Shown piece after piece: positions 1 through 40,673 of a DNA stretch of 40,673 nucleotides. Positions within the stretch are counted from its first letter, which is position 1; each line of letters starts with the position of its first letter. A program made the position numbers and the translations under genes. The notes under the pieces are model-generated. The model saw only the letters and a list, made by a program, of their open reading frames with translations. It ran no database searches and had not been told where the DNA came from. Origin of the DNA: a virus. The stretch lies in UHGV virus genome UHGV-1386588; one strand, given 5' to 3'.

Positions 1-121
1 GTAGCGGCAGGAGTCTATGAACACGTTTCAGTGAAACCATTTAAGAAAGTGTTCTAATTTATTAGAAATTTGCACTTAAATCAAAAAGTTACGGACAATT
101 CAACCACCAATCAATAAATTA

Positions 122-156
122 AAGGGCACATTAAAGTACACAATATTTGTGCCCTT
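122..156 (-). terminator. putative stem-loop downstream of invertase gene
   Basis: Perfect 9-bp inverted repeat AAGGGCACA (122-130) / TGTGCCCTT (148-156) with a 17-nt loop, A/T-rich flanks on both strands; lies just 3' of the invertase stop at 176. The long loop makes it a weak call. Confidence 0.3.
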
Positions 157-175
157 CTCTGTTTCTTTCCCGTTA

Positions 176-724
176 TCAGCTAGCTGGAAACTTTTTATAC
201 AGAGTTGAGAGCCCTACTCCATACGTTTTTGATACGCTTTGTCGTGATTCACCGGTTGCCATCCGCTCCCCCATTTCCCTCCATTGCTCATCCGTGAACT
301 TAGGCCTGCGACCACCAACTCGCCCTTTTGCCCTGGCTACGGCCAGCCCTGCTAAGGTACGTTCGCTATTAAGATCAGATTCATATTGTGCTGCGGAAAG
401 GATGTTACGAAAGTTATAGCGGCCGCTGGCTGTTTTGAGATCCACGCCATCGGTAATACTGCGGAAGTTGATACCCTTTTCCTGTAACTGCTGGAACATC
501 AACAGCGCATGCAGAACGTTGCGGCCTATCCTGTCCAGCTTCCAGACCACCAGTTCATCCCCCGGCTGCATAGTGGCGATCAGCCGTTTTAGAACCGGCC
601 GATTCGATTTCCTCCCGCTGGCATGCTCTTCAAAAATTTTCTCACAACCCGCTGACTTGAGCGCCGTTAGTTGCAATTCAGTGTCCTGGTGGTTTGTTGA
701 TACTCGGGCATAACCGTAAATCAT
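176..724 (-). CDS. pin: serine-recombinase DNA invertase (Pin/Gin/Hin/Cin family)
   Basis: N-terminus MIYGYARVSTNHQDTELQ is the resolvase/invertase catalytic motif with the active-site Ser; C-terminal HTH. ATG at 722-724 preceded by AACAGGAGA RBS; the ORF-track start at 883 is a TTG extension. Adjacent to an invertible tail-fibre segment. Confidence 0.9.
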   Translation of the reverse strand: MIYGYARVSTNHQDTELQLTALKSAGCEKIFEEHASGRKSNRPVLKRLIATMQPGDELVVWKLDRIGRNVLHALLMFQQLQEKGINFRSITDGVDLKTASGRYNFRNILSAAQYESDLNSERTLAGLAVARAKGRVGGRRPKFTDEQWREMGERMATGESRQSVSKTYGVGLSTLYKKFPAS

Positions 725-776
725 GGGATTTCTCCTGTTATGAAAACAGGAGAAACGGCGAAGCATCACCAGATTT

Positions 777-1211
777 TTGATGGTTATAAAAAAGGTTGGT
801 TTGGGAGAAGGTTCGGCATTACCCGTTGGCGTGCCTGTTCCGTGGCCTTCCGCCACTCCGCCAACAGGCTGGCTGAAATGCAACGGTGCCGCTTTTTCTG
901 CTGAAGAATACCCGGAACTGGCGAAGGCTTATCCGACAAATAAAGTGCCTGATTTACGCGGTGAATTTATTCGTGGCTGGGATGATGGTCGAGGGATAGA
1001 TAGTGGCCGTGCATTGCTATCTGCGCAGGGAGGAGCAATCCAATCTCATACGCATTTATTAGCTGTCCGAGTTAGCGGGGCAACATCAGCTACCAGCGCA
1101 GATGATGTATTAAAAACCGGAGGCACCTCCAGTAGGGAAACTAATGCGACGGGTGGGACTGAAACAAGGCCGCGCAACATTGCATTTAACTACATTGTAA
1201 GGGCAGCATGA
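777..1211 (+). CDS. alternative tail-fibre C-terminal variable cassette (promoterless in this orientation)
   Basis: ORF opens at the crossover site and encodes VGLGEGS across it, in the same codon phase as the NLGLGE encoded across the other repeat inside the expressed fibre gene; inversion would fuse it in frame to the constant fibre N-terminus. Stop overlaps the next start (ATGATGA). Confidence 0.7.
   Translation: MMVIKKVGLGEGSALPVGVPVPWPSATPPTGWLKCNGAAFSAEEYPELAKAYPTNKVPDLRGEFIRGWDDGRGIDSGRALLSAQGGAIQSHTHLLAVRVSGATSATSADDVLKTGGTSSRETNATGGTETRPRNIAFNYIVRAA
784..809. repeat. invertase crossover site (right inverted repeat)
   Basis: TTATAAAAAAGGTTGGTTTGGGAGAA; resembles hix/gix sites and is the inverted partner of 2581-2606 (reverse complement TTACCACAAACCTTGGTTTAGGAGAA), identical over the TTGGTTT(A/G)GGAGAA half. 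Confidence 0.8.
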
Positions 1212-1819
1212 TGACCACAAAAAAAATCACTTTGGATGAAAACGGTTTTGCCACTGAGGCTGGATTTATTACCGTTTACAACTACAATGGCGAAACGCGT
1301 GAATATATTGGTTCATCCGTTGAATATCTGCCGGTTGGCGCTGGCGTTCCAGCTAATTCCTGCGTTGATGCGCCGGGCAGCAAAAAAGAAGGTTTCGCAA
1401 TCTGCCGCAAGGCTGATTTAACCAGTTGGGAATACGTTGCTGACCATCGTGGCGAAACTGTTTACAACACTGAAAACGGCGATGAAATCACCATCACCGA
1501 AATTGGCGAATATCCTGAAAATACAACCACTATCGCCCCGTTAACTCCATACGATGAATGGGATGGTGAGAAATGGGTGACAGATACTGAGGCACAGCAT
1601 AGCGCCGCAGTAGAAGCGGCAGAAGCACAGCGCCAGTCACTGATTGATGCTGCAATGGCTTCGATCAGTCTGATTCAGCTGAAATTACAGGCCGGGCGGA
1701 AGCTGACGCAGGCAGAAACCACCCGGCTTAACGCCGTGCTTGATTACATTGACGCGGTGACGGCAACAGATACGAGCACCGCGCCGGATGTCATCTGGCC
1801 TGAACTGCCGGAGGCGTAG
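1208..1819 (+). CDS. tfa: tail fibre assembly protein (Tfa; partner of the alternative cassette)
   Basis: 203 aa; Tfa/Mu-U-like layout with conserved C-terminal DxxDxxxTxxAPDxxWPxxP-type tail (DAVTATDTSTAPDVIWPELP); sits immediately after the fibre cassette. Confidence 0.75.
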   Translation: MMTTKKITLDENGFATEAGFITVYNYNGETREYIGSSVEYLPVGAGVPANSCVDAPGSKKEGFAICRKADLTSWEYVADHRGETVYNTENGDEITITEIGEYPENTTTIAPLTPYDEWDGEKWVTDTEAQHSAAVEAAEAQRQSLIDAAMASISLIQLKLQAGRKLTQAETTRLNAVLDYIDAVTATDTSTAPDVIWPELPEA

Positions 1820-2234
1820 GCCATTCAATATCTGGAGCACTGGAGGTATCAACCAGTTCCAGTGCGTCCAGATAATCCAGCCACAAATTATATTGCGCCA
1901 GTTCCTCACCTTTCAGGCGACCAATCGCTGCTTTACCAGGCCATTGCTTACTGTATATGTATTCGTTGACCTGATTAATCAATTGCTGCTTTTCCAGTTC
2001 GGCTGCGGCAATTTGTTCCTCATGAGTTGGCGGTGGAATTTCCCCCCAGGTGGGAAGGCCATCATCACCCGCGATGCGTACTTTCCCTTGCAACGTTCTG
2101 TCTTCAATAAATTCCAGGTAAGTGTCATATGTCACTTCGACAATATCAGCAAGTTCCCATCCGGCCTGTTCATATTTCGCCACATCATTTTTAGCGAAAA
2201 AACTATTATTTGAGGCGCTATAAACCATTTCCAT
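1791..2234 (-). CDS. tfa: tail fibre assembly protein (Tfa; partner of the expressed fibre)
   Basis: 147 aa; C-terminus LELVDTSSAPDIEWPTPP parallels the opposite-strand Tfa; directly follows the expressed fibre gene; 3' ends of the two tfa genes converge. Confidence 0.75.
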   Translation of the reverse strand: MEMVYSASNNSFFAKNDVAKYEQAGWELADIVEVTYDTYLEFIEDRTLQGKVRIAGDDGLPTWGEIPPPTHEEQIAAAELEKQQLINQVNEYIYSKQWPGKAAIGRLKGEELAQYNLWLDYLDALELVDTSSAPDIEWPTPPAVQAR

Positions 2235-2235
2235 A

Positions 2236-2862
2236 TTAATACCCTACTGCAATATAAAAAACTGATTCACCAGCGTCCTGAGAACCTACCCCCGGAACGC
2301 CAGACCAGGCTTTGTTAATGAATGCAAAACCGGTATTACTCAGATCAGATGCTCTGTACATCGGGCTGAACATCCAGTAGTTGGCTCCATATGTTTGTCC
2401 GAAAACAATGCCATAGCACTGATTTGTAAATGGCGTAGAAAATAATTTTCCACCAGTACCAGCGATAGTCCCGAATCGCATCTGGAACCCATTCGGGAAA
2501 TTAATTCCGCCTGCCGGTGAAGACCAGTAAGACATATCAGGTATCTGATTATCTCCTGTGCCCACATCCCTTTTCGCCGCTTCTCCTAAACCAAGGTTTG
2601 TGGTAATCGCTGTCGCCAGCTTTGCCACCAGTCCATCAACGTCACCATCATCGAGCGCGTCCAGTTCGGCGTTCGCGATAAACTGCCCCAGTACAGCCGC
2701 CATCGTCGACGGTTGGCGCAGCGCTTTACTGACCTGTGCGCTGGATGCTTTACCCGAGGAGAATCCTTTCTTCAGTGCGGTTAGCGTCTCCCATTCCTCC
2801 TGCGAGGTAACATTTGCATTAGCATCTGTCGCAAACGCTTTAAAATCATTAGTTCCAGCCAT
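2236..2862 (-). CDS. stf: side tail fibre protein (constant N-terminus outside, variable C-terminus inside the invertible segment)
   Basis: Start chosen at ATG 2860-2862 overlapping the upstream stop (TAATG); 208 aa; the crossover repeat at 2581-2606 lies inside the gene, splitting constant from variable part. Confidence 0.75.
   Translation of the reverse strand: MAGTNDFKAFATDANANVTSQEEWETLTALKKGFSSGKASSAQVSKALRQPSTMAAVLGQFIANAELDALDDGDVDGLVAKLATAITTNLGLGEAAKRDVGTGDNQIPDMSYWSSPAGGINFPNGFQMRFGTIAGTGGKLFSTPFTNQCYGIVFGQTYGANYWMFSPMYRASDLSNTGFAFINKAWSGVPGVGSQDAGESVFYIAVGY
2581..2606. repeat. invertase crossover site (left inverted repeat)
   Basis: TTCTCCTAAACCAAGGTTTGTGGTAA, close to hixL-like consensus (AAACC..GGTTT core); inverted partner of 784-809. 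Confidence 0.8.
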
Positions 2863-3542
2863 TAAAGTAATCTCCCCCATGCGCCGTCATCAAAACCGGC
2901 GATGTATTCGTTATCCATGTCAAATCCAAAGAATTTTGTTCCTTCGGACGGTGTTTCGACCGAGGGTGTTTCAACGCCGCCAGCCCATACACCAGCAGCT
3001 TTAACGGTGAGATAACCCTGTTTGATAGCGGCTATCAGTTCGAGTGACACATCAGAAATATCAGTCTCGGGAAAAACCCAGACCGATATCGTCATGTCCT
3101 GGTTATCGACGATCTGCATCTTCAGTCCAGAGCCTGCGGTAGCAGCGTCAAGGATGGGAGGCAGAGAGTCGTTCCGACCATCCCAGTTGTTGATAGCGAT
3201 TTTCGCTTTCAGAATGATGCGGTACGTCTCATCACTCAGCGTCGTATAGCCAGAATCAGGATCATATGGCCCTTGCCAGATGCCCTGGTCATATCCGAGC
3301 CCGTCAGTGTCCCAGCTGAAATAAACGCCGCTAATTGGCTGGCTGACTATACGACTACGCCCAATCCACAGGCCGAGGATATCGAGTTGCACGCCAACCG
3401 CCGTATCGATATCGAAGGCTGTTACAAGCCCTGACATAGTGCTGGACACATCAATCAGCGGGCGGGTGCTCAGATCTATATGGTCAAAAAAGAGTGGCTT
3501 GGTAGCGTGGTAGTTAGTGATCAGTTCGGTGTATTTGCTCAT
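2862..3542 (-). CDS. baseplate protein (Mu gp48 / P2 gpI-like)
   Basis: 226 aa, between the J-like gene and the fibre; ATG overlaps the upstream stop (ATGA). Family recalled from gene order and size, not searched. Confidence 0.6.
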   Translation of the reverse strand: MSKYTELITNYHATKPLFFDHIDLSTRPLIDVSSTMSGLVTAFDIDTAVGVQLDILGLWIGRSRIVSQPISGVYFSWDTDGLGYDQGIWQGPYDPDSGYTTLSDETYRIILKAKIAINNWDGRNDSLPPILDAATAGSGLKMQIVDNQDMTISVWVFPETDISDVSLELIAAIKQGYLTVKAAGVWAGGVETPSVETPSEGTKFFGFDMDNEYIAGFDDGAWGRLL

Positions 3543-4738
3543 GAGGTCACCGTGATAGTGACGTGACTCGCAACGCATGACGCAGATTCGTCATAAGCAA
3601 TATCGATATTTCCGCTTGCGACTGAGTCAGAGGATTTGCCGATGAGCAGCTCCTGAATGTCGTAATAGCGAGCACTGCCTCCGCTTACCACGCCAAGGTT
3701 TGCCGGGGAATAAATACGACTCAGCAGAACGTCGTCGCCAATTGTCAGGCCATTAATATAGCCGGCAACAGCCTGTTTGATCTGCTCGCCGATTTGAGAG
3801 GTATACCCGGTAAAAACTTTCAGGGTAATGGCTACGAAAATTGGCACATCGGTAGAGCGTGAAAAACTGATGACGTGAGGATTACCGTAAGTATCCGGCA
3901 CCGTGACAGAAGTTGTCCCGTAGGTTGCCGTTCCCTGTCCTTTATTCCCCCTGATGGTCTGGGCTATTTCGGTAACATCCCCACCATCGACGATGGCGGA
4001 AATTGAGTGCGGCGGCAGCCCGTTGCTGTCTGTTGTTCCTGTGTCGTTCTCATACAACTTGTGACGTGTCACGCCAGCAACGTTAGCTATTGCACCGTCG
4101 ACACCTTCAAACGGTGTGATCGATGGTAGCGCGACGCTTTGCCCCTGCCGAATGCGCAGCTCTGCGTCGGTTTCGGCTGGTGAACCGACAGTAGCCGAAG
4201 CTGGGTTGGTTACCGACACCCAGCCGCGAGTCGGTGTGTTAATGGTGGTAATAGTCCCGGCCATCGCCGCAACCGAACCGCTATTCGCACATGTGGCCGT
4301 CACCAGCACAGTACCATCAACGCCGATCGCTACACTTGCGGGAAAATTCCAGATAATGCCGTTTTTATCCCGTGCGGAGCCATTCGTGATAGTCGTGCCT
4401 GCCGTACCGGTTAACAGAAGGTCAGCAGTAGAGTTTGTCGCTACTTTTCGCGTGATCCCGTTAATTTTCACATTGCTGCTAAGCGCTGCGGCCTGCGCTG
4501 TCGTCGGTGAAAAAGAGTTGTAGATCCCGATAGCGGTGTTGTTAGCGTCATGCACCGCAAGAGCCACCAGCGCGACCATCTGCCCGTCTTTGCTGTCTGG
4601 TTCGAGGTAGGCATCACTACCGTAAATCTGCCTGAAATAGCTGGTCAGTGTATCTAGGATTGTCTGGTAATCAGGCGCACTAATCCCCTGGGCGGTTACC
4701 GTTGCCGATAGCCCCAGCGTGTCGAGGTTCAAAGCCAT
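3539..4738 (-). CDS. baseplate J-like protein (Mu gp47 family)
   Basis: 399 aa, Gly/Thr/Ala-rich structural protein in the conserved position after the gp46-like gene; ATG at 4738 directly after the upstream stop. Confidence 0.7.
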   Translation of the reverse strand: MALNLDTLGLSATVTAQGISAPDYQTILDTLTSYFRQIYGSDAYLEPDSKDGQMVALVALAVHDANNTAIGIYNSFSPTTAQAAALSSNVKINGITRKVATNSTADLLLTGTAGTTITNGSARDKNGIIWNFPASVAIGVDGTVLVTATCANSGSVAAMAGTITTINTPTRGWVSVTNPASATVGSPAETDAELRIRQGQSVALPSITPFEGVDGAIANVAGVTRHKLYENDTGTTDSNGLPPHSISAIVDGGDVTEIAQTIRGNKGQGTATYGTTSVTVPDTYGNPHVISFSRSTDVPIFVAITLKVFTGYTSQIGEQIKQAVAGYINGLTIGDDVLLSRIYSPANLGVVSGGSARYYDIQELLIGKSSDSVASGNIDIAYDESASCVASHVTITVTS

Positions 4739-5092
4739 TTATGCCTCGCTTGTTACAGTCGTCTGGCCGTAGATTGTGTCAATGGAGGAAGTGAAGGTGA
4801 CGCGACGGCTGGTGCCGTCATAATTGGTATCGAAGGAAAGAATCGACAGAACGCCCGGTGTATCCTGTATGCGTTCGCGTATAGCCAGGATGTAGACATC
4901 TGATCGCTGCTTCCCAAGCACTGACTGAACATACGGCGTGCCTTCCGTCAGATCGAGAAACCACTGACCGCGCCACAGCTCGAAACGGGTTTTTACGGCC
5001 TGGGCGACACATTCCGGACTGTCGATAAGGAAAGTATCGTCACCCTGGCCGAAAGTGTAATCGCCTTCAGTATCTTCGCGACGGTATCGCAT
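4739..5092 (-). CDS. baseplate protein (Mu gp46 / GPW-like)
   Basis: 117 aa; ATG at 5092 overlaps the stop of the spike gene; position between spike and J-like genes. Confidence 0.6.
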   Translation of the reverse strand: MRYRREDTEGDYTFGQGDDTFLIDSPECVAQAVKTRFELWRGQWFLDLTEGTPYVQSVLGKQRSDVYILAIRERIQDTPGVLSILSFDTNYDGTSRRVTFTSSIDTIYGQTTVTSEA

Positions 5093-5832
5093 TATTGCGG
5101 CCCTCCGGTAGTTCCCCCGCCAGTCTGTACTCCGCCATGTTTATGCGTGGCGACACTGATACCAGAAGCTGTTACGTCATTCGTTACCGTCACCGGCCCA
5201 AGCATCGTCGCAGTACCGCCGCTTTCTCCCATTCCCTGAGACAGGTTACCGTTAATCGTTACGTTGCCGTTCAGCGTGATAGTCGGGGATGTGATTGTCG
5301 TTCCACCCTCAGCCGTAGCCGTAAGCTTGCCCGGCGTTTTAACGGTGATGTTATGCCCTGCTGCGACCTCTACGAACGCCGAGCCATCATCGGTTCGCAG
5401 CTGCGCGGCGCTGGTACTGATACCGCTGATTTTCTGCGCTTGCGACTGCGGGCCAACGATGGCGAACGCATCAGATAAGTCATGCTGGCGCGGGTCGACG
5501 GTCTCCTGAACGCCGCCGCTCTGCCACCAGAAATCGATGCAACGGTCGGCAAAGATCAGCAGGCACTCGTCGCCTTCTTTTACCGGAAAGGTCAGCGTGC
5601 AACCGCCGCCGCGCGGGAAGATAACCGGCACATCCACCAGCGGTTTTAATTCGGTGGAGCCATCGCCAACAATACCGCGAAGCGCTACCTCTACTGTGCA
5701 GGTAACAGTGTCAGGATCGAACGACTGAATGATGCCGGGCATCGCTACGCGCATCTGGGTAGACACCGAATCGGCAATGGCCTGCGCGGTCTGCTGCTCA
5801 CCGCCGATCTGTGATTGAGTTGGAATTGGCAT
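5092..5832 (-). CDS. baseplate central spike protein (gpV / Mu gp45-like)
   Basis: 246 aa; Gly/Thr-rich C-terminal beta-helix-like repeats ending SVATHKHGGVQTGGGTTGG (His-containing apex motif typical of gpV spikes). Confidence 0.8.
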   Translation of the reverse strand: MPIPTQSQIGGEQQTAQAIADSVSTQMRVAMPGIIQSFDPDTVTCTVEVALRGIVGDGSTELKPLVDVPVIFPRGGGCTLTFPVKEGDECLLIFADRCIDFWWQSGGVQETVDPRQHDLSDAFAIVGPQSQAQKISGISTSAAQLRTDDGSAFVEVAAGHNITVKTPGKLTATAEGGTTITSPTITLNGNVTINGNLSQGMGESGGTATMLGPVTVTNDVTASGISVATHKHGGVQTGGGTTGGPQ

Positions 5833-5837
5833 AAAAA

Positions 5838-5866
5838 CCCCATAAAAAAACCAGCCGAAGCTGGTT
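5838..5866 (-). terminator. rho-independent terminator (minus strand) between moron and spike gene
   Basis: Stem AACCAGC / GCTGGTT with CGAA loop, followed on the minus strand by TTTTTTATGGGGTTTTTAT. Confidence 0.7.
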
Positions 5867-6043
5867 TGGTATCAATTACTAAGCTACATCAGTGTGAAGT
5901 AAGGCTTTTCCGCTGCAATGGCACACATTCACAAGGTGTATTAGGATATGTTTGCAACAAGTAAGCATTAAAAATCAATTTCAGCCATGAAGCCGCCATA
6001 GAGTGGACCTGCACCATCGCATTCTTGACTACAGGAGTAACAA

Positions 6044-6334
6044 ATGGGATTTAGATTTCGCAAAAGAATCCGGATTGCGCCCGGACTCGCGATCAACATT
6101 AGTAAAAGCGGAGTAAGCACTTCAATTGGTGGTAAAGGTTCCACCATTAACATCGGGAAAAAAGGCGTAAAGATGACAAATGGCCTTCCCGGCACGGGGC
6201 TGTCGCATACCACTAACCTTTACTCTCCCGGGAAATCGACAGAAAAAAAACAACTTACTCATAAGCAAAAAATAATTAGAAACATCCTGTTCGTAATTAT
6301 TGTGTTTATTATAATTAAAGCTCAATATTTTTGA
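6044..6334 (+). CDS. small membrane-anchored protein, DUF4236-like N-terminus
   Basis: ATG at 6044 with strong RBS (ACAGGAGTAACAA-ATG); N-terminus MGFRFRKRIRIAPGLAINISKSGVSTSIGGKG matches my recollection of the DUF4236 signature; C-terminal hydrophobic helix ILFVIIVFIIIKA; transcribed opposite to the tail operon. Confidence 0.65.
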   Translation: MGFRFRKRIRIAPGLAINISKSGVSTSIGGKGSTINIGKKGVKMTNGLPGTGLSHTTNLYSPGKSTEKKQLTHKQKIIRNILFVIIVFIIIKAQYF

Positions 6335-6339
6335 CGCAT

Positions 6340-6370
6340 GCCCGCCTATCTGGCGGGCTATTTTACTTTT
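6340..6370 (+). terminator. rho-independent terminator after the DUF4236-like gene
   Basis: Stem GCCCGCC / GGCGGGC (loop TATCT) followed by TATTTTACTTTT; overlaps the stop codon of the convergent lipoprotein gene. Confidence 0.7.
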
Positions 6371-7236
6371 CGGCAGTCGTATGTTGCATACTGACGCGGC
6401 GAATCCATGCTGGCTTGCAACCACTGTGCGTTGAGAATGGCTTTGCCGTTTCGATTGATGTACTCAAGACCAACCCAGCGGCCAGGCTGGTCAGTATCAA
6501 CCATCCACTCCATTTTGACGTTATCCGGCTCACGGTTTGTACTGCCACCTGTACCAATTGGAGTAATTTTTTGCGTCTCTGGTTTCACGCCATTAATTCT
6601 GGCCCAACCATCAGCAGACGACAGGTCTATCGTATAAGGCCCACAAGTAGTCTTGTAGTTCACACCAAGTTTTTCGTTGCTGTGTGCTTTTTTGCTTTTT
6701 TCGTAATCGGCCTTCGCTACATCATTCATCTTTTGATAGATAGCAGGCTGCTGCAAAGAAAAATCATTTAGCCTCTTAACAAAAACCTCACGTGAAACCT
6801 CTGCAAGGCCCATTGGTTTTCTGTCAATGGTGTAGTCATCATATATCTTTGATATTACAGTTAATGATGAAAGATTTTTAGCTAAGTTATTTTCAAAGTT
6901 AAGGTAATTTAGCGGAGAATTATCTCTTACATCAATAGCCCCAACGCCACCGGTACCGTACTCATGATATGCAGCATAAAAAACAGGGATCATCTCTGGC
7001 TTTTTATTAATCGCCTTAATCAACCCTTCGGGACCGCAAGATTCCCCACTCCAGTCGATAAGCGACTTACCTTTCGATTGCCATGTTTGGCAATCGTCTG
7101 CCGATAAGATTAAAATTGGCTGCCACCCCGGGCGTTTTTTGTAACTAACATTCTTATCAGAATTGAAGCCTGCATTTGCGCATCCAGAAACGAGCAGCAC
7201 CGACAGGAAAAGCACACTGTATCGAAGTCCATTCAT
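6358..7236 (-). CDS. putative outer-membrane lipoprotein (moron)
   Basis: ATG at 7234-7236 gives MNGLRYSVLFLSVLLVSGC: n-region with Arg, hydrophobic core, lipobox LVSG-C, Ala at +2; 292 aa; no family recognised; AT-rich relative to flanking tail genes. Confidence 0.7.
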   Translation of the reverse strand: MNGLRYSVLFLSVLLVSGCANAGFNSDKNVSYKKRPGWQPILILSADDCQTWQSKGKSLIDWSGESCGPEGLIKAINKKPEMIPVFYAAYHEYGTGGVGAIDVRDNSPLNYLNFENNLAKNLSSLTVISKIYDDYTIDRKPMGLAEVSREVFVKRLNDFSLQQPAIYQKMNDVAKADYEKSKKAHSNEKLGVNYKTTCGPYTIDLSSADGWARINGVKPETQKITPIGTGGSTNREPDNVKMEWMVDTDQPGRWVGLEYINRNGKAILNAQWLQASMDSPRQYATYDCRKVK

Positions 7237-7248
7237 GTTCTTATACAC

Positions 7249-8316
7249 TCAACCTCCTCCTGAACGAGCTATAGTCGCCTGGCTAATCAGATCACGAGCA
7301 CCACGCGCAAAACACATTAAATCCATGTACCACGCCTGACCTCTAGTGTCGCCAGTATAGTCGATAGCTTTGACGATATAAACGCCATCCGTCGCAATGC
7401 TGGCTGCCTGTGACGTCGTGCCGGTCAGCACGCGGTTGCCGTTCTCTTCTGTTTCGGTGATACGCCCGGGCGACTGTGCTATTTCGCTATTGCCGAGCGT
7501 GGCGCGGTACACCGAAGCCTGATCGAGCTGGATAAGGCCATTGATGCGGATGTTCGGGTTTATCAGGCACCGCACGTTTACGCCGCCGCCCATCGTCTGC
7601 TGCGGCATACCGATCAGGCCAGTATCTGCATTCAACACAATGGCTTCGTGAATATATTTATCCTCCGGCACCATCTGGACCTGACCATCCACCAGCTGCC
7701 ATGTCGCTTTGCACTGCGCAGCAATATTATCCATCACGTTACGGGTGGATGAGTAAATCGCGCGGCCACGAGGAAAGACGGTATCTGGAAAGTCTCCGGT
7801 AATGCCCTGCGTTACGCCGAACGCGTTGAAATCCTGCATAGTCGCCCGGTGCAGGTCCGCAACGGTATAACCAGCGGCAAGCGTGGTGATGGTGGTCGCA
7901 TAGAGAAACGCTTCGTGATCACCAATGGCCTGAATCAACACCCAGGAATCCGTAATGTTGTCCTTCCCGGTGACGGTGAAGCGAATATCACCGTCAAATA
8001 TCAGGCCGTAGTTCTGACCGTTCACCTGCCCTACCTGGTCTGGTGAAATCTCCAGGGCGACACCAACCTGGCTCGCATCAACATCCGGCGCTATACCGTC
8101 ATACCCGGCAATGATGCGAATTTTGGCAAACTCCTGCCCAAGTATCTTGTTCGTGGTATCGGTCGAAAGGTTGTAAATTTTCACGTTCGCCACGCGCGGC
8201 CAGCGTGTGTCTGCCCACTCGATCTGGAACGTGACCTTAAAGTTAGACAGGGAAACGCCCTGCCCGTTCTGGTCCAACAGTTGCAGCTCAAAATGGCGCA
8301 TCCAGTTAAGAGACAT
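7249..8316 (-). CDS. baseplate hub / tail protein (Mu gp44 / P2 gpD-like position)
   Basis: 355 aa structural ORF in the tail module, ATG at 8316, tightly packed with neighbours; assignment by synteny. Confidence 0.6.
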   Translation of the reverse strand: MSLNWMRHFELQLLDQNGQGVSLSNFKVTFQIEWADTRWPRVANVKIYNLSTDTTNKILGQEFAKIRIIAGYDGIAPDVDASQVGVALEISPDQVGQVNGQNYGLIFDGDIRFTVTGKDNITDSWVLIQAIGDHEAFLYATTITTLAAGYTVADLHRATMQDFNAFGVTQGITGDFPDTVFPRGRAIYSSTRNVMDNIAAQCKATWQLVDGQVQMVPEDKYIHEAIVLNADTGLIGMPQQTMGGGVNVRCLINPNIRINGLIQLDQASVYRATLGNSEIAQSPGRITETEENGNRVLTGTTSQAASIATDGVYIVKAIDYTGDTRGQAWYMDLMCFARGARDLISQATIARSGGG

Positions 8317-8318
8317 TT

Positions 8319-8624
8319 CTACTCCTGTACGAAAATGAGGTGGCTGTATGTGCCGAGGTTGGTTTTGGTGGGCTCGTCTGGTGCGCCCTTATCGGTCGCC
8401 ACCACCAGCGCGCCATCAATGCCAAGCTGTGGATATTGTCGTAAAAGGTTTACGCCGGTCAGTAGAGGTACGCCAGAGAGAAGCGCGGCACCGCCGCTAT
8501 CCATCACGTCCATAATCCAGCCAGCCGCATCACGCCAGATGATCCTGAGTGTATACGTGGTATTGCCCAGCAAAACGCGGAACTGCTGATTGTCAGGAGA
8601 AAGCGGTATTTCGTTAAACTGCAT
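8319..8624 (-). CDS. tail protein (small, function unassigned)
   Basis: 101 aa, ATG at 8624, 2-3 bp from flanking genes in the TMP-baseplate block. Confidence 0.55.
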   Translation of the reverse strand: MQFNEIPLSPDNQQFRVLLGNTTYTLRIIWRDAAGWIMDVMDSGGAALLSGVPLLTGVNLLRQYPQLGIDGALVVATDKGAPDEPTKTNLGTYSHLIFVQE

Positions 8625-8625
8625 A

Positions 8626-9228
8626 TCATCCCCCGAATGCTGATGTAACGCTTCCGCCCAGCTGGCTCAGCAAGGATTCGTTTGGCGGTGTAGTGGATTT
8701 CATCCCGGAATTCTGCACCGCCGATGTGCTGACGCCATCCTGCATATCTGATTTATCTGCAACGCTAACGCTCTGCGTCTGCGACATGATCACTTCACGC
8801 AGGGTAAGCGTGCAGTTCAGCACGTTCTCGCTGGTTTTATCCGTTGTCACCTCGATGGCTCGCACCAGCATATTGCTGTAAACCCGCTTTCCGGTCACTA
8901 CATCGAACGGCACCCGAGAGGACTGGAGATCCAGTAGTTGCTGATAGGTCTCTTTCGGGCTAAGTCCGGCGCTGAGGCCGATTGACGATGTATCAATGAA
9001 GTCCAGCAACGAACCGCCACCAGCGAAGCCGCATTCCATTGTGACTTCGCTGGGGCGCTTATACGCATGATCGGCGATGAAGCCCGAAGCGCTATTCGTT
9101 GTTGGCTTCTCCACCGGGTGCTCAGTAATTTCGAGCGCATCAGAATGCTTTTCGGAGACGACCACGCTGGGGATCAGCAGGCCAATTCGCCGGGATTGCT
9201 GGCGAAAAATCGCTGATAAAATATCCAT
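8626..9228 (-). CDS. tail protein following tape measure (function unassigned)
   Basis: 200 aa; ATG at 9228 overlaps the TMP stop (TAATG). Confidence 0.55.
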   Translation of the reverse strand: MDILSAIFRQQSRRIGLLIPSVVVSEKHSDALEITEHPVEKPTTNSASGFIADHAYKRPSEVTMECGFAGGGSLLDFIDTSSIGLSAGLSPKETYQQLLDLQSSRVPFDVVTGKRVYSNMLVRAIEVTTDKTSENVLNCTLTLREVIMSQTQSVSVADKSDMQDGVSTSAVQNSGMKSTTPPNESLLSQLGGSVTSAFGG

Positions 9229-11243
9229 TATCTCGGTCCTGCGGGGAGTTGCTGGGTTAACTGTGAATTCACGCCCTTTTGACGATCAACAGTCAAACGG
9301 GCAGCCTCGCGCGGATCGGAAACGCCGTGGATGTTAATATTCGTTTCCTGCTGAATCACCGGGGCGCTGGTGGGCATGTTGCTCATTACTTTCGGAATGT
9401 AGTTACGCGTTTCCTGCGGCATTAACCCCATGCCATAGCGCTTAACATTCCCGATCCCCCAGTTATATGATGCCAGTGCTTTGCTAAGGTCTCCGCCGTT
9501 CTGCCGCAACAGCTGGCTGAGGTACTTAGCTGCGGCCTGAGCTGACTTTTGCGGGTCGAATACATCGTTTCCGCGAAGGCCCATGTCGCGCGCCGTACCA
9601 TCCATAAACTGAAACAGACCTTTAGCGCCAGCGCCTGAAACGGCGAACTGATTACCGCCAGATTCCGTTATGGCCACACTGCGCAATAACCCCTCCGGAA
9701 GCCGGTAGAGCTGTTCCAGGTTGGTAAGCATCGGCTGCATCCATCCCAGCAGTTCAGAGCCTGCTTTGGTTGGCTGTGGCCGCTTAACTGACTGGCCGAG
9801 CTGTTCAGGCTCATCATCACCGAACCAGCCGCGCACCGTTCGGCCCACGCTGCGAGGATCGAATCCCCAGTGCTCTTTAATCCAGTCGGCGGTACCGTTG
9901 GCGCTGTCTGTTACCATCGGCATCGCTGACGGATTTTCGCTGCCCTGATTTAGCAGCTGTTTGCCTATACTAGCGGCCTGCGCCCAGTTTCCATCTTTTA
10001 TGGCATTCAGCAAATCAGCGATCATGTTCAGCATCTTGCCGAACTCACCCATTTGCGAAATGAAGTTGCTAAAATCCCACTTTAGGGACCATGACTTGGG
10101 GTCAATACCGAGCAACTTAGCCAGCGCTTTTGTCAGGTCCGTAACAGTCTTTTTCAGGTCACCAATCATTTTGACGGCCTGATCAATTTCAGTCTTCCAT
10201 TTCCCCCAGTCAATCAGGCTTTTGCCACCTTCTTTCCACGTCTGGTAATCATCCAAGAGCAGACCAAGTGCAATAATAAGCGTCGTTATCATGCCCAAGG
10301 GTGATGACATGAAAGCGGTATTTAGCAGCCGCCATGCAACCAACAGCCCACTGAACAATGCGATAAGCTGCTGCGTGGCTGGGTTCAGCTTTTTGAACCA
10401 GGCGATCACACCCTCAACAGCTTGCCCAGTTCGCCATAACACGCGGGTAATCGCGTCACCTGCCCAGAGAATTCCTTTGATGATCTTCGTGATGACCGCT
10501 TCAATCTTCGGCCAGTTGTCGAGTATCTGCCTGCGGAAGTTATCAATACTGCCAGCAAGGCCACCAGCTAGGTTAGAGCCAATCTTGTCTTTCGCCTGTC
10601 CAAGCGTCATCGTCAGATTACGCATGGAGGTCATGAAAATATTGGACTGTTTAGCCGCTGACTCAGCATTAAAACCAATACGCTTTGCCGTCAACGCGTA
10701 CTCAGAACTGAGCTGCCCCATCCCTCTGCGCATCGCCATCAGCGTGTTTTCATCGATGCCAAGCATCTGCGCGTATTGTTTCGCGCGGTAATACGGCATG
10801 TTGTTGAGCTTTTGCCCAACGCCAGTAAAGATGGCCGCAGTATCACGCATCTTTCCGCTGGCATCGCGGGTCTGTACGCCCAGACGGTTCAGGAACCCTT
10901 CCGCCCCCGGATTGCTACGCATGAAACCAGCCAACCCTTCAAGAGAGGACATGGCCGACTCGGCGCTGGCACCGGTTTGCGATGCGGCATAGCCCAGCGC
11001 TTTGATGCCCTGGACGCTGGCCCCCGTCCGCTGGGATGCCCAGTAAATTTTATCCAGACCATTCGCGATCTGGGTGGTAAATCCGACAATGCTAAGCGCT
11101 GAGCCTTTCACCACCGCGCCGACCTTCAGAACGTTCGCGGTAACGCCTTTCAGCACGGCTTCAAACTTATTAGCGCCAGCCTGATCGATATCGAATCCCA
11201 GCGAAACAAGGAAATCTTTAATCGTATCTGCGTTACCGCTCAT
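9228..11243 (-). CDS. tail tape measure protein with C-terminal lytic transglycosylase (SLT) domain
   Basis: 671 aa, between chaperone and baseplate genes; alpha-helical/hydrophobic middle; C-terminal ITESGGNQFAVSGAGAKGLFQFMDGTARDMGL is an SLT-type catalytic-Glu/GLxQ motif. Confidence 0.85.
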   Translation of the reverse strand: MSGNADTIKDFLVSLGFDIDQAGANKFEAVLKGVTANVLKVGAVVKGSALSIVGFTTQIANGLDKIYWASQRTGASVQGIKALGYAASQTGASAESAMSSLEGLAGFMRSNPGAEGFLNRLGVQTRDASGKMRDTAAIFTGVGQKLNNMPYYRAKQYAQMLGIDENTLMAMRRGMGQLSSEYALTAKRIGFNAESAAKQSNIFMTSMRNLTMTLGQAKDKIGSNLAGGLAGSIDNFRRQILDNWPKIEAVITKIIKGILWAGDAITRVLWRTGQAVEGVIAWFKKLNPATQQLIALFSGLLVAWRLLNTAFMSSPLGMITTLIIALGLLLDDYQTWKEGGKSLIDWGKWKTEIDQAVKMIGDLKKTVTDLTKALAKLLGIDPKSWSLKWDFSNFISQMGEFGKMLNMIADLLNAIKDGNWAQAASIGKQLLNQGSENPSAMPMVTDSANGTADWIKEHWGFDPRSVGRTVRGWFGDDEPEQLGQSVKRPQPTKAGSELLGWMQPMLTNLEQLYRLPEGLLRSVAITESGGNQFAVSGAGAKGLFQFMDGTARDMGLRGNDVFDPQKSAQAAAKYLSQLLRQNGGDLSKALASYNWGIGNVKRYGMGLMPQETRNYIPKVMSNMPTSAPVIQQETNINIHGVSDPREAARLTVDRQKGVNSQLTQQLPAGPR

Positions 11244-11472
11244 TGGCCGCTCTCCATTTATCTACCCGGGCGTCGTTATCCTCGCGCATGTCGAGGTAGT
11301 CATTGAGAAGCGCGATACGGCAGAGGTCTACCGCACCGCTGTTAAGGTCTTTCTGGTCAATATGGAAGGCAAGCGCCGGACGAAGAATAAAGTCTTCACC
11401 GCCCGGCAGGCTGTTGAAGGTTATTCCGCTGGCGGGGTGGGCGTCTCGCTGGTAGGGAGTCCTTGCAAAAAA
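11234..11472 (-). other. -1 programmed-frameshift extension of the tail chaperone (gpGT-like fusion)
   Basis: Slippery heptamer T-TTT-TTG at 11466-11472 (minus strand) in the X-XXY-YYZ register of the zero frame; the -1 frame then stays open about 79 codons, across the otherwise non-coding 177-bp gap, to a stop at 11234 just inside the TMP start. Confidence 0.6.
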
Positions 11473-11846
11473 TTTCCCAGAGAGTCGGCGACCACCCGCG
11501 CCACCAGTTGCAGCATGGTCAGCAGGTCGATATCGTCAAACGCCATTTCGCCATGCTGGCAGACCGGCACCCAGCCTTTCATGTGCTCGCGTGAAACAAC
11601 GGAAAGGCAGGGGAACAGGATAGCGTCCACGTCGCCATCGCTCAGATCGGACACAGCATTGGCAATCTTTGGCAGGATGGTAGCCATCGCGCCTTCGGTG
11701 TCTTTGCTGCTGATCTTCTCCTGAACGCTCCGGAAGTCAGAAACCATCCCGGCCAGCACCGGCAACAGCTTGCGGGACACCTTCAGCTGTTCGAAAACGC
11801 TGAGCTTTGCGGTGCGATATTTCACGCCTTTAATTTCGAATTCCAT
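11421..11846 (-). CDS. tail assembly chaperone (lambda gpG analogue)
   Basis: 141 aa between tube and TMP genes; a slippery heptamer near the 3' end opens a -1 frame extension (next feature). Confidence 0.7.
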   Translation of the reverse strand: MEFEIKGVKYRTAKLSVFEQLKVSRKLLPVLAGMVSDFRSVQEKISSKDTEGAMATILPKIANAVSDLSDGDVDAILFPCLSVVSREHMKGWVPVCQHGEMAFDDIDLLTMLQLVARVVADSLGNFLQGLPTSETPTPPAE

Positions 11847-11849
11847 GCG

Positions 11850-12290
11850 TTAAAACTCCCCGAGAAGCTGGTCAATCTTGCCGCAGTCGAATACCCAGGC
11901 GACGGTTCCACCCTCTTCAGCGTTATTGAAATCAGGCTGTTTCTGGAATGCACACGAACGCGCAGTAGAAATATCACCCGATGCCGTGTTGCGAATGACG
12001 ATCACGTTATTGCCCCAGGTGGCAGAGGACTGGCTTTGCGCGTTATACGCCAGAGACAGCTTTTTATTCACCGGGGAGGTTTTGAGTAGCGTCACCGTAA
12101 TGGTGCCTGACTTATCGGCGTGCAGGCTGTGCATCACCTCGCCATCGGCACCGATGGTCATGGTGTTTTTGTTGCCGCCCATGGTCTGGGTGATACCTTC
12201 CTCAGAGTTCGCAGAACCCTGACCAAGATCGATAACGCCGGTCGGCCCGGTGAGCGACGCGGTTACATCGAGAAAAGAATAAGTTGCCAT
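11850..12290 (-). CDS. tail tube protein
   Basis: 146 aa immediately downstream of the sheath gene; strong RBS (AAGGAG); sheath-tube-chaperone-TMP order. Confidence 0.75.
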   Translation of the reverse strand: MATYSFLDVTASLTGPTGVIDLGQGSANSEEGITQTMGGNKNTMTIGADGEVMHSLHADKSGTITVTLLKTSPVNKKLSLAYNAQSQSSATWGNNVIVIRNTASGDISTARSCAFQKQPDFNNAEEGGTVAWVFDCGKIDQLLGEF

Positions 12291-12300
12291 TTATCGCTCC

Positions 12301-13461
12301 TTAGCGAACCACGTTGATCTGCACATCGGCATAATGAACTGCGCCAGCCAGCTTACAGGCCACCTGGATTAACGGTGCTTTGCGCGCTTCGCGGTCGGCC
12401 TGCGCCTGTTCGGACAGCGGTTGCGCATACACGTAATAGCCTTTGGTCAGCGTATCGCCGGAATTCAGTTGCCCGATAGGGCCACCATTCCACACGCCAG
12501 CCGCTACCAGACCGTTCGTGACGGACTGATCCATAGACTGTTCAACGTTGGAAAGCAGACGGGTCACACCGGCATCAGTCTGCGGAATTTTGGTGGTGCT
12601 GGTGTAAAGCAGGTTATAGAGGTTGGTCTGAACGTAGTTCTGCAACCAGTCGAGCCCGTGGCGCTCGTCGAAGAAGTCACCGTTCGCCATGACACCCTGT
12701 TGCAGGATCGCCGTGTCGTTGGCGTAGTACACGAACACGTTCGCATTCTTCGTATCCACCGCAGCCGCCTGGCCTACCGTCAACGTTTCGTAGGTTACGC
12801 TCGGTTCCTGTTTGAATTTCAGGGTAATGGTGGTATTGCTGCCGTTGAAATTGACAGTAAACGCGCGACCGAAAGCTGAAACCGCCGCATAAGGGCTGCT
12901 GGTGGAATATTGAATAAAGGTACGGGAATACTTACCGGCCTTTAATTTAGACGCAACATCGGTCGTCGAAGTCGTGCTGATGATCTCAGCGTCGGCTGAC
13001 GTTACCCCGAAAATGCGGCTCAGGCTGGACGCTTCGATGAGTTTAGCAACCTCAATCACGTCGTCAGCATCAAGCACATCATCGCCATCAGCAACATCAT
13101 CAGCGACAACCAGCCCATACCAGTTGGTATACTGCAGGCAGGCATTAACAGCTTGCACGATGGTTTCCACGCTTCCACCTTCGGAAGAGGTCAGCGTCTT
13201 CGCCCAGCGGCCAACATAAACCTGCGTCGGCTTCGGCGACTGGCTGAAGAAAACCTGCGCCGCTTCATATTCCGGGCTGTCGACTCCGAAGTCCTCGCCA
13301 ATGTCCTCAACGGACGCATAAAGGCGGACGCGTTCCTGCACTGGAATGACAGTGGAAGAACCGAGGATCAGCAGCGCGCCGAAGTTACGACCAGTAGCCG
13401 CTTTCGGCGAGATGATCACATCAACGTTTACAACGTTGGATACAGGTAAGCCCTGCGTCAT
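12301..13461 (-). CDS. contractile tail sheath protein
   Basis: 386 aa directly upstream of the tube gene; size and position typical of Mu-like sheath proteins. Confidence 0.75.
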
Positions 13462-13464
13462 AGT

Positions 13465-14028
13465 TTATTCTCCAAAAAAGGTGACTGGCGCTTCCACCAG
13501 CGATTTAATACCGTACTCGCGCACAACCTTCCGGCGCAGGCGCACCGTCATGTCGTAGCGGCGAACCCATTGCTGGTTGATAAGTTCGGGGAAAGGGGTC
13601 AGACCGGTATAGTCGCCCAGAGACAAACCAAGCGCGTTCAGCTCAGCATTGTTTTGCGGGACAGATATGCCATCGCGAAAACGGGACGCATAAGACATAC
13701 CAGCCGGGCCATAGAACGACGCCATGCACTCGAACGTTTCATGCCGCCAGAGCTGAGCGCCCTCGTCGGTCTGATTGGTGAATGCAGGGTTGTTATCAAT
13801 GAGCAACCCGGTAACGCCAAACGCGCACCAGTTCGTTTCAACGGGTGGCAGTGGCGGCTGATTTTTCTGCCAGCGCGGACGAACCATTCCAGACGGCAAG
13901 CCGGAAACATTGCGCATCCACTGGCTTAACAGCCTGTCTAGCGCTTCGTCATAATCCGGATCGCCGCTGGTGGGTGTCAGCCAGCCGCGCTCTGTGCTGG
14001 TGTTATTGCTCAACGGGAGTTCCCCCAT
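13465..14028 (-). CDS. tail/neck protein (function unassigned)
   Basis: Start set at internal ATG (14026-14028) to limit overlap with the upstream gene; the ORF-track start at 14091 is TTG. Confidence 0.5.
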   Translation of the reverse strand: MGELPLSNNTSTERGWLTPTSGDPDYDEALDRLLSQWMRNVSGLPSGMVRPRWQKNQPPLPPVETNWCAFGVTGLLIDNNPAFTNQTDEGAQLWRHETFECMASFYGPAGMSYASRFRDGISVPQNNAELNALGLSLGDYTGLTPFPELINQQWVRRYDMTVRLRRKVVREYGIKSLVEAPVTFFGE

Positions 14029-14392
14029 CAAACGGCAGTAATTCGCAATGTGCCTGGACGAAGCCAGCACCGTAAGCCGTGTACGGGTCAACGAATGTCA
14101 CACGATAATCACGGTTCTGGTACGTCACGATATCGGCGTCACGGCCAGTCTGCCCCTGCGTCAGCCGCTCAGTTGTCACGATGAGAATCGCGCCACTGAT
14201 AACCTGGCCGGACTGCATACGTCGGTTTTCGAGAGAGCGGTCAACGGTAACAACTCCGGCAAACTGCGTTTTAACTTCGCTGTCGCTGCCGATCCCGTCC
14301 TCGTCCACCGTTTGCGCGCGACGCGTTACCCACAGGTTGAAGTCGCAAAAATCGGGGTCAAAAAGTACGTCCGTCACATCAAGATTCGGCAT
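14003..14392 (-). CDS. head-tail joining / tail completion protein (putative)
   Basis: 129 aa, ATG at 14392, overlapping neighbours by a few codons in the head-tail connector block. Confidence 0.5.
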   Translation of the reverse strand: MPNLDVTDVLFDPDFCDFNLWVTRRAQTVDEDGIGSDSEVKTQFAGVVTVDRSLENRRMQSGQVISGAILIVTTERLTQGQTGRDADIVTYQNRDYRVTFVDPYTAYGAGFVQAHCELLPFDGGTPVEQ

Positions 14393-14966
14393 CTTTATCC
14401 CTCACAATATGGGTAATGGCTCTGCGGTACTGTCCGGTATCAATCAACGGCCTTACATTCTCATTGCTTATCAATTGACCAGAATCTGGGTTGATAGCAT
14501 TAAGCTTTCCGTCTGCCGATCTGCGTGCTAACTCAGCTTTCGCCCCTTTGCGCCCTCGACGCGCGCGGGCTTCAACGGTGCTATCAGCAAGCGGTGTAAA
14601 GCCGGTAATGGTCATGTAACGCCTGACGCCATTCGCGGCCAGCGTTCCGGCGCGGTTAAGCGCTCTTTCCGCACCCGCCGCATTTCCATCAAGCGCAGCC
14701 TGCGCCGCTGCTTTGAGCTGCGGCACCGTCTGTTCCTCTACGGATTTAACGCCGGGGATCAGGTGCGGGCGTGGGGGGATGTTTTGCGCTGGTGAGCCGT
14801 ATTCGTTGACGTAACCGATCCCGGCATTACCAAACGGAACATCCTCACGCTCGCTGTCTTCTTCCGGGATGCCCACCAGCACATCCTTTTTGGTTAGCGA
14901 CCGGAGCGCATCCAGAATGGCCTGAGCGTTATCAACCCTCGTTGTTACACCACTTTTGAAACTCAT
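14379..14966 (-). CDS. head-tail connector protein (putative)
   Basis: 195 aa, ATG at 14966 overlapping the upstream stop (ATGA). Confidence 0.5.
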
Positions 14967-15370
14967 AGCTGGCGACCGCCCGCACCGAACATCGTGATCA
15001 GCTGATAAAATTCAGCGCCATATCGGGTGTTATTCCAGAAGCCTGCGTCAGGGTTTAGCGTCGCGCTGGTGTCATAGCTGACGCTTACCTTGTCAACGGA
15101 CTTGGAGGACTGAACACCATTGGTTGAGCCACCCGGGCCGCCGACGAGCATTGCCCGGCTATCTGCCGCCCAGAGCGTCATGTAGTGAGCCACGAACAAC
15201 TCGACAAAGTACGGAAACAACTCTTTGCCGGTGACGTTTTCGCTCAGCAGCACATCAGCCAGATTCAGACGAAACTGGATTTGTGCTTCGGGATATTTGG
15301 CAGGGTCAGCAAACTGTGGAAAGTCGCGCCGAAAATCACTTACTGTTGGCAGGCTTTGATTCTTTGGCAT
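14963..15370 (-). CDS. head completion protein (putative)
   Basis: Start set at ATG 15368-15370 (MPKNQSL...); the longer ORF-track version would overlap the upstream gene by about 130 nt. Confidence 0.45.
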
Positions 15371-15725
15371 CTTTCGCCCCATTACCGCCAGTCTGGGCGG
15401 CAGCAATCTGCGCTTGCAGGCTGTCGTTCTGCTCTTGCAGCTTGAGCAGCGCTTCTCGCAGATCGGCAATCAACTGATCTTTATCGATAATCTGCTTATC
15501 TTTGTCGGCAATCTGAGCTTGCAGGCTGTCGATAATGGGTTGCAGATCATCGGTGTCGCTAATCACGCTTTCGGAAAGCTCGGAGTGCGCCTGGGTGAAC
15601 CAGTGCGACGCGACCTCTTCCGGTACGTTATGCCGTCCCCGGCCAAACTCCCTTTTTGACTGATCGCCGAGCGTCAGCGTAAACGGGGTGTGAACATGGA
15701 TGGTAACCAGCTTTTCTTTCGCCAT
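15336..15725 (-). CDS. coiled-coil protein downstream of major capsid gene (function unassigned)
   Basis: 129 aa, ATG at 15725 with AAGGGAA RBS; C-terminal heptad-like Q/A/L/D repeats ([44 protein letters not shown]). Confidence 0.55.
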
Positions 15726-15766
15726 TTTCAGTTCCCTTCTGGCCCCTTTCGGGGCCGTTCTGGTTA

Positions 15767-16708
15767 TCAGATACCGTCCACGTAGGACAGGGTTTCTTTG
15801 TACACTGGCTCAACCGCACCGAGCTTGCCGTAGTAGGTCGCAATCTGATACAGACCGCGATACTGGACAGGAACGCTCTGCAACGGCACCAGCGGATAGC
15901 GCACGTATTTCTTGTCGTTGGTGTAGGCGATCATACGGTCTTTACCGCCAACCCCACGCCCTTTCAGCCATTTGACCGCTTTGATTTCAAGCGGAACGCC
16001 GTTCTGGTGGAAAGCGATAGTGTTCACAGCCAGATAGGTCAGCAGTGACTGGTTACCCGCTTCGGAAACCTTACGGCTCGCCAGCAGTGAATACTGCTCT
16101 GGCGGAATGCGCAGATCAGAAGGCACGATGGAATAACCGGATGCTGCCCAGGCATTAGACAGAATGCTGTTCACGCTATCGAGGATCTCGTCGTTGGTTG
16201 AGTTCGCCCAGGTCTTCGGCGCGTTGTTCAGCGTCACACCGACGAGGTTTGCCAGACCTTTCAGGCCGAGTGCGTCATCACCGATGTAAACCTGCTCGTC
16301 GTTGTCCATCTGCCATTTGAGCTGCATCCCGTCGTACTTCTGGGTATCAATCGGGCGGCCTACCTGCTGAGCAGCTGCCAGCTCTACAACGGTCCAGCCC
16401 AGTTCCATACCCCAGAGGTTCAGTGGATTGCCGTCTTTGCTGATATCCACGTTCACGCCAGCAATAGCGGTGGAGTCTTTGCCTACCCAGTTTTTACCAT
16501 TCGGATTTGCACCAGTACCCGCAGCGGCGAAGCTGGTATTCGTCCAGCTGGAAATGTCATCTGCGATAGACACGTCTTCACGCAGTTGAATATCTCGGGT
16601 CCAGGTGTACCCCACCAGAGGCAGGTTCAGCGTCTGGTCGAGTCGCTCCAGCTCCCCGATGAGAAAGGCACCGGAGCTATCTACGGTTGCCTGATCAAAA
16701 GTAATCAT
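15767..16708 (-). CDS. major capsid protein
   Basis: 313 aa with AAGGAA RBS, the largest head ORF after the scaffold/protease gene and before the connector genes; followed by a GGCCCC-TTTC-GGGGCC hairpin (15742-15757). Confidence 0.7.
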   Translation of the reverse strand: MITFDQATVDSSGAFLIGELERLDQTLNLPLVGYTWTRDIQLREDVSIADDISSWTNTSFAAAGTGANPNGKNWVGKDSTAIAGVNVDISKDGNPLNLWGMELGWTVVELAAAQQVGRPIDTQKYDGMQLKWQMDNDEQVYIGDDALGLKGLANLVGVTLNNAPKTWANSTNDEILDSVNSILSNAWAASGYSIVPSDLRIPPEQYSLLASRKVSEAGNQSLLTYLAVNTIAFHQNGVPLEIKAVKWLKGRGVGGKDRMIAYTNDKKYVRYPLVPLQSVPVQYRGLYQIATYYGKLGAVEPVYKETLSYVDGI

Positions 16709-16719
16709 TTGTCTGTTCC

Positions 16720-17223
16720 TTAAATCTTCCAGGAGATTTCTGCATTACCGTTAGCGTCACCGGCACCTGTGAATTCGGCGTTGGTCAGCGCCACGTTTTT
16801 GCCACTGACGGACGTGGACATGAAGCCGCCCAGCGGCACTTTGATGGATTCATCAGTGGAGACGACAACGTATACCGGGTCGCCTTTTTTGATGGTGCTG
16901 GCATCAAAATCAGAACCGAGATTAACGGTCATGTAGCCACGCTTCATGGCGTCACCCGGGAAGTTCTTATCCGTCCCCACCTGGCGAACCATGTCTGGCT
17001 GCGATGTGGTCGGATACGGACGAACGTAGATCCCCTTCACCTTGTCGGCGGTGTCACCGTCCGCCAGCGGCACGAAAAAGCCGTCAGCGTCATATTTGCC
17101 AGCCAGACCATAGGCAGCGAAGGCGTTAGCGGATTTAAGGATCACCGGTTCGACGGTTAAGTCCTGCGGGCGAGAGATAGCCCCGGCAATGCCAACAGGC
17201 ATCCGGTACAGATATGCAGTCAT
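16720..17223 (-). CDS. head structural/decoration protein (putative)
   Basis: 167 aa with AAGGA RBS, immediately upstream of the major capsid gene. Confidence 0.5.
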   Translation of the reverse strand: MTAYLYRMPVGIAGAISRPQDLTVEPVILKSANAFAAYGLAGKYDADGFFVPLADGDTADKVKGIYVRPYPTTSQPDMVRQVGTDKNFPGDAMKRGYMTVNLGSDFDASTIKKGDPVYVVVSTDESIKVPLGGFMSTSVSGKNVALTNAEFTGAGDANGNAEISWKI

Positions 17224-17227
17224 TGGA

Positions 17228-18460
17228 TTATCCTTTGCGGTTAGACCAGAAGTCGGCGTTTTGTTTGTTCAGGGAAGCGATGCTGGTCATGCCCATATTT
17301 GGACGTTGTGCATCGCCCGTGGTGCTGCGGGTGTTTCGCCCTTTGGCAATCTCAGACACGGCGTTAAACGCCATATCGACCGATTGCTTGGGCAATTTGC
17401 GGATATCTGCATCACCGACAACCTGGCGAACCAGTGTTTTGTCAGCGGCGGACAGCACATCACGTTTGAACGCGGTCGGTTTCACCTTACGGCTCAGATC
17501 GATACCCGGAACGATAACTTCGGCACGATAAGCAGCGTCACCGGTAATCGTGGTTTCCTCTTCGTCGTCCTCACCGTCGCCGGTAGGGTCTTTGTTATCT
17601 TTGCCGTCAGGCTTATCGTCGTTATCGCCCGTTGCAGTACCTTCCAGCTTAGCCAGCAGGGCTTTGAGCAAGGTTTTGATATCGTCCTCGCCGTCGCCGG
17701 TTGGCTCTCCGCCCATTTCCGGCTTTTTGTCCGGCAATGGTTGCTGCGGTGAAAGGTTAATGTTGAGGTTAACGCCGCTCGGCAGATCCCCTTCGTCACC
17801 CGTTACCGCCGCTGGCGCAGAGTCCAGCAGTTCGTTCATGGTGTCAGCGTCACCCGTTTTGATGGCCGTGCGCATGCGGGTCCACCAGCTTTTCTTTTGA
17901 TTTGCCATTGTGTCTCTGTCTCCAATTGCACAACGATTTCCGGCTCTGCCTTTAGGGACAAGAGCCACATGGTTTCCGGTAATATCGACCTGCTCGGCTT
18001 TACCTGGCTCGGTCTGCTCGTACTCCGCGTCATAGCCGCACGACACTTCGCGCAGACCATCTTCGATAAGCTGAATGGCGCTTTCGTCTTTGACGATAAG
18101 GTCTGCCAGCATCAAATCAGACTGATCACCAGTCCCGCGCCGAACGTTCTGAAGATGCCCGACCGCAAGCTCTTTCCAGTTCTCGGGGTTGACCAGCCGC
18201 ACATTCCCGTTTTCATCTTCAGGATGCAGGATCGTGATGCTCATCCCTTCGAATGAGGCGAGCGTGGCCGGATGGAATACCTGATCAGGAGAGCGCGTTA
18301 CGACTATCTCGCCGAGCTTGTCGGGTTTGAGGTTTGGCAGATCGGCAGCGCCGTAAAGCTGCTTACCCGTTCGACCTATCGGCACGTCTTTGCACAGCAG
18401 CGAGCCGTCAGCCAGCTGATAACGGGTTTCCCCCAGCCGGGTATTGAAAAAATATTTCAT
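17228..18460 (-). CDS. putative prohead protease / scaffolding protein
   Basis: 410 aa between the Mu F-like gene and the capsid genes; globular N-terminal domain followed by a long acidic, Gly/Asp/Glu/Lys-rich low-complexity linker typical of scaffolds. Confidence 0.55.
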   Translation of the reverse strand: MKYFFNTRLGETRYQLADGSLLCKDVPIGRTGKQLYGAADLPNLKPDKLGEIVVTRSPDQVFHPATLASFEGMSITILHPEDENGNVRLVNPENWKELAVGHLQNVRRGTGDQSDLMLADLIVKDESAIQLIEDGLREVSCGYDAEYEQTEPGKAEQVDITGNHVALVPKGRAGNRCAIGDRDTMANQKKSWWTRMRTAIKTGDADTMNELLDSAPAAVTGDEGDLPSGVNLNINLSPQQPLPDKKPEMGGEPTGDGEDDIKTLLKALLAKLEGTATGDNDDKPDGKDNKDPTGDGEDDEEETTITGDAAYRAEVIVPGIDLSRKVKPTAFKRDVLSAADKTLVRQVVGDADIRKLPKQSVDMAFNAVSEIAKGRNTRSTTGDAQRPNMGMTSIASLNKQNADFWSNRKG

Positions 18461-18474
18461 GGTTTACCTGCGAT

Positions 18475-19248
18475 TCAGGCGAGATAAGAATGAGGGTTGG
18501 GGAAGACGATTTCTTTGTAACAGCGGCAGTTCGGGAGCTCGCCAGCGTGACCGGTCATGCCGTCAAGCGTTGGAGGTCGGCCCCATTCGACAAACTTCCC
18601 TTCCATCTCTCGATGAGAATGCCGGACGTCGCCATCTTCGGCTGTACGCCAGATATAACCATTCGAGCCGATTGACAGCGCACGCGCCTGATCCAATGCA
18701 CCGGTTGCGCGCCCAAGCTCAGTCCGGGAGATAAGGTTCGCTCGTGAGCGTGACACGTCACCGGAAGCAGCTATCTCTTTCGCGAATGGCTCAGCGCGGC
18801 CACCAGTTACTACAGCCTCGATGGCCTTGTTCTGAATGTCATACACCCGATCGGCGGCCTCAAGAGGCAGAGATTTGATGTACTTAATTTGCTCGGCGAC
18901 GATGGATTTCATCACCTGGCCTACCGGGGCGCGGTCGACCATGTTGCGTAGTTCTGCGCTGATGTTCCGACTGTGCTGACGCCACTGCTTTTCATTCTGG
19001 CGCGCAATGTCGGCGGTGAAGCTCTCAGCAACCTTAGTCGCCCAGGGGGTGATGATTTCGCTGTAGCGCTCCAGCGCATCCATTATTTCGGTGACGCTAT
19101 CGTTTGAACCATCGTAGCGACCATTTACGATATCCCCGACTGCCCGCGCTATCTGCCGTAGGCTCGTTCGATATCGGATCTCCGCCTGGCGGCTCTGGCG
19201 GTTTGTCGCCAAGTTCGCCGATGCCTGGCGGCGCTTCGTCTTCGGCAT
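18475..19248 (-). CDS. head morphogenesis protein (Mu F-like / SPP1 gp7 family)
   Basis: C-terminal motif HAGELPNCRCY is characteristic of Mu F-like minor head proteins; the ATG at 19248 overlaps the portal 3' end by about 150 nt, so the true start is uncertain (next Met at 19083). Confidence 0.6.
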   Translation of the reverse strand: MPKTKRRQASANLATNRQSRQAEIRYRTSLRQIARAVGDIVNGRYDGSNDSVTEIMDALERYSEIITPWATKVAESFTADIARQNEKQWRQHSRNISAELRNMVDRAPVGQVMKSIVAEQIKYIKSLPLEAADRVYDIQNKAIEAVVTGGRAEPFAKEIAASGDVSRSRANLISRTELGRATGALDQARALSIGSNGYIWRTAEDGDVRHSHREMEGKFVEWGRPPTLDGMTGHAGELPNCRCYKEIVFPNPHSYLA

Positions 19249-20566
19249 TCTCTATGTCCTCGTCGGTAATGGATGCCCCGATGCCGGTGACGTCAGAGTT
19301 TTCGCGCAGGTCGGTCATCGCCGCCTTACGCGTCATCAATCCGTCGCCCAGCGCGGTACTGATCGCGTTGGTGGTGTTTACGGCCACCGTTGATCGGTCA
19401 ACGTCTGACATTTGCCATAGCGGGTTAAACTCAAACGTGAAATCGTCCGGCAGCGGCTTTCCGAGTTCCGAGCGGTGCATAATGTCCAGTATCCGGCGCA
19501 TCGGCAGCCGTAAGCGGCGCTCCTGCAATGAGCTCACCCGGTCGTAATAGTTGGCGAGGTCTGCATCACCAGTAGAGAAGCCTTTCGGGGATTGACCGAA
19601 CAGGCGTACCAGCGGGATACCAACGGCACCGCTGATCTGCTCAGCAAACTGCGAAAGAATGTCATCCAGACCACTAAAGCTGTACTGGTGGGTTTCGAAC
19701 TTATCCCGCGAGTCCATGAGCGTCATACCTTCATTGCTCTGGAACTGGCGGATCAGGTCGATGTTCTTCAGCAACGCTTCGAACGCCGGGCCTCCAAGCG
19801 CGATAAGCTCGCGCAACTTCTCCACGCTATAGGTACGCAGATGCGCTTTATATACCAGCTGCGCCGCGCCGACAGTAGCGCTATCGAACGCAGTAAGCCG
19901 ATCCCAGATACGCTCTACAACCGACATTCCCCATTCGTTTTCGGTCATCTTCTGCTGGAATGGCAGCGTGACGCCATCAAAGCGGATCAGGCGGCTGTGA
20001 TGGATGCGCCAGGCCGGAATGCCCGTTGCGGTGGTCACCACGTCGTAAAACTCAGGCTTGCCGAGGTCCGGCCCCATCTCTTTAATGCGGCGTGTCAGCA
20101 CCGGGTTAATCATCCAGCGGTCGAGCGGGAGAATGCCCTTAAACTTGCCCTCGCCAATGGTTTCGAGTCGCAGCGGGGTCATTGGTGCTTGCCCCTCGAT
20201 CATGATGAAGCCGACCGCGCCGCCGTAGAGGCGCGACCATTTCAGCACGTCGTTCAGCGCATCCCAGATCTGCAACTCATCCAGTTGCGCTTCGAGGGTG
20301 CCACGGTCTTTGGCGTCAATCTCCGAAGTGATGCGAATGCCCTTTCGGGTCATATCGTCCGGGATAGCGTCGACCGCTTCACCGATAACCCACGAACCGC
20401 GATATGACCATTCCACCAGCATGCGGTTGCGGCTGGTGAAGTTCGCCCGGTAGGTCGATGCAGAGTGCTGATTAGGCGTCTGCATCCCCACGCGGGCGAC
20501 AAAGTTCTCATAGCCATCAGCGGTGGCCTGCGCCGTTCGCTGAGAGGCTTGCTTGTTTCGTGCCAT
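19097..20566 (-). CDS. portal protein
   Basis: 489 aa directly after the large terminase; start set at the ATG overlapping the terminase stop (TGATG at 20564-20568). Confidence 0.75.
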   Translation of the reverse strand: MARNKQASQRTAQATADGYENFVARVGMQTPNQHSASTYRANFTSRNRMLVEWSYRGSWVIGEAVDAIPDDMTRKGIRITSEIDAKDRGTLEAQLDELQIWDALNDVLKWSRLYGGAVGFIMIEGQAPMTPLRLETIGEGKFKGILPLDRWMINPVLTRRIKEMGPDLGKPEFYDVVTTATGIPAWRIHHSRLIRFDGVTLPFQQKMTENEWGMSVVERIWDRLTAFDSATVGAAQLVYKAHLRTYSVEKLRELIALGGPAFEALLKNIDLIRQFQSNEGMTLMDSRDKFETHQYSFSGLDDILSQFAEQISGAVGIPLVRLFGQSPKGFSTGDADLANYYDRVSSLQERRLRLPMRRILDIMHRSELGKPLPDDFTFEFNPLWQMSDVDRSTVAVNTTNAISTALGDGLMTRKAAMTDLRENSDVTGIGASITDEDIENAEDEAPPGIGELGDKPPEPPGGDPISNEPTADSAGSRGYRKWSLRWFKR

Positions 20567-22008
20567 CAGGCTTGCCTCCCGAGCAATTCCCAAATATCCA
20601 TTGTTGTATCGGTCGGCGCGAACGCCATTATGAAAGCGTCGGCAATGTTAGGTGAGGGGATATCGCGCTTAGCCAAATCTTTCTTGCTTTCAACCATAAC
20701 CCTACCGTTACGATCAAAGTCTCGGTGCGGGGTCGTCAGCTCAAGCTTTAGTTTCTCCAGGTGCGGGCACGATGAATCGATACTTATCAACTCATCAACA
20801 GGATATTCCTCTCCATTTTTCACCGCGTTGAACGTATTACGAAAGCGATCAGCTACCAGCCACCATGCCTGGGCTTTCAGATTGGCAAAGAAGTCTTTAT
20901 TCGGAATGCCGTTATATTCAGAATCTGGCTCGTTCACACCAGCGCCAGCATTGAAGCGTTGATAATTAACTGGTCGTGAATAAGGATTTTCACGTCGTCT
21001 GTCTTCGTTAATTTCCGAGAATTTAGCACCAGCAGAAGCGCCAACACCAATGGAGTCATAAACGATATCAGCACTTCTCTCTGTGGCTGCCTGATATGCC
21101 CGCTGGCAGCTTTTAAGAAGCTCGTCTTCTTTTGCCTTCCATTCATCAGCCCAATACACAACGGAGCCATGACGATAAACATTGGAGCACTTATCCGCAC
21201 CGCTATCGGCAACGTCGAAGCCTATTCGCTTTCGTCCGTTTGGCTCAAAACCAAGCACCTTATGGGCATCTATTGCAGCCTCAATCCACGAAAGTTTAAT
21301 AATTGCCGCGTCATCATCAGATTCGGGAACCCCCATATAAACGTGGTCAAACCCCTCCGGATCACGACGCTTTGCAGCCGAGATAACCTTAAGCATGGTG
21401 TCTGAGAGGAATGGGTTTTCGTCGTAATTGATTTTTCTCACCAACGTATCTTCTGGTGGATCAACAACGAAATTACGCCATACAAAGTCAGTCACCAGAC
21501 CAGGGTTAAAAATAAACCAGCATTCAGATCCGCTTTTACGAATGGTTGGTTCCAGTATCTTCCACTGGTATTCCGTTAGTGCATGGGCTTCTTCAAGCCA
21601 CAAAACGCTGATACCTTCCAGGGATTTAATTTCTTCGATATTGCGCCATAAACCGTAAAACACGAATTCTGAGCCAGTGACCCGGTTGATAATTTTATTA
21701 TTCAGAATTCGGAAGCGATGCCGCAGCCCAAACCGTTCAATCTGTATTTTGAGCAGGGTATAAACCGACTCTTCGATTTTGTTCTGAATTTGACGTGCGC
21801 AACAGAAACGCAGGTTGTATTTATTTGCCAGAAAGACAGCAAACCCAGCAGCATCCCATGACTTTGACGATGAGCGCCCACCAAAAAGTACTTTATTTCG
21901 AGCCTGTGTCGTCCAGAAGTTCCTTAGAGCCGGATTCAGGGTCGGTTTGGATGTCAGAGTAGAAGTCATTAAGGTCACGATCTCCATTACCGTCATCAAC
22001 GCCAGCAT
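20566..22008 (-). CDS. terminase large subunit
   Basis: Walker A-like LFGGRSSSKS near the N-terminus; acidic nuclease-domain motifs; about 480 aa; several in-frame ATG/GTG starts within 22011-21967 so the start is +/- 15 codons. Confidence 0.85.
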   Translation of the reverse strand: MLALMTVMEIVTLMTSTLTSKPTLNPALRNFWTTQARNKVLFGGRSSSKSWDAAGFAVFLANKYNLRFCCARQIQNKIEESVYTLLKIQIERFGLRHRFRILNNKIINRVTGSEFVFYGLWRNIEEIKSLEGISVLWLEEAHALTEYQWKILEPTIRKSGSECWFIFNPGLVTDFVWRNFVVDPPEDTLVRKINYDENPFLSDTMLKVISAAKRRDPEGFDHVYMGVPESDDDAAIIKLSWIEAAIDAHKVLGFEPNGRKRIGFDVADSGADKCSNVYRHGSVVYWADEWKAKEDELLKSCQRAYQAATERSADIVYDSIGVGASAGAKFSEINEDRRRENPYSRPVNYQRFNAGAGVNEPDSEYNGIPNKDFFANLKAQAWWLVADRFRNTFNAVKNGEEYPVDELISIDSSCPHLEKLKLELTTPHRDFDRNGRVMVESKKDLAKRDIPSPNIADAFIMAFAPTDTTMDIWELLGRQA

Positions 22009-22675
22009 CACGACGAAGGCGATCCGCTTCCAGAGACACTTTGTCAGTGGAGGCGAGCCGATGCTCTATAGATGCCTTTGTGAATTCCAGCGACTCAATG
22101 CGGGCCGTGTTACGGTGCATGGCTTTTTGCGCAGATGAAATTAGCTCGTGAAGATTATTGGCGGTATCGCCATCAGCTATTTCAAGCTCAGTCTGCCAGC
22201 GGCCAATATTTTCAGCAGCGGTAAGGTTCGCCGCACGCAACCAGAAAAGCTCATCGTCGAGCGTGAGCAGCTTCGCATCTTCGGTGATTGCATCAGAGAG
22301 CAGCATCCTGCGACCGTAGCCGCCGTGCTTAAGGGCATTCTGGTTGCCAGGCTGGAAAGGAGGGTGGTTGGTGACTACGTTCCTGCGCACACGTTCGGGT
22401 TTCGTATCTGGAGGATTCGCAGCATTGGAGGATTCGCAATCACCATCAGATGGCTTGCTACCTCTGGCCTTATCGCCTTTTTTTGCCTGCGAATTCGCAG
22501 TTTTATTCGCACTTTTCTTTTGCGAATTCGCACTACCATTCGCAATTTTGATATAGCGCTTTGCAGTCGAGTAATTCAGTCCCTGCGCTTCGCACCATTC
22601 TTTGGGGGAAATGCCGGTTTTGGCATGTTCGGACAGGAACCGTTGCTGAAGCTCGCCCCAGTCCGGCTTTGCCAT
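21893..22675 (-). CDS. terminase small subunit
   Basis: 260 aa upstream of and overlapping terminase large subunit; N-terminal HTH-like segment (GISPKEWCEAQGLNYSTAKRYIK); low-complexity SANSQKK repeats; GGAGTG RBS. Confidence 0.7.
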   Translation of the reverse strand: MAKPDWGELQQRFLSEHAKTGISPKEWCEAQGLNYSTAKRYIKIANGSANSQKKSANKTANSQAKKGDKARGSKPSDGDCESSNAANPPDTKPERVRRNVVTNHPPFQPGNQNALKHGGYGRRMLLSDAITEDAKLLTLDDELFWLRAANLTAAENIGRWQTELEIADGDTANNLHELISSAQKAMHRNTARIESLEFTKASIEHRLASTDKVSLEADRLRRDAGVDDGNGDRDLNDFYSDIQTDPESGSKELLDDTGSK

Positions 22676-22687
22676 TGGTCACTCCAT

Positions 22688-22867
22688 TCAAACGAGTTCA
22701 GTCTCGATGGATACTTTCTTCATGAGAGCGTTGGTAAGCTCATCAAGAATGTATGCCTGTAGTTGCGGGGTAAGGCGTCGTCCGGCTAGTGCCGTTTTGA
22801 GCCTTTCAAACTCATCGAGCATATCCTGCTCGGTCGGTAAGCCAACAACGGTTACTTTCAGTTCCAT
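22688..22867 (-). CDS. small hypothetical protein upstream of terminase
   Basis: Start chosen at ATG 22865-22867 with GGGAGAAGAG RBS (MELKVTVVGLP..., 59 aa); the longer ORF-track version overlaps the upstream gene. Confidence 0.45.
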   Translation of the reverse strand: MELKVTVVGLPTEQDMLDEFERLKTALAGRRLTPQLQAYILDELTNALMKKVSIETELV

Positions 22868-22985
22868 AGTCTCTTCTCCCATCCCCTGCAGGGGATATTT
22901 GATATTTATCTGCTCAAGGGGATACCCATTATCAAGCCCACCCGTAGATGAGCTTTGTAATGGAAAGCCGTTGTGAAAGTGGCTC

Positions 22986-23366
22986 TCAGTGTGCAGGTAG
23001 TTCCCCATCAGCAACTTTCTGGGCGTAGTAATCAAGGATGTCTTCGATGACCGCTATTCCTGACGGTTTGAGCCCCTCATACTTCCCTATTGATGCGAAA
23101 TACGAAGGGCGCTCAGGATTGTAGATATCGAGCATCCGAAAGAACTTCATCTCCACTGCGTCAGCATCCATATTGTCGGCCATAAAATATGACGTGAACA
23201 TCGACGCCAGGCAGTCAGCATCTATCAGAATGTCGCCAAATTCAGAACGGTATATGGGTTGCCGGTGTTTCGCAGTTTGCATGATGACGAACTCCTCACA
23301 GACCTGCCTGGCCATGGGGAATTTTTCTGGTGAGTATGGATTCACGGCCACCTCACGCAGCAGCAT
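22986..23366 (-). CDS. hypothetical protein
   Basis: 126 aa, ATG at 23366 overlapping the KilA-N gene stop by 14 nt; no recognisable motif. Confidence 0.5.
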   Translation of the reverse strand: MLLREVAVNPYSPEKFPMARQVCEEFVIMQTAKHRQPIYRSEFGDILIDADCLASMFTSYFMADNMDADAVEMKFFRMLDIYNPERPSYFASIGKYEGLKPSGIAVIEDILDYYAQKVADGELPAH

Positions 23367-24081
23367 AGAGCAATTTCATCTGCCCTTTTACCGGGAATGC
23401 CGACATGCAGCGCGCTTCGAAATCACGATAATCAGAGCACCCATTGGCAATGCTGGTAACGGCAATGATCTGTCGCTCAACCAATGTCAGCGCGTCAGGT
23501 TTAAGGTGCTGATGGATTTTATCTCCCGCAGCCAGGCGTCTTTTAACCTCTGCATACACTTCTGGTGGTAATACCGGGCCATATACCCACTTTGCGCTGA
23601 TCATCCCAAAAAGTGCGGGGCGACGACCTGGCCTATGACGAGGCAGTCCTGACATTTTGAACATTGCAGAATAAAACGGATCGCTAAACCTCTTTTCCCA
23701 TGGCTGAGATTTATCCAGAAGGAAAATAGCCTTTATTCTTTCATCGTCGATATGATGAACGGAACCCTGAATGATTGCGTCAATTTGCTCATCACACCAG
23801 ATCTCAAAATCTACAGAAAGCCATCGAGCAAATCTGACCGCCAGTTTTGGGTGAAGCCATGTTCCGCCGCCACGGTCTTTGCGAGCGCGGCTGGTTTTTA
23901 CATATGTGATATTCCCATATCTACTCTTTAGCGCCTCGATGTAACGAACAGTCTCAGGAAGCCTAAGCCACTGAGCTGGCTCCTTGTTGAACTTGTCAGC
24001 CGCCGCAGTCGCGTCAAACCAGCCATCGTCAGAAAAACGCATTGGATGGCCTTCGAAATCAATCGGGATGATATTAGACAT
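23353..24081 (-). CDS. KilA-N domain protein with C-terminal P63C-like domain (anti-repressor-like)
   Basis: Start at ATG 24079-24081 (MSNIIPIDFEGHPMRF...); N-terminal region resembles the KilA-N (APSES-like) DNA-binding domain; sits between lysis cassette and terminase. Confidence 0.65.
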   Translation of the reverse strand: MSNIIPIDFEGHPMRFSDDGWFDATAAADKFNKEPAQWLRLPETVRYIEALKSRYGNITYVKTSRARKDRGGGTWLHPKLAVRFARWLSVDFEIWCDEQIDAIIQGSVHHIDDERIKAIFLLDKSQPWEKRFSDPFYSAMFKMSGLPRHRPGRRPALFGMISAKWVYGPVLPPEVYAEVKRRLAAGDKIHQHLKPDALTLVERQIIAVTSIANGCSDYRDFEARCMSAFPVKGQMKLLYAAA

Positions 24082-24220
24082 CGTATTTACCTTTTTGGTG
24101 ATATGAGCCAGTTCTCGCAGACATGGACAGCCCAAGAGCGGCACGATGTAAGCCACCGTCCTGTCTCTGTCTCATACCCCGAAAAGCTCTTGGTTGATAT
24201 GCGCACGAGAATGCGCGGGT

Positions 24221-24247
24221 TTACTGCAGGCGTAAAAAAGCCCCGCT
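24221..24247 (-). terminator. rho-independent terminator at the end of the lysis cassette
   Basis: Minus-strand RNA hairpin GCCUCGC-AAUA-GCGGGGC (one G-U pair) followed by UUUUUU; overlaps the Rz1 stop codon. Confidence 0.65.
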
Positions 24248-24509
24248 ATTGCGAGGCTCTTGATGATTCGATTTTCCTGATTGCTGCCTTATCCAGATTG
24301 CACTGCCCCAGCGCCGTGTAGAGCTGAGCGTTTAACTCCAGACTTGCCTGCCACGTGAACGGAACCTCCATTCCGGGGATCGGTGTGTCTGCAGTAAGGT
24401 CAGCGCTTATCAGTACCACGGGCGCCGGCACGTAAACCGTCCGCGTATTCCCGCAAGCTGTCAGCAGCGGCAGCAGGAACAAGCTGCTTAGCACACTGAT
24501 CCCCTTCAA
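24246..24509 (-). CDS. Rz1: o-spanin (Rz1-like outer-membrane lipoprotein)
   Basis: Out-of-frame ORF overlapping the 3' half of Rz and extending past its stop; lipoprotein signal [16 protein letters not shown]; start tentatively the TTG at 24507-24509 (MKGISVL...), with in-frame GTGs at 24540 and 24531 as alternatives. Confidence 0.6.
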
Positions 24510-24777
24510 GCGCCTGCCTGATGTAGATAACACGCTGCTCACCTGCCTGGGAAAGTTCGGTCTTTGCATTCTGGGTTACCCGGGAAATGTCATTGATGAG
24601 GTTCATTGCGGTGACTACGCTATTGCTAACGGTCTCGGCGGTTTCCGCCCTGGCCGTTGCTTTATCACGCTGCTCTTTGAAGGTGATAGCGTTGTCGTGG
24701 TAGTGGCTAGCCAGCCATCCGAGGCTAACTATCAGGCAGATCACTACGGCGCTGATAATAGCGGTTAACCGGTTCAT
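24400..24777 (-). CDS. Rz: i-spanin (Rz-like)
   Basis: 125 aa with N-terminal TM helix ([19 protein letters not shown]) and coiled-coil periplasmic part; ATG overlaps the endolysin stop (ATGA); S-R-Rz order. Confidence 0.8.
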
Positions 24778-25256
24778 GGTTGTACTTCGGCTACAACGCC
24801 GCCAGCGGCTTTGAATTTTGCGATCAGGTTGTCTGCCTTATGCTCAAACTGGCCATAGCCTGCCCCGGGCAATGACGCCCAGATATTGCTGCAACGATCG
24901 ATAGCTTGCCGAATCTGCCCGTTATCGATGAGCGGAAGCGCGCCACGTTCTTTGATTTGCTGCAGTGCCACCTGGTCCTGTGAGGCTGGAGAGAAGTCTT
25001 TCAGTCCAAGCTGTTTCCGGTACGCATCCCACCATTTTGAAAGCAACTGGTAACGCCCAGCCGCGGTAGATTTGATGCCCAACTTGGGGAGGTTGACCAG
25101 TTTTCGTGGGTGGTCGCTGTAGTCAGAGAAAAGCGATCCGCCGACAATGACATCATAACCCCTGTTTTTGGTGTTCTGCCTTGGCTTGTCAGTACCCTCT
25201 GACCAGGCGAGCATATCCAGAAATGCCCTGCGCTGCTTATTGAGTTCCAGCATCAT
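24774..25256 (-). CDS. R: endolysin, lambda R-type lytic transglycosylase
   Basis: Near-identical to lambda R as I recall it ([16 protein letters not shown]...GYDVIVGG...[12 protein letters not shown]...[24 protein letters not shown]...[21 protein letters not shown]). Confidence 0.93.
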
Positions 25257-25560
25257 CAACCCCTGCTTTTCTGGCGGCGAACTTCTTAATCAGGTTGCCG
25301 ATCGAGTCTGTACCGATGTAGCCAATGAAGACACTGGCGATATACGCGAGATTGCTGCTCAGGCCAATGAAGTCGAGAAGGTCACGGACGAACCAGGCGA
25401 TCATCGCGCACATGACCGCATCGATCAGCGTCTTCGCCATAGCGCCACCGTTATAGCGACCCCGCAAATACGCCATGATGAAAGCCAGTATTGCGCCGAT
25501 ACCCTGCTCCTTAGCTGCCAGCAGAGCGGCGATGAAATCTTGTTTGTAGGGCATTCGCAT
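25237..25560 (-). CDS. S: holin, lambda S family (class I) with dual-start motif
   Basis: [30 protein letters not shown]...[11 protein letters not shown]...[12 protein letters not shown] closely matches lambda S; two in-frame ATGs (MRM) at 25560 and 25554 mirror lambda S107/S105. Confidence 0.92.
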
Positions 25561-25664
25561 AAGCCTCACCTCCGTTAATGACGGATGGCGCTGTGTGTGT
25601 TTGTAGGGGAAAGGCCGTCAGACTCTGATTGCTACATGGCATCTGAAAATGATATCTGCGGCCT

Positions 25665-25693
25665 GCAATAAAAAAGCCCACGGCGCGGTGGGC
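25665..25693 (-). terminator. rho-independent terminator in the Q-S intergenic region (S-proximal)
   Basis: Perfect stem GCCCAC / GTGGGC (loop of 6) followed on the minus strand by TTTTTTATT. Confidence 0.7.
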
Positions 25694-25944
25694 AATAGAG
25701 GGTAGTGCGTTGAGCTTTTGCTCTTATGGTCCTGGTAGGTATTTGGTGTGTGGTGACCGGTGCTGTGTTTTCCGGCATGTAAATGAACTACCCGTCGTCG
25801 CCATGGTGAGCCTTTACCTCACCATCTAGCTGATAAGTTAGCGCATCAGCCTGCGCATTCACCACAACGATAATTGCACTGCGCCTGTTTCGGTTAGCGT
25901 AACGGGATTAACCGGTCACCCCAATGCAATTATCTGTTGTGCAG

Positions 25945-25978
25945 ATACAAAAAAGCCCCGAGCTATTAACTCAGGGCC
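25945..25978 (-). terminator. rho-independent terminator (tR'-like, ends a short 6S-like late leader RNA)
   Basis: Minus-strand hairpin GGCCCUGAG-UUAAUAG-CUCGGGGC followed by UUUUUUGU, about 60-80 nt downstream of the candidate late promoter. Confidence 0.6.
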
Positions 25979-26082
25979 ATCGAATGAATGCACTACTCCA
26001 TCATTGATTTCAGATTAAACAAAAATCGCCACTTTGTAAAGTGTAGTTTTCTAGATAAATCCTATTTCATAGAAAACATTCA
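25979..26082 (-). promoter_or_regulatory. candidate late promoter pR' / qut region downstream of Q
   Basis: By analogy with lambda Q-pR'-qut-tR'-S; minus-strand TTTACA-N17-TAATCT -35/-10 candidate around 26020-26050; not verified. Confidence 0.35.
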
Positions 26083-26847
26083 CTATCGCGTGACTTTGTT
26101 CAACATCTGGTTTGCGTACTCTTCCTGCTTGATGCACTCACCTACCAGACTTTCGAAAAAATCCTTGTAAGACCTGCGCCACGTGGTTTCAGGTATATCC
26201 ATCACCGTTACGCAGATGTATTTACGGACGCTATCAGGTAGCAATCTGGCATAACCACGCCCATTGCAGCGCGTACAGGTTTTATATGCAGGAACGCCGC
26301 GCTGTAGAATAGTTTTCTCTTTGTCTAATACTGTTCCTTTGCCATTGCACTGGCATGCGTTGGTCAGAGCACCCTTCCCTTTGCATTTGTGGCAAAGCAC
26401 CTTAACCATCTCTCTTTTTTCGCTAAGGTGTGGCTGTCCGATATGCTTCATCGTCATTACTTCAGCTTCGACAAACTTATTTCCATTGCAGCAGTCGCAC
26501 GTTCTGGTACTGGCGGCGCTCCGGGAGTAATCAGCAAAGGCGAAAGTTGCGAGAACTTGCATTACCTTTGGCTTAACATCGCTCTCAAGCTTGCGTAAGG
26601 CGGCAACCTTATCGCAGTGCTCAATTGCATATTTGGTCAGCAGGTCAATTGCTCGCTCGCGATCGTAATCGCTGATATCCATCTTACCGAGGAATGCACT
26701 GAACCCGAGATCAGCCCGGCTCTGTGTCATTCCGATCGCCGCCATAATGTCAGTGCCGGTTAATGAGTCAGATGCGGTTGCACGTGGAGCGTCGCTAATC
26801 ATCGTTGACTTCGCGAAGTGGTATTTCACTGTGTTTTCGAGATTCAT
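26083..26847 (-). CDS. Q: late-gene antiterminator Q (phage 82/21-type, Cys-rich)
   Basis: 254 aa upstream of the lysis cassette; multiple CxxC clusters (CDCCNGNK, CHKCKGKG, CQCNGKG, CTRCNGRG) typical of zinc-binding Q proteins; AGGAG RBS. Confidence 0.75.
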   Translation of the reverse strand: MNLENTVKYHFAKSTMISDAPRATASDSLTGTDIMAAIGMTQSRADLGFSAFLGKMDISDYDRERAIDLLTKYAIEHCDKVAALRKLESDVKPKVMQVLATFAFADYSRSAASTRTCDCCNGNKFVEAEVMTMKHIGQPHLSEKREMVKVLCHKCKGKGALTNACQCNGKGTVLDKEKTILQRGVPAYKTCTRCNGRGYARLLPDSVRKYICVTVMDIPETTWRRSYKDFFESLVGECIKQEEYANQMLNKVTR

Positions 26848-26990
26848 GCTTCTGCTCCTGATGGTTTATAGCGGCTGATGTAATTGCGTAAAATTCGGTA
26901 GTCCGTAGCAAATGAACCCGGGTGACGATAGATGCGTAACCGAGTCCATCGCAGACGAAGATGATCAGCAAAGTAGGATTCGAATGTCAT
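26844..26990 (-). CDS. small basic ORF bridging rusA and Q (hypothetical, 48 aa)
   Basis: Not in the ORF track (<60 aa). ATG overlaps the rusA stop (ATGA) and its TGA overlaps the Q ATG; translation [48 protein letters not shown]; fills the only gap in the operon. Confidence 0.35.
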
Positions 26991-27349
26991 GCGGACTCCA
27001 GTTCAGTAATGGTCAGTTCAAGTCTGCCGCCTTTGACGACCGGCATTCTCTTCACGCTGTAGTAGTCGACTTGTTGGTCATCGAGCCAGAACCCGGATTT
27101 CGTCAGGGCGTCGAACGCGGCCTTTTGCAGATTGTCCAGGTCGCGGCGGCGGCGATCCGGCATATGGCACTCAATGCGTATTTTCACGGGTGTAGCCAGG
27201 CCGATATCCAGCATTGAGTCTTTGATGATTCTGGCGACACTGTCGCGGTACGCCTGCCCATCTGTGCTGATGTGCGTGCGCCCGCGATTATGGCGGTAGT
27301 AGCGGTTATTGCTCGGCGGCCAGGGCAATGTGATGTTGTAAGTATTCAT
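26987..27349 (-). CDS. rusA: Holliday-junction resolvase RusA
   Basis: [28 protein letters not shown]...[40 protein letters not shown] is nearly identical to E. coli RusA as I recall it; 120 aa; ATG overlaps the upstream stop. Confidence 0.92.
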
Positions 27350-27636
27350 GCCTTGATTACCCCCTCTTTCAGCCAGATAACCTGCGTTCTCGCCATACCT
27401 TCCAGCGCGCATTCTTTAGCATACTCAGCATCGACAAAATGTGTACGGCGGTCGATCTCGTCGTGACAGGCAGAGCATGCAATGGTGGCAATAAGGTCTG
27501 GCGGTTTAATACCGGTGCCGCACAATCCAGCCAGCCGGATATGTGCCAGTACAGACGTTTCAGGATTGCCATTACATACGCCAGGGATTCTTACCTGGCA
27601 TTCCCGACCACGCGCTGCTTTTCTCAAATCAGCCAT
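27346..27636 (-). CDS. Cys-rich nin-region protein (DUF1364-like, putative zinc-binding)
   Basis: 96 aa with [12 protein letters not shown]...CSACHDEID cysteine pattern; GGAGGT RBS. Confidence 0.6.
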
Positions 27637-27799
27637 GTGACCTCCGCGCTTTCAGGCGATCCCATTTCACCTGGGTCAGTCGCGCGGTGTAGCCGAGCAG
27701 TGATGGGATTTCGGATGGCTTGAGTTCAGGCTTGCGCTTAGTGCGTGTCCGGACCCGGTAGATTTCGTTGGTGATGATGCGAGCGAGAGGGCTAGCCAT
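27629..27799 (-). CDS. ninE: NinE-like small basic protein
   Basis: Not in the ORF track (<60 aa). ATG overlaps the ninB stop (TAATG); 56 aa MASPLARIITNEIYRVRTRTKRKPELKPSEIPSLLGYTARLTQVKWDRLKRRRSHG shares the KRKP...W.RL.RRR pattern with lambda NinE as I recall it. Confidence 0.5.
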   Translation of the reverse strand: MASPLARIITNEIYRVRTRTKRKPELKPSEIPSLLGYTARLTQVKWDRLKARRSHG

Positions 27800-28236
27800 T
27801 ACGCAACCCTCCCGAAGTAATCACCTGAGTAGCGAACTTCACGGAGTTGCACGCCGTTTTGCACAGCAAATGCCTGGCTGTATTCGATGAGACTGGTCAT
27901 GCGACGGATGCCCATCTTCGCAGTGCTTTCCCGGATGGCGCAGAACTCCCCTTCCAGACCCGGCACCACTTCACCAGGCTTACCGGTGGCAATGGCATGG
28001 CCTGAGACATACAGGACTTTCCATGAAGCGAGGTCGCGCGACTTGCCAGCCCATTGCAATTGCTTCGCTGTATCGCCACAGAGAGCGTGGAAGAGGTCGT
28101 TTTGGGCGAGAGTGCGGTCAGCCTCAGAAAACTTCACCACGAGCGGCAGAGCGTCGTTAACAGGCAGCTTCCTGATGTAGTCGATGAGGTTATCGCGAAC
28201 GCGTTCGTCGCGGAGGTAGAAAACAGGCTGTTTCAT
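27799..28236 (-). CDS. ninB: NinB (Orf-family recombination mediator)
   Basis: Start at ATG 28234-28236 with GGAGGTG RBS; 145 aa; LAQNDLFHA...SWKVL matches lambda NinB motifs (LDQN...SWK). Confidence 0.75.
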   Translation of the reverse strand: MKQPVFYLRDERVRDNLIDYIRKLPVNDALPLVVKFSEADRTLAQNDLFHALCGDTAKQLQWAGKSRDLASWKVLYVSGHAIATGKPGEVVPGLEGEFCAIRESTAKMGIRRMTSLIEYSQAFAVQNGVQLREVRYSGDYFGRVA

Positions 28237-28449
28237 ACGCCACCTCCGAGAGGTAACGCAGAATACAGAAAATCGCAGGTGCATTTCTGCATCTGTGACA
28301 AGGTGAGGAGTTCAGATTGTGGTCGCATTTAAGTCCCCTTAAATGCGAAGAAGTCTGCCAGGGTTGTTCAGGCCGCTGGCAGATTTATTATGGCTCGTTG
28401 ATAGTGTTTTATCAAACGTTGCTTGACGTTTAGTTATGCGTCGAATGGG

Positions 28450-28785
28450 TTAGGCATCATCCACCTCTGGCTTTTTGAAATTAGCCTCGATGGACTCTCC
28501 TAGGCGCTTTAACCAATCAGCCAGTTTGAGCGCCGCGTCTTCCGGAGTTTTCTGTCCCGGAAAATCAGTGATGATGATGCTGGCTTGATGATTACCAAAC
28601 CCATCTCTGTTTATCACCATTCCCTGCTCAAGCACCGTCTGTTGGTTGCTGTGCTTAACGTAGTAACGAGCCTCAGAGCTTCCAGTGCTGCGCTCTTTGA
28701 CGTAAGAGACAAGCTCCACCTCAGTGGTGATGGTCTTACCACGCTCCGCCTCAAGACGCTGAATTAGCTTAACGAAATCGTTCAT
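28450..28785 (-). CDS. hypothetical protein (nin region)
   Basis: 111 aa, ATG at 28785 overlapping the upstream stop. Confidence 0.5.
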   Translation of the reverse strand: MNDFVKLIQRLEAERGKTITTEVELVSYVKERSTGSSEARYYVKHSNQQTVLEQGMVINRDGFGNHQASIIITDFPGQKTPEDAALKLADWLKRLGESIEANFKKPEVDDA

Positions 28786-29564
28786 TCGGCCTCCTGCTGC
28801 GGTGCAGCTGCCTGCTCAGCTGCCATAGCCGCATCGATTTGCTCGCGTAATTTAGTCGCGTGATAATCATCCTCTTCATCCGTGATGGTCTGCGACCAGA
28901 AAAGGCTATGGCTTCCGTAAACCATAGGCTCACGAACATCAACGGTTTTCGATACCAGCCAGTCCATGCGGCGTACGTCATCTGGAATCACCGGAGAGTT
29001 GCCACCCTGAACAGTAGGCATATCCGGACCTTTGCGAATCGCCATGGCAAGATCGATTTGGTCGTCGTACAACCAGTCACCTGTTTGCGGATGATTGGCT
29101 TCTGCCAATTGTGCAGCCCACTCCAGGCCGTCTTTGTGTCCTTGCAGATAGTCCAGCGGTAACTCATCACTATTACTTACAGGTTCGGCCTGAAGCATGG
29201 CGGCGCGATAGGCGTTCCAGCCGACAGCTTTTCCGTGTTCAAACGCGCTGTCAAAGTCATCATCAATTTCCATCGCAGCGGGCACAGATACCGGCGCTGG
29301 CGGGGCGGTATAAAACTTCGTCCCCAGCGGAAACAACTTCATCGCTTTTTCTCCCTTAATGATGCGATAAGTTGATTTCCCGCCAAGGTCTACCGTTCCA
29401 TCCATAATAAGGCCGTATCGCTTCTCTGAAACTTCACCAATAGGATCTGCTTCCAGTGATGCCAAAGCAATCCGTGCCACTTCCATTTGTTCGCTACGAG
29501 TAAGCCCGTTTTCAAGCGGATTTTTAATGAACAATTCAATACGTTCTTTGGTAATAGTGCTCAT
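28782..29564 (-). CDS. hypothetical protein (nin region)
   Basis: 260 aa, ATG at 29564 with GGTGAGGA RBS. Confidence 0.55.
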   Translation of the reverse strand: MSTITKERIELFIKNPLENGLTRSEQMEVARIALASLEADPIGEVSEKRYGLIMDGTVDLGGKSTYRIIKGEKAMKLFPLGTKFYTAPPAPVSVPAAMEIDDDFDSAFEHGKAVGWNAYRAAMLQAEPVSNSDELPLDYLQGHKDGLEWAAQLAEANHPQTGDWLYDDQIDLAMAIRKGPDMPTVQGGNSPVIPDDVRRMDWLVSKTVDVREPMVYGSHSLFWSQTITDEEDDYHATKLREQIDAAMAAEQAAAPQQEAE

Positions 29565-29567
29565 GGG

Positions 29568-29999
29568 TTAGTCCTCACCTTTCTGTTGCACTACCGGAAC
29601 CGATAAATCGACGCACCAGGAGATAACGCCGAATTGATCATCGTTCTGCGCTTCACCCCAAACGTAATATTTTGATCCTGGCCGACCCATTGCCGGGTCA
29701 AATACTTCTATGCCGCGTTCTGCCGTTAACGACATCAGAATCTGATGCAGGCCGCCTTTGATGTTCAGTGACGGAACGGTCAGGAAGTAAATAAACCCGT
29801 AAAGCAATTCGGCCTTGCGCTGGCTTCCGTAAAAATACGGGATTTTGTAATAATCCAGCGCGTCGTCGAGCCAGTCTGTTTTGTCGTGGAATTTCTGATG
29901 CCAGCGTTCCACTACCTCATCGACAGGTTGACCGGCAACCATTGCAACGCAGGTAGCCATGCAGGTGTTAAATGTTGGCTGCATTTGATGTTGAAGCAT
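29568..29999 (-). CDS. putative papain-like cysteine peptidase (C39-like fold)
   Basis: 143 aa; Q-x5-C motif (QPTFNTCMATCVAMVAG) near the N-terminus, then GGLHQILM and VFDPAMG: the Gln / Cys / His / Asp-Pro order and spacing of C39-like peptidases. ATG overlaps the upstream stop (TGATG). Motif-based only. Confidence 0.5.
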   Translation of the reverse strand: MLQHQMQPTFNTCMATCVAMVAGQPVDEVVERWHQKFHDKTDWLDDALDYYKIPYFYGSQRKAELLYGFIYFLTVPSLNIKGGLHQILMSLTAERGIEVFDPAMGRPGSKYYVWGEAQNDDQFGVISWCVDLSVPVVQQKGED

Positions 30000-30712
30000 C
30001 ACTCCCCCTTACCGATGCCAGCGGCGCGGTCTATGCGTTCGATTTCAGCCAGAATTAAAGCCCATGCTTTTACCAGGTTGCGACGGCGGGCATTTGGCTT
30101 CCACCATGAAGCATCCCAAGGCCACCCCCACGGCTTGCCACCATTGCGGTTAACAGTTCCTGTTTCGTTTATGTAACAAACCGCCGCCATTGCCAGTTCG
30201 CCGTTGCAGTGCTCGTCATCATGCTCAGGCGTCCATCCCTCAACTGATTGATGGCGTTGACGCTCTGCAATTACTGACTGAACGGCATTGGATAGCGATT
30301 TCACACCCTGCGCACGCACTTCAGCCAGGAAAGCGTCGGTGGCTGGGGTTTTGGCATTCTCCAATAATGCTATTGAATCCTGAGCGTCACAAAGACGTAA
30401 TAGTGCGTCCATTTGCTCGCCATCAGCGTCATAGCTGAATAGACCATGATCATCATGATGTGCTTCCATATTTTCTGAGGCCTGCAGTATTCCAGACTTC
30501 AGCCCAGCATTCTCCACAGCCAGCGCCGCGCACTTGGCCTCAAGGTTATCAATCGTGATTCCAGCAGAACGACACTCCCGCAACGCCGTTTCTAGTTTTG
30601 ATTCAAGTTCACCGAACTTACGGACAAGATATTCAGCGTTTGTTTCGTTAACCTTTAAATCTCGTGGAATGCACTTGCCACGCAGAAAACCTTCCATCTC
30701 AAATAATTTCAT
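29999..30712 (-). CDS. hypothetical protein (N-terminal coiled coil, Trp-rich C-terminus)
   Basis: Start at ATG 30710-30712 overlapping the upstream stop (ATGA); 237 aa; C-terminal WTPEHDDEHCNGE...GKPWGWPWDASWWKP motif; family not recognised. Confidence 0.5.
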   Translation of the reverse strand: MKLFEMEGFLRGKCIPRDLKVNETNAEYLVRKFGELESKLETALRECRSAGITIDNLEAKCAALAVENAGLKSGILQASENMEAHHDDHGLFSYDADGEQMDALLRLCDAQDSIALLENAKTPATDAFLAEVRAQGVKSLSNAVQSVIAERQRHQSVEGWTPEHDDEHCNGELAMAAVCYINETGTVNRNGGKPWGWPWDASWWKPNARRRNLVKAWALILAEIERIDRAAGIGKGE

Positions 30713-31053
30713 ACCCCTGCCCTCCCCCAAACCATCAATACTCGCTTCATCGCCGCGCTGTTGCGGCACTCCTGGCAGATCACGTTTGCCTCTGTACGCT
30801 GCACCAGCTTCGAATTTCCCTTCGGCATAGCCGGGATTGTTTCTGGTGCGTATTTCATGCCGTAATCGGTCAGCCGATAAAGCCGCTGTCCGTGCTTGCC
30901 TTCGAACTCGATCAAGCCGTCTGCCAGCAGCGTGCTCACCGTTCCGGATATCTTTTTGGTGGTCATGCCGATAAGCCCTGCCAGTTTGGCGTTGTTCAAC
31001 CCTGGGTTGTTGCGCAGGGCTGCCAGCAGTTGCTCACGAATTGTTATGGTCAT
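30709..31053 (-). CDS. small winged-helix DNA-binding protein (putative)
   Basis: Start at ATG 31051-31053 overlapping the DnaB stop (ATGA); 114 aa; REQLLAALRNNPGLNNAKLAGLIGMTTKKISGTVSTLLADGLIE looks like a MarR-type wHTH. Confidence 0.5.
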   Translation of the reverse strand: MTITIREQLLAALRNNPGLNNAKLAGLIGMTTKKISGTVSTLLADGLIEFEGKHGQRLYRLTDYGMKYAPETIPAMPKGNSKLVQRTEANVICQECRNSAAMKRVLMVWGRAGV

Positions 31054-32486
31054 CAGAACCCCCCTTTCTTTTTCGGCTGCTGCTCGCGCCCGCGGCGTTC
31101 TGCGGCGGCGGCCTGCTGGTCTGTGTCGTAAATTGCCCCGTTGATCTGATTGCAATAAACCGTTCCGGTACTGCCGTGGCGGTTGAGTCGCAGGATTAAC
31201 TCGGTTTCTCCAGGCGGCACGCTGTCATCGAAAGCACCTTCCCGGTGGATGCCAACCCAGTAGTCGCAGTCCTGCTCAATCTGTCCTGTGTCGCGGGAAT
31301 CGCTCGGCAACGGGCGTTTATTCACTCGCTTCTCCAGTTCGCGGTTGAGCTGGGTCAGCAGCACGACGACGCAGGCAAGCTCTTTGGCGAGGTTCTTCAA
31401 CCCTTTGGTGATCATCCCGTAGGCCAGGTCATTACGGTCGGCTTTTTCGGCTGTCATCAGCGTCAGGTAGTCAACCAGGATCATGCCTACGCAGCCCTTC
31501 TCGCGTTTGATTCGGCGGCTTTCGCTAACGATGTGCGCCAGTGACAGTCCCGGAGTGTCGTCGATGTACAGCATGTCGATTTCACTCAGCCGGCCAGCTG
31601 TAGCGATCGCCTTCTTAAAGTCTCCGTCGTAGTCGCCCTGGTACTGGTCATCGGCGTCATCCGTGGCGGGCATGTAAAAAATGCTCGGATTTACGCCGGA
31701 CTTCTGACCAACCAGTTTTTCGAGGATCTGGTAGCCCGGCATTTCAAGGCTGAACATCAGCGCTGGCTTTTTCTCACGAACCGCGCAGTTGATCGCCATC
31801 TGACCGTACAGGGTTGTCTTGCCCATCTTTGGCCTTGCGCCAATCACGAACAGAGAGCCTTTAACCAGACCTTTCGGCGCCAGCAGCCGGTCGAGTGACG
31901 GGATGCCGGTGCTCATGCCGCGCTGTTCGCCTGAAGGGTCAAAGCGTTTCTCCAGATCTGCTACCCAGTCATCCATAACCTCGCCGAACGACCGCAACCC
32001 ACGGCGACTACCGGTTTTTGAATGGTCTGCGAGCTGGGTGAAAATACCCTGAATGGCCTCGTACTTCTGCGTGGCGCTCATGCCATTGCGGGAATACAGC
32101 AGCTCAGTAGCTTCGGTCAGGCGGCTGATACCGTAGCGCTCCATTGCGGCTTCCCGGACTGACGCAGCGTATGCCACGATGTTTGCAGCGCTGGGAGTGT
32201 TCTTGGCTATCTCCGCCAGGTAAGCAAAGCCACCTACCTGCTCAGCGAGTCCTTTTCCTTCAAGCGCGTCGAACAATGTCAGGCCATCGACTGGCTTGTT
32301 GTCGCGGAACATCTGGCGCATCTCGGCAAAGATCAGCTGGTGAGGTCGGCTGTAAAACGACTCAGGCTTGAGCATCGCCAGAACCTTCTGGACTCGCTCG
32401 CTGTTGTCATCATCCAGCAGCAGGCCACCGATAACGCTCTGCTCTGCTTCGAGGTTTTGTGGTACGGCCATGAAATCAGCGGTCAT
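31053..32486 (-). CDS. replicative DNA helicase (DnaB family)
   Basis: N-terminal DnaB-like domain (EAEQSVIGGLLLD...ESFYSRPHQLIF); Walker A GARPKMGKTT; DnaB H2-H4 motifs; start +/- 5 codons (GTG 32489, ATG 32486, ATG 32471). Confidence 0.88.
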   Translation of the reverse strand: MTADFMAVPQNLEAEQSVIGGLLLDDDNSERVQKVLAMLKPESFYSRPHQLIFAEMRQMFRDNKPVDGLTLFDALEGKGLAEQVGGFAYLAEIAKNTPSAANIVAYAASVREAAMERYGISRLTEATELLYSRNGMSATQKYEAIQGIFTQLADHSKTGSRRGLRSFGEVMDDWVADLEKRFDPSGEQRGMSTGIPSLDRLLAPKGLVKGSLFVIGARPKMGKTTLYGQMAINCAVREKKPALMFSLEMPGYQILEKLVGQKSGVNPSIFYMPATDDADDQYQGDYDGDFKKAIATAGRLSEIDMLYIDDTPGLSLAHIVSESRRIKREKGCVGMILVDYLTLMTAEKADRNDLAYGMITKGLKNLAKELACVVVLLTQLNRELEKRVNKRPLPSDSRDTGQIEQDCDYWVGIHREGAFDDSVPPGETELILRLNRHGSTGTVYCNQINGAIYDTDQQAAAAERRGREQQPKKKGGF

Positions 32487-33381
32487 CACGATCCCCCTCG
32501 CGCACTTCGATGTAGAGCTTTTCGGTCAGGAACTTATCGAATTTCATGCGGCGCCAGGTCTTCCCGGATTTCTGGTCTGGTCGGTCTTCAAGCATCCATC
32601 GGCAGTTCTGAGCGATGTAACGCAGATAACTTCTGAAACCGTCCATGTCCATCGGCTTGCCGTCCAGGTTGCGGGCAATTTTGTTAGCCTTACCCCAGAA
32701 TGTGCGGATCAGATTGCGTCGCTCATCAGTGAGGCATCTCCATCCCCTGGCTTCAGGCAGTTCGTCTTTCAGGCATTGCCACACTTCATCGCATGACAAA
32801 CGAGACTTTTTCTCTTCAGCGGGTTTCTGGTCATTTGCGACATACTTACTACCGTTAGGTAGTAAGTTATTTAATATATTGTTATCTGTGGACACTGGCT
32901 GGACATCGGCTGGACACTCCACCTCCACAGGCATTGATATAACTGCGTTTGCGCTGGACACCGGCTGGACATCGGCTGGACAAAAATTTGACTGATATTC
33001 GTCATATTTGACCACTTTTAGAACAGTAAAACGGTTGTTCGATTTGGTGGTGATCATGCCCAGGTTCTGGAATTTACGGAGCAGTGATTTAACGCGATCA
33101 GCGGTCAAACCCGTTTCCATTGCCAGCGTGTTTCGCCCGGTAATGAACTCTCCGCGCTCGCAGATCACATCGCCGACATCAGTAGATACCAGTGTCTGTT
33201 CGTGATTAGCACGCAGGAGCATGTGAACCCATAAATGAGCCGCCTCAGCGTCCTTGTAGAACGGCACATCCATAATTTTACGGTGCAGCAAGGCAAACCC
33301 CTTACCGTCATTCGTGCGCGGTTTCTGGAGCCTTCTGGCCTCTCTGGCTTCGGCTAAATTGGATACGTTACCCACGGCCAC
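32476..33381 (-). CDS. replication initiator (lambda O-like) carrying the ori iterons
   Basis: About 300 aa immediately upstream of the helicase; iteron cluster inside the coding sequence produces repeated CPADVQPVS peptide units; start uncertain (GTG at 33381 or 33375). Confidence 0.65.
   Translation of the reverse strand: MAVGNVSNLAEAREARRLQKPRTNDGKGFALLHRKIMDVPFYKDAEAAHLWVHMLLRANHEQTLVSTDVGDVICERGEFITGRNTLAMETGLTADRVKSLLRKFQNLGMITTKSNNRFTVLKVVKYDEYQSNFCPADVQPVSSANAVISMPVEVECPADVQPVSTDNNILNNLLPNGSKYVANDQKPAEEKKSRLSCDEVWQCLKDELPEARGWRCLTDERRNLIRTFWGKANKIARNLDGKPMDMDGFRSYLRYIAQNCRWMLEDRPDQKSGKTWRRMKFDKFLTEKLYIEVREGDRDDR
32889..33030. repeat. replication origin: iterons plus AT-rich region
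   Basis: Two clusters of three TGGACA(C/T)(C/T)GGC repeats at 11-bp spacing (32889-32919 and 32956-32981), the second followed by an AT-rich tract (32982-33030). Confidence 0.7.
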
Positions 33382-33514
33382 TCTCCTTACGTTTCAGTTC
33401 TTCCAGGATGGCGCGCATCTTCTCTGCCACAATCGGGTTAACCGAGCGGATGAAGCGGTCGCGGGTTATGTTTTTATGTACAGCGGTATGGTAATAGCGT
33501 GGATTTTTTGCCAT
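33368..33514 (-). CDS. small hypothetical protein
   Basis: 48 aa from ATG 33512-33514 with strong RBS (GCAGGAGGAATA-ATG); the longer ORF-track version starts at a weaker upstream codon. Confidence 0.45.
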   Translation of the reverse strand: MAKNPRYYHTAVHKNITRDRFIRSVNPIVAEKMRAILEELKRKESGRG

Positions 33515-33603
33515 TATTCCTCCTGCAATGAGTGCACACGATTTGCATCTGAAGGCCAGTTCTGTTCGCGCAGACTGGCTTTCGCCATTTTTGAAACTTC
33601 CCA

Positions 33604-34146
33604 TCACATAACCCCCAACATCGAAGTGACCATAGCCATCAGCGGCGCGGTCAGATCCGGGTCGACACGGAACATCTCTACAATCCCCTCACTGAGTTCC
33701 TTGAGCTTCTGGTGACGCGGGGCGTTCATCGCAACGGCCACTTTCGCCTCGCTCGTTTCTTTCTCAAGTCGAGCTAAGCGGGACATAAAACTGTCCTCTG
33801 GAAGAAGTCGATGGCGATACTCCAGCGGCAAAACGGCCATGATTGCGGGCGTCAGCTGGCGCACGTTCTCGCGGTACTGCTCAGAGTCGAAGCGGTTATC
33901 CAGGAAGCGGAACAGCTTCTGGCGCGCCCGGCTGATGTCGTCCGGAAAGCTGATGGCGGTCCCGCCCTGCTCCCGGTATTCGTTGATGATCAGCGCTGAC
34001 ACCACGTCCTGATTATCCAGCGCCGATGACCAGGCACGGACCGCATCGCGGATCTTTTCGTGGTCCGGCGTCGCTTTAGCTTGAGCGCGGTTTATCATCG
34101 CTCCCGGGTGTATTCCGGTATTGTGTTGATACGCAAGTGAATGCAT
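33604..34146 (-). CDS. YdaT-like protein (cII-position regulator / putative toxin domain)
   Basis: 180 aa, ATG at 34146 with AAGGGA RBS, directly downstream of the cro-like gene; segment LTPAIMAVLPLEYRHRLLP resembles E. coli Rac YdaT as I recall it. Confidence 0.5.
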   Translation of the reverse strand: MHSLAYQHNTGIHPGAMINRAQAKATPDHEKIRDAVRAWSSALDNQDVVSALIINEYREQGGTAISFPDDISRARQKLFRFLDNRFDSEQYRENVRQLTPAIMAVLPLEYRHRLLPEDSFMSRLARLEKETSEAKVAVAMNAPRHQKLKELSEGIVEMFRVDPDLTAPLMAMVTSMLGVM

Positions 34147-34163
34147 TGCTTTCCCTTTCGTGG

Positions 34164-34397
34164 TTAGGCCGCAGTATCACGCGGCGATGCGAATACCAGG
34201 CTTTCTTTTAGGACCGGAGCCTGGCGGTGAAAATTCTTCGTGCCTTTCTCGATAGCAGATGCCATTTCTGGAGATGCCCGGCGATTTCCGTAGGCGATCT
34301 GGTCCAGGTAACCTGGCGTCGTGTTAGCCAACTTTGCGAGCTGCGCCCATTCGTCGGTAGTGGCGGCCTTGCGCCAGCGGTGTAGTTCAGTGCTCAT
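34164..34397 (-). CDS. cro: Cro-like HTH repressor (YdaS/Cro family)
   Basis: 77 aa, ATG at 34397 with GGAGA RBS; HTH DEWAQLAKLANTTPGYLDQIAYGNRR; divergent from the cI gene across the operator region. Confidence 0.75.
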   Translation of the reverse strand: MSTELHRWRKAATTDEWAQLAKLANTTPGYLDQIAYGNRRASPEMASAIEKGTKNFHRQAPVLKESLVFASPRDTAA

Positions 34398-34513
34398 TGG
34401 TGTCTCCGGGTGAGTCGTTTGATTTGGAGTTTAGCGTTATGCTAAATACTACGCAAGCATCATTTAGCAATTTGCACATTTATCATTTTGCTAAAAGCAG
34501 TAACAATGCAGGT
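34398..34513. promoter_or_regulatory. OR operator / divergent promoter region (pR, pRM)
   Basis: Perfect 17-bp palindrome TTTAGCGTTATGCTAAA (34430-34446) and related site TTTATCATTTTGCTAAA (34479-34495) between cro and cI starts. Confidence 0.7.
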
Positions 34514-35191
34514 ATGGAAAATAAAGAAATCAGAAAAGCCAACCTGGAAGCGCTGTACGAGAAGCGTCAGCACGAGTCTGGAATGACCAAAGCGCAGTTT
34601 GCCGAGCTCATCGAGACAAGTCCGGCTGCGCTTAGCCAGCTACTGGGACCAAACCCTCATCGCAATATCGGCGATAAGATGGCTCGCAAAATTGAAACTG
34701 CGCTTGATCTGCCTTTTGGCTGGATGGATGTTTTACACGCCAGTGAAGAACCTTCGAACGTTGCATTTCGAGGACTGAACGAGACAAAAGGAAGTTATCC
34801 TGTAATCAGCTGGGTAAGCGCGGGGCAATGGATGGAAGCTGTAGAACCTTATCACCGAAGAGCGATAGATCGCTGGTATGACACGACTGTTGACTGCTCA
34901 GAAGATTCATTCTGGCTGGACGTTAAAGGGGATTCTATGACCTCCCCGGCTGGACTAAGCATACCCGAGGGAGCAGCGATACTTGTTGATCCTGAAGTCG
35001 AGCCGCGCAACGGAAAGCTGGTTGTCGCGAAGCTAGAAGGCGATAACGAAGCGACCTTTAAGAAGCTTGTAATCGATGCCGGCAGACGCTTCCTAAAGCC
35101 CCTTAACCCCGCATATCCAATGCTAGAAATTAATGGAAACTGCAAAATCATCGGCGTTGTGGTTGATGCCAAAATACTAAACATCCCATAA
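34514..35191 (+). CDS. cI: CI-type prophage repressor (HTH + S24 LexA-like peptidase domain)
   Basis: N-terminal HTH (MTKAQFAELIETSPAALSQLL); C-terminal S24 motifs (GDSM Ser, downstream Lys); start at ATG 34514 (MENKEIRK...) as upstream ATG 34439 lies inside the operator palindrome. Confidence 0.85.
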   Translation: MENKEIRKANLEALYEKRQHESGMTKAQFAELIETSPAALSQLLGPNPHRNIGDKMARKIETALDLPFGWMDVLHASEEPSNVAFRGLNETKGSYPVISWVSAGQWMEAVEPYHRRAIDRWYDTTVDCSEDSFWLDVKGDSMTSPAGLSIPEGAAILVDPEVEPRNGKLVVAKLEGDNEATFKKLVIDAGRRFLKPLNPAYPMLEINGNCKIIGVVVDAKILNIP

Positions 35192-35210
35192 CCTCACGCA
35201 AAACCCCTCA

Positions 35211-35236
35211 AGCCCGCCATCGCGCGGGCTTTTTTA
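35211..35236 (+). terminator. rho-independent terminator after cI
   Basis: Stem AGCCCGC / GCGGGCT with 6-nt loop followed by TTTTTT. Confidence 0.75.
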
Positions 35237-35274
35237 CGTCCCGAATTACTTCGCTGTAAATTTTTAATCGCTTA

Positions 35275-35349
35275 TTAATCAATACGCTAAATAAAACCAT
35301 TCAATAATTTAGCATTTTGCTATTGCGCATAATTTAGCATCACGCTAAA
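35275..35349. promoter_or_regulatory. OL operator cluster / pL region
   Basis: Three sites of the OR-type 17-mer: TTAATCAATACGCTAAA (35275-35291), TTTAGCATTTTGCTATT (35308-35324), and perfect TTTAGCATCACGCTAAA (35333-35349). Confidence 0.7.
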
Positions 35350-35649
35350 TTTACCCCATCGAAACGAAACATCGACAGCTGAGCGAAGTTAGCCAGCGGC
35401 GGACAGCAAGTCGCCTGCTCATTAAGAATTCAGTCAAGCAGCAAATCACCCGGAGCGCTCCTGGCAAATTGAAATGGCGCCCAATGGGATTGAGGCAGGT
35501 GTGTAACGCGTGGCGGGTATAGCACACGAAGAGGACTCCGCACCGGAATGGTTTGCTGCTCAGTTCCCGAACATCGGGGAAGCTTTACCAGCAGCTCTTT
35601 GCGAGGGGCTGACGGCAAATCTACTCCACTTATTTAAAAGAGACGGTAT

Positions 35650-35823
35650 ATGGATAATCAGGATAATGAGTTAAGAAAGGTTGTTCAGGAACTTGCTGAT
35701 GAAGAAGGCATCAGCTTTTCCGATGCCCTAGATGTTTCGATTAAAGCGCTGCGTTATGAGGTAGAGCGCAGAAAATCGTTTAACGGTGAAGCTGCTTGTG
35801 ATGGCTCTGCAATTACTTCTTAG
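35650..35823 (+). CDS. small acidic ORF in the pL leader (hypothetical, 57 aa)
   Basis: Not in the ORF track (<60 aa). ATG at 35650 with weak GAGA RBS; translation MDNQDNELRKVVQELADEEGISFSDALDVSIKALRYEVERRKSFNGEAACDGSAITS; 3' end overlaps the convergent 92-aa gene by 11 nt. Confidence 0.35.
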   Translation: MDNQDNELRKVVQELADEEGISFSDALDVSIKALRYEVERRKSFNGEAACDGSAITS

Positions 35824-36091
35824 CCAAGTACCAAGAGGTGTCTGCGGCTTCGGAAACCAGTACGTAATAGCTTTGCTTTACACTACTAGCTATACCTCTG
35901 ACTTCCTCTCTAACGTTATATGCAGTTGATGTTTTTACGGTTGTATATTCAGCTGTTGGGAGGTTAAACCAAGTGCCATTACCATCCTGTATCTCACGCG
36001 AATAACCCTTTGCTTTCATCTTTTCATGAAGATTTTCATAGTCTTCAGAATCAGCGCCGCGCAACTCAACTCGAACAATATATCTTGCCAT
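35813..36091 (-). CDS. hypothetical 92-aa protein, antisense to the early-left operon (moron candidate)
   Basis: Start at ATG 36089-36091 (MARYIVRVELRG...) with AGGAAT RBS; predicted alternating beta/alpha elements; the long ORF-track version (139 aa) begins at an upstream codon; upstream region carries a duplicated 12-mer. Confidence 0.55.
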   Translation of the reverse strand: MARYIVRVELRGADSEDYENLHEKMKAKGYSREIQDGNGTWFNLPTAEYTTVKTSTAYNVREEVRGIASSVKQSYYVLVSEAADTSWYLAKK

Positions 36092-36205
36092 AAGAAGATT
36101 CCTATATTGACTGTGGAATGAGCAACATATCAGTTTCCTTTGACTGTGGAAAGCAAAGGGACACGGGCCGGGCGTGGATAAAAATCCCGGCACCAACCAT
36201 CGCAA

Positions 36206-36229
36206 AGCCGCCACCTGAGCGGCTTTTTT
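36206..36229 (+). terminator. rho-independent terminator in the early-left leader (tL1-like)
   Basis: Stem AGCCGC / GCGGCT (loop CACCTGA) followed by TTTTTT. Confidence 0.7.
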
Positions 36230-36362
36230 CATACCTAAGAAACTTCGCAGAGGTTTCTAAGTTATGAGACGGCGGCCATCCACCGCCCATTGAAACACTG
36301 AATAAATGCGTTGAAGTCTTGTATTAACCGTTCCGTTCGCCGCGATAAGGCCAAGAGGATTT

Positions 36363-36572
36363 ATGAGTGATTTGGAGTTGGGCTTAAAGATATACGCATT
36401 ATGGTTTGTCGGGACGTTTCTGCTCGGCATAGCAATCAACTCGCTGACGAAAAAAGAACATCGCCAGCCAATTTCAAAACTAGCCATTGACCATGTACGC
36501 ATGTCTTCCGCAATAACCATTGTGGGCCTGATTGTGTGCGGTATGGTCTGGTTCTTATTCAAGGTGGTGTGA
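36363..36572 (+). CDS. small two-helix membrane protein
   Basis: 69 aa; strong RBS AAGAGGA; hydrophobic helices IYALWFVGTFLLGIAI and ITIVGLIVCGMVWFLF. Confidence 0.6.
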   Translation: MSDLELGLKIYALWFVGTFLLGIAINSLTKKEHRQPISKLAIDHVRMSSAITIVGLIVCGMVWFLFKVV

Positions 36573-36573
36573 G

Positions 36574-36732
36574 ATGACAGTCACCCACAACGGCAAGCAG
36601 TACACCGACAAAAAGCTCAACGATAACGAGTGGCAGCTGACGTCGGTATCGGCACCGCGCGACAAGCTGACGCTGAACCGCCAACAGATGAATATCGCTG
36701 GCCTCCTGGAACAGGTTGAGGTGAAGGTATGA
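36574..36732 (+). CDS. small hypothetical protein
   Basis: 52 aa from ATG 36574 with AAGGTGGTG RBS, translationally coupled to both neighbours. Confidence 0.5.
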   Translation: MTVTHNGKQYTDKKLNDNEWQLTSVSAPRDKLTLNRQQMNIAGLLEQVEVKV

Positions 36733-36869
36733 TCAATCATCACCTGCTGCGCGCCGCGCAGAGCAAAGCAGCCATTGCCCTGTTTATCGGTGATGGCGCC
36801 ATGTGGATGGCAGCCTACGACGAAATGAAGGTTGCCATCGGTTATCCGTGGCATAGAAAAACAGCCTAA
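36729..36869 (+). CDS. kil: Kil-like small protein (putative FtsZ inhibitor)
   Basis: Not in the ORF track (<60 aa). 46 aa MINHHLLRAAQSKAAIALFIGDGAMWMAAYDEMKVAIGYPWHRKTA; the IA(L/T)FIGD core and size resemble lambda Kil as I recall it; sits upstream of bet/exo. Confidence 0.5.
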   Translation: MINHHLLRAAQSKAAIALFIGDGAMWMAAYDEMKVAIGYPWHRKTA

Positions 36870-36939
36870 TTCCCCTATTCAACCGATCGGCCTGGCTAAA
36901 AGCGGGCGGGATCTGCACATCCAAATTTCAGGAGAAACC

Positions 36940-37911
36940 ATGAGCGAAGTAATGGACTTAACTGTCATCGAAATCACGCCGGAGCAGGCGCCAGCGCTTT
37001 ACGTAGCGGGCGGCCTTGACGCTTACCTCGAGCAAATCCGCCAGGCAGTAAACGAAGTGCCGGACCTGTCAACGAAGAAAGGCCGTGACCGTGTCGCCTC
37101 TCTGGCGGCGCAGGTGTCGCGCAGCAAGACGGCAATCGAAAAGCCGGGGCGTGAGTACCTGAAGCGCCTGAAAGAGGCTGTGCGCCCCGCTGAGGCGGAA
37201 ATTAAGCGTTTCGTTGATGCCTGCGACGAGCTACGTGATGCCACCCGCCGCCCACTCACCGAATGGGAAGCCGAGCAGGAGCGCATTAAGGCTGAAGAAG
37301 CCATGAACGCGTTGCACGCCGAAGCGCTGGAAATGAACATCAAGTTCGATCAGGAGTTGGCGGCCAAGTTCGAAGCAGACCACGAAATGGCTCTGCTGAT
37401 GAACAAGGATTTCGACCGTGACCGCGAAGAGCAGCGCCGCCAGGCGGAACAGGCTCAACGTGAGCATGAAGAGCGCATTAAGAGTGAAGCGGCAGAGCAA
37501 GCCCGACGCGATGCCGAAGCGAAGCACAAAGCAGAGATTGAAGCCGCAGCGCGCCGTGAAGCTGAAGAGAAAGCTCGCGCTGAACTGGCGGAGCGCCAGC
37601 GCATTGAAGCGGAACAGCGTGCGGCACGCGAGAAGCAGGAAGCAGAAGCCCGGGCAGAACGCGAAAAAGCCGCGGCAGTGGAAGCTGAGCGCCTGAAGGC
37701 AAAACAGGCCGAAGATGCTCGCCTGGCCGAAGAGAAGCGCCTCGCCGATGAACAGGCAAAGCGCGAAGCTGACGTGAAGCACCGCAAGACGGTCGGCACC
37801 AACATCGTTAACGCGCTCACCAGCCACACCAGCTTAACCCGCGAACAGGCTATCGAAGTGCTCACCGCACTTAAAGACGACCTAATCCCCTGCGCAAAAA
37901 TTCATTACTGA
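36940..37911 (+). CDS. coiled-coil E/R/A-rich protein (function unassigned)
   Basis: Start at ATG 36940 with CAGGAGAAACC RBS; about 200 residues of charged ERA-rich heptad-like sequence (EAEARAEREKAAAVEAERLKAKQAE...). Confidence 0.6.
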   Translation: MSEVMDLTVIEITPEQAPALYVAGGLDAYLEQIRQAVNEVPDLSTKKGRDRVASLAAQVSRSKTAIEKPGREYLKRLKEAVRPAEAEIKRFVDACDELRDATRRPLTEWEAEQERIKAEEAMNALHAEALEMNIKFDQELAAKFEADHEMALLMNKDFDRDREEQRRQAEQAQREHEERIKSEAAEQARRDAEAKHKAEIEAAARREAEEKARAELAERQRIEAEQRAAREKQEAEARAEREKAAAVEAERLKAKQAEDARLAEEKRLADEQAKREADVKHRKTVGTNIVNALTSHTSLTREQAIEVLTALKDDLIPCAKIHY

Positions 37912-37918
37912 GGCAACC

Positions 37919-38200
37919 ATGAACGCATACCTCACTTACGACCGCATCGAAGATCGGCGCTGGGTTGAGCAGCAGCTCACCGACGAGAAGGAGAAGTGGA
38001 TCGACGACCGGGCGAAAGAACTGATCGCCATGTTCCCGAAATATGCTTTGCAAATGAGTAGCCTGTTTCTCCCAAAAGAAGCGCAAATGGCACTAGTCGG
38101 TGAAAAGGCAGAGGAAGCCTATAACGACTATGTCACACGCATCTGTTACGACCGCGCCGAAGAAGAGTGGGATCGCCTTCATCCAACCTGCCCGTTTTAA
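37919..38200 (+). CDS. hypothetical protein
   Basis: 93 aa, ATG at 37919 with GAGG RBS, directly upstream of bet. Confidence 0.5.
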   Translation: MNAYLTYDRIEDRRWVEQQLTDEKEKWIDDRAKELIAMFPKYALQMSSLFLPKEAQMALVGEKAEEAYNDYVTRICYDRAEEEWDRLHPTCPF

Positions 38201-38217
38201 CTTTGAGGGATTTAACA

Positions 38218-38964
38218 ATGAGTACTGCACTTTCCACCATGGCCGGGAAACTGGCCGCTCGCCTCGGCATGGATGCCGGTACAGACCTGATGAATACGCT
38301 GAAGAACACAGCATTTAAAGGTGGCAACGTCACGGACGAGCAATTTACAGCCCTGCTAATCGTCGCCAACCAGTACGGCCTGAACCCATGGACAAAAGAG
38401 ATTTATGCCTTCCCAGATAAAGGCGGGATTGTCCCGGTCGTCGGCGTTGATGGATGGGCTCGCATTATCAACGAGCATCCTCAGTTTGACGGCATGGAGT
38501 TCTCTTACGACAAGGAGGAAGGCGCGTGTACCTGCAAGATTTACCGCAAAGACCGTAAGCACCCGACCATCGTCACCGAGTACATGGGAGAGTGCAAACG
38601 CAACACTCAGCCATGGCAGTCCCACCCTACCCGCATGCTTCGCCACAAGACGCTGATCCAGTGCGCGCGTCTGGCCTTTGGTTTCGCTGGCATCTTCGAC
38701 CAGGATGAGGCAGAGCGAGTAATTGAAGGAACAACGGCAGAGGTTCATGCGGGCCATGAATCAGATAGCCGCCGCCCGGAACTGATCGCAAAAGGTGAGT
38801 CCGCCGCGCGCCTTGGAACCGTTAAGTATCAGGAGTTCTGGGTGGCGCTGAGCGCCGAAGAGAAACAGGTGATCGGCGCAGTTGAGAAACGACGCATGTA
38901 TGACATGAGTCTTGCTGTCGACAACGCCGAACCTGTCAATGTCGCAGAGACGGAGGCTGAATGA
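38218..38964 (+). CDS. bet: single-strand annealing recombinase Bet (lambda Red-beta)
   Basis: Start at ATG 38218; N-terminus MSTALSTMAGKLAARLGMD and core LIVANQYGLNPWTKEIYAFPDK...GIVPVVGVDGW...RMLRHKTLIQCARLAFGFAGI almost match lambda Bet as I recall it. Confidence 0.92.
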   Translation: MSTALSTMAGKLAARLGMDAGTDLMNTLKNTAFKGGNVTDEQFTALLIVANQYGLNPWTKEIYAFPDKGGIVPVVGVDGWARIINEHPQFDGMEFSYDKEEGACTCKIYRKDRKHPTIVTEYMGECKRNTQPWQSHPTRMLRHKTLIQCARLAFGFAGIFDQDEAERVIEGTTAEVHAGHESDSRRPELIAKGESAARLGTVKYQEFWVALSAEEKQVIGAVEKRRMYDMSLAVDNAEPVNVAETEAE

Positions 38965-39578
38965 TAGAGCAACGCACCCCTGAATGGTTTGCTGCGCGCT
39001 GCGGCAAGGTCACAGCCAGTCGCCTGGCTGATGTCATGGCCCGGACTAAGTCGGGCTACTCCACCAGCCGCCAGAACTACATGGCCGAGCTGATTTGCCA
39101 ACGGCTAACCGGGAAGCTGGAGGAAGGGTTTTCGAATGCCGCGATGATGCGCGGCACTGAACTTGAGCCAGTGGCACGCGAAATGTACGCGCTGAATGAG
39201 TTCAATGCGGCAATCACTGAAGTTGGGCTCATCGATCACCCAACCATACCCGGATTCGCAGCCAGCCCGGACGGACTTGTCAACGACGACGGGCTTATCG
39301 AAATCAAATGCCCCAACACCTGGACCCATCTTGAAACGCTGAAAACTGGTGAGCCAAAGCGCCAGTACATGCTGCAAATGCATGCACAGATGATGTGCAC
39401 CGGGCGGAAATGGTGTGATTTCGTTAGTTTCGATGATCGCCTGCCGCCTGACCTCGCCTATTTCAAGAAGCGGATTCATTTCGATGAAGAGCTGGCGCGC
39501 GAAATCGAATCTGAGGTTAAGAGCTTCCTTGCAGATCTGGAATCGGAAATTCAGAAAATCACAGAGCGTGCAGCATGA
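38961..39578 (+). CDS. exo: recombination exonuclease (YqaJ/lambda-Exo-type)
   Basis: 205 aa; start overlaps the bet stop (ATGA); KVTAS...ASPDG...EIKCP spacing of PD-(D/E)xK YqaJ-like exonucleases; bet-exo pairing. Confidence 0.75.
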   Translation: MIEQRTPEWFAARCGKVTASRLADVMARTKSGYSTSRQNYMAELICQRLTGKLEEGFSNAAMMRGTELEPVAREMYALNEFNAAITEVGLIDHPTIPGFAASPDGLVNDDGLIEIKCPNTWTHLETLKTGEPKRQYMLQMHAQMMCTGRKWCDFVSFDDRLPPDLAYFKKRIHFDEELAREIESEVKSFLADLESEIQKITERAA

Positions 39579-40003
39579 AACGCACACCATTTTACCGCAG
39601 GCCAGGGCGCACCGGGCAATTCTCCGGCCTTCGTGAGCGCGTTATCTGGATGATTCAGACGCGCGGCCGCCCGGTAACCGGCAGCGAAATCGCTGAGAAG
39701 TTTGGCGTAACGCTCATCGAGTTTAACCGGGTAGCCAACGGTATTACCCGCGGCTCCGGACAGATAGCGCATATCGTTGAGTCGGAAAAGTGGATCAACG
39801 GGGACGGCATCTGCGACCGGACTTTCGACCTGGTCACGAAGCCGAAGGTTGTGACGCCGCAGGGCAAATCGCGCCTGTTCACCCGGCGCGCCATTGAGCA
39901 ATCGCAGGAAGGTAGACGGCAGGAGTGCATAGCCCGTGCCGCCCGCCGTAGCCGCCTGATTGCTCAGGGCCTCTACATCGACGAAATGGAGTCCATCCTA
40001 TGA
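39575..40003 (+). CDS. hypothetical protein with possible winged-helix segment
   Basis: 142 aa, ATG overlaps the exo stop; RPVTGSEIAEKFGVT resembles a wHTH recognition helix; basic C-terminus. Confidence 0.5.
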   Translation: MKRTPFYRRPGRTGQFSGLRERVIWMIQTRGRPVTGSEIAEKFGVTLIEFNRVANGITRGSGQIAHIVESEKWINGDGICDRTFDLVTKPKVVTPQGKSRLFTRRAIEQSQEGRRQECIARAARRSRLIAQGLYIDEMESIL

Positions 40004-40158
40004 CTCACGCTCACGACGACATCAGGGTTGGCACACTGCGCCTTCCCTGGCTCAAAGAGAAAAACGGATGGTTGCTGCCGTGGGGTGATGTCGTTACCAA
40101 CCCACTGAAGGCGCAACGACTGGCTGAAGAACTTAACGAAAAGCAGGTGGCAGCATGA
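40000..40158 (+). CDS. small hypothetical protein (52 aa)
   Basis: Not in the ORF track (<60 aa). ATG at 40000 overlaps the upstream stop; its TGA overlaps the dam ATG (ATGA). Confidence 0.4.
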   Translation: MTHAHDDIRVGTLRLPWLKEKNGWLLPWGDVVTNPLKAQRLAEELNEKQVAA

Positions 40159-40673
40159 ATTACGGATTTGTAAGTGTTTGCGTTGAGCAATTCAATGAAG
40201 CGGTTAAGCTGCCACCCGCACACAATCCAGCATCACGAATTTGGCAGCGCCCGTTCCTTAAATGGGCTGGCGGCAAATATTCGCTGCTGCCGGAACTGGA
40301 TCGCCTGATCCCCGCAGGGAAACGCCTTATTGAGCCTTTTGTGGGTGGCGGCTCGGTGTTCCTTAACTCAGACAAGCACGAACGCTTTCTCCTGTATCAG
40401 ATGCTGGGTGTGGTCCCCGACTCGGTGATCTATGAGGCAATGAAGGCATTCAGGCATCTGAATGATGCCGAAAACTACACGGTAATTCGTGAAGCATTCA
40501 ACGCGCAGCGGCTGGATGCGGTCGAGCGCGCAGCAGCGTTCCTTTACCTCAACCGGCACTGCTTCAACGGGCTGATCCGTTATAACCTGGACGGTTTTTT
40601 TAACGTCGGCTTTGGGAAATATAAAGCGCCATATTTCCCGGAAGAAGAGATCAGGGCATTTAAGCGGAAGGCT
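40155..40673 (+). CDS. dam: DNA adenine methyltransferase (Dam-type, GATC family), 3'-truncated by the window edge
   Basis: FLKWAGGKYSLLPEL...LIEPFVGGGSVFLN (AdoMet motif I) and AAFLYLNRHCFNGLIRYNLDGFFNVGFGKYKAPYFPEEE closely parallel E. coli Dam; runs to the window end with no stop. Confidence 0.85.
   Translation, partial: MNYGFVSVCVEQFNEAVKLPPAHNPASRIWQRPFLKWAGGKYSLLPELDRLIPAGKRLIEPFVGGGSVFLNSDKHERFLLYQMLGVVPDSVIYEAMKAFRHLNDAENYTVIREAFNAQRLDAVERAAAFLYLNRHCFNGLIRYNLDGFFNVGFGKYKAPYFPEEEIRAFKRKA

Follow-up and report, generated by a model that had tools for sequence, protein, structure and literature searches.

The window analysed here, a stretch of 40,673 nucleotides from the virus genome UHGV-1386588, very probably carries a working switch that operates by site-specific DNA inversion, as Mu G, e14 P and P1 C do. 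It lies at the tail-fibre end of a temperate SEN34/Omnitron-like myovirus prophage beside yciI. According to the proposed mechanism, dimers of a 182-residue serine invertase would bind two 26-bp sites, cut at the central TT/AA dinucleotide and exchange strands, flipping about 1.8 kb of DNA. Because the sites share a reading phase inside the fibre gene, the 90-odd constant N-terminal residues of the fibre would be joined either to the present tip or to a collar-type tip. The matching Tfa gene would follow directly downstream on the same transcript in either orientation, so that a lysogen population would release particles with two receptor specificities. The two tips are expected to bind different receptors, which would make host range phase-variable.

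Prophage Context and Architecture of the Segment

The prophage occupies the yciI-kch locus, with a phi80-type att site just downstream of the 3′ end of yciI. Phages HK225 and mEp237 share window positions 39-807/810, including their annotated attP, and another copy of the same prophage (L064) is flanked by yciI/yciA/yciB. The prophage is likely full-length, being apparently complete at ~40 kb; the window ends before the integrase. A locus taken at one point for the K-12 e14 element (H17) was rejected, as it proved to be a degraded prophage at yciI.

Table 1. Features of the invertible segment and its surroundings (window coordinates)
Feature	Position	Strand	Details
Host yciI, 3′ end	1-57	+	Position 1 corresponds to L001 position 3001, which falls within the annotated yciI CDS
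Serine DNA invertase, 182 aa, nucleophile Ser9	176-724	-	Pfam Resolvase 3.6e-39 and HTH_7 1.5e-09
Conserved 12-bp stem-loop in invertase leader	728-756	-	Pairs Shine-Dalgarno AGGAG
Left (invertase-proximal) crossover site	784-809	+	TTATAAAAAAGG TT GGTTTGGGAGAA
Silent alternative fibre tip, collar type	810-1211	+	Pfam Collar 2.1e-15
Tfa chaperone for silent collar tip, 203 aa	1208-1819	+	Caudo_TAP 8.2e-31; PHROG 105 5.7e-95
Tfa chaperone for expressed tip, 147 aa	1791-2234	-	Caudo_TAP 3.5e-30; PHROG 188 5.3e-57
Expressed fibre, whole gene	2236-2862	-	208 aa
Variable C-terminal tip, currently expressed	2236-2580	-	PHROG 1396 'tail fiber protein', residues 95-208
Fibre-gene crossover site	2581-2606	-	Minus-strand reading TTACCACAAACC TT GGTTTAGGAGAA
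Constant N-terminal fibre part	2607-2862	-	PHROG 11303, residues 3-89

A preliminary description of this DNA had placed two convergent tip-plus-Tfa cassettes between the sites and an invertase immediately outside them. Both points are borne out: Pfam and PHROG gene calls recover the cassettes, whose tfa genes overlap by 29 nt at their 3′ ends, and the invertase gene starts 59 nt outside the left site. The silent tip belongs to PHROG 523 'tail collar fiber protein' (3.7e-72), matches the T4 gp37 tip (PDB 2XGF, 1.3e-20) and gp12, and is 99.7% identical to the expressed tip of fixed-fibre relatives (L068-L070). The expressed tip retrieved no match among Pfam and PDB sequences, and the AlphaFold model of the expressed fibre (mean pLDDT 45, pTM 0.24) was too poor for a fold search or for a structural comparison of the two tips. 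None of the five proteins matched an NCBIfam family above its cut-off.

The fibre gene probably starts at the ATG at 2862 (MAGTNDF...), which overlaps the stop codon of the upstream wedge gene. Databases carry the 208-aa form, and an identical protein is encoded on other contigs (P0121). The constant part is 98-99.7% identical in four relatives (L001-L004) independent of the tip that follows it, and the boundary between the two PHROG families coincides with the crossover site. The segment displays the split-fibre architecture of the Mu G type, with the constant part outside, two tip and chaperone sets inside, and in-frame joints.

Crossover Sites

Crossover sites of the DNA-invertase subclass occur as two inverted 26-bp sequences, in which 12-bp half-sites surround an identical, non-palindromic 2-bp core. 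Both window sites display this 12-2-12 layout with a TT core. The 26-bp inverted repeats of the preliminary description stand as to position and inversion, but they are imperfect rather than identical 26-mers: direct alignment of 784-809 with the reverse complement of 2581-2606 gives 20/26 identities, with 13 of 14 in the segment-proximal portion and the central TT/AA present in both. The G-L-G-E core that it had read in a shared codon phase is recovered on translation of both sites (V-G-L-G-E-G and N-L-G-L-G-E-A). Its suggested alignment with known invertase sites identified the core and inner half-site as common to pix and cix. Positions 796-811 are identical to the e14 inverted repeat TTGGTTTGGGAGAAGG, which has been validated experimentally (PMC12529663).

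A 19-nt degenerate pattern occurs in only two places, which are the two sites (0 expected; 100 shuffles). Searching with the 14-nt half-site at up to two mismatches yielded three matches against 0.36 expected, the third of which (38067) is unrelated, 35 kb away and at chance level. The pair escaped a generic repeat finder (seed 9) because its longest exact run is shorter than 9 nt. A search for additional sites, as in the multiple inversion systems Min of p15B and the shufflons, found only these two in or near the segment. The left site is invariant at at least 45 related loci, and the outer half of the fibre-gene site (GGTTTGTGGTAA, plus strand) shows no variation across all the relatives that share this fibre backbone.

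Flipped Product and Orientation among Relatives

When the segment is inverted in silico, the constant fibre part continues in frame and uninterrupted into the silent collar-type tip, in keeping with the earlier proposal of a tip swap without a frame change. The resulting 227-aa fusion exists in nature as the E. coli protein WP_272449721.1, an exact match, and in the relatives that encode it the joint is the predicted hybrid site TTACCACAAACC TT GGTTTGGGAGAA. As proof of flipping this protein was rejected: its contigs are fixed-fibre relatives without an invertase, so the product is in use, but its occurrence does not prove flipping of the window element.

Evidence on orientation was provided by 37 segments adjacent to the same invertase and left site, in which homologous cassettes lie either way round and the breakpoints fall at the site centres. 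The whole segments of L001 and L013 align inverted end to end beside the same invertase (1844/1844 nt, 94.7%), and those of L002 and L025 show the same relation to L030 (1867 nt, 94.4%). L015 and L042, which share a fibre backbone, carry inverted segments that match at 95.5%. Homologues of the collar cassette are invertase-proximal at ~10 loci and distal at ~8. Another pair first considered to represent opposite orientations (H51/H54) was rejected, since both are P2-like prophages in the same orientation.

The preliminary description had named two observations that would count against a switch, namely absence of the repeat pair from relatives carrying the same invertase and the occurrence of one orientation only. 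Every such relative keeps the pair. Both orientations are common among relatives, in roughly equal numbers, and the segment thus occurs both ways at the level of the clade, but the exact prophage (the window and L064-L067, from at least three samples) was seen in its present orientation only. Given this single orientation, we infer, rather than observe, that this copy is flipping now and at what rate. Among 5,426 complete E. coli genomes, queried with the window region, the segment alone and the relative PSJ-22, as is and flipped in silico, there was neither a match collinear with the window nor an isogenic flipped pair, because the cassettes are too mosaic. A scan of genome contigs for the junction gave no match.

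Serine Invertase and Its Control

DNA invertases of this subclass are ~180-190 aa in length and comprise an N-terminal catalytic domain with Ser9/10 and a C-terminal helix-turn-helix. Judged by its sequence, the window enzyme belongs to the Hin/Gin/Cin/Pin subclass and lies nearer the invertases than the resolvases: among solved structures its closest match is Gin (3UJ3, E = 1.4e-56, residues 1-181), compared with 4e-25 for gamma-delta resolvase, and it matches PHROG 125 'DNA invertase' (6.5e-75). S9, R7, R65, R68 and other columns of the clade alignment are invariant with Gin, Cin and PinE. The enzyme is 55% identical to e14 PinE, 52% to Cin, 51% to Gin and 100% to the invertase of phage mEp237. 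Invertases of 79-86% identity from four other genera (Salmonella, Morganella, Yokenella and Serratia) adjoin the same cassette architecture. The enzyme belongs to a distinct, conserved clade within the Gin/Cin/Pin subclass.

Hin residues K47, K/R48, K/R51, Q151, R154 and L155 are reported to be uniquely conserved in Fis/enhancer-dependent invertases (PMC3798978). The window enzyme carries K46, R47, A50, E150, E153 and R154 at these positions and keeps two of the six; position 50 is never basic within the clade, and the Fis triad varies within it. A second hallmark is the helix-E 'Phe switch' of Hin, comprising F105, which locks the dimer, the essential F106, and M109 (PMC4513852). F105 of the window enzyme is the conserved equivalent of Hin F106, the equivalent of Hin F105 is a clade-invariant Asn104, and Hin H107 is replaced by Arg106. 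The F105N variant of Hin has been reported as fast and partly Fis-independent. The clade lacks most of the residues described for Fis/enhancer-dependent invertases, and the window enzyme lacks the Phe-switch residues present in Gin.

The recombinational enhancer of classical systems lies near the 5′ end of the invertase gene, ~100 bp from a crossover site, and comprises a pair of Fis sites spaced by 48 bp. A crude Fis scan recovers such a 48-bp pair in gin and cin (nt 46-60 and 94-108), whereas in the window invertase gene it found no recognisable Fis-site pair, the homologous 15-mers GAATTGCAACTAACG and GAAGAGCATGCCAGC being weaker than the gin/cin pair under this scoring. This scoring has little power, as does synonymous-site conservation in the enhancer region (2.31 vs 2.35 elsewhere), for which the classical control itself gives 1.93 vs 2.13. 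The 5′ half of the invertase gene shows low diversity among loci selected by their site, a value confounded by linkage to the search pattern.

Upstream of the gene, the leader RNA folds at -24.1 kcal/mol (z = -4.9), with 0/200 shuffles folding as well, and the same stem precedes the 79-86% identical invertases of the four genera named above. This hairpin probably throttles translation of the invertase. Together, the invariant Asn at the Phe switch, the mostly absent Fis/enhancer contacts, the lack of a clear enhancer and the hairpin masking the ribosome-binding site may reflect a different mode of regulation. We propose only tentatively, and with more doubt than confidence, that the enzyme represents a widespread, unstudied enterobacterial Gin-like clade regulated unlike Hin, Gin, Cin and Pin.

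Comparison with Known Systems

As the preliminary description recognized, the mechanism is a known one, of the same type as Mu G, e14 P and P1 C. The closest layout is that of the e14 P segment and PinE of E. coli K-12 (stfP-tfaP / tfaE-stfE-pinE), where a constant fibre part is again combined with two convergent tip-plus-Tfa cassettes and an invertase gene immediately beyond them. The window and e14 have the same core and inner half-site (TT GGTTTGGGAGAA), and e14 likewise has two tfa genes that overlap tail to tail by 29 nt and a poor invertase-proximal outer half-site (pin-proximal TTTTCATAAACG). Sequencing and PCR have documented inversion in e14 directly (PMC4272514), and its sites are also flipped by PinQ, an enzyme with only 38% identity to PinE. 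The DNA backbones differ, with similarity limited to pin (75%) and tfa (80%), and e14 survives as a 15-kb remnant at icd, in contrast to the myovirus prophage at yciI from which the window derives. The label Pin-type, applied earlier, does not extend to the enzyme, which at its level of identity, and with DNA similarity to e14 limited to part of pin and tfa, is not a PinE orthologue.

The Mu G segment (S-U / U′-S′, with Gin) shares the constant fibre outside, the variable parts with their own chaperone genes inside, the inverted 26-bp sites and the adjacent invertase gene. It differs in a TC core at gix, a length of 3 kb with long variable parts, and U and U′ genes that do not overlap. Gin, in addition, possesses the Fis-contact and Phe-switch residues. 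The P1 C segment likewise has TT at its core, with a half-site (GGTTTAAGAGAA) much like that of the window, but belongs to another phage with another fibre, and its invertase Cin carries Q, R and L as Fis-contact residues along with the canonical GRFFFHVMGALAEMERELIVERT helix. The invertase of phages mEp237 and HK225 is annotated 'DNA invertase' and is uncharacterised. The mEp237 protein is identical to the window enzyme, and HK225 DNA is 99.6% identical to window positions 39-807, a block that takes in both the phi80-type attP and the left crossover site. These lambdoid phages are siphoviruses with a different tail fibre, and the homology ends at the crossover site. No experimental work on the mEp237/HK225-type invertase was found in the literature searched.

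Alternative Readings

The architecture could have outlived its activity, leaving a copy that no longer inverts at a meaningful rate and a prophage with effectively one fibre, whether through a degenerate half-site, lost enhancer function or low invertase expression. The five assemblies of the exact element in one orientation fit this reading, as do the strong hairpin over the invertase Shine-Dalgarno and the failure of the scan to recognise a Fis-site pair. The invertase-proximal outer half-site TTATAAAAAAGG is also poor, ending in ..AAAAGG instead of ..AAACC, which counts against a working switch; e14, however, inverts despite the similarly poor TTTTCATAAACG. Assemblies report the majority orientation only, the invertase ORF is intact and obviously conserved, and the left site and hairpin are invariant in at least 45 relatives that together show both orientations. 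We therefore consider a frozen relic unlikely. Marginally less probable is a switch that also, or mainly, serves the host by controlling a free tip-only protein that would keep other phages from adsorbing. A possible tip-only ORF of 143 aa, starting at an in-frame ATG at 780, is annotated as a gene by RefSeq in relatives, and the invertase-proximal chimeric product of e14 (StfE2) is reported to block T2 adsorption (PMC12529663). Degraded prophages at yciI (L003, L004 and L008) have lost most structural genes and kept the invertase and both cassettes. No Shine-Dalgarno precedes this ATG, however, and the promoter-like hexamers at 697-724 (+) that point into the ORF match at 9/12, a chance frequency (6 found vs 4.3 expected). 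A role in the virion is also sufficient for a prophage that is structurally complete.

It is highly improbable that no site-specific event is involved, the repeat being a conserved coding motif (the N-L-G-L-G-E linker) and the cassettes being exchanged between phages by ordinary homologous recombination. Fixed-fibre relatives that lack an invertase do keep the motif, mosaicism of the cassettes is high, and blocks of homology to other phages begin at 791-796. Yet the invertase-proximal copy lies outside any fibre gene and keeps the core and half-site exactly, the 12-2-12 layout and TT core are those of pix and cix, a Gin-like invertase is always adjacent, and the site centres mark the exact ends of the inverted homology. 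A working inversion switch is the reading that we prefer.

Implications

As a switch, the element contributes little that is new: tail-fibre segments that invert have been textbook knowledge since Mu, P1 and e14, the kind is known, and hundreds of E. coli genomes carry annotated relatives of this one. Its use lies in being a clean and apparently complete prophage whose alternative product is proven to be a real fibre, which makes host-range consequences directly testable. The invertase clade, for its part, provides a natural experiment on the loss or replacement of Fis/enhancer control in serine invertases. If the proposed difference in regulation is true, inversion would be independent of Fis and the enhancer, or weakly dependent on them, and limited mainly by translation of the invertase.

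Segment Architecture and Crossover Sites

The tail-fibre inversion switch in the window is real and intact, and it belongs to a kind that has been known for a long time. The preliminary description had bracketed the segment with two 26-bp inverted repeats; the pair is real but the repeats are imperfect, agreeing at 20 of 26 positions on direct alignment, with nearly all matches falling within the central TT and the 14 segment-proximal nt (13/14). Because its longest exact run is <9 nt, the pair went unreported by a default repeat finder. A 19-nt degenerate pattern matched the left and right sites only (0 expected from shuffles), and searching with a 14-nt half-site (≤2 mismatches) returned three matches against 0.36 expected. 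The third half-site match, at 38067, is weak and unrelated. As had been claimed, the two sites occupy an identical codon phase in their respective ORFs, and each encodes G-L-G-E.

Coordinates of the switch components and crossover-site sequences of the window and known systems
Feature	Coordinates	Strand	Description
Invertase	176-724	-	182 aa; Resolvase and HTH_7 domains
Left site	784-809	+	TTATAAAAAAGG TT GGTTTGGGAGAA
Cassette 1, tip	810-1211	+	Collar-domain tip
Cassette 1, chaperone	1208-1819	+	Caudo_TAP, 203 aa, after the tip
Cassette 2, chaperone	1791-2234	-	Caudo_TAP, 147 aa
Fibre gene	2236-2862	-	Upstream of the 147-aa chaperone gene
Right site	2581-2606	reverse complement	TTACCACAAACC TT GGTTTAGGAGAA
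Mu gix			TTATCCAAAACC TC GGTTTACAGGAA
P1 cix			CAATCCTAAACC TT GGTTTAAGAGAA
e14 pix, fibre side			CTCTCGAAAACC TT GGTTTGGGAGAA
e14 pix, pin side			TTTTCATAAACG TT GGTTTGGGAGAA

In PHROG profiles the boundary between a constant fibre module (residues 3–89) and a tip module (residues 95–208) falls at the crossover site. When 798–2592 is inverted in silico, the constant part reads on in frame into the collar tip, and the gene for the 203-aa tail fibre assembly chaperone (Tfa) comes directly downstream, which bears out the proposal that inversion would exchange the expressed C-terminus for the silent cassette without a frame change. The receptor-binding ends of T4 gp37 and gp12 are homologues of the silent tip (2XGF, E=1.3e-20); Pfam and PDB sequence searches found no relative of the expressed tip.

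The convergent tfa genes overlap tail-to-tail by exactly 29 nt (1791–1819), as they do in most relatives (L001, L002, L003, L004, L005, L008, L061, and e14, at L009 5018–5046) but not in Mu, whose chaperone genes lack an overlap; this conserved joint may be a cassette-exchange hotspot. Promoter-like hexamers (TTGATA-16-AATCAT, 697–724, plus strand) lie inside the first invertase codons and face the "silent" cassette. The ORF of that cassette can start at an ATG at 780, 4 nt ahead of the left site; RefSeq annotates it as a gene in relatives, and a tip-only protein may be made from it.

Evidence for Inversion among Relatives

The 227-aa protein predicted from the flip has an exact match, WP_272449721.1. 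In its encoders (L068–L071), a cassette 99.7% identical to the silent one of the window meets the constant part precisely where the hybrid site was predicted. These loci, with a fixed collar-type fibre, possess neither a second cassette nor an invertase, an integrase following directly; their homology to the window (796–1844) stops 25 nt beyond the tfa stop, within the stretch that forms the opposing tfa 3′ end in the window. Their arrangement looks like what a flipped switch would leave after losing its distal half and invertase. The alternative product is thereby shown to be a fibre in actual use, but flipping by the window element is not established by relatives without invertase.

Absence of the site pair from relatives with the same invertase was looked for, and both sites proved to be kept in all relatives having the window-type enzyme, the outer half-sites remaining with the flanks and the inner halves moving with the cassettes. 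When IMG/VR and metagenomes were scanned for the junction on the invertase side, 46 more loci came up, and 37 complete segments were compared. Among these, entire segments align end to end while inverted relative to the same invertase: L001 against L013 (1844/1844 nt, 94.7%), L002 and L025 against L030 (1867 nt, 94.4%), and L015 against L042 on the same fibre backbone (95.5%). Homologues of the window collar cassette are invertase-proximal in about 10 loci and distal in about 8, such that orientations are roughly balanced among loci. A single fixed orientation is at odds with these relatives, but the exact prophage (L064–L067, 99.985% over 6.9 kb) was recovered in the window orientation alone, and no isogenic flipped pair occurred among complete E. 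coli genomes.

Invertases 79–86% identical in Salmonella, Morganella, Yokenella, and Serratia adjoin the same convergent cassette pair on differing tail backbones. A P2-like prophage of ST95-type E. coli (L005/L006) carries a cassette pair about 90% identical to that of the window, alongside a PinE-like invertase of its own and the sites TTCTCGCATACC TT GGTTTAGGAGAA and TTTTCTTAAACG TT GGTTTAGGAGAA; these cassettes are therefore in use with three or more types of tail.

A Distinct Invertase Clade

The proposed Pin-type switch with its invertase immediately outside stands as to position, the start codon lying 59 nt from the left site, but the enzyme is no orthologue of Pin, with 55% identity to PinE and 51–52% to Gin and Cin. 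An uncharacterised invertase of the lambdoid phage mEp237 is 100% identical. The core and inner half of both e14 pix sites equal those of the window left site, and the e14 repeat where inversion was mapped matches window 796–811 exactly (PMC12529663); e14 inversion has been observed directly in cultures (PMC4272514). The gix core of Mu is TC, in contrast to the TT of cix, pix, and both window sites. Since PinQ, at 38% identity to PinE, flips the same sites, activity of the window enzyme, at 55%, on them is entirely plausible. Pin-type enzymes already resident in the cell might act on the window sites in trans as well.

When 14 members of the clade, drawn from nine genera, were aligned with Gin, Cin, and PinE, helix E began invariantly with GRYNFRNILSAAQYESDLNSERT in the clade, against GRFFFHVMGALAEMERELIVERT in the classical enzymes. 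At the position of Hin Phe105 the clade has Asn, and the counterpart of the essential Phe106 is retained. Phe105 locks the inactive Hin dimer, and the F105N variant reportedly inverts faster, is partly Fis-free, and induces SOS (PMC4513852). Six residues have been called uniquely conserved in Fis/enhancer-dependent invertases (PMC3798978); the window enzyme keeps two of them (K46, R47) and has A50, E150, E153, and R154 at the others. A crude scan for the 48-bp pair of Fis-like sites found it in gin and cin, with only weak counterparts in the window. Synonymous-site conservation over the corresponding stretch was 2.31 against 2.35 in the rest of the gene, a comparison of little power, as the classical control gave 1.93 against 2.13. 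It is possible, though less likely than not, that the clade inverts with little or no dependence on Fis. Upstream of the invertase ATG (724), a leader stem-loop (728–756, minus strand; perfect 12-bp stem, -24.1 kcal/mol, z = -4.9) pairs the Shine-Dalgarno AGGAG. All of the clade shares this hairpin, which may serve as a translational brake or an operator; in leaders from Salmonella, Morganella, Yokenella, and Serratia, the stem is kept and the loop varies.

Across 17 distinct invertase gene copies, nt 1–270 hold 6 variable sites and nt 271–549 hold 122; although the copies were chosen by a pattern adjoining the 5′ end, the contrast hints that recombination joined two parts close to nt 270 (window ~455).

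Prophage Setting and Significance

Positions 1–57 are the end of the host gene yciI, and in many E. coli strains the yciI-kch locus holds a relative of the element. The nearest sequenced phage is Citrobacter phage Omnitron (95.7% over structural genes), followed by SEN34-like myoviruses. Genes are present for the small and large terminase, portal, protease, major head, sheath, tube, tape measure, and baseplate, and also for endolysin, a Q-like antiterminator, a CI-like repressor, Red functions, and replication proteins of the O and DnaB types. The window is an entire JGI contig of 40,673 nt; with the integrase end beyond it, the prophage described as full-length is only likely to be so.

The 39–810 block (attP-invertase-left site) is shared with the lambdoid phages HK225 and mEp237 (97–99.6%). 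Homology blocks with unrelated phages (HK225, mEp237, the Klebsiella Kp48xx series, HK97, and HK106 were compared) begin or end at 791–810 and about 2599; judged by these ends, the crossover sites act as mosaic joints between phage types. In E. coli TUM12355, TD225-C4, and isolate 44, prophage remnants at yciI-kch (L003, L004, L008) have lost most structural genes but still carry the constant fibre part, the two cassettes, and an invertase that is intact, a state much like that of e14. Such retention would fit a host benefit, e.g., the StfE2 adsorption block reported in 2025.

The interpretation of the preliminary description is supported; flipping of the window copy, its rate, and its receptor consequences are what we infer. 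The cassette pair, and its pairing with the window backbone, were absent from the complete-genome set, and the switch is for this reason a new example. A literature search found no paper on the clade: a mechanism of known type is here served by an unstudied group of invertases.

What the first reader, a model, noticed from the sequence alone, without database searches (positions are those of the whole stretch)
5833..7248. AT-rich two-gene moron (outer-membrane lipoprotein + convergent DUF4236-like membrane protein) inserted between baseplate hub and spike genes
The otherwise tightly packed tail operon is interrupted by about 1.4 kb of visibly lower GC. It holds a 292-aa lipoprotein with a canonical signal peptide and lipobox (LVSG-C, Ala at +2) and, on the opposite strand, a 96-aa protein with a DUF4236-like N-terminus and a C-terminal TM helix. 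Intrinsic terminators sit at 5838-5866 (minus) and 6340-6370 (plus). I recognise neither protein as a tail component. Tail-module morons commonly encode surface-acting functions such as superinfection exclusion, receptor masking or serum resistance, and the convergent pairing suggests the two may act together.
Basis: partly seen in the sequence, partly recalled or inferred. Interest (0 to 1): 0.7.

Follow-up and report, generated by a model that had tools for sequence, protein, structure and literature searches.

The report
Accessory-gene hotspot in a phage tail operon
Between two baseplate genes of a temperate enterobacterial phage lies a swap-site for non-structural genes, here holding a secreted lipoprotein that copies an invariant motif of the phage's own tape-measure protein and an unrelated small membrane protein; both probably block entry of competing phages, though neither function has been tested.

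Summary
Window 5833-7248 is a low-GC insert (0.43 against 0.56 in the flanks) between the baseplate hub and spike genes. It holds a 292/296-aa lipoprotein gene, a convergent 96-aa DUF4236 gene (Pfam E 1.8e-20) and two intrinsic terminators.

This is not one two-gene unit but a two-slot hotspot, present in 133 of 137 related loci.

- **Slot 1**, directly after the hub stop codon, always encodes an exported protein, usually a ~115-aa periplasmic 8-stranded barrel. Here the barrel is fused behind a lipobox and a helical N-domain.
- **Slot 2** is swappable cargo: nothing, DUF4236, Phd/Doc, PD-Lambda-1/SNIPE, PDC-S42 and others.
- A conserved terminator immediately before the spike gene closes the site.
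- Deeper relatives have hub and spike adjacent, with no terminator.

The N-domain contains a cysteine-flanked copy of the invariant juxtamembrane motif of the phage's own tape-measure protein (hhalign 94.6%, E 7e-8).

DUF4236 tail-anchored proteins recur as inserts in tail modules of unrelated phages, including the position of the HK97 gp15 moron.

The best reading is two independent envelope-level superinfection-exclusion or defence genes. Function is inferred, not shown.

The parts
5833..7248 (.). Whole accessory-gene hotspot between baseplate hub and spike genes
   Evidence: GC is 0.43 against 0.56 in the flanks. The equivalent gap is 402-2771 bp and variable in 133 of 137 related loci.
6358..7248 (-). 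Slot-1 gene: outer-membrane lipoprotein, 292 aa from ATG 7236 or 296 aa from GTG 7248
   Evidence: ORF. Lipobox VSG-C with Cys19. The ORF is intact in relatives at 82-99% identity, with dN/dS 0.04-0.10. There are no Pfam, NCBIfam or PADLOC hits.
7180..7236 (-). Signal peptide and lipobox (residues 1-19; Cys19 is the lipidated residue, with Ala at +2)
   Evidence: Read from the sequence. The SGC lipobox is conserved in 18 of 20 family members.
6685..7149 (-). All-helical N-domain (residues 30-184); a module also found fused to other C-termini
6997..7113 (-). Tape-measure-like motif LILSADDCQTWQSKGKSLIDW plus about 18 following residues (residues 42-80), bracketed by invariant Cys49 and Cys67
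   Evidence: BLASTP gives 14/21 identities, E 3e-5, against the window's tape-measure protein residues 326-346. hhalign of the lipoprotein family against the tape-measure family gives probability 94.6%, E 7e-8, over 38 columns. DNA identity is only 51%, so this is not a recent duplication.
6364..6654 (-). C-terminal 8-stranded beta-barrel domain (residues 195-291), equivalent to phrog_3443; Cys198 and Cys288 are nearly invariant
6044..6334 (+). Slot-2 cargo: DUF4236 tail-anchored small membrane protein (96 aa), with its own ribosome-binding site AGGAG
   Evidence: PF14020 E 1.8e-20. The model shows a six-strand beta-meander at residues 6-60 and a helix at 73-95. Residues 1-76 carry 15 K/R against 1 D/E. 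dN/dS is 0-0.05.
6340..6368 (+). Intrinsic terminator of the DUF4236 gene, lying between the two convergent stop codons
   Evidence: Seven G-C pairs followed by TATTTTACTT. Every DUF4236 cassette examined in this hotspot has its own hairpin with a T-tail.
5841..5867 (-). Conserved intrinsic terminator closing the hotspot, ending 8 nt upstream of the spike ATG
   Evidence: Found by the scan. A hairpin plus T-run lies at the same place in 125 of 133 loci, as 51 distinct hairpin sequences that keep their pairing. It is absent where hub and spike are adjacent.
7354..7382 (-). Candidate internal promoter for slot 1 inside the 3' end of the hub gene (TTTATA-17-TATACT); weak evidence
   Evidence: The scan scored it 9/12. 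The four-fold-degenerate ACT codon that supplies T6 of the -10 element is T in 90% of 60 distinct sequences, against 35-60% at neighbouring degenerate sites.
10206..10268 (-). Original motif in the tape-measure gene (residues 326-346, LGLLLDDYQTWKEGGKSLIDW), directly after the second transmembrane helix
   Evidence: The motif is invariant in more than 100 tape-measure proteins, including those only 39% identical elsewhere in this region.
7249..8316 (-). Left anchor: baseplate hub gene
   Evidence: phrog_196 baseplate hub, E 8e-84; PF22759 E217_GP41, E 4.9e-6 (26.4 bits, just below the cut-off of 27).
5092..5832 (-). Right anchor: baseplate spike (gpV-type) gene
   Evidence: PF18352 E 8.9e-42 and the Apex motif E 3.5e-8.
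26083..26847 (-). Q-type antiterminator upstream of the late operon; explains how late transcription can pass the hotspot terminators
   Evidence: PF03589 E 1.6e-43.

Best explanation
**What it is (shown).** Window 5833-7248 is one instance of a conserved accessory-gene hotspot between the baseplate hub and spike genes. The hotspot belongs to a large family of temperate, lambda-regulated, E217-type myoviruses of Enterobacterales.

It has two independent slots and a fixed right boundary.
- **Slot 1** abuts the hub stop codon and always encodes an envelope-exported protein. The ancestral form is a ~95-residue periplasmic 8-stranded barrel with two nearly invariant cysteines that probably form a disulfide.
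- In this window the barrel is fused behind a lipoprotein signal and a helical N-domain. That domain displays a copy of the invariant motif that follows the membrane hairpin of the phage's own tape-measure protein. The copy lies between two invariant cysteines.
- **Slot 2** is exchangeable cargo. Here it is a DUF4236 protein: a very basic six-strand beta-sheet held on the cytoplasmic face of the inner membrane by a C-terminal helix. It is read from the opposite strand and has its own terminator.
- **The right boundary** is a conserved intrinsic terminator immediately before the spike gene.

**How it most likely works (inferred).**
- In a lysogen, local promoters would express the slot genes, and the terminators would stop read-through into the baseplate genes.
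- During lytic growth, Q-modified polymerase would read through those terminators.
- Both proteins probably act on incoming phages at the envelope, as superinfection exclusion.
- The lipoprotein would work in the periplasm. It would present a decoy of the tape-measure juxtamembrane motif and so disturb membrane insertion or channel formation by phages that carry that motif.
- The DUF4236 protein would work at the inner face of the membrane, where the genome enters, in the manner of HK97 gp15.
For: **Anatomy.**
- 133 of 137 related loci have the gap. Of these, 128 have a barrel gene right after the hub, 21 have the N-domain and 19 have DUF4236.
- Relatives with hub identity of 49% or less have hub and spike adjacent (gaps of 20-49 nt, or overlapping) and no terminator.
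- The terminator is kept in 125 of 133 loci, as 51 distinct hairpins.

**Independence of the two genes.** They occur in mixed combinations and have discordant dS.

**Export.** Every slot-1 protein has an AxA signal peptide or a lipobox.

**Defence character of slot 2.** Cargo includes PD-Lambda-1 (E 2.8e-82), PDC-S42 (E 1.7e-36) and Phd/Doc. PD-Lambda-1 is SNIPE, a membrane nuclease that associates with tape-measure proteins during injection (PMC13190303).

**Shared motif with the tape-measure protein.**
- BLASTP E 3e-5 and hhalign 94.6%, E 7e-8.
- The motif is invariant in more than 100 tape-measure proteins.
- It is retained in N-domain homologues only 35-40% identical.
- The similarity holds at protein level only.

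**Precedents for exclusion that targets the tape-measure protein.**
- T4 Imm binds the domain following the transmembrane segment of the tape-measure protein (bioRxiv 10.64898/2026.03.06.709160).
- HK97 gp15 is a tail-operon moron that blocks DNA entry (PMC3594210).
- The target of the Ltp lipoprotein is the tape-measure protein (Bebeacua et al. 2013, seen only as a title in the reference list of PMC3952083).

**DUF4236 as a recurrent tail-module insert.** Six of 8 sampled diverged homologues lie in phage tail modules of three architectures. One lies at the chaperone/tape-measure junction, where the HK97 gp15 moron sits.

**Read-through.** A Q antiterminator is present in the window.

**Selection.** Both genes are under purifying selection.
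Against: - There are no expression data and no phenotype data.
- No convincing sigma-70 promoter was found for DUF4236. For slot 1 there is only a weak candidate.
- The slot-1 gene abuts the hub stop codon, so it is probably also made late in infection. That would fit a lytic-cycle role as well.
- The shared motif covers only about 38 residues. Its function in tape-measure proteins is unknown.
- The decoy idea has no direct test here. No multimer modelling was available.
- Two of the 8 DUF4236 contexts are not in phage tail modules.
Confidence: 0.55

Rival explanations
1. A single two-gene moron was acquired as a unit, and its convergent products, the outer-membrane lipoprotein and the DUF4236 membrane protein, work together as one system.
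For: The two genes are adjacent and convergent, and they share a hairpin in the 23-nt gap between them. They co-occur in the window, L001, L005, L035-L038 and L041-L043.
Against: - DUF4236 is found with the short barrel protein in L002, L051, L052 and L144, and in several further E. coli records whose annotation shows DUF4236 but which match only about 58% of the query.
- The long lipoprotein is found without DUF4236 in L009, L016, L039, L040 and L044-L049.
- In the same genome pairs the lipoprotein has dS of 1.0-1.4 and DUF4236 has dS of 0.02-0.08.
- DUF4236 homologues sit alone in lambda-like tail modules.
Confidence: 0.07
2. The slot-1 barrel is a periplasmic inhibitor of a cell-wall hydrolase, in the manner of PliC/MliC, PhiA or T4 Spackle. 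It would neutralise the lytic transglycosylase domain at the C-terminus of incoming tape-measure proteins. The N-domain would serve only as a tether or adaptor.
For: - The tape-measure protein of the window has an SLT domain (PF01464, E 1.3e-24).
- SLT-region matches are present in essentially all related loci.
- The barrel is a small periplasmic 8-stranded barrel with a pair of conserved cysteines.
Against: - There is no Pfam MliC, PliC or Ivy hit.
- This reading does not explain the conserved tape-measure motif in the N-domain.
- Deeper relatives that keep the tape-measure motif (L143, L176, L153, L208) lack the barrel. I did not record whether their tape-measure proteins keep the SLT region.
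Confidence: 0.15
3. A lysogenic-conversion factor for the host rather than an anti-phage function. The outer-membrane lipoprotein would alter surface properties such as serum resistance, adhesion or colicin resistance, as lambda Bor and Lom or Cor do.
For: The lipoprotein is predicted to be sorted to the outer membrane, because residue +2 is Ala. Tail-region morons such as lom and bor have such roles (background knowledge; PMC3594210).
Against: - The slot-1 protein family is present in prophages of plant, insect and environmental genera: Pantoea, Erwinia, Rahnella, Serratia, Kosakonia, Trabulsiella. That does not fit a function specific to an animal host.
- Most family members are soluble periplasmic proteins, not surface proteins.
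- Slot-2 cargo is dominated by defence and toxin-antitoxin genes.
- This reading does not explain the tape-measure motif.
Confidence: 0.1
4. The slot-1 protein has a lytic-cycle role for the phage itself. Examples are periplasmic help in release, or protection of infected cells and debris from re-adsorption by progeny. On this reading it is simply part of the late operon.
For: Its start codon abuts the hub stop codon, and a GGAGG ribosome-binding site lies in the end of the hub gene. The gene is conserved in position across the family. Q-dependent read-through would express it late.
Against: - A conserved terminator immediately downstream would be pointless for a purely late gene.
- GC is low, and alleles are swapped independently of the flanks.
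- The gene is absent from deeper relatives with the same tail genes.
Confidence: 0.1

Closest known systems
HK97 gp15 moron (Cumby et al. 2012; reviewed in PMC3594210)
   Same: A small inner-membrane protein encoded by an insert inside the tail operon. It is expressed from the prophage and blocks genome entry in a way that depends on the phage tail. One DUF4236 homologue (P0179) lies at the same junction, between the tail chaperone and tape-measure genes.
   Different: gp15 belongs to the YebO family, with an N-terminal membrane segment. The protein here is DUF4236, with a basic beta-sheet and a C-terminal anchor. There is no sequence relation, and function here is untested.
Ltp lipoprotein of Streptococcus phage TP-J34 (PMC3952083; Bebeacua et al. 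2013)
   Same: A prophage-encoded lipoprotein exposed outside the cytoplasmic membrane. It blocks DNA injection, and its target is the tape-measure protein.
   Different: Ltp comes from a Gram-positive host, is encoded in the lysogeny module and is built from two helix-turn-helix-like repeats. The protein here has a novel helical domain plus a beta-barrel, is encoded in the tail operon and resembles, rather than is known to bind, the tape-measure protein.
T4 Imm (bioRxiv 10.64898/2026.03.06.709160)
   Same: An exclusion protein of a contractile-tailed phage. It binds the tape-measure domain lying just C-terminal to the transmembrane segment, which is the same region that the motif here comes from.
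   Different: Imm is an integral inner-membrane protein of a lytic phage. There is no sequence or fold similarity, and binding has not been tested here.
Prophage-encoded defence hotspots of P2-like phages and P4-like satellites (bioRxiv 10.1101/2021.01.21.427644)
   Same: A fixed site between conserved phage genes holds diverse, exchangeable, low-GC defence cargo. Here the cargo includes PD-Lambda-1/SNIPE, PDC-S42 and Phd/Doc.
   Different: This is a different phage family and a different position: inside the baseplate gene cluster. The site also carries a permanent resident (an exported slot-1 protein) and a conserved closing terminator.
T5 Llp and lambdoid Cor
   Same: Small phage-encoded envelope proteins or lipoproteins whose genes lie next to the tail genes and which exclude phages of the same type.
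   Different: Llp and Cor block the outer-membrane receptor FhuA. Nothing here points to a receptor, and the shared motif points to the tape-measure step.
SNIPE / PD-Lambda-1 (PMC13190303)
   Same: An inner-membrane-anchored protein with a positively charged cytoplasmic domain. It acts at the site of genome injection and associates with tape-measure proteins. A homologue occupies slot 2 of this same hotspot in L017.
   Different: [quoted passage not shown] The DUF4236 protein has 96 aa and no catalytic domain.

Membership tests
Moron (Juhala/Hendrix definition as summarised in PMC3594210) | Present in some phages and absent at the same place in close relatives | tested here: met
   DUF4236 is present in 19 of 133 loci and the N-domain in 21 of 133. 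The barrel is absent only from relatives with hub identity of 49% or less.
Moron | Base composition differs from surrounding genes | tested here: met
   GC is 0.43 against 0.56 in the window. It is 0.38-0.47 against 0.49-0.57 in the 24 loci from the first survey in which both flanking genes were found.
Moron | Own terminator | tested here: met
   The DUF4236 terminator lies at 6340-6368 on the plus strand. The conserved hotspot terminator lies at 5867-5841 on the minus strand.
Moron | Own promoter | tested here: inconclusive
   No consensus site was found upstream of DUF4236. Only a 9/12 candidate inside the hub gene was found for slot 1, with a hint of codon-level conservation.
Moron | Expression from the repressed prophage | not testable with these tools
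   This needs RNA-seq or reporter data from a lysogen.
Pfam PF14020 (DUF4236) | Score above the Pfam gathering cut-off | tested here: met
   73.6 bits against a cut-off of 27, E 1.8e-20, covering profile positions 1-54 of 55.
Bacterial lipoprotein | Signal peptide with lipobox [LVI][ASTVI][GAS]C | tested here: met
   The sequence reads LLVSG-C19, preceded by a basic n-region and a hydrophobic core. The lipobox is conserved in 18 of 20 homologues. Lipidation itself cannot be tested here.
PHROG 3443 (unknown function) | HMM match | tested here: met
   Residues 194-292 match with E 1.4e-34, covering 94 of 115 profile positions.
Ltp-type exclusion lipoproteins | Ltp repeat domain | tested here: not met
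   There is no Pfam hit of any kind for the lipoprotein, and no related fold in the PDB searches.
MliC/PliC/Ivy lysozyme-inhibitor families | Family HMM match, or a close fold match | tested here: not met
Known anti-phage defence systems (PADLOC-DB 2.0) | HMM match to a defence protein model | tested here: not met
   There are no hits for either protein at E<=0.1.
Prophage defence hotspot | Conserved flanking core genes, with variable cargo that includes recognised defence systems | tested here: met
   The hub and spike anchors are present in 137 loci. Cargo includes PD-Lambda-1 (E 2.8e-82), PDC-S42 (E 1.7e-36) and Phd/Doc.
Virion/baseplate structural protein | No export signal; conserved wherever the baseplate module is conserved | tested here: not met
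   All slot-1 proteins have Sec or lipoprotein signals. The gene is absent in L143, L150, L153, L176 and L208, which keep the hub and spike genes.

The most novel reading that the evidence does not exclude
The lipoprotein is a tape-measure decoy. It would be a periplasmic copy, held as a loop by a disulfide, of the invariant juxtamembrane motif DDYxTWKEGGKSLIDW. By competing for that motif's partner, or by co-assembling with incoming tape-measure proteins, it would block channel formation by any phage of this very large family. That would be exclusion by molecular mimicry of the injection machinery.

Separately, DUF4236 tail-anchored proteins would form a widespread and so far unrecognised class of inner-membrane entry blockers. 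They would have been recruited repeatedly into the tail modules of unrelated sipho- and myoviruses.
Probability: 0.3. Interest if true: 0.75.

Novelty: new variant of a known kind. Interest (0 to 1): 0.58.

Why it matters
- **A new defence hotspot.** It would define a previously undescribed site inside the baseplate gene cluster of a common family of enterobacterial prophages. More than 130 loci were sampled here. The site could be mined for new anti-phage genes, as the P2 and P4 hotspots were.
- **Two testable candidates for blocking genome entry.** This is a step of infection for which few mechanisms are known.
  - A lipoprotein that copies an invariant tape-measure motif. It would also point to a function for that motif.
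  - DUF4236, a widespread domain of unknown function. It now has a consistent genomic association with the part of the phage that delivers DNA.
- **An annotation error.** RefSeq currently truncates the long lipoprotein or calls it a pseudogene.

Tried and rejected
**Searches that led nowhere**
- Pfam, NCBIfam and PADLOC gave nothing for the lipoprotein.
- The afdb50 library was not available.
- The third homologue search, with a 62-aa N-domain fragment, returned a single protein. The wider distribution of the motif therefore could not be mapped that way.
- A literature search for DUF4236 found only one incidental mention.
- Rfam gave only sub-threshold matches: isrK at 17 bits over the terminator, and a riboswitch fragment.

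**Ideas considered and rejected**
- *The N-domain is a degenerate SLT or lysozyme fold.* A weak BLASTP alignment to the SLT part of the tape-measure protein (E 0.19) suggested this. It was rejected because no lysozyme-like structure appears in either fold search.
- *The motif similarity is a recent intragenomic duplication.* Rejected: DNA identity is 51% and only 4 of 14 identical residues use the same codon.
- *The lipoprotein is an o-spanin.* Rejected on size, position and lack of an embedding gene.
- *The lipoprotein is a pseudogene in E. coli, as RefSeq annotates it.* Rejected: the ORF is intact.
Full report
**1.

The hub-to-spike interval (5833-7248) has GC 0.43, against 0.56 for the two flanking genes. 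The sliding-window minimum is 0.38.

It contains two ORFs:
- A minus-strand ORF at 7236..6358, giving 292 aa. A GTG at 7248 gives 296 aa and abuts the hub stop codon.
- A plus-strand ORF at 6044..6334, giving 96 aa.

The first begins MNGLRYSVLFLSVLLVSG-C-AN. That is a textbook lipobox with Ala at +2, which predicts sorting to the outer membrane.

The second is a true DUF4236 protein (PF14020, 73.6 bits against a cut-off of 27). It has a predicted C-terminal helix.

- 6340-6358 (+) lies exactly between the two convergent stop codons.
- 5867-5848 (-) ends 8 nt before the spike ATG.

The flanks are a baseplate hub (phrog_196, E 8e-84) and a gpV-type spike (PF18352, E 9e-42).

Both ORFs are under strong purifying selection against relatives. 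dN/dS is 0.04-0.10 for the lipoprotein and 0-0.05 for DUF4236.

**2. It is a two-slot hotspot, not a two-gene unit**

I collected related loci from four sources:
- E. coli genomes;
- one genome per species;
- viral contigs;
- contigs encoding DUF4236 homologues.

In 137 of these loci, hub and spike are found on one strand. 133 of the 137 have a gap of 402-2771 bp, with median 1209 bp. In the loci where I measured it, the gap is always low in GC.

*Slot 1.* Directly after the hub stop codon there is an exported protein. In 128 of the 133 loci it contains the domain that forms residues 194-292 of the window's lipoprotein (phrog_3443, E 1.4e-34). Usually it is a free-standing protein of ~111-123 aa with a classical AxA signal peptide.

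*The long form.* This is a lipobox plus a ~160-residue N-domain plus the barrel. It occurs in 21 loci.

*Slot 2.* What lies between slot 1 and the spike varies:
- nothing (L010, L023);
- DUF4236 on the opposite strand (19 loci);
- Phd/Doc (L003, L011);
- a 128-aa secreted protein (L004, L009);
- a PD-Lambda-1 homologue (L017, E 2.8e-82);
- PDC-S42 (L013, E 1.7e-36);
- two-gene sets in L016, L021 and L026, with no Pfam or PADLOC hit for those tested (I read the smaller protein as HEPN-like from its sequence only);
- a Clp-protease-like gene (L015).

*The two genes assort independently.* DUF4236 occurs with either the short or the long slot-1 form. The long form occurs with or without DUF4236.

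*Their divergence is discordant.* In the same genome pairs:
- the lipoprotein gene has dS up to 1.0-1.4;
- hub and spike have dS of about 0.12-0.26;
- the DUF4236 cassette has dS of 0.02-0.08.

The modules therefore have separate histories.

**3. A conserved terminator closes the site, and the site is an old insertion**

A G+C-rich hairpin followed by a T-run lies within 60 nt of the spike ATG in 125 of the 133 loci. It occurs as 51 distinct sequences that keep their pairing, for example CCAGC/GCTGG, CCCGC/GCGGG and GCCGC/GCGGC. It is present even where slot 2 is empty.

Relatives whose hub is 49% identical or less (L153, L208, L143, L176, L150) have hub and spike adjacent, with gaps of 20-49 nt or overlapping. 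They have no barrel gene and no terminator.

The ancestral event was therefore insertion of a barrel gene with its terminator. Later cargo landed between the two.

The window encodes a Q-type antiterminator (26083-26847, PF03589 E 1.6e-43) and a CI-like repressor. That gives the classical lambdoid logic. Late, Q-modified transcription can pass these terminators. Transcripts from any local promoter in a lysogen would stop before the spike gene.

Promoters are the weak point.
- None was found for DUF4236.
- For slot 1 there is only a 9/12 match inside the hub gene, at 7382-7354.
- The Thr codon that provides the last T of its -10 element is ACT in 90% of 60 distinct sequences. Neighbouring four-fold sites are 35-60% conserved.
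- This is suggestive only.

**4. The lipoprotein**

*Distribution.* The long-form family is small. There are 19 clusters in the 5.8-billion-protein index. There are 66 representatives at E<=1e-3 among 1.84 billion when the profile of the whole protein is used, most of them short barrel proteins.

*Structure.* AlphaFold2 (pLDDT 80) gives an all-helical N-domain at residues 30-184 (pLDDT about 90) and an 8-stranded barrel at residues 195-291.
- Cys49 and Cys67 are invariant, and Cys198 and Cys288 are nearly so. This fits disulfides formed in the periplasm.

*The N-domain is a mobile module.* It also occurs on 350-379-aa lipoproteins with a different C-terminal domain. One lies in slot 1 (L012). 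Others lie elsewhere in prophages, for example next to integrase genes in L059.

*A shared motif with the phage's own tape-measure protein.* Residues 42-62, LILSADDCQTWQSKGKSLIDW, match residues 326-346 of the window's tape-measure protein, LGLLLDDYQTWKEGGKSLIDW.
- BLASTP gives 14/21 identities, E 3e-5.
- A profile-profile comparison of the two families gives probability 94.6%, E 7e-8, over 38 columns.
- In the tape-measure protein the motif follows the second hydrophobic helix directly.
- It is the one invariant island of the mid-region in more than 100 tape-measure proteins. These include proteins only 39% identical around it, and proteins from the deeper relatives that lack slot 1.
- The conserved positions of the N-domain family (DD..T....GK.L..W) are exactly the motif positions. 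They persist in homologues only 35-40% identical.
- At DNA level the two segments are 51% identical, and 4 of 14 identical residues share a codon. The resemblance is therefore maintained at protein level and is not a recent copy.
- In the lipoprotein the motif is bracketed by the invariant Cys49 and Cys67.

**5. The DUF4236 protein**

*Architecture.* Homologues are numerous and share one layout: DUF4236, a variable low-complexity linker, and a hydrophobic C-terminal tail. The model is a six-strand beta-meander at residues 6-60 plus a helix at 73-95.

*Topology.* Residues 1-76 carry 15 Lys/Arg and one acidic residue. By the positive-inside rule the sheet should sit on the cytoplasmic face of the inner membrane.

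*Genomic context.* I sampled eight diverged homologues.
- Three lie in this same hub-spike hotspot (Hafnia, Klebsiella, Pluralibacter).
- Three lie in tail modules of siphoviruses:
  - between the tape-measure gene and gpM (Leclercia);
  - between gpK and gpJ (Pseudomonas syringae);
  - between the tail chaperone and tape-measure genes (a metagenomic contig). This is the junction where the HK97 gp15 moron sits (PMC3594210).
- One SH3-fused form lies in a Vibrio island that also contains DUF4238 and a restriction enzyme.
- One has an unclear context.

Each cassette examined in the hub-spike hotspot has its own terminator.

**6. Mechanism**

*Shown:* the anatomy, the export signals, the independence of the two slots, the defence character of other cargo, the shared motif, and the Q antiterminator.

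*Inferred:* both proteins act against incoming phages at the envelope.

Precedents make the tape-measure step a plausible target.
- T4 Imm binds the domain that follows the transmembrane segment of the tape-measure protein.
- HK97 gp15 blocks entry in a tail-dependent way.
- The target of the Ltp lipoprotein is the tape-measure protein (Bebeacua et al. 2013, seen only as a title in a reference list).
- SNIPE (PD-Lambda-1) associates with tape-measure proteins. A homologue occupies this very hotspot in L017.

For the lipoprotein, the most economical hypothesis is a periplasmic decoy of the tape-measure juxtamembrane segment. For DUF4236, it is a gp15-like block on the cytoplasmic face.

Section 7 of this report and the rival-explanations section list the alternatives:
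- the barrel inhibits the SLT domain, like Spackle or PliC;
- the lipoprotein is a lysogenic-conversion factor;
- slot 1 has a lytic-cycle role;
- the two genes form an obligate pair.

None of these explains the motif. The last is contradicted by the distribution.

**7. Comparison and novelty**

Morons in tail operons and prophage defence hotspots are both known kinds. I found no description of the following:
- this site, inside the baseplate cluster, with a permanent exported resident and a closing terminator;
- the tape-measure-motif lipoprotein;
- the association of DUF4236 with tail modules.

The only paper in the library that mentions DUF4236 does so incidentally. The phage collection holds only a few poorly annotated relatives: Citrobacter phage Omnitron and Hafnia phage yong1.

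I rate this a new variant of a known kind. Interest is moderate to high, and it rests on testable but untested functions.

Noticed in passing
L001 3731-4621; L005 3759-4649 (E. coli RefSeq chromosomes NZ_CP133811.1, NZ_CP059283.1): RefSeq annotation truncates the intact 296-aa lipoprotein ORF to a 123-aa protein, or marks it as a partial pseudogene 'missing N-terminus'. This is probably because only the short barrel family is known to the pipeline.
   Followed up: yes
window 10206-10268 (-), and the tape-measure genes of L001-L223: The tape-measure motif [DE]DY.[TAV]WKEGG[KNQ]SLI.W, directly after the second hydrophobic helix, is essentially invariant in more than 100 tape-measure proteins. 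Their surrounding sequence falls to 39% identity. I know of no function for it.
   Followed up: partly
L017 (Pantoea dispersa), hotspot ORF 464-1693 after the hub: A 409-aa homologue of PD-Lambda-1/SNIPE (E 2.8e-82) occupies slot 2 of the same hotspot. It has an N-terminal membrane segment, a coiled coil and a T5orf172 nuclease domain. SNIPE is a system reported to act on injecting DNA through the tape-measure protein.
   Followed up: partly
L016, L021, L026 hotspot cargo: A recurrent two-gene set: a 249-263-aa protein plus a 130-165-aa protein whose SRAYYSM.H-type motif I read as HEPN-like from the sequence alone. The members tested (from L016 and L021) have no Pfam or PADLOC hit. It is a candidate uncharacterised defence pair.
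   Followed up: no
L014, L022, L015 hotspot cargo: Another recurrent pair: a ~149-aa protein plus a 108-156-aa coiled-coil protein with a C-terminal membrane helix and a Gly-rich stretch. PADLOC hits are weak and coiled-coil-driven only.
   Followed up: no
L004 2385-2771 and L009 (128-aa ORF after slot 1): A 128-aa protein with a signal peptide (MIRILLMLGMVLTSFIANA-EV...) occupies slot 2 in Citrobacter phage Omnitron and in an Enterobacter bugandensis prophage. It has no Pfam hit.
   Followed up: no
L012 (Serratia sp. PL17), 379-aa ORF directly after the hub: Here slot 1 holds a lipoprotein with a diverged N-domain and a different C-terminal domain in place of the barrel. This is the one case, among the loci whose ORFs I listed, of slot 1 without the barrel.
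   Followed up: partly
window 7354-7382 (-): A promoter-like site lies inside the hub gene. The synonymous third base of its -10 element (ACT) is unusually conserved: 90%, against 35-60% at neighbouring sites. L124 and L153, in which no barrel gene was detected, have ACC instead.
   Followed up: partly
window 5845-5916 (-): A sub-threshold Rfam match to the prophage sRNA isrK (17.3 bits, E 0.86) overlaps the conserved terminator. It is probably just terminator similarity. The 176-nt spacer at 5868-6043 is conserved with the DUF4236 cassette.
   Followed up: no
window 26083-26847 (-), 34397-35191 (+), 33604-34146 (-): The window is a near-complete temperate phage with lambdoid control genes: a Q antiterminator, a CI-like S24 repressor and a YdaT-like gene. 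These are joined to an E217/PhiTE-type contractile tail, which makes it a mosaic type with few characterised isolates.
   Followed up: partly
L226 (Vibrio diabolicus): A 167-aa DUF4236-SH3 fusion lies in an array of small same-strand genes that includes DUF4238 and a PLD-type restriction enzyme. This looks like a defence island or integron cassette array.
   Followed up: no

Follow-up and report, generated by a model that had tools for sequence, protein, structure and literature searches.

Two accessory modules and a candidate regulatory RNA leader between the lysis and terminase genes of a mosaic lambdoid phage

In virus genome UHGV-1386588 (40,673 nucleotides, here called the window), a mosaic lambdoid phage, the region between the lysis genes and the small terminase probably consists of two accessory modules independent of each other, the first of which would encode a late-expressed, translationally throttled regulator. 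The roughly 150-nt element ahead of this gene may represent an undescribed cis-regulatory RNA family that is widespread, serves 'Bro network' genes as their common 5' leader and works as a two-state switch or kinetic trap (P1 versus Ha, below); we give this wider reading about even chances. The genes themselves are ordinary phage accessory genes and add little. The useful results are three: the block splits into two modules that move separately and whose recombination joints are exact, the KilA-N-P63C gene has no packaging function, and a strongly covarying leader is common to regulator genes of P22, phi80, HK97 and HK022. All three minus-strand ORFs that a preliminary description of this DNA had placed between Rz/Rz1 and the small terminase are present, and the features of the region are as follows.

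24259-22986, minus strand: Module 1, comprising the terminator, the leader of about 150 nt, the KilA-N-P63C gene and the 119-aa partner gene
24234-24259, minus strand: intrinsic terminator, with stem GAGCCUCGC, loop AAUA and GCGGGGCUU, then U6, from sequence and RNA fold
24079-24231, minus strand: predicted structured 5' leader RNA of the KilA gene (covariance model R1, 111.7 bits, E 1e-24)
ATG 24081 to stop 23353, minus strand: KilA-N and P63C protein, 242 aa, with KilA-N at about residues 8-105 and P63C at about 117-192
22986-23345, minus strand: partner gene, 119 aa from GTG 23345 (126 aa if started at ATG 23366, ORF 23366-22986)
22985-22688, minus strand: Module 2, comprising the conserved 118-nt spacer and the 59-aa gene
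22868-22985, minus strand: conserved non-coding spacer, 118 nt, which travels with the 59-aa gene
22688-22867, minus strand: 59-aa gene (MELKVTVVGLPTEQDML...), a separate mosaic module

The 242-aa protein was thought to carry KilA-N and P63C domains, and the domain search bears this out, as both Pfam profiles match above their curated cut-offs: KilA-N (PF04383) at 79.9 bits against 23.8, over profile positions 4-106 of 107, and P63C (PF10546) at 42.6 bits against 26.1. These are the sole Pfam matches at E <= 0.1; ANT/KilAC (PF03374), P22_AR and AntA are absent. The protein is also matched full-length by phrog_1136 (408.8 bits, 1.7e-122). The KilA-N part conforms to the APSES-like alpha/beta DNA-binding fold and both domains resemble DNA-binding modules; we predict a two-domain DNA-binding protein of the 'Bro network', combining an APSES-like KilA-N fold with a helical P63C. 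Only the N-terminal domain is held in common with P1 KilA and the eukaryotic APSES factors (Mbp1, Bqt4). A fusion of P63C to Rha is known from Pseudomonas phage YMC11/02/R656. The KilA-N-P63C protein is already known, though uncharacterised, from HK022 and HK97: the HK022 protein is 100% identical to that of the window and HK97 gp73 is 99% identical (range 99.2-100%). Literature searches on KilA-N/P63C, HK97 gp73 and a KilA/Rha leader motif returned nothing relevant.

HK97, HK022, HK446 and the mEp-phages carry this gene in the same slot after Rz/Rz1, behind the same terminator and leader (96.7% nucleotide identity). In HK97-type phages the partner belongs to the unrelated 77-85-aa HK97p61 family and is followed by an HNH endonuclease and a cos-type terminase, whereas the window has the 119-aa partner, then a phrog_370 small subunit and a PBSX-family-like large subunit; the recombination joint lies exactly at the KilA stop codon. 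The same leader, KilA-N-P63C gene and small gene are found after lysis genes beside Terminase_2/6, Terminase_4 with HNH, DUF2280 and unassigned terminases, and at least five terminase architectures adjoin the pair. Related cassettes sit between tail genes in SPN3UB, ST11-VIM1phi8.1 and 2 LV-2017 (Salmonella and Klebsiella phages), a partial record of Klebsiella phage KP12 also carries one, and IS66 disrupts the KilA/partner pair in two Enterobacter prophages. Neither the KilA gene nor the 119-aa partner is constantly linked to one terminase family. Given its placement in tail clusters and beside many terminases, Module 1 is not a packaging component, which agrees with the preliminary description. 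Comparison across phages likewise upholds the lysis-terminase junction as a recurrent cargo site, occupied by rha/orf80/orf59c in P22, rha in phi80 and gp73 in HK97.

The partner had been described as a 126-aa ORF. The ORF is conserved, but nine of its ten homologue clusters are 119 aa long and begin MNPYSPEKF, which fits a start at GTG 23345. The family (phrog_24826, 2e-54) is an orphan whose members conserve the motif HR(R/Q)P(V/I)YR..GDI. It is rare: 5.8 billion proteins yield only 10 clusters, and 1.8 billion only 14 representatives. Its SD, GAGGTGG, overlaps the KilA stop codon and is followed by a 7-nt spacer; to judge from the sequence, the partner is probably translationally coupled to the KilA gene. 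Wherever the upstream DNA is kept in the contexts examined, the gene directly ahead of the partner is KilA-N-P63C or what IS66 has left of it. Among 136 leader-led operons, 29 have any partner gene and 17 have the 119-aa family directly downstream; as most such operons lack a partner, the pairing may not be functionally obligatory. The 119-aa protein has no match in Pfam, NCBIfam, PADLOC or the PDB (single-sequence and profile PDB searches), and its AF2 model, at pLDDT 57, is too poor for a fold search. Homology to HK97p61 was considered on the strength of a marginal BLASTP match, with residues 35-59 in register, and was rejected by hhalign (probability 0.1%).

The three genes had been taken as a single block, and this does not hold for the 59-aa gene. 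It moves apart from the others with its own upstream spacer, and the genes that precede it encode KilA-N-P63C, KilA-N-ORF11CD3 or Rha. Nucleotide homology between Module 2 contexts begins at the preceding stop codon and extends through the 59-aa gene. The ORF is found in six clusters at 75-100% identity and in several genomic contexts, and this conservation indicates that it is a real gene. A longer version was rejected: no stop interrupts the upstream frame in the window or in locus L018, but L015 and L016 carry indels there and L015 also has an in-frame TAA right ahead of the start, so that 59-61 aa is the correct length. The stop codon and the small-terminase ATG (22675) are 12 nt apart, a spacing that recurs in seven of the eight contexts whose downstream side is visible, and the gene is probably co-translated with the small terminase. 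The small terminases concerned, of 172, 235/240, 238 and 260 aa, belong to four TerS families, and in L016 the 59-aa gene is not adjacent to a terminase at all, lying about 2.4 kb from a lambda-type (GpA) one; it is not constantly linked to a single terminase family.

In the spacer of Module 2, which has an RNA fold z-score of -2.7, a hairpin (22955-22934) precedes GATAATGG; there are also two direct TATCCCCT repeats and, immediately 5' of the SD, a perfect 16-bp palindrome, ATCCCCTGCAGGGGAT (22896-22881), which L015 and L016 lack. Compensatory changes in the hairpin are seen in locus L013. Searches of the 59-aa protein against Pfam, NCBIfam, PHROG, PADLOC and the PDB, both single-sequence and profile, gave only noise. 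P22 Orf59c, which is also 59 aa long and lies just upstream of gene 3, was considered as a homologue and does not align to the protein of the window.

An intrinsic terminator upstream of the block had been reported at 24221-24247; it exists, but at 24259-24234. The mobile cassette begins with this terminator, which overlaps the Rz1 stop codon (24248-24246). A computed terminator scan of the window did not list it. The equivalent site is labelled 'terminator' in the records of mEpX1, mEp235, HK75 and phi80, the stem differs between cassettes with compensatory changes, and a terminator-like hairpin with a T-run precedes 113 of 130 distinct leaders. The suggestion that the block has space for a promoter of its own found no support: a consensus scan, which a weak non-consensus promoter could escape, gave 0 sigma-70-like sites in 22500-24500, where chance alone would give 2.0, and the 139 nt of this space are taken up by a conserved RNA structure. 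Direct reading found no full IHF consensus in the window, and downstream of the block there is no sense-strand terminator that has a U-tract. The layout is not that of a moron with its own sigma-70 promoter upstream and a terminator downstream; the terminator is instead upstream of the gene. Together, a terminator and an SD-sequestering leader upstream and the lack of an own promoter argue for late-operon read-through under translational control rather than for a lysogen-expressed moron.

The predicted leader is built from the following elements.

24216-24201, minus strand: H2 hairpin
24193-24186, minus strand: P1a (CCAAGAGC)
24186-24167, minus strand: 5' strand of the long helix Ha
24166-24158, minus strand: 5' strand of P3
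24157-24145, minus strand: P2 hairpin
24139-24132, minus strand: P1b (GCUCUUGG)
24128-24119, minus strand: 3' strand of P3
24118-24112, minus strand: bulge GCGAGAA
24111-24091, minus strand: 3' strand of Ha, whose AAAAG (24095-24091) overlaps the SD AAGG (24093-24090)
24081-24079, minus strand: KilA start codon ATG, the 3' end of the leader

This structure was derived by per-sequence MFE voting and a covariance model; RNAalifold gave only 8 pairs when run on a plain MAFFT alignment, because that alignment is misaligned. For the nested structure, 88.9% of cells are paired in alignment A4 (75.4% in shuffles, 29-47% with slid partners) and 87.0% in the independent set A8, built from sequences left out of the covariance model (78.2% in shuffles, 33-48% with slid partners), percentages that are inflated by the fitting of the alignments to the model, the viral set having moreover been picked by a pattern that fixes some columns. 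Compensatory changes occur at 28 of 33 pairs in A4 and at 23 of 33 in A8. For either alignment, 0 of 500 shuffles attain the observed value. At the base of Ha, CUUUU pairs with the AAAAG of the SD region, with compensatory pairs such as CG:19/UA:16 and AU:18/GC:16. The SD is thus base-paired within a conserved helix that has covariation support, as in an SD-sequestering leader.

The P1 pairing was scored by per-sequence complementarity with cross-sequence permutation in place of model-alignment columns, since the P1 loop region is out of register in the latter. P1 complementarity is found in 46 of 46 and 77 of 78 distinct sequences and comes in 12 and 18 sequence variants; in each of these two sets 0 of 2000 permutations reach the observed value. 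The anti-SD:SD helix is part of the full-length MFE of 110 of 123 leaders and P1 of none; when the nascent RNA ends just past P1b, P1 is in the MFE of 81 of the 123 (66%). For the window's own leader, the consensus rod is at -38.7, the P1 state at -29.8 and the MFE at -39.9 kcal/mol, the MFE of this HK97-type leader being a non-consensus fold 1.2 kcal/mol below the consensus rod. The HK97-type leader also contains an upstream ORF of 34 codons whose end overlaps the kilA ATG. We rejected it because the leader is conserved as helices and the ORF's start codon is absent in other subtypes (e.g. locus L027).

Across the sequences examined the leader occurs at 162 places, in 152 distinct full-length copies, and all 159 non-truncated matches end at a start codon on the sense strand. 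The genes that it precedes encode KilA-N, Rha, Rha-ORF11CD3, Bro-N, ANT and T5orf172 proteins. It stands ahead of P22 rha (R1, 74.7 bits) and of phi80 rha (R1, 123.5 bits), in the latter case immediately behind the annotated terminator, and it corrects the annotated start codons of both. These two rha genes share the slot directly behind the lysis cassette, the terminator, the leader and membership of the 'Bro network' with the window gene, but their products have an N-terminal pRha instead of KilA-N, and a C-terminal ORF11CD3 or none instead of P63C. A copy of the leader is also found upstream of phi80 gp49, whose product is 242 aa long. Despite this equal length, phi80 gp49 was rejected as a KilA-N-P63C homologue. 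Rfam 15 holds no match to the leader at E <= 1 for the window or at E <= 0.1 for six divergent loci, and these scans rule out a C4 or sar antisense RNA. The leader is new, in that it is missing from Rfam 15 and was not found in the literature searched.

As it appears to have no promoter of its own, the cassette would be transcribed only by terminator-resistant (Q-modified) late transcription. Translation would then be throttled, as the thermodynamically favoured fold of the leader, the long helix Ha with P3, pairs the SD region with an upstream anti-SD. P1, which is sterically incompatible with Ha, would form first on the nascent RNA and probably delays the closure of Ha; ribosomes may thereby gain a brief chance to load, in a control of the delayed-folding or switch type. 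The kinetic-trap reading of P1 builds on steric reasoning and nearest-neighbour folding, and P1 could alternatively be a true pseudoknot or a switch controlled by a protein or ligand. Delayed-folding or alternative-structure control of translation is known for the MS2 maturation gene, hok mRNA and lambda cIII mRNA. As in these systems, the SD is predicted to be sequestered by a long-range helix, with a competing, earlier-transcribed pairing kept by covariation, although the leader has no sequence relationship to any of them. The P22 sar and P1/P7 c4 RNAs likewise exert RNA-level translational control on a Bro-network gene in temperate phages, as predicted here. Those small RNAs, however, act in trans or as antisense and have Rfam models, whereas the leader of the window matches neither and appears to be cis-acting.

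By analogy with rha of P22 and phi80, whose misregulation in IHF-deficient hosts harms phage growth, the KilA-N-P63C product may be a dose-sensitive regulator or interference protein late in infection and would belong neither to the virion nor to the packaging machinery. Most likely it is a DNA-binding regulator that is expressed late and throttled in translation. In P22, rha is a late-operon gene that is detrimental to lytic growth without IHF (PMC4936722), and the phi80 record remarks 'DNA synthesis inhibition in IHF- hosts'.

Other roles for the protein have to be weighed against this one. A classical anti-repressor would inactivate the CI-type repressor of its own or a co-resident prophage late in infection, for irreversible lytic commitment or cross-induction. 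The leader is common to genes with ANT/KilAC and Bro-N, domains typical of anti-repressors, P22 Rha is named 'anti-repressor' in database records, and the cassette adjoins the Arc/Ant immunity region in SPN3UB and Klebsiella phages. Yet the protein lacks the ANT, P22_AR and AntA domains, both of its domains point to DNA binding, and the literature searched holds no experimental KilA-N plus P63C anti-repressor; we regard this role as unlikely. A prophage defence of the BstA type seems less probable still. Here the KilA-N protein would be made in the lysogen from its own promoter, sense the DNA replication of an incoming phage and abort the infection, with the partner or a DNA element conferring self-immunity. 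The mobile, accessory nature of the cassette fits such a role, as does a weak, partial PADLOC match of 30 residues to the candidate system PDC-S22 (E 9.5e-5, residues 66-95). However, no significant defence model covers the KilA-N-P63C protein and neither small protein matches any; BstA itself gave no match, although the presence of a BstA model in the library is unconfirmed. The C-terminal domain is P63C and not that of BstA, and the genomic position also differs, the window gene being in the late operon. Its expression signals suggest lytic rather than lysogenic expression: no promoter was found, and a terminator and SD-sequestering leader in a late operon are the opposite of what a constitutive sentinel needs.

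We think it about as improbable as a BstA-type role that any of the three genes is a helper of the terminase, like the HK97 gp74 HNH protein, or carries a pac site. The 12-nt distance from the 59-aa gene to the small terminase in seven of eight contexts is compatible with this, and in some contexts the first 20-180 nt of TerS, coding for a conserved N-terminal HTH domain, share the nucleotide homology. Tail clusters and unrelated neighbouring terminases exclude the KilA and 119-aa genes, though, and the 59-aa gene stands ahead of several TerS families, with homology often stopping at the TerS start (L013, L016) and a wide gap to the terminase in L016. Least probable of all, by a little, is that the region upstream of the KilA and Rha genes acts as DNA and not as RNA, as a promoter/operator or IHF-bound region. 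Rha expression is reported to be IHF-dependent (PMC4936722), and an ATCAA-like motif follows hairpin H2 in many leaders. Against a DNA site, both helix strands vary while complementarity is kept, including through RNA-only G-U pairs (GC:43 versus GU:38 at one pair), every non-truncated match has the same sense-strand end at a start codon, the SD itself forms the 3' strand of the main helix, and the window yielded neither a full IHF consensus nor a promoter.

If the reading of the leader as a cis-regulatory RNA is true, the leader would be the constant part of a cassette that receives shuffled DNA-binding genes and homing endonucleases. Should it control translation as predicted, it would explain why dose-sensitive, potentially self-harmful proteins are not made before the late stage. 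It may also account at the molecular level for the Rha phenotype, known for decades, of harm done by phi80 and P22 rha in IHF-deficient hosts, and compensatory mutants of the leader would then give a handle on the Rha/IHF puzzle.

This part of the window carries genes on the minus strand only, in the order holin, lysozyme, Rz with embedded Rz1 (LysC PF23793), a three-gene block, small terminase, large terminase and portal. The block and its borders comprise the following features.

24259-24234, minus: intrinsic terminator after Rz1 (9-bp stem and U6), overlapping the Rz1 stop codon
ATG 24081 to stop 23353, minus: KilA-N-P63C gene, 242 aa (Pfam KilA-N and P63C; phrog_1136)
ATG 23366 (126 aa) or GTG 23345 (119 aa), minus: partner gene, with the N-terminus MNPYSPEKF in homologues
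22867-22688, minus: 59-aa gene
22675-21893, minus: small terminase (phrog_370)

The three ORFs named in a preliminary description are all real, as indicated by homologue clusters and by domain and PHROG matches. The KilA-N domain claimed there is present in the 242-aa protein (Pfam KilA-N, 79.9 bits) together with P63C (42.6 bits); both scores far exceed the curated cut-offs, and the phrog_1136 match spans the full length of the protein. The terminator also exists, slightly upstream of the position first assigned to it. The partner gene, described as encoding 126 aa, is genuine but shorter: in 9 of 10 homologue clusters the protein has 119 aa and begins MNPYSPEKF, corresponding here to GTG 23345, which has GAGGTGG just 5' of it, overlapping the KilA stop codon. 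Comparison of homologues indicates that the 59-aa ORF is a true gene and not a chance ORF, because six clusters at 75-100% identity occur across several contexts.

The identity and fold of the KilA-N-P63C protein are established. It is identical to the HK022 and HK446 proteins (100%) and 99.2% identical to HK97 gp73, and in phages of these types the gene likewise sits after Rz. Over the stretch between the terminator and the KilA stop, the DNA shares 96-97% identity with HK97, HK022, HK446, mEpX1/X2 and mEp234/235/506, and nucleotide identity to HK97-type phages breaks off precisely at the stop codon. Its homologues fall into more than 1,100 gamma- and betaproteobacterial clusters; we found no experimental study of the protein in the literature searched. 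Residues 66-95 (window 23884-23795) give a short match to the PADLOC candidate defence protein PDC-S22 (E 9.5e-5), probably caused by the KilA-N core motif GGGTWLHPKLA that the two have in common. The three genes are ordinary accessory genes, as the preliminary description correctly had them, and the main one was already known.

The window from 16000 to 40673 is a mosaic. Citrobacter phage Omnitron matches part of 16000-25747 at 96% identity, and Salmonella phage SEN34 and E. coli vB_EcoM phages share 87-89% identity with the portal and head genes (16000-20596). In its early region the window is similar to phi80 and Enterobacter phage CobraSix, and the terminase shows only 78-80% identity to Klebsiella prophages.

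Space for a separate promoter had been proposed ahead of the block. A consensus scan of the upstream region found no promoter, and the region is instead a conserved RNA structure, a leader tied to the Shine–Dalgarno sequence (SD). When the 240-nt upstream regions of KilA-N-P63C genes from all contexts were aligned, the terminator and the following ~150 nt were seen to travel with the gene, including in copies within tail clusters. Most of 28 divergent leaders, each folded by itself, shared one architecture: a small hairpin, H2, then a long helix with interruptions (Ha and P3) that ends 3' in the SD region, a 6-7-nt 3' bulge, and an apical region with a small hairpin (P2). A covariance model of this RNA (R1), searched against 600 kb of related loci, found 50 copies, all on the sense strand, and 48/48 non-truncated copies end at the start codon. 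The leader of the window scores 111.7 bits.

In the first alignment, which was fitted to R1, 88.9% of cells are paired, compared with 75.4% in column shuffles and 29-47% with slid partners; 28/33 pairs have compensatory changes, and 0/500 shuffles reached the observed value. A second set, not used in building R1, was collected from viral contigs with a degenerate DNA pattern (at least 120 loci), and R1 confirms 109 leaders among the matches listed. Among these, in an alignment also fitted to R1 and with some columns fixed by the search pattern, 87.0% of cells are paired (78.2% shuffled, 33-48% slid) and 23 of 33 pairs are compensatory; here too, 0/500 shuffles reached the observed value. Compensatory substitutions are plainly visible in the raw sequences. 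The HK97-type leader also contains a 34-codon upstream ORF (in window 24175-24071, minus; ATG 24175; TAA 24076-24074, overlapping the kilA start region), which we judge incidental because the ATG is absent from other leader subtypes.

A further pairing, P1, joins two segments of the leader.

24193-24186, minus: P1a, 8 nt, CCAAGAGC, just 5' of the long helix
24139-24132, minus: P1b, GCUCUUGG, in the apical region, complementary to P1a

This complementarity occurs in 46/46 distinct leaders (12 sequence variants) of the first set and, among the matches listed, in 77/78 (18 variants) of the second; own pairs exceeded cross-sequence pairs in 2,000/2,000 permutations in both sets. P1 crosses Ha. Because P1a adjoins the base of a ~30-bp helix and P1b lies at its tip, we infer by purely steric reasoning that P1 and Ha are mutually exclusive. 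Full-length minimum free energy (MFE) folds of 123 leaders among the matches listed contain the anti-SD:SD helix in 110 and P1 in none; if the RNA ends just after P1b, P1 is in the MFE fold of 81 of the 123. For the window leader, the consensus Ha and P3 fold has -38.7 and the P1 state -29.8 kcal/mol, and the MFE itself is an HK97-specific alternative fold (-39.9 kcal/mol). The simplest reading of these models is that the equilibrium fold would block translation and that P1, made first, would delay or modulate its closure; P1 might also be a genuine pseudoknot or a switch under the control of a factor.

The leader precedes a range of genes. Behind the 109 viral-contig leaders (distinct proteins, among the matches listed) are Rha+ORF11CD3 (39), KilA-N (25), HNH_3/AP2 endonucleases (7), Rha (4), T5orf172/MUG113 (3), ANT (2) and Bro-N (1), a set that corresponds to the domain-shuffling 'Bro network' (PMC10111431). 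A terminator-like hairpin and T-run lie ahead of 113/130 distinct leaders among the matches listed. The HNH_3/AP2 genes lie directly 3' of the leader at ~7 distinct viral-contig loci among the matches listed (e.g. locus L177), which looks like homing-endonuclease insertion exploiting the leader; in another locus (L052, 1795-2501) an HNH gene lies between leader and KilA-N-P63C gene.

R1 also finds the leader upstream of rha in P22 (74.7 bits) and in phi80 (123.5 bits), where it begins 3 nt past the annotated terminator. The annotated rha starts fall within the leader (P22 NC_002371 39575, L225 2993-3147; phi80 NC_021190 43739, L226 43634-43777). By R1 the ATG lies further downstream, by 69 nt (P22) and 36 nt (phi80), and the pRha domain remains complete in the shortened proteins (178 and 172 aa). 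In phi80 a second, weaker copy (60 bits; L226 45226-45354) immediately precedes gp49, a 242-aa protein similar to N15 gp59 that is not homologous to KilA-N-P63C and lacks a clear Pfam domain; the leader therefore also serves genes beyond the recognised Bro-network domains. Neither the window's leader nor those of six divergent loci match any Rfam 15 family. The literature searched, with incomplete coverage, contained no description of it, and an earlier one is possible. In Klebsiella phage ST11-VIM1phi8.1 (L022 5928-5992, minus), a sub-threshold match to P22 sar (37.6 bits; gathering score 43) lies in the Arc/Ant region adjoining the KilA-N-P63C cassette.

Comparison of the junction across related phages showed that the three genes are not universally kept with terminase. 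By sequence comparison, the block consists of two modules, neither bound to a single terminase, and the cassette is modular and mobile. The 119-aa family is very rare (10 clusters in 5.8 billion proteins; 14 representatives in 1.8 billion), and in all readable contexts keeping upstream DNA its gene lies directly 3' of the KilA-N-P63C gene or of its IS66-disrupted remnant, with a gap of 7 nt or an overlap. In HK97, mEpX1 and several Klebsiella phages, a different small gene (77-86 aa, HK97p61 type) follows KilA-N-P63C instead; kinship of the two partner families was rejected (hhalign probability 0.1%). Among the matches listed, the direct 3' neighbour in 136 distinct leader-led operons is of the 119-aa type in 17 and of the HK97p61 type in 12.

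A packaging role for the block, in which the preliminary description saw no virion or packaging motif, is less likely, and for the KilA and 119-aa genes it is excluded by the following observations. Genes 3' of the 119-aa gene vary (Terminase_2 with Terminase_6; HNH with Terminase_4 and TerL; DUF2280; unassigned terminases). The pair with the 77-86-aa gene occurs amid tail genes in SPN3UB relatives, ST11-VIM1phi8.1 and 2 LV-2017, and also in the partial Klebsiella phage KP12 record. The partner gene differs between operons, and IS66 cuts the KilA gene in two Enterobacter prophages. In these E. cloacae prophages (L004 and L006, locus ~2250-4560) IS66 (TnpA/TnpB/DDE transposase) splits the gene and the 119-aa gene stays; in L004 a reverse transcriptase of a group II intron also lies close upstream.

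The 59-aa gene moves separately from the KilA cassette. Nucleotide homology of its module runs from right after the preceding stop codon, through a 118-nt spacer, to the terminase start or slightly inside. Its 5' neighbour is KilA-N-P63C, KilA-N-ORF11CD3 or Rha, its 3' neighbour one of at least four kinds of small terminase, and in one lambda-like contig it does not adjoin terminase. Judged by its position, the gene may be co-translated with the small terminase; the linkage between the two is not family-specific. The spacer (22868-22985, minus), conserved as DNA, has a hairpin (22955-22934) that shows compensatory changes in locus L013 and is followed by GATAATGG. It also has a direct repeat, TATCCCCT, in two copies separated by 30 nt, and, immediately adjoining the SD, the perfect 16-bp palindrome ATCCCCTGCAGGGGAT (22896-22881); the spacer is possibly a protein binding site or RNA element. 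The N-terminal ~70 residues of the small terminase (HTH-like; window 22675-22460) match five different PHROG families, the remainder matches phrog_370 only, and nucleotide homology with other phages ends 20-180 nt into the gene, which suggests a recombination joint parting a putative DNA-recognition domain from the rest.

Placed behind a terminator and lacking a promoter, the KilA-N-P63C gene would be read solely by late transcription that resists termination; a published account assigns P22 rha to the late operon (PMC4936722). The SD-sequestering helix would keep translation low, and P1 would set a window or act as a switch. Since rha, in the same slot and with the same leader, harms phage growth without IHF (PMC4936722), the KilA-N-P63C protein is by analogy probably a dose-sensitive DNA-binding regulator or interference factor. 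A note in the phi80 record also ties rha to harm in IHF-deficient hosts. We consider a BstA-type defence function less likely, as we do an anti-repressor function, an idea of the preliminary description that was not borne out. The leader RNA is the unexpected result, and merits experimental follow-up in HK97, HK022, P22 or phi80.

Follow-up and report, generated by a model that had tools for sequence, protein, structure and literature searches.

A predicted C39-like cysteine peptidase in the nin region of a lambdoid prophage and its phage-borne family

The C39 domains of bacteriocin, AMS and PCAT ABC transporters remove double-glycine leader peptides, cutting behind Gly-Gly, Gly-Ala or Gly-Ser. 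To these domains (Pfam PF03412; ComA, PCAT1, LahT and CvaB) a 143-aa protein encoded by a lambdoid prophage shows profile homology, with the Gln, Cys, His and Asp residues of the active site aligned. Unlike the transporters, the phage protein stands alone, with no ABC transporter or membrane domain attached, is presumably cytoplasmic, and lies below the reach of Pfam detection. Furthermore, no HlyD partner or double-glycine precursor peptide lies near it, and across 63 loci representing 17 peptidase groups no neighbour family is conserved.

Stand-alone C39-like kin have been recorded, among them a putative C39-like peptidase of Bacillus anthracis (PDB 3erv; Pfam Peptidase_C39_2) and the 'Peptidase C39 domain-containing protein' of Bacillus phage vB_BcoS-136, but these are likewise functionally uncharacterised, and the sequence similarity to Peptidase_C39_2 is negligible: one of 142 diverged members of the phage family touches that model (E = 0.04). 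Enzymes of the C58 family work as secreted effectors or as domains of toxins, and their targets are lipidated GTPases or kinases of eukaryotes; the matches to this family (YopT/AvrPphB) and to the C-terminal cysteine protease domain of PfhB2 are weaker than those to C39. Josephin-type deubiquitinases and the bacterial Josephin-like 'clippases' show lower structural similarity and no sequence match, and the locus studied here has no ubiquitin-like context. To our knowledge, few phage-encoded proteases acting on host proteins have been characterised, and our literature search returned neither a functional study of the family nor any phage C39-like or cysteine protease characterised as acting against host defences.

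The DNA analysed, referred to as the window, is the whole 40,673-nt genome UHGV-1386588, a mosaic lambdoid (phi80/CobraSix/HK639-like) enterobacterial prophage.

Active site, fold and kinship with C39 domains

A first-pass annotation of the window had recognised in the 143-aa protein the linear Gln-Cys-His-Asp order and spacing of C39-like peptidases. The motifs are present (Q7-x5-C13, GGLH85Q and VFD101PAMG), giving Gln7 (oxyanion hole), Cys13, His85 and Asp101 as the predicted catalytic residues. Because Q-x5-C...H-x15-D arises in 0.6% of shuffles of the protein, the linear motif by itself carries little weight; that it stays invariant across about 230 relatives and is joined by the fold goes far beyond chance. 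Across a conservation alignment of 233 sequences, mostly 25-40% identical to the query, Cys13 is kept in all 226 aligned family members, His85 in all 230, and Asp101 and Pro102 each in all 229. Gln7 is kept in 225 of 226, the exception being a single Gln-to-Asn change.

The protein matches the profile of phrog_4049 over nearly its full length (E = 6.9e-52; residues 1-140 against profile positions 2-144 of 145), and the conservation of the active site argues that this is a family of active enzymes. We could detect no hydrophobic segment, signal peptide or cell-wall-binding domain in the 143-aa protein, and on the first of these grounds we take the peptidase to be cytoplasmic.

That an HMM search would reveal a C39 peptidase holds for the family but not for the protein itself. 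Alone, the latter retrieves nothing useful from Pfam, NCBIfam or the sequences of the PDB, and fails to match PF03412 even at E-values up to 1 (Pfam gathering threshold, 22 bits); its weak matches to RhaT are spurious. Among 142 diverged phrog_4049 members, 31 match Peptidase_C39 (PF03412), with a best E-value of 2.4e-6. When the family profile was aligned with hhalign to a reference profile built from ten bona fide ABC-transporter C39 domains, including that of CvaB, the two were related with a probability of 96.3% and an E-value of 1.5e-9 over 99 columns. This alignment pairs Q, C, H and D-P-x-x-G, and the Q-x5-C and H-x15-D spacings are identical in the two families. The HMM alignment to LahT150, whose residues were counted from an alignment start at residue 15, likewise places Gln7, Cys13, His85 and Asp101 on Q21, C27, H101 and D117. 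Searched against PDB sequences, the phrog_4049 profile gave marginal matches only (PfhB2, 0.07; LahT150, 1.3), and a match to a fucose lectin was dismissed as a repeat artefact.

The prediction of a papain-like fold is borne out by a confident AlphaFold2 model (pLDDT 93.8 and pTM 0.89, from 65 homologues), which adopts a minimal papain fold. Cys13 begins the first helix, His85 begins a strand and Asp101 lies just past the next strand, reproducing the clan CA feature of a helix-start Cys packed on a β-sheet that bears the His and the Asp or Asn. Foldseek searches of the PDB rank C39 domains at the top, with weak E-values (0.009-0.05) and TM-scores of about 0.45-0.57, and a fold search of BFVD returned uncharacterised phage proteins and one distant, C39-annotated protein of a Bacillus phage. 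We infer the hydrogen-bonding geometry of Cys, His and Asp only by alignment to C39 structures.

Taken together, the protein is well supported as a papain-fold protein homologous to C39 peptidase domains, and its annotation can be upgraded from 'hypothetical protein' to 'C39-like cysteine peptidase'. It is a homologue and not a canonical member of C39: the family carries C-x3-C where the transporters have C-G, and V-P-S-L-N before the His strand where they have P-C-I-L-H-W, and Tyr112, kept in 226 of 230 aligned members, is a feature of its own. We regard phrog_4049 as a phage-borne family of free-standing C39-like peptidases.

Gene order and neighbouring genes

The peptidase gene (29568-29999) lies on the minus strand, as do its neighbours and the DnaB-like gene, in a rightward early operon that is opposed by a cI-like repressor gene on the plus strand (34397-35191; Peptidase_S24 and HTH_3). 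Between the repressor region and the gene of the O-like initiator (32476-33381, minus strand), in a cII-like position, stands a gene with a YdaT_toxin domain (33604-34146, minus strand; Pfam E = 6.9e-27). The DnaB-like replicative helicase follows (31053-32489, minus strand; Pfam DnaB_C, 1.4e-57, and DnaB, 2.6e-31), and from it the string of genes reads on, all on the same strand, through a 114-aa winged-helix gene (30709-31053), a 237-aa gene (29999-30712) and the peptidase gene to a 260-aa mosaic nin-region gene (28782-29564; phrog_60, 3.4e-28) and a 111-aa gene of unknown function (28450-28785; phrog_1258). Beyond these come NinB, YbcO, RusA, antiterminator Q and the holin. The 111-aa protein also gives weak matches to Cmr5 models (NCBIfam, 0.0085; PADLOC, 0.0023) that are probably spurious.

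As the first-pass annotation had it, three genes ending with the peptidase run in overlap straight off the DnaB-like gene: the helicase stop and the 114-aa ATG share TGATG, the 114-aa and 237-aa genes meet at ATGA, and the 237-aa and peptidase genes at TGATG. Each of these starts has a Shine-Dalgarno-like G-rich run ahead of it, within the preceding gene. The 260-aa gene follows directly, across a 3-nt gap (TAA-ccc-ATG). A consensus scan of 27.5-34.5 kb found no excess of promoters or terminators. Since the tight packing goes on downstream through the 260-aa gene to Q, the three genes do not constitute a discrete unit, and the run is simply a lambdoid nin region.

The neighbours themselves lead to the same conclusion. 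The winged helix proposed for the 114-aa protein is confirmed by Pfam HTH_24 (25.7 bits against a cut-off of 21.9; 8.7e-6), and the protein also matches phrog_142, 'Ren-like exclusion protein' (1.9e-28). Its gene is 85-93% identical in nucleotide sequence to the ren-like genes of HK639, mEp237 and HK225 and occupies the canonical place, ren in lambdoid phages being found after the replication genes. It is, in short, an ordinary Ren-like gene of lambdoid phages.

The 237-aa protein is a mosaic, helical or coiled-coil, with more than 7,367 homologues that RefSeq names ead/Ea22-like, and separate segments of it match many PHROGs of unknown function. Its AlphaFold2 model (pLDDT 46) is too poor for a fold search. 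The description of it as Trp-rich was accurate, the stretch in question being GKPWGWPWDASWWKP. This stretch belongs to a C-terminal module of residues ~118-235 (…EGWTPEHDDEH…GKPWGWPWDASWWKP…), which recurs at the C-termini of many PHROGs with lengths up to 685 aa and has thousands of homologues. On the far side of the peptidase, homologues of the 260-aa protein are named DUF551 domain-containing in RefSeq.

A three-gene set was rejected when we clustered all genes within 2.5 kb of the peptidase at 63 loci. These loci represent 17 peptidase groups, any two of which share less than 70% identity, and no neighbour family occurs in more than three of the 17 groups. Peptidase copies that are near-identical (at least 99% protein identity) are flanked by Ea22-like and DUF551-like genes, yet the Ea22-like flank of such copies varies from 124 to 311 aa and the DUF551-like flank from 103 to 465 aa across loci, and these widely varying lengths point to recombination junctions inside both genes. 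At most copies that are 79-90% identical the flanking genes differ, and several of those copies are found close to int, in the early-left region. We therefore regard the 237-aa and 114-aa genes as unrelated mosaic neighbours and not as functional partners, and the surroundings of the peptidase should not be interpreted as a module at the operon level.

Family size and carriers

A search with the phrog_4049 profile recovers at least 1,344 clusters (50% identity) at E ≤ 1e-3, and 793 at E ≤ 1e-10. Most of the best 150 matches are 135-160 aa long. The carriers are virulent and temperate phages of Gammaproteobacteria, in which the annotated function is unknown; the virulent ones include Kuttervirus, Certrevirus, Queuovirinae and Samunavirus. 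In prophages, the gene is found in the nin region or in the int-proximal early region. Its presence in only nine of 5,426 complete E. coli genomes agrees with the earlier view that a peptidase here falls outside the canonical lambdoid set.

The setting changes from carrier to carrier. In Kuttervirus the gene sits between the genes for both subunits of topoisomerase II, in a Brenneria phage it follows the DNA polymerase gene, and in Certrevirus, Samunavirus, Enhodamvirus and Queuovirinae it is found amid small early genes. In prophages of Serratia it follows a DNA methylase gene in the nin region.

Several of these loci have features of their own. At the Serratia prophage locus (3827-6429) the peptidase gene overlaps the end of the 725-aa methylase gene, a further case in which the gene is accompanied by other accessory cargo. 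In the Kuttervirus SeF6a, a Salmonella phage, the homologue lies at 2905-3435, and a MazG-like pyrophosphatase gene stands just upstream of the topoisomerase-flanked site. In Queuovirinae (Seurat, 2980-4114; 9g, 2980-4267) the gene lies a few hundred bases upstream of one for an 'HslV family peptidase', with endolysin and holin genes 1-2 kb away; the HslV family peptidase gene is the only neighbour common to three peptidase groups, and all three come from related phages. The copy in E. coli EC2001 (3001-3388) is truncated at its 5' end, in a rearranged prophage, beside pseudogenised recombination genes and IS26.

Some metagenomic members are longer: one carries a Phage_YunG-like domain and one carries zinc ribbons, while several have N-terminal extensions of 95-120 aa that match nothing in Pfam. 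Either genuine fusions or gene calls run together could account for them, and no consistent partner domain is seen among them.

The resemblance to C39 had been noted before as an annotation label only. Such proteins bear it in a table of PMC9409062, where it is annotation only, and the GenBank record of Salmonella phage SeF6a bears the same label. The analysis now defines a very large phage family in which the active site is essentially invariant and most of the members listed stand alone, at a length of about 140 residues.

Proposed activity and competing explanations

With somewhat better than even confidence, we favour a soluble, cytoplasmic and catalytically competent stand-alone C39-like peptidase that is carried as independent cargo for the lytic cycle and cuts a protein of the host or of a rival element. 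By homology, Cys13 at the N-terminus of the first helix would act as the nucleophile, His85 and Asp101 would complete the triad, and Gln7 would provide the oxyanion hole. The gene would be movable accessory cargo of the early operon; its nin-region site, with the replication genes on one side and Q on the other, implies that the peptidase is made in lytic growth and not in the lysogen. The enzyme would work alone, without its Ren-like or Ea22-like neighbours.

The reaction would use the Cys thiol to hydrolyse a peptide or isopeptide bond. As with C39 enzymes, the cut would probably fall behind small residues, and by extrapolation from these enzymes Gly may be preferred at P1/P2. Given that no phage partner is conserved, that the gene is dispensable cargo and that its carriers are both virulent and temperate, the likely target is a protein of the host or a competitor, whose cleavage would help the phage to take over the host or to counter its defences. 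Our best guess for the substrate is a host protein or a defence protein that is cut in the lytic phase.

Papain-fold enzymes with Cys, His and Asp also include deamidases, acyltransferases and amidases, so that cleavage of a peptide bond is the presumed reaction. Indeed, the same fold and active site could instead support another chemistry on a host protein or metabolite, that of a deamidase, transglutaminase, acyltransferase or small-molecule amidase, for which the Cif/OspI-type deamidases and the phytochelatin-synthase or CHAP-type amidases would be models. We consider this unlikely, as true C39 peptidases account for every one of the best matches by structure and by profile, and the conserved Gln six positions ahead of the Cys makes up the C39 signature together with the D-P-x-x-G that follows the His strand.

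A more ambitious form of the favoured reading is that phrog_4049 comprises widespread phage counter-defence proteases that cut after a Gly-Gly-like motif in a component of host immunity. The ubiquitin-like conjugates of Bil or type II CBASS systems could be stripped or clipped, for example, or the target could be another defence or stress protein conserved in Gammaproteobacteria. We regard this as a speculative idea of low probability; if true, proteolysis would be a general anti-defence strategy of virulent and temperate phages alike. In PADLOC-DB, the 143-, 237- and 260-aa proteins have no match at E ≤ 0.1.

Narrower, and less probable again, is a de-conjugating enzyme or 'clippase' directed against ubiquitin-like immunity (Bil-type, or the Cap2 conjugates of type II CBASS) that cuts after a Gly-Gly-like tail. 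Josephin and deubiquitinase scores are clearly below those of C39, no ubiquitin-like gene or link to a defence system appears at any of the 63 loci, and neither PADLOC nor the literature we searched yielded such a phage enzyme.

The gene could also serve the lysogen, as a prophage defence, abortive-infection or exclusion factor against other phages, and its rarity and mobility as an accessory gene of prophages and its place beside a Ren-like 'exclusion' gene would fit such a role. We think this quite improbable, as the gene has no promoter of its own, lies inside a repressed early operon, matches nothing in PADLOC and occurs widely in phages that are strictly virulent and so form no lysogen that it could protect. 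Both these virulent carriers and the place of the gene in the early operon of the lytic cycle speak against abortive infection in particular.

Least probable is a lysis-associated endopeptidase acting on peptidoglycan cross-links, in the manner of prophage pseudomurein endoisopeptidases or CHAP/NlpC-P60 lysins, as the protein lacks a signal peptide, transmembrane segment and cell-wall-binding domain, the lysis cassette of this genome is 4 kb off with Q in between, and elsewhere the gene sits among replication or early genes.

For the free-standing C39-like peptidase that we favour, kinship with C39 provides a biochemical handle in the form of probe labelling at Cys13 and of Gly-Gly-type substrates, and its substrate could reveal a new mechanism of host takeover or anti-defence.

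One further observation concerns the carriers. The family recurs in Kuttervirus, Queuovirinae (Seurat and 9g) and phiVC8-like Enhodamvirus (Vibrio phage H1), which we take to be phage groups with modified DNA. This overlap may be a coincidence, as the lambdoid prophages that carry the gene are without such modification.

Follow-up and report, generated by a model that had tools for sequence, protein, structure and literature searches.

A predicted accessory gene of the YmfI/GhoS-like superfamily and its putative portable 5' cassette in the pL leader of a phi80/HK639-type prophage

How can a small gene that faces backwards in the pL operon of a prophage be expressed, and what might it do there? 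The question is raised by a stretch of viral DNA of 40,673 nucleotides (UHGV-1386588), the whole of which we call the window. Sequence comparison identifies the locus as a variable cargo slot directly 3' of pL in a lambdoid prophage of the phi80/HK639 type, and the slot here contains a 57-aa gene of the pL operon, a backwards-facing 92-aa accessory gene and the 5' control cassette of the latter, the end of which lies ~15 nt from a tL1A-type terminator of the pL strand. The best explanation, in which we place moderate confidence, is that the slot holds an accessory gene with a Cas2/GhoS fold, that a portable cassette gives this gene expression independent of pL, and that the gene is read through in antisense after induction. 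Many exclusion, defence and host-modifying functions reside in small accessory genes of prophages, where they are hard to recognise from sequence.

The OL/pL region (35296–35353, plus strand) carries operator-like half-sites TTTAGC...GCTAAA and aligns with the annotated pL -35 and -10 elements and CI operators of phi80, an alignment that places the probable pL -35 at TTTAGC (35324–35329) and the -10 at TAAATT (35348–35353). The 5' part of the pL leader (35351–35428, plus strand) is shared with phi80, to which it is 95% identical (2001–2078 of the stretch compared), and, as far as 35401, with HK639 (92% identity; 2501–2552 of the stretch compared). Further along, a put-like hairpin (35584–35619, plus strand) has 35 of its 36 nt identical to the second stem-loop of HK639, in a region annotated as 'putL-like antiterminator RNA'; it folds as the same hairpin as HK639 stem-loop II and is also retained in two sister prophages. 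By a put-type element we mean two adjacent stem-loops, ~70 nt in total, that lie just downstream of pL and are related to a known put element. Inspection by eye only picks out a candidate hairpin at ~35561–35582. The pL leader as a whole folds no more stably than shuffled sequences (z -0.4).

The first-pass annotation of this DNA had stated that an N-like protein is absent and that a strong plus-strand terminator would stop unmodified pL transcripts, and both statements stand. No ORF between pL and the terminator matches Pfam N, and a phi80-like prophage that lacks 'N' and has a put-like hairpin bears on how such phages pass tL1. Some of the sister prophages carry both the put-like hairpin and the phi80 'N'. 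The intrinsic terminator (36206–36229, plus strand) has a folding energy of -11.9 kcal/mol and a z-score of -3.3, none of 200 shuffles folding as well; it is followed by a run of six U and aligns with the annotated rho-independent tL1A of phi80. As it is the homologue of phi80 tL1A, unmodified pL transcripts would stop there. A simple consensus scan did not list this terminator.

The 92-aa gene occupies 36091–35813 on the minus strand. The mechanical ORF list gives a 139-aa ORF starting at 36232, whereas all homologues begin at the internal ATG at 36091 (MARYIVRVEL...), and a Shine-Dalgarno sequence, AGGA (36100–36103, minus strand), lies 8 nt before this ATG, with an equivalent AGGA or AAGGA in the aligned cassettes. 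The GC content of the gene is 40–44% versus 48–56% in its flanks, in agreement with its earlier description as a moderately AT-rich gene of the opposite strand with its own ribosome-binding site. Compared with the Pantoea copy, the differences are distributed 11/6/42 over codon positions 1/2/3, and this third-position bias, together with the start common to the homologues, indicates that the ORF is kept as a coding frame in related prophages, as had been supposed. The tail-to-tail overlap with the 57-aa ORF is also real: the two stop ends overlap by 11 nt (35813–35823), and the same overlap is found in Pantoea loci. As a 507-bp unit (35649–36155) recurs in Pantoea prophages with 78% identity, the features of the locus are more than chance.

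The presence of the gene varies among close relatives, some sister prophages carrying it and others not; sister prophages with identical CI and Cro and the same flanks have instead the phi80 'N', the ECs_2282 zinc protein, TerB with DUF3927, Nmad5 or DUF551. In every context examined the 92-aa gene is antisense to the surrounding operon, and no minus-strand terminator for its transcript was found. These comparisons support its presumed status as an accessory 'moron', a term for additional genes that sit within a phage operon and bring expression signals of their own. In Salmonella prophage transcriptomes, antisense genes with their own promoter are typical accessory loci (PMC7067206).

Upstream of the gene, the first-pass annotation had reported a duplicated 12-mer, which reads TTGACTGTGGAA on the plus strand and TTCCACAGTCAA on the minus strand. 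The duplication is exact (36107–36118 and 36140–36151), and there is no further exact copy in the 40.7-kb window. The 12-mers are, however, not an isolated pair of regulator sites but part of a conserved structured leader/promoter cassette of ~110 bases, in which interleaved helices precede either one hairpin unit or two, with the ribosome-binding site at the end. On the minus strand, within the interleaved-helix region 36162–36191, helix S1 pairs GCCGGG (36191–36186) with CCCGGC (36172–36167), and helix S2, interleaved with it, pairs CACG (36176–36173) with CGTG (36165–36162). The distal 12-mer (36140–36151) forms the loop of the first hairpin unit, which has the stem UUUCC/GGAAA and a 3' arm that mimics a ribosome-binding site; the proximal 12-mer (36107–36118) supplies the second unit with its loop and 3' side and lies immediately before the true site. 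Between the two repeats lies TATGTT (36124–36129, minus strand), preceded by TGA, a -10-like TAnnnT whose T, A and last T do not vary among 104 aligned cassettes and which reads TATAAT in many other variants; it may serve as the -10 of a promoter. In some cassette variants TAnnnT pairs, as judged by eye, with sequence downstream of it.

Compensatory changes in S1 and S2 extend over ~100 distinct sequences. Pairing is found in 82% of cells versus 76% in shuffles, none of the 500 of which attains 82%, and 37–48% when the partner columns are slid. Stems were counted with a script of our own; the covariance model meant to register S2 did not shift the second sequence type, and since this type was left out of register the formal S2 pair counts are conservative. 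G.U pairs number 76 on the cargo-sense strand versus 34 on the opposite one. In short cassette variants one hairpin is present, directly next to the ribosome-binding site; its stem shows many compensatory changes, and the mean z-score is -1.9 (mononucleotide shuffles). The loops between the 3' arms measure 0–3 nt, and steric reasons may rule out a full pseudoknot of the H type formed by S1 and S2, in which case the two helices would be alternatives. Two other features were rejected: an 8-codon mini-ORF between the repeats (36128–36102), the ATG of which is not conserved, and an RcsB-box-like sequence over the ribosome-binding site (36091–36104), which is not conserved in other cassettes.

Judged by its sequence matches, the cassette is present in hundreds of Enterobacterales phage contigs, before at least 30 unrelated small-protein families and usually antisense to the operon. 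At least 120 contigs of IMG/VR contain the double 12-mer, as do 35 species-representative genomes from across Enterobacterales. For the helices, the two commonest sequence forms were each found in at least ~120 IMG/VR stretches, a set partly overlapping that of the 12-mer, and together they amount to at least 199 distinct modules and at least 30 cargo clusters, with the YmfI-like cluster the largest among the matches listed. Phages Louie, Edno5, Meifeng and MS2 LVA also have this upstream sequence, in front of different genes, and the version of the window occurs in 13 of 5426 E. coli genomes. E. coli FDAARGOS_1250 has a locus 99.7% identical to the present one. Of 89 loci, 79 have long ORFs on the opposite strand upstream and 55 have them on both sides. 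None of the Rfam families reached its gathering score in 12 related loci, permissive Rfam scans of two other cassette variants returned nothing relevant, and a literature search by sequence yielded only unrelated eukaryotic primers. Pfam and NCBIfam searches with ten other cargo families gave only weak zinc-ribbon, ECs_2282 and Lar-like matches.

It is conceivable, although we lean slightly against it, that the cassette represents an undescribed and widespread class of structured 5' leader/promoter in temperate Enterobacterales phages, a plug-in module for the expression and regulation of at least 30 families of small accessory proteins, in which a ligand or a conserved factor, of the host or of a phage, recognises the helices or the loop motif and so times the cargo. 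The interleaved covarying helices would then act as a two-state switch or fold into a pseudoknot; after them would come one hairpin unit or two, with a C/A-rich motif in the loop, as far as the ribosome-binding site, and the cargo would be placed antisense in early or late operons. A cassette that is truly a common expression and regulation module would be a new conserved cis-regulatory RNA of phages, and its signature, two interleaved helices and then hairpin units with a C/A-rich loop, would provide a cheap finder for cargo across Enterobacterales prophages; the signature already marks at least 30 uncharacterised small-protein families.

A different reading of the repeats, which we regard as unlikely, is that the 12-mers are DNA operators of one sequence-specific protein, with a promoter between them and the sites placed over the -35 and at +1. 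The spacing of the copies, 33 bp, corresponds to about three helical turns, and they bracket the invariant TAnnnT; both copies match within a cassette and the words differ between variants (TTCCACAGTCAA, TCCCCAACAG, CCCCAATGCAA and ACCCCTACAG). One candidate is the host DnaA: TTCCACA matches positions 3–9 of the DnaA box TTWTNCACA. A conserved host factor would suit a word that is retained exactly from Proteus to Pantoea. However, the other repeat words are unlike the DnaA box, the conserved GTCAA tail falls outside it, and in the short variants the motif occurs only once, in a hairpin loop. In these short variants the distance from the helices to the ribosome-binding site is too small for a promoter, so that transcription would start upstream of the helices. 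Upstream of the helices no consistent -35/-10 was seen. A consensus sigma-70 scan of 34000–37000 on both strands called no promoter, and since it did not call the OL/pL promoter either, the scan is insensitive.

It seems to us improbable that the RNA on which the helices work is the pL-strand transcript and not the cargo mRNA, for instance by bringing about processing or pausing just ahead of tL1A or by belonging to the 3' portion of a small RNA of the IsrK type. In most loci the distance from the helices to the pL-strand terminator that follows them is ~15 nt, the plus strand folds into two hairpins, and there is a weak Rfam match to isrK (RF01394) on the plus strand at 36153–36229. Yet this match scores 21.3 bits against a gathering score of 50 (E = 0.19), comes mainly from the terminator and lies on the strand opposite the cargo; IsrK was rejected. 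Also, the excess of G.U pairs favours the cargo strand, the hairpin that follows the helices covaries and ends at the ribosome-binding site of the cargo gene, and no plausible plus-strand promoter was seen; a candidate with TTGACT as its -35 has no acceptable -10 at 16–18 bp. The architecture of the IsrK locus differs from that of the present one (PMC4825925).

The 92-aa protein, which the first-pass annotation had left unrecognised, is recognisable after all as DUF2622/YmfI/GhoS-like. It matches the NCBIfam family YmfI_phage (NF051477) over residues 1–89 with 59.6 bits (E = 3e-16) and, as this is far below the equivalog cut-off of 140, belongs to a separate, if related, subfamily. It also matches PHROG 8894 (E = 1e-32) and, marginally, Pfam GhoS (PF11080; 22.7 bits with a gathering cut-off of 21, E = 1e-4), which 39 of 105 family members reach at E < 0.01. 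A library search for the family gave 2045 representative clusters. The AlphaFold2 model, with a mean pLDDT of 95, predicts a GhoS-like ferredoxin fold for which GhoS is the best structural match, so that the ferredoxin-like fold for which profile and structure searches had been suggested was found, in its Cas2-like form. On the strength of profiles and model we assign the protein to the DUF2622/YmfI/GhoS-like superfamily, with a predicted Cas2-like ferredoxin fold. No PADLOC model matches it, and among the viral structures of BFVD there was nothing below E = 4e-3 and no annotated function. As the fold and the invariant residues Arg7, Glu9, His22, Arg32, Glu48, Tyr49 and Lys53 suggest, the protein may act on RNA; since its similarity to GhoS is weak (15–17% identity, hhalign probability 37%) and PDB sequence and profile searches gave only chance matches and missed 2LLZ, such an activity would be read from a very common fold.

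The NCBI genome annotation pipeline (PGAP) names this protein "GhoS antitoxin", and public E. coli annotation already says ghoS. This label is probably misleading for the family, which matters for censuses of toxin-antitoxin systems. In K-12, ghoT begins 27 nt after ghoS, whereas no small hydrophobic ORF of the GhoT type lies downstream of the 92-aa gene in the window, in a near-identical E. coli locus or in Pantoea, Serratia and Halomonas loci. In the hhalign alignment of GhoS residues 9–71 with residues 3–65 of the 92-aa protein, GhoS Arg28 falls opposite His22, which is invariant in 24 close relatives and conserved at 90% or more in 105 relatives. [quoted passage not shown] With no GhoT partner and an invariant His in the position of Arg28, membership in GhoS was rejected, and by its sequence the protein does not appear to be a type V antitoxin. 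It is likewise very unlikely that we are dealing with an orphan, a GhoS-type RNase that the prophage keeps for destroying the message of a membrane toxin like GhoT or OrtT, the gene for which lies elsewhere, whether in the host or on another element: the Pfam score just over the cut-off, the PGAP name and the best structural match would suit an orphan, but no context that was read has a ghoT-like neighbour, the replacement of Arg28 (PMC4010927) and the low identity speak against it, and the family comprises ~2000 representative clusters, most members seen here being phage cargo.

The 57-aa ORF (35650–35823, plus strand), which had been described as acidic and on the pL strand, is so indeed, with 13 D/E versus 7 K/R by sequence count, and it evolves as a coding sequence. 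Compared with the Pantoea copy (78% DNA identity), differences are distributed 11/9/24 over codon positions 1/2/3, and 16 of 33 changed codons are synonymous versus 3–13 synonymous codons in the other five frames. Its 39 homologue clusters are all named hypothetical. The ORF proved not to be a special partner of the 92-aa gene, as it lies directly 3' of N in Pantoea prophages and its family also adjoins other cargo genes; it is an ordinary small conserved gene of the pL operon. That the 57-aa and 92-aa genes belong together as a two-gene module, toxin-antitoxin-like or a mutual antisense pair with the 11-nt convergent overlap as its control point, is scarcely credible, for although Pantoea prophages have the pair too, with an equal overlap, and although an overlap of 4–29 nt with the stop of a convergent small acidic gene is common among YmfI-like cargo genes, a toxin-antitoxin-like pairing is rejected because both occur with other partners (the 57-aa family beside a different cargo gene, YmfI-like cargo with unrelated partners or none), the commonest convergent partner family (MKFE.LP...) also flanks a 61-aa cargo family, and an overlap of stop codons is expected from compact insertion alone.

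The reading we prefer, an accessory gene in a cargo slot with a portable cassette of its own, would work as follows. The cassette would supply the cargo gene with transcription and translation signals independent of pL, so that the 92-aa gene could be expressed in the lysogen. On induction, pL transcription, once resistant to the terminator, would read through the gene in antisense and would probably damp it. What we infer here is when the gene is expressed, where its promoter lies and any benefit to the host; expression in the lysogen is plausible, as is a role in defence.

Several known systems invite comparison. The put antiterminator RNAs of HK022 and HK639 resemble the present leader in stem-loop II, which is 97% identical to that of HK639 and lies in the pL leader of a prophage without an N-like protein, whereas the stem-loop I region of the HK639 element differs in sequence from this leader. 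Put function is blocked by a mutation in the zinc domain of rpoC. YmfI (NF051477) is similar in the full-length match over residues 1–89 and in its prophage setting, the ymfI gene of E. coli K-12 being located in the e14 prophage; it has no known function, and the 92-aa protein, below the equivalog cut-off, is only a relative. Cas2 differs in that the 92-aa gene has no CRISPR or cas1 context, with no Cas-like ORF or annotated gene within ~4 kb, and sequence similarity is undetectable. GhoS (YjdK; E. coli type V GhoT/GhoS; PDB 2LLZ; PF11080, formerly DUF2622) is only 15–17% identical and belongs to a chromosomal two-gene operon, whereas the 92-aa gene is phage cargo that has its own leader, lies antisense and is not followed by ghoT. 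With the phage morons, accessory transcription units such as rexAB and sieB of lambda, gp15 of HK97 and STMMW_20121 of Salmonella ST64B, the locus shares an extra gene between conserved operon genes, a higher AT content, presence or absence among relatives, antisense orientation and presumed signals of its own. We found no description in the literature of a conserved portable cassette as the expression signal of a moron; it is in this respect that the present locus differs, as its putative expression signals form a conserved, structured and portable cassette common to at least 30 unrelated cargo families.

Two genes meet tail to tail at 35650-36229, and every feature listed there by the first-pass annotation (the acidic ORF, the antisense gene, their overlap, the duplicated 12-mer and the terminator) was found when both strands were read. 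The 57-aa ORF (35650..35823, plus strand; 13 acidic and 7 basic residues) and the 92-aa gene (36091..35813, minus strand) overlap by 11 nt. A mechanical ORF list gives the latter a longer form of 139 aa from an ATG at 36232; the ATG at 36091 has AGGA 8 nt 5' of it and is the start, MA(R/S/D)(Y/F).VRVEL, in all 26 of 26 homologue clusters. The entire unit 35649-36155 is 78% identical to Pantoea prophages, and in that comparison the differences at codon positions 1/2/3 are 11/6/42 in the 92-aa ORF (changed codons: 36 synonymous, 14 non-synonymous) and 11/9/24 in the 57-aa ORF (16 synonymous and 17 non-synonymous, with 3-13 synonymous codons in the five alternative frames of the region). The third-position excess and the shared start indicate that the 92-aa ORF is kept as a coding frame in relatives, and, as had been noted, it is AT-richer than its surroundings (40-44% GC vs 48-56% in the flanks). 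Homologues of the 57-aa protein form 39 clusters in Enterobacterales, every one named 'hypothetical' and lacking any Pfam domain. These sequence comparisons mark both ORFs as genes.

The window is a lambdoid prophage with its repressor encoded on the plus strand, and the order runs from a LexA-like CI (end at 35191) through the CI terminator, the operators with pL and a 300-nt leader to the two genes, then to Kil and recombination genes. A 46-aa ORF at 36729-36869 (plus strand) matches lambda Kil (PF06301, 42 bits), which together with the RecT-like gene downstream confirms that the pL operon continues on this strand. Over its first 78 nt the leader shares 95% identity with phage phi80, and the hairpin at 36206-36229 (plus strand, -11.9 kcal/mol, followed by six U) aligns with tL1A, annotated in phi80 as a rho-independent terminator, 92% identity carrying on downstream. 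The hairpin is absent from the output of a simple terminator scan; none of 200 shuffles was as stable, and this test, the U run and the tL1A alignment uphold it as a genuine pL-strand terminator. Between the leader start and tL1A phi80 carries a long leader and a 98-aa 'N' gene, whereas in the window another leader is found there, together with the 57-aa ORF and the antisense gene. When 35430-36205 was compared with five E. coli sister prophages (L004-L008) having the same CI (WP_021571182) and Cro (WP_000102594), the flanks were constant and the content differed: the alternatives are phi80 'N' (identical protein), the zinc-binding gene ECs_2282 in antisense, TerB with DUF3927, Nmad5, and DUF551. 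Since the same CI, Cro and flanks enclose different genes, the interval is, by this comparison, a variable cargo slot and recombination hot spot.

A Pfam search of the window agreed with the earlier claim that no N-like protein is encoded here. The leader hairpin at 35584-35619 is identical at 35 of 36 nt (97%) to stem-loop II of the 'putL-like antiterminator RNA' annotated in phage HK639, and within 35561-35622, the stretch that contains it, a candidate hairpin, UUCCCGAACAUCGGGGAA, precedes it. As the N-like gene is missing and a put-like hairpin is present, RNA-based antitermination would be the likeliest route past tL1A and is possible in this prophage; across the sister prophages the correlation of the hairpin with presence or absence of 'N' is not clean. 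By eye, phi80 'N' itself (98 aa, MIDDIKRIDSMINALRN...; 2418-2714 in the phi80 locus L003, 2759-3055 in L004) has no lambda-N-type arginine-rich N-terminus and may be named by position only.

Profile and structure searches assigned the 92-aa protein to the GhoS/Cas2 fold, the AlphaFold2 model (24 homologues, pLDDT 95) being beta-alpha-beta-beta-alpha-beta. Pfam GhoS (PF11080, formerly DUF2622) scores 22.7 bits (cut-off 21), the NCBIfam YmfI family phage protein 59.6 bits (cut-off 140), and PHROG 8894, of unknown function, matches at E = 1e-32; PGAP names the gene ghoS in an E. coli locus of 99.7% identity. A profile search of 1.84 billion representatives reached 2045 clusters at E <= 1e-3, and 39 of 105 sampled relatives reach Pfam GhoS at E < 0.01. 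The corresponding identity, a type V antitoxin, fails on two features. In K-12 ghoT starts 27 nt past ghoS, whereas no GhoT-like hydrophobic ORF lies 3' of the 92-aa gene in the window or in any other context read. In addition, hhalign (probability 37%, E = 3.6e-4) places GhoS Arg28 opposite His22, an invariant residue of the 92-aa family; of all GhoS residues, Arg28 is reported to matter most for RNase activity (PMC4010927). We therefore reject the antitoxin identity and file the protein in the GhoS/Cas2-fold, YmfI-like superfamily. Its family is known but uncharacterised, is probably mislabelled GhoS, and gains a new member here. The fold and seven invariant residues (Arg7, Glu9, His22, Arg32, Glu48, Tyr49, Lys53) would be consistent with an RNA-directed activity.

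The 12-mer is duplicated exactly at 36107-36118 and 36140-36151, as first described, with no further exact copy in the window, and it lies within a structured 5' control region, here called the cassette (36092-36201, minus strand). These ~110 nt recur before different small genes, the cargo, in phages Louie (between Q and holin), Edno5, Meifeng and Salmonella MS2 LVA. The double 12-mer was found in at least 120 IMG/VR contigs and in 35 species-representative genomes, the genera including Proteus, Providencia, Photorhabdus, Xenorhabdus, Yersinia, Serratia, Pantoea, Erwinia and Enterobacter, and the first ORFs downstream of it come from at least 16 families unrelated to one another (among the matches listed, a 61-aa family at 27 loci and the YmfI-like family at 25 are the largest). 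Each of the two commonest helix sequence forms matched at least ~120 IMG/VR stretches, partly overlapping the 12-mer set; the helix-form scans combined gave at least 199 distinct modules and at least 30 cargo clusters, YmfI-like being the largest among the matches listed. Overall, the cassette stands in hundreds of phage contigs, and the genes behind it encode small proteins of at least 30 unrelated families. It has no match in Rfam, and a full-text literature search for the motif gave nothing relevant; it appears undescribed. Some contigs bear two helix sets or cassettes a few hundred bases apart (L165, 6068-6177 and 6672-6784; L186, 2475-2497 and 3068-3090), which suggests tandem cargo units. 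One occurrence of this enterobacterial motif, in a 50-kb contig of a cyanobacterium-assigned bin (L149, Aerosakkonema sp. MAG), is likely contamination or mis-binning.

Homologues of the 92-aa gene are antisense within the pL operon in Pantoea and Halomonas prophages and between Q and holin in a Serratia prophage. Among the cassette loci listed, 79 of 89 have long upstream ORFs that run counter to cassette and cargo, and 55 of 89 have such ORFs on both sides; most cassette loci also have an intrinsic terminator of the pL strand ~15 nt past the helices. In Pantoea the 57-aa ORF comes immediately after an N_peptide gene, which marks it as a pL-operon gene. A dedicated pairing of the two genes is rejected: in cassette-bearing loci the 57-aa family also adjoins a different cargo gene, YmfI-like cargo has varying convergent neighbours or sometimes none, and the commonest convergent neighbour family flanks another cargo family as well. 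With such mixed partners, the tail overlap is read as a side effect of compact insertion. The operon-sense gene that most often ends at the cargo stop, or overlaps it, encodes acidic proteins of 50-80 aa (MKFE.LP...Q.IAAQ.L...AF..LY; L025, L033, L035, L061, L099, L126 and others), and this family is a probable marker of the place, directly after N, where insertion usually occurs.

Two interleaved helices lie 5' of the repeats, S1 (GCCGGG/CCCGGC in the window) and S2 (CACG/CGUG). Across ~100 distinct sequences S1 occurs as GCCGGG/CCCGGC, GCCUG/CAGGC, GCUGGG/CCCAGC and UCCUG/CAGGA, and S2 as CCACG/CGUGG, CCAUG/CAUGG, CCCGC/GCGGG, GCCGC/GCGGC and AGUCAC/GUGAUU. In a formal count 82% of cells were paired, a value that none of 500 column shuffles reached (76% paired); pairing fell to 37-48% on sliding the partner columns, and 6 of the 12 pairs changed on both sides. 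The result holds although S2 of one sequence type is misaligned by one column. Counts of G.U pairs are higher on the cargo-sense strand (76 vs 34). In the short form of the cassette the helices are followed, after 0-2 nt, by a single hairpin (mean z-score -1.9) whose 3' arm either includes the ribosome-binding site or lies directly against it, whose loop holds a C/A-rich motif (UUCCACACA, CACCACAG, UCUCACAC) and whose stems are compensatory (CCUUCUU/AAGAAGG, UCCUUAAAA/UUUUAAGGA, UUCUGGU/ACCAGAA, UCUUGG/CCAAGA, CUGACGG/CUGUCAG). The long form, to which the window belongs, has two hairpin units with an invariant TAnnnT between them (TATAAT in many variants), and the 12-mers are the loop regions of these units, the repeat words being alike within one cassette and differing between variants (TTCCACAGTCAA, TCCCCAACAG, CCCCAATGCAA, ACCCCTACAG). 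Because the hairpin starts right after S2, the cargo-sense RNA of at least the short form should begin at the helices or 5' of them, and the G.U bias agrees; together they place the helices, as predicted structures, in the 5' leader. The long-form TAnnnT may be a second, internal promoter, and S1 and S2, with only 0-3 nt between their 3' arms, may form a pseudoknot or two alternative hairpins.

Other resemblances were weighed. The repeats' TTCCACA (minus strand) and the S1 loop at 36173-36181 (minus strand; TTATCCACG, or TTATCCACA in some variants) resemble the DnaA box, TTWTNCACA, which is only a lead since other cassette variants carry unrelated repeat words. Over the ribosome-binding site, TAAGAAGATTCCTA (36091-36104, plus strand) resembles the RcsAB box, TAAGAATATTCCTA, and is not conserved in other cassettes. 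An 8-codon mini-ORF, MLLIPQSI* (36128-36102, minus strand), starts 7 nt past the ribosome-binding-site-like AGGAAA of the first unit, and its stop overlaps the real ribosome-binding site; its ATG is missing in most other cassettes. The Rfam isrK match at 36153-36229 (plus strand), spanning the helix complement and the terminator, scores 21 bits vs a gathering score of 50 and is judged a chance or terminator-driven match.

The reading that we favour, with somewhat better than even confidence, is that a small GhoS/Cas2-fold protein is encoded here by an accessory gene, which entered the pL cargo slot of a phi80/HK639-type prophage in antisense orientation and brought along a portable, structured cassette for its own expression. 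Its expression would likely be independent of pL, and after induction convergent pL transcription would oppose it. The first-pass proposal is supported in part, expression in the lysogen and a defence role being plausible. The 57-aa ORF has no dedicated tie to the 92-aa gene, and the 12-mers are loops of a portable cassette. The geometry and the absence of an N-like protein stand, as does the accessory-gene pattern, which is of the same general kind as in published accessory loci (PMC7067206, PMC3594210).
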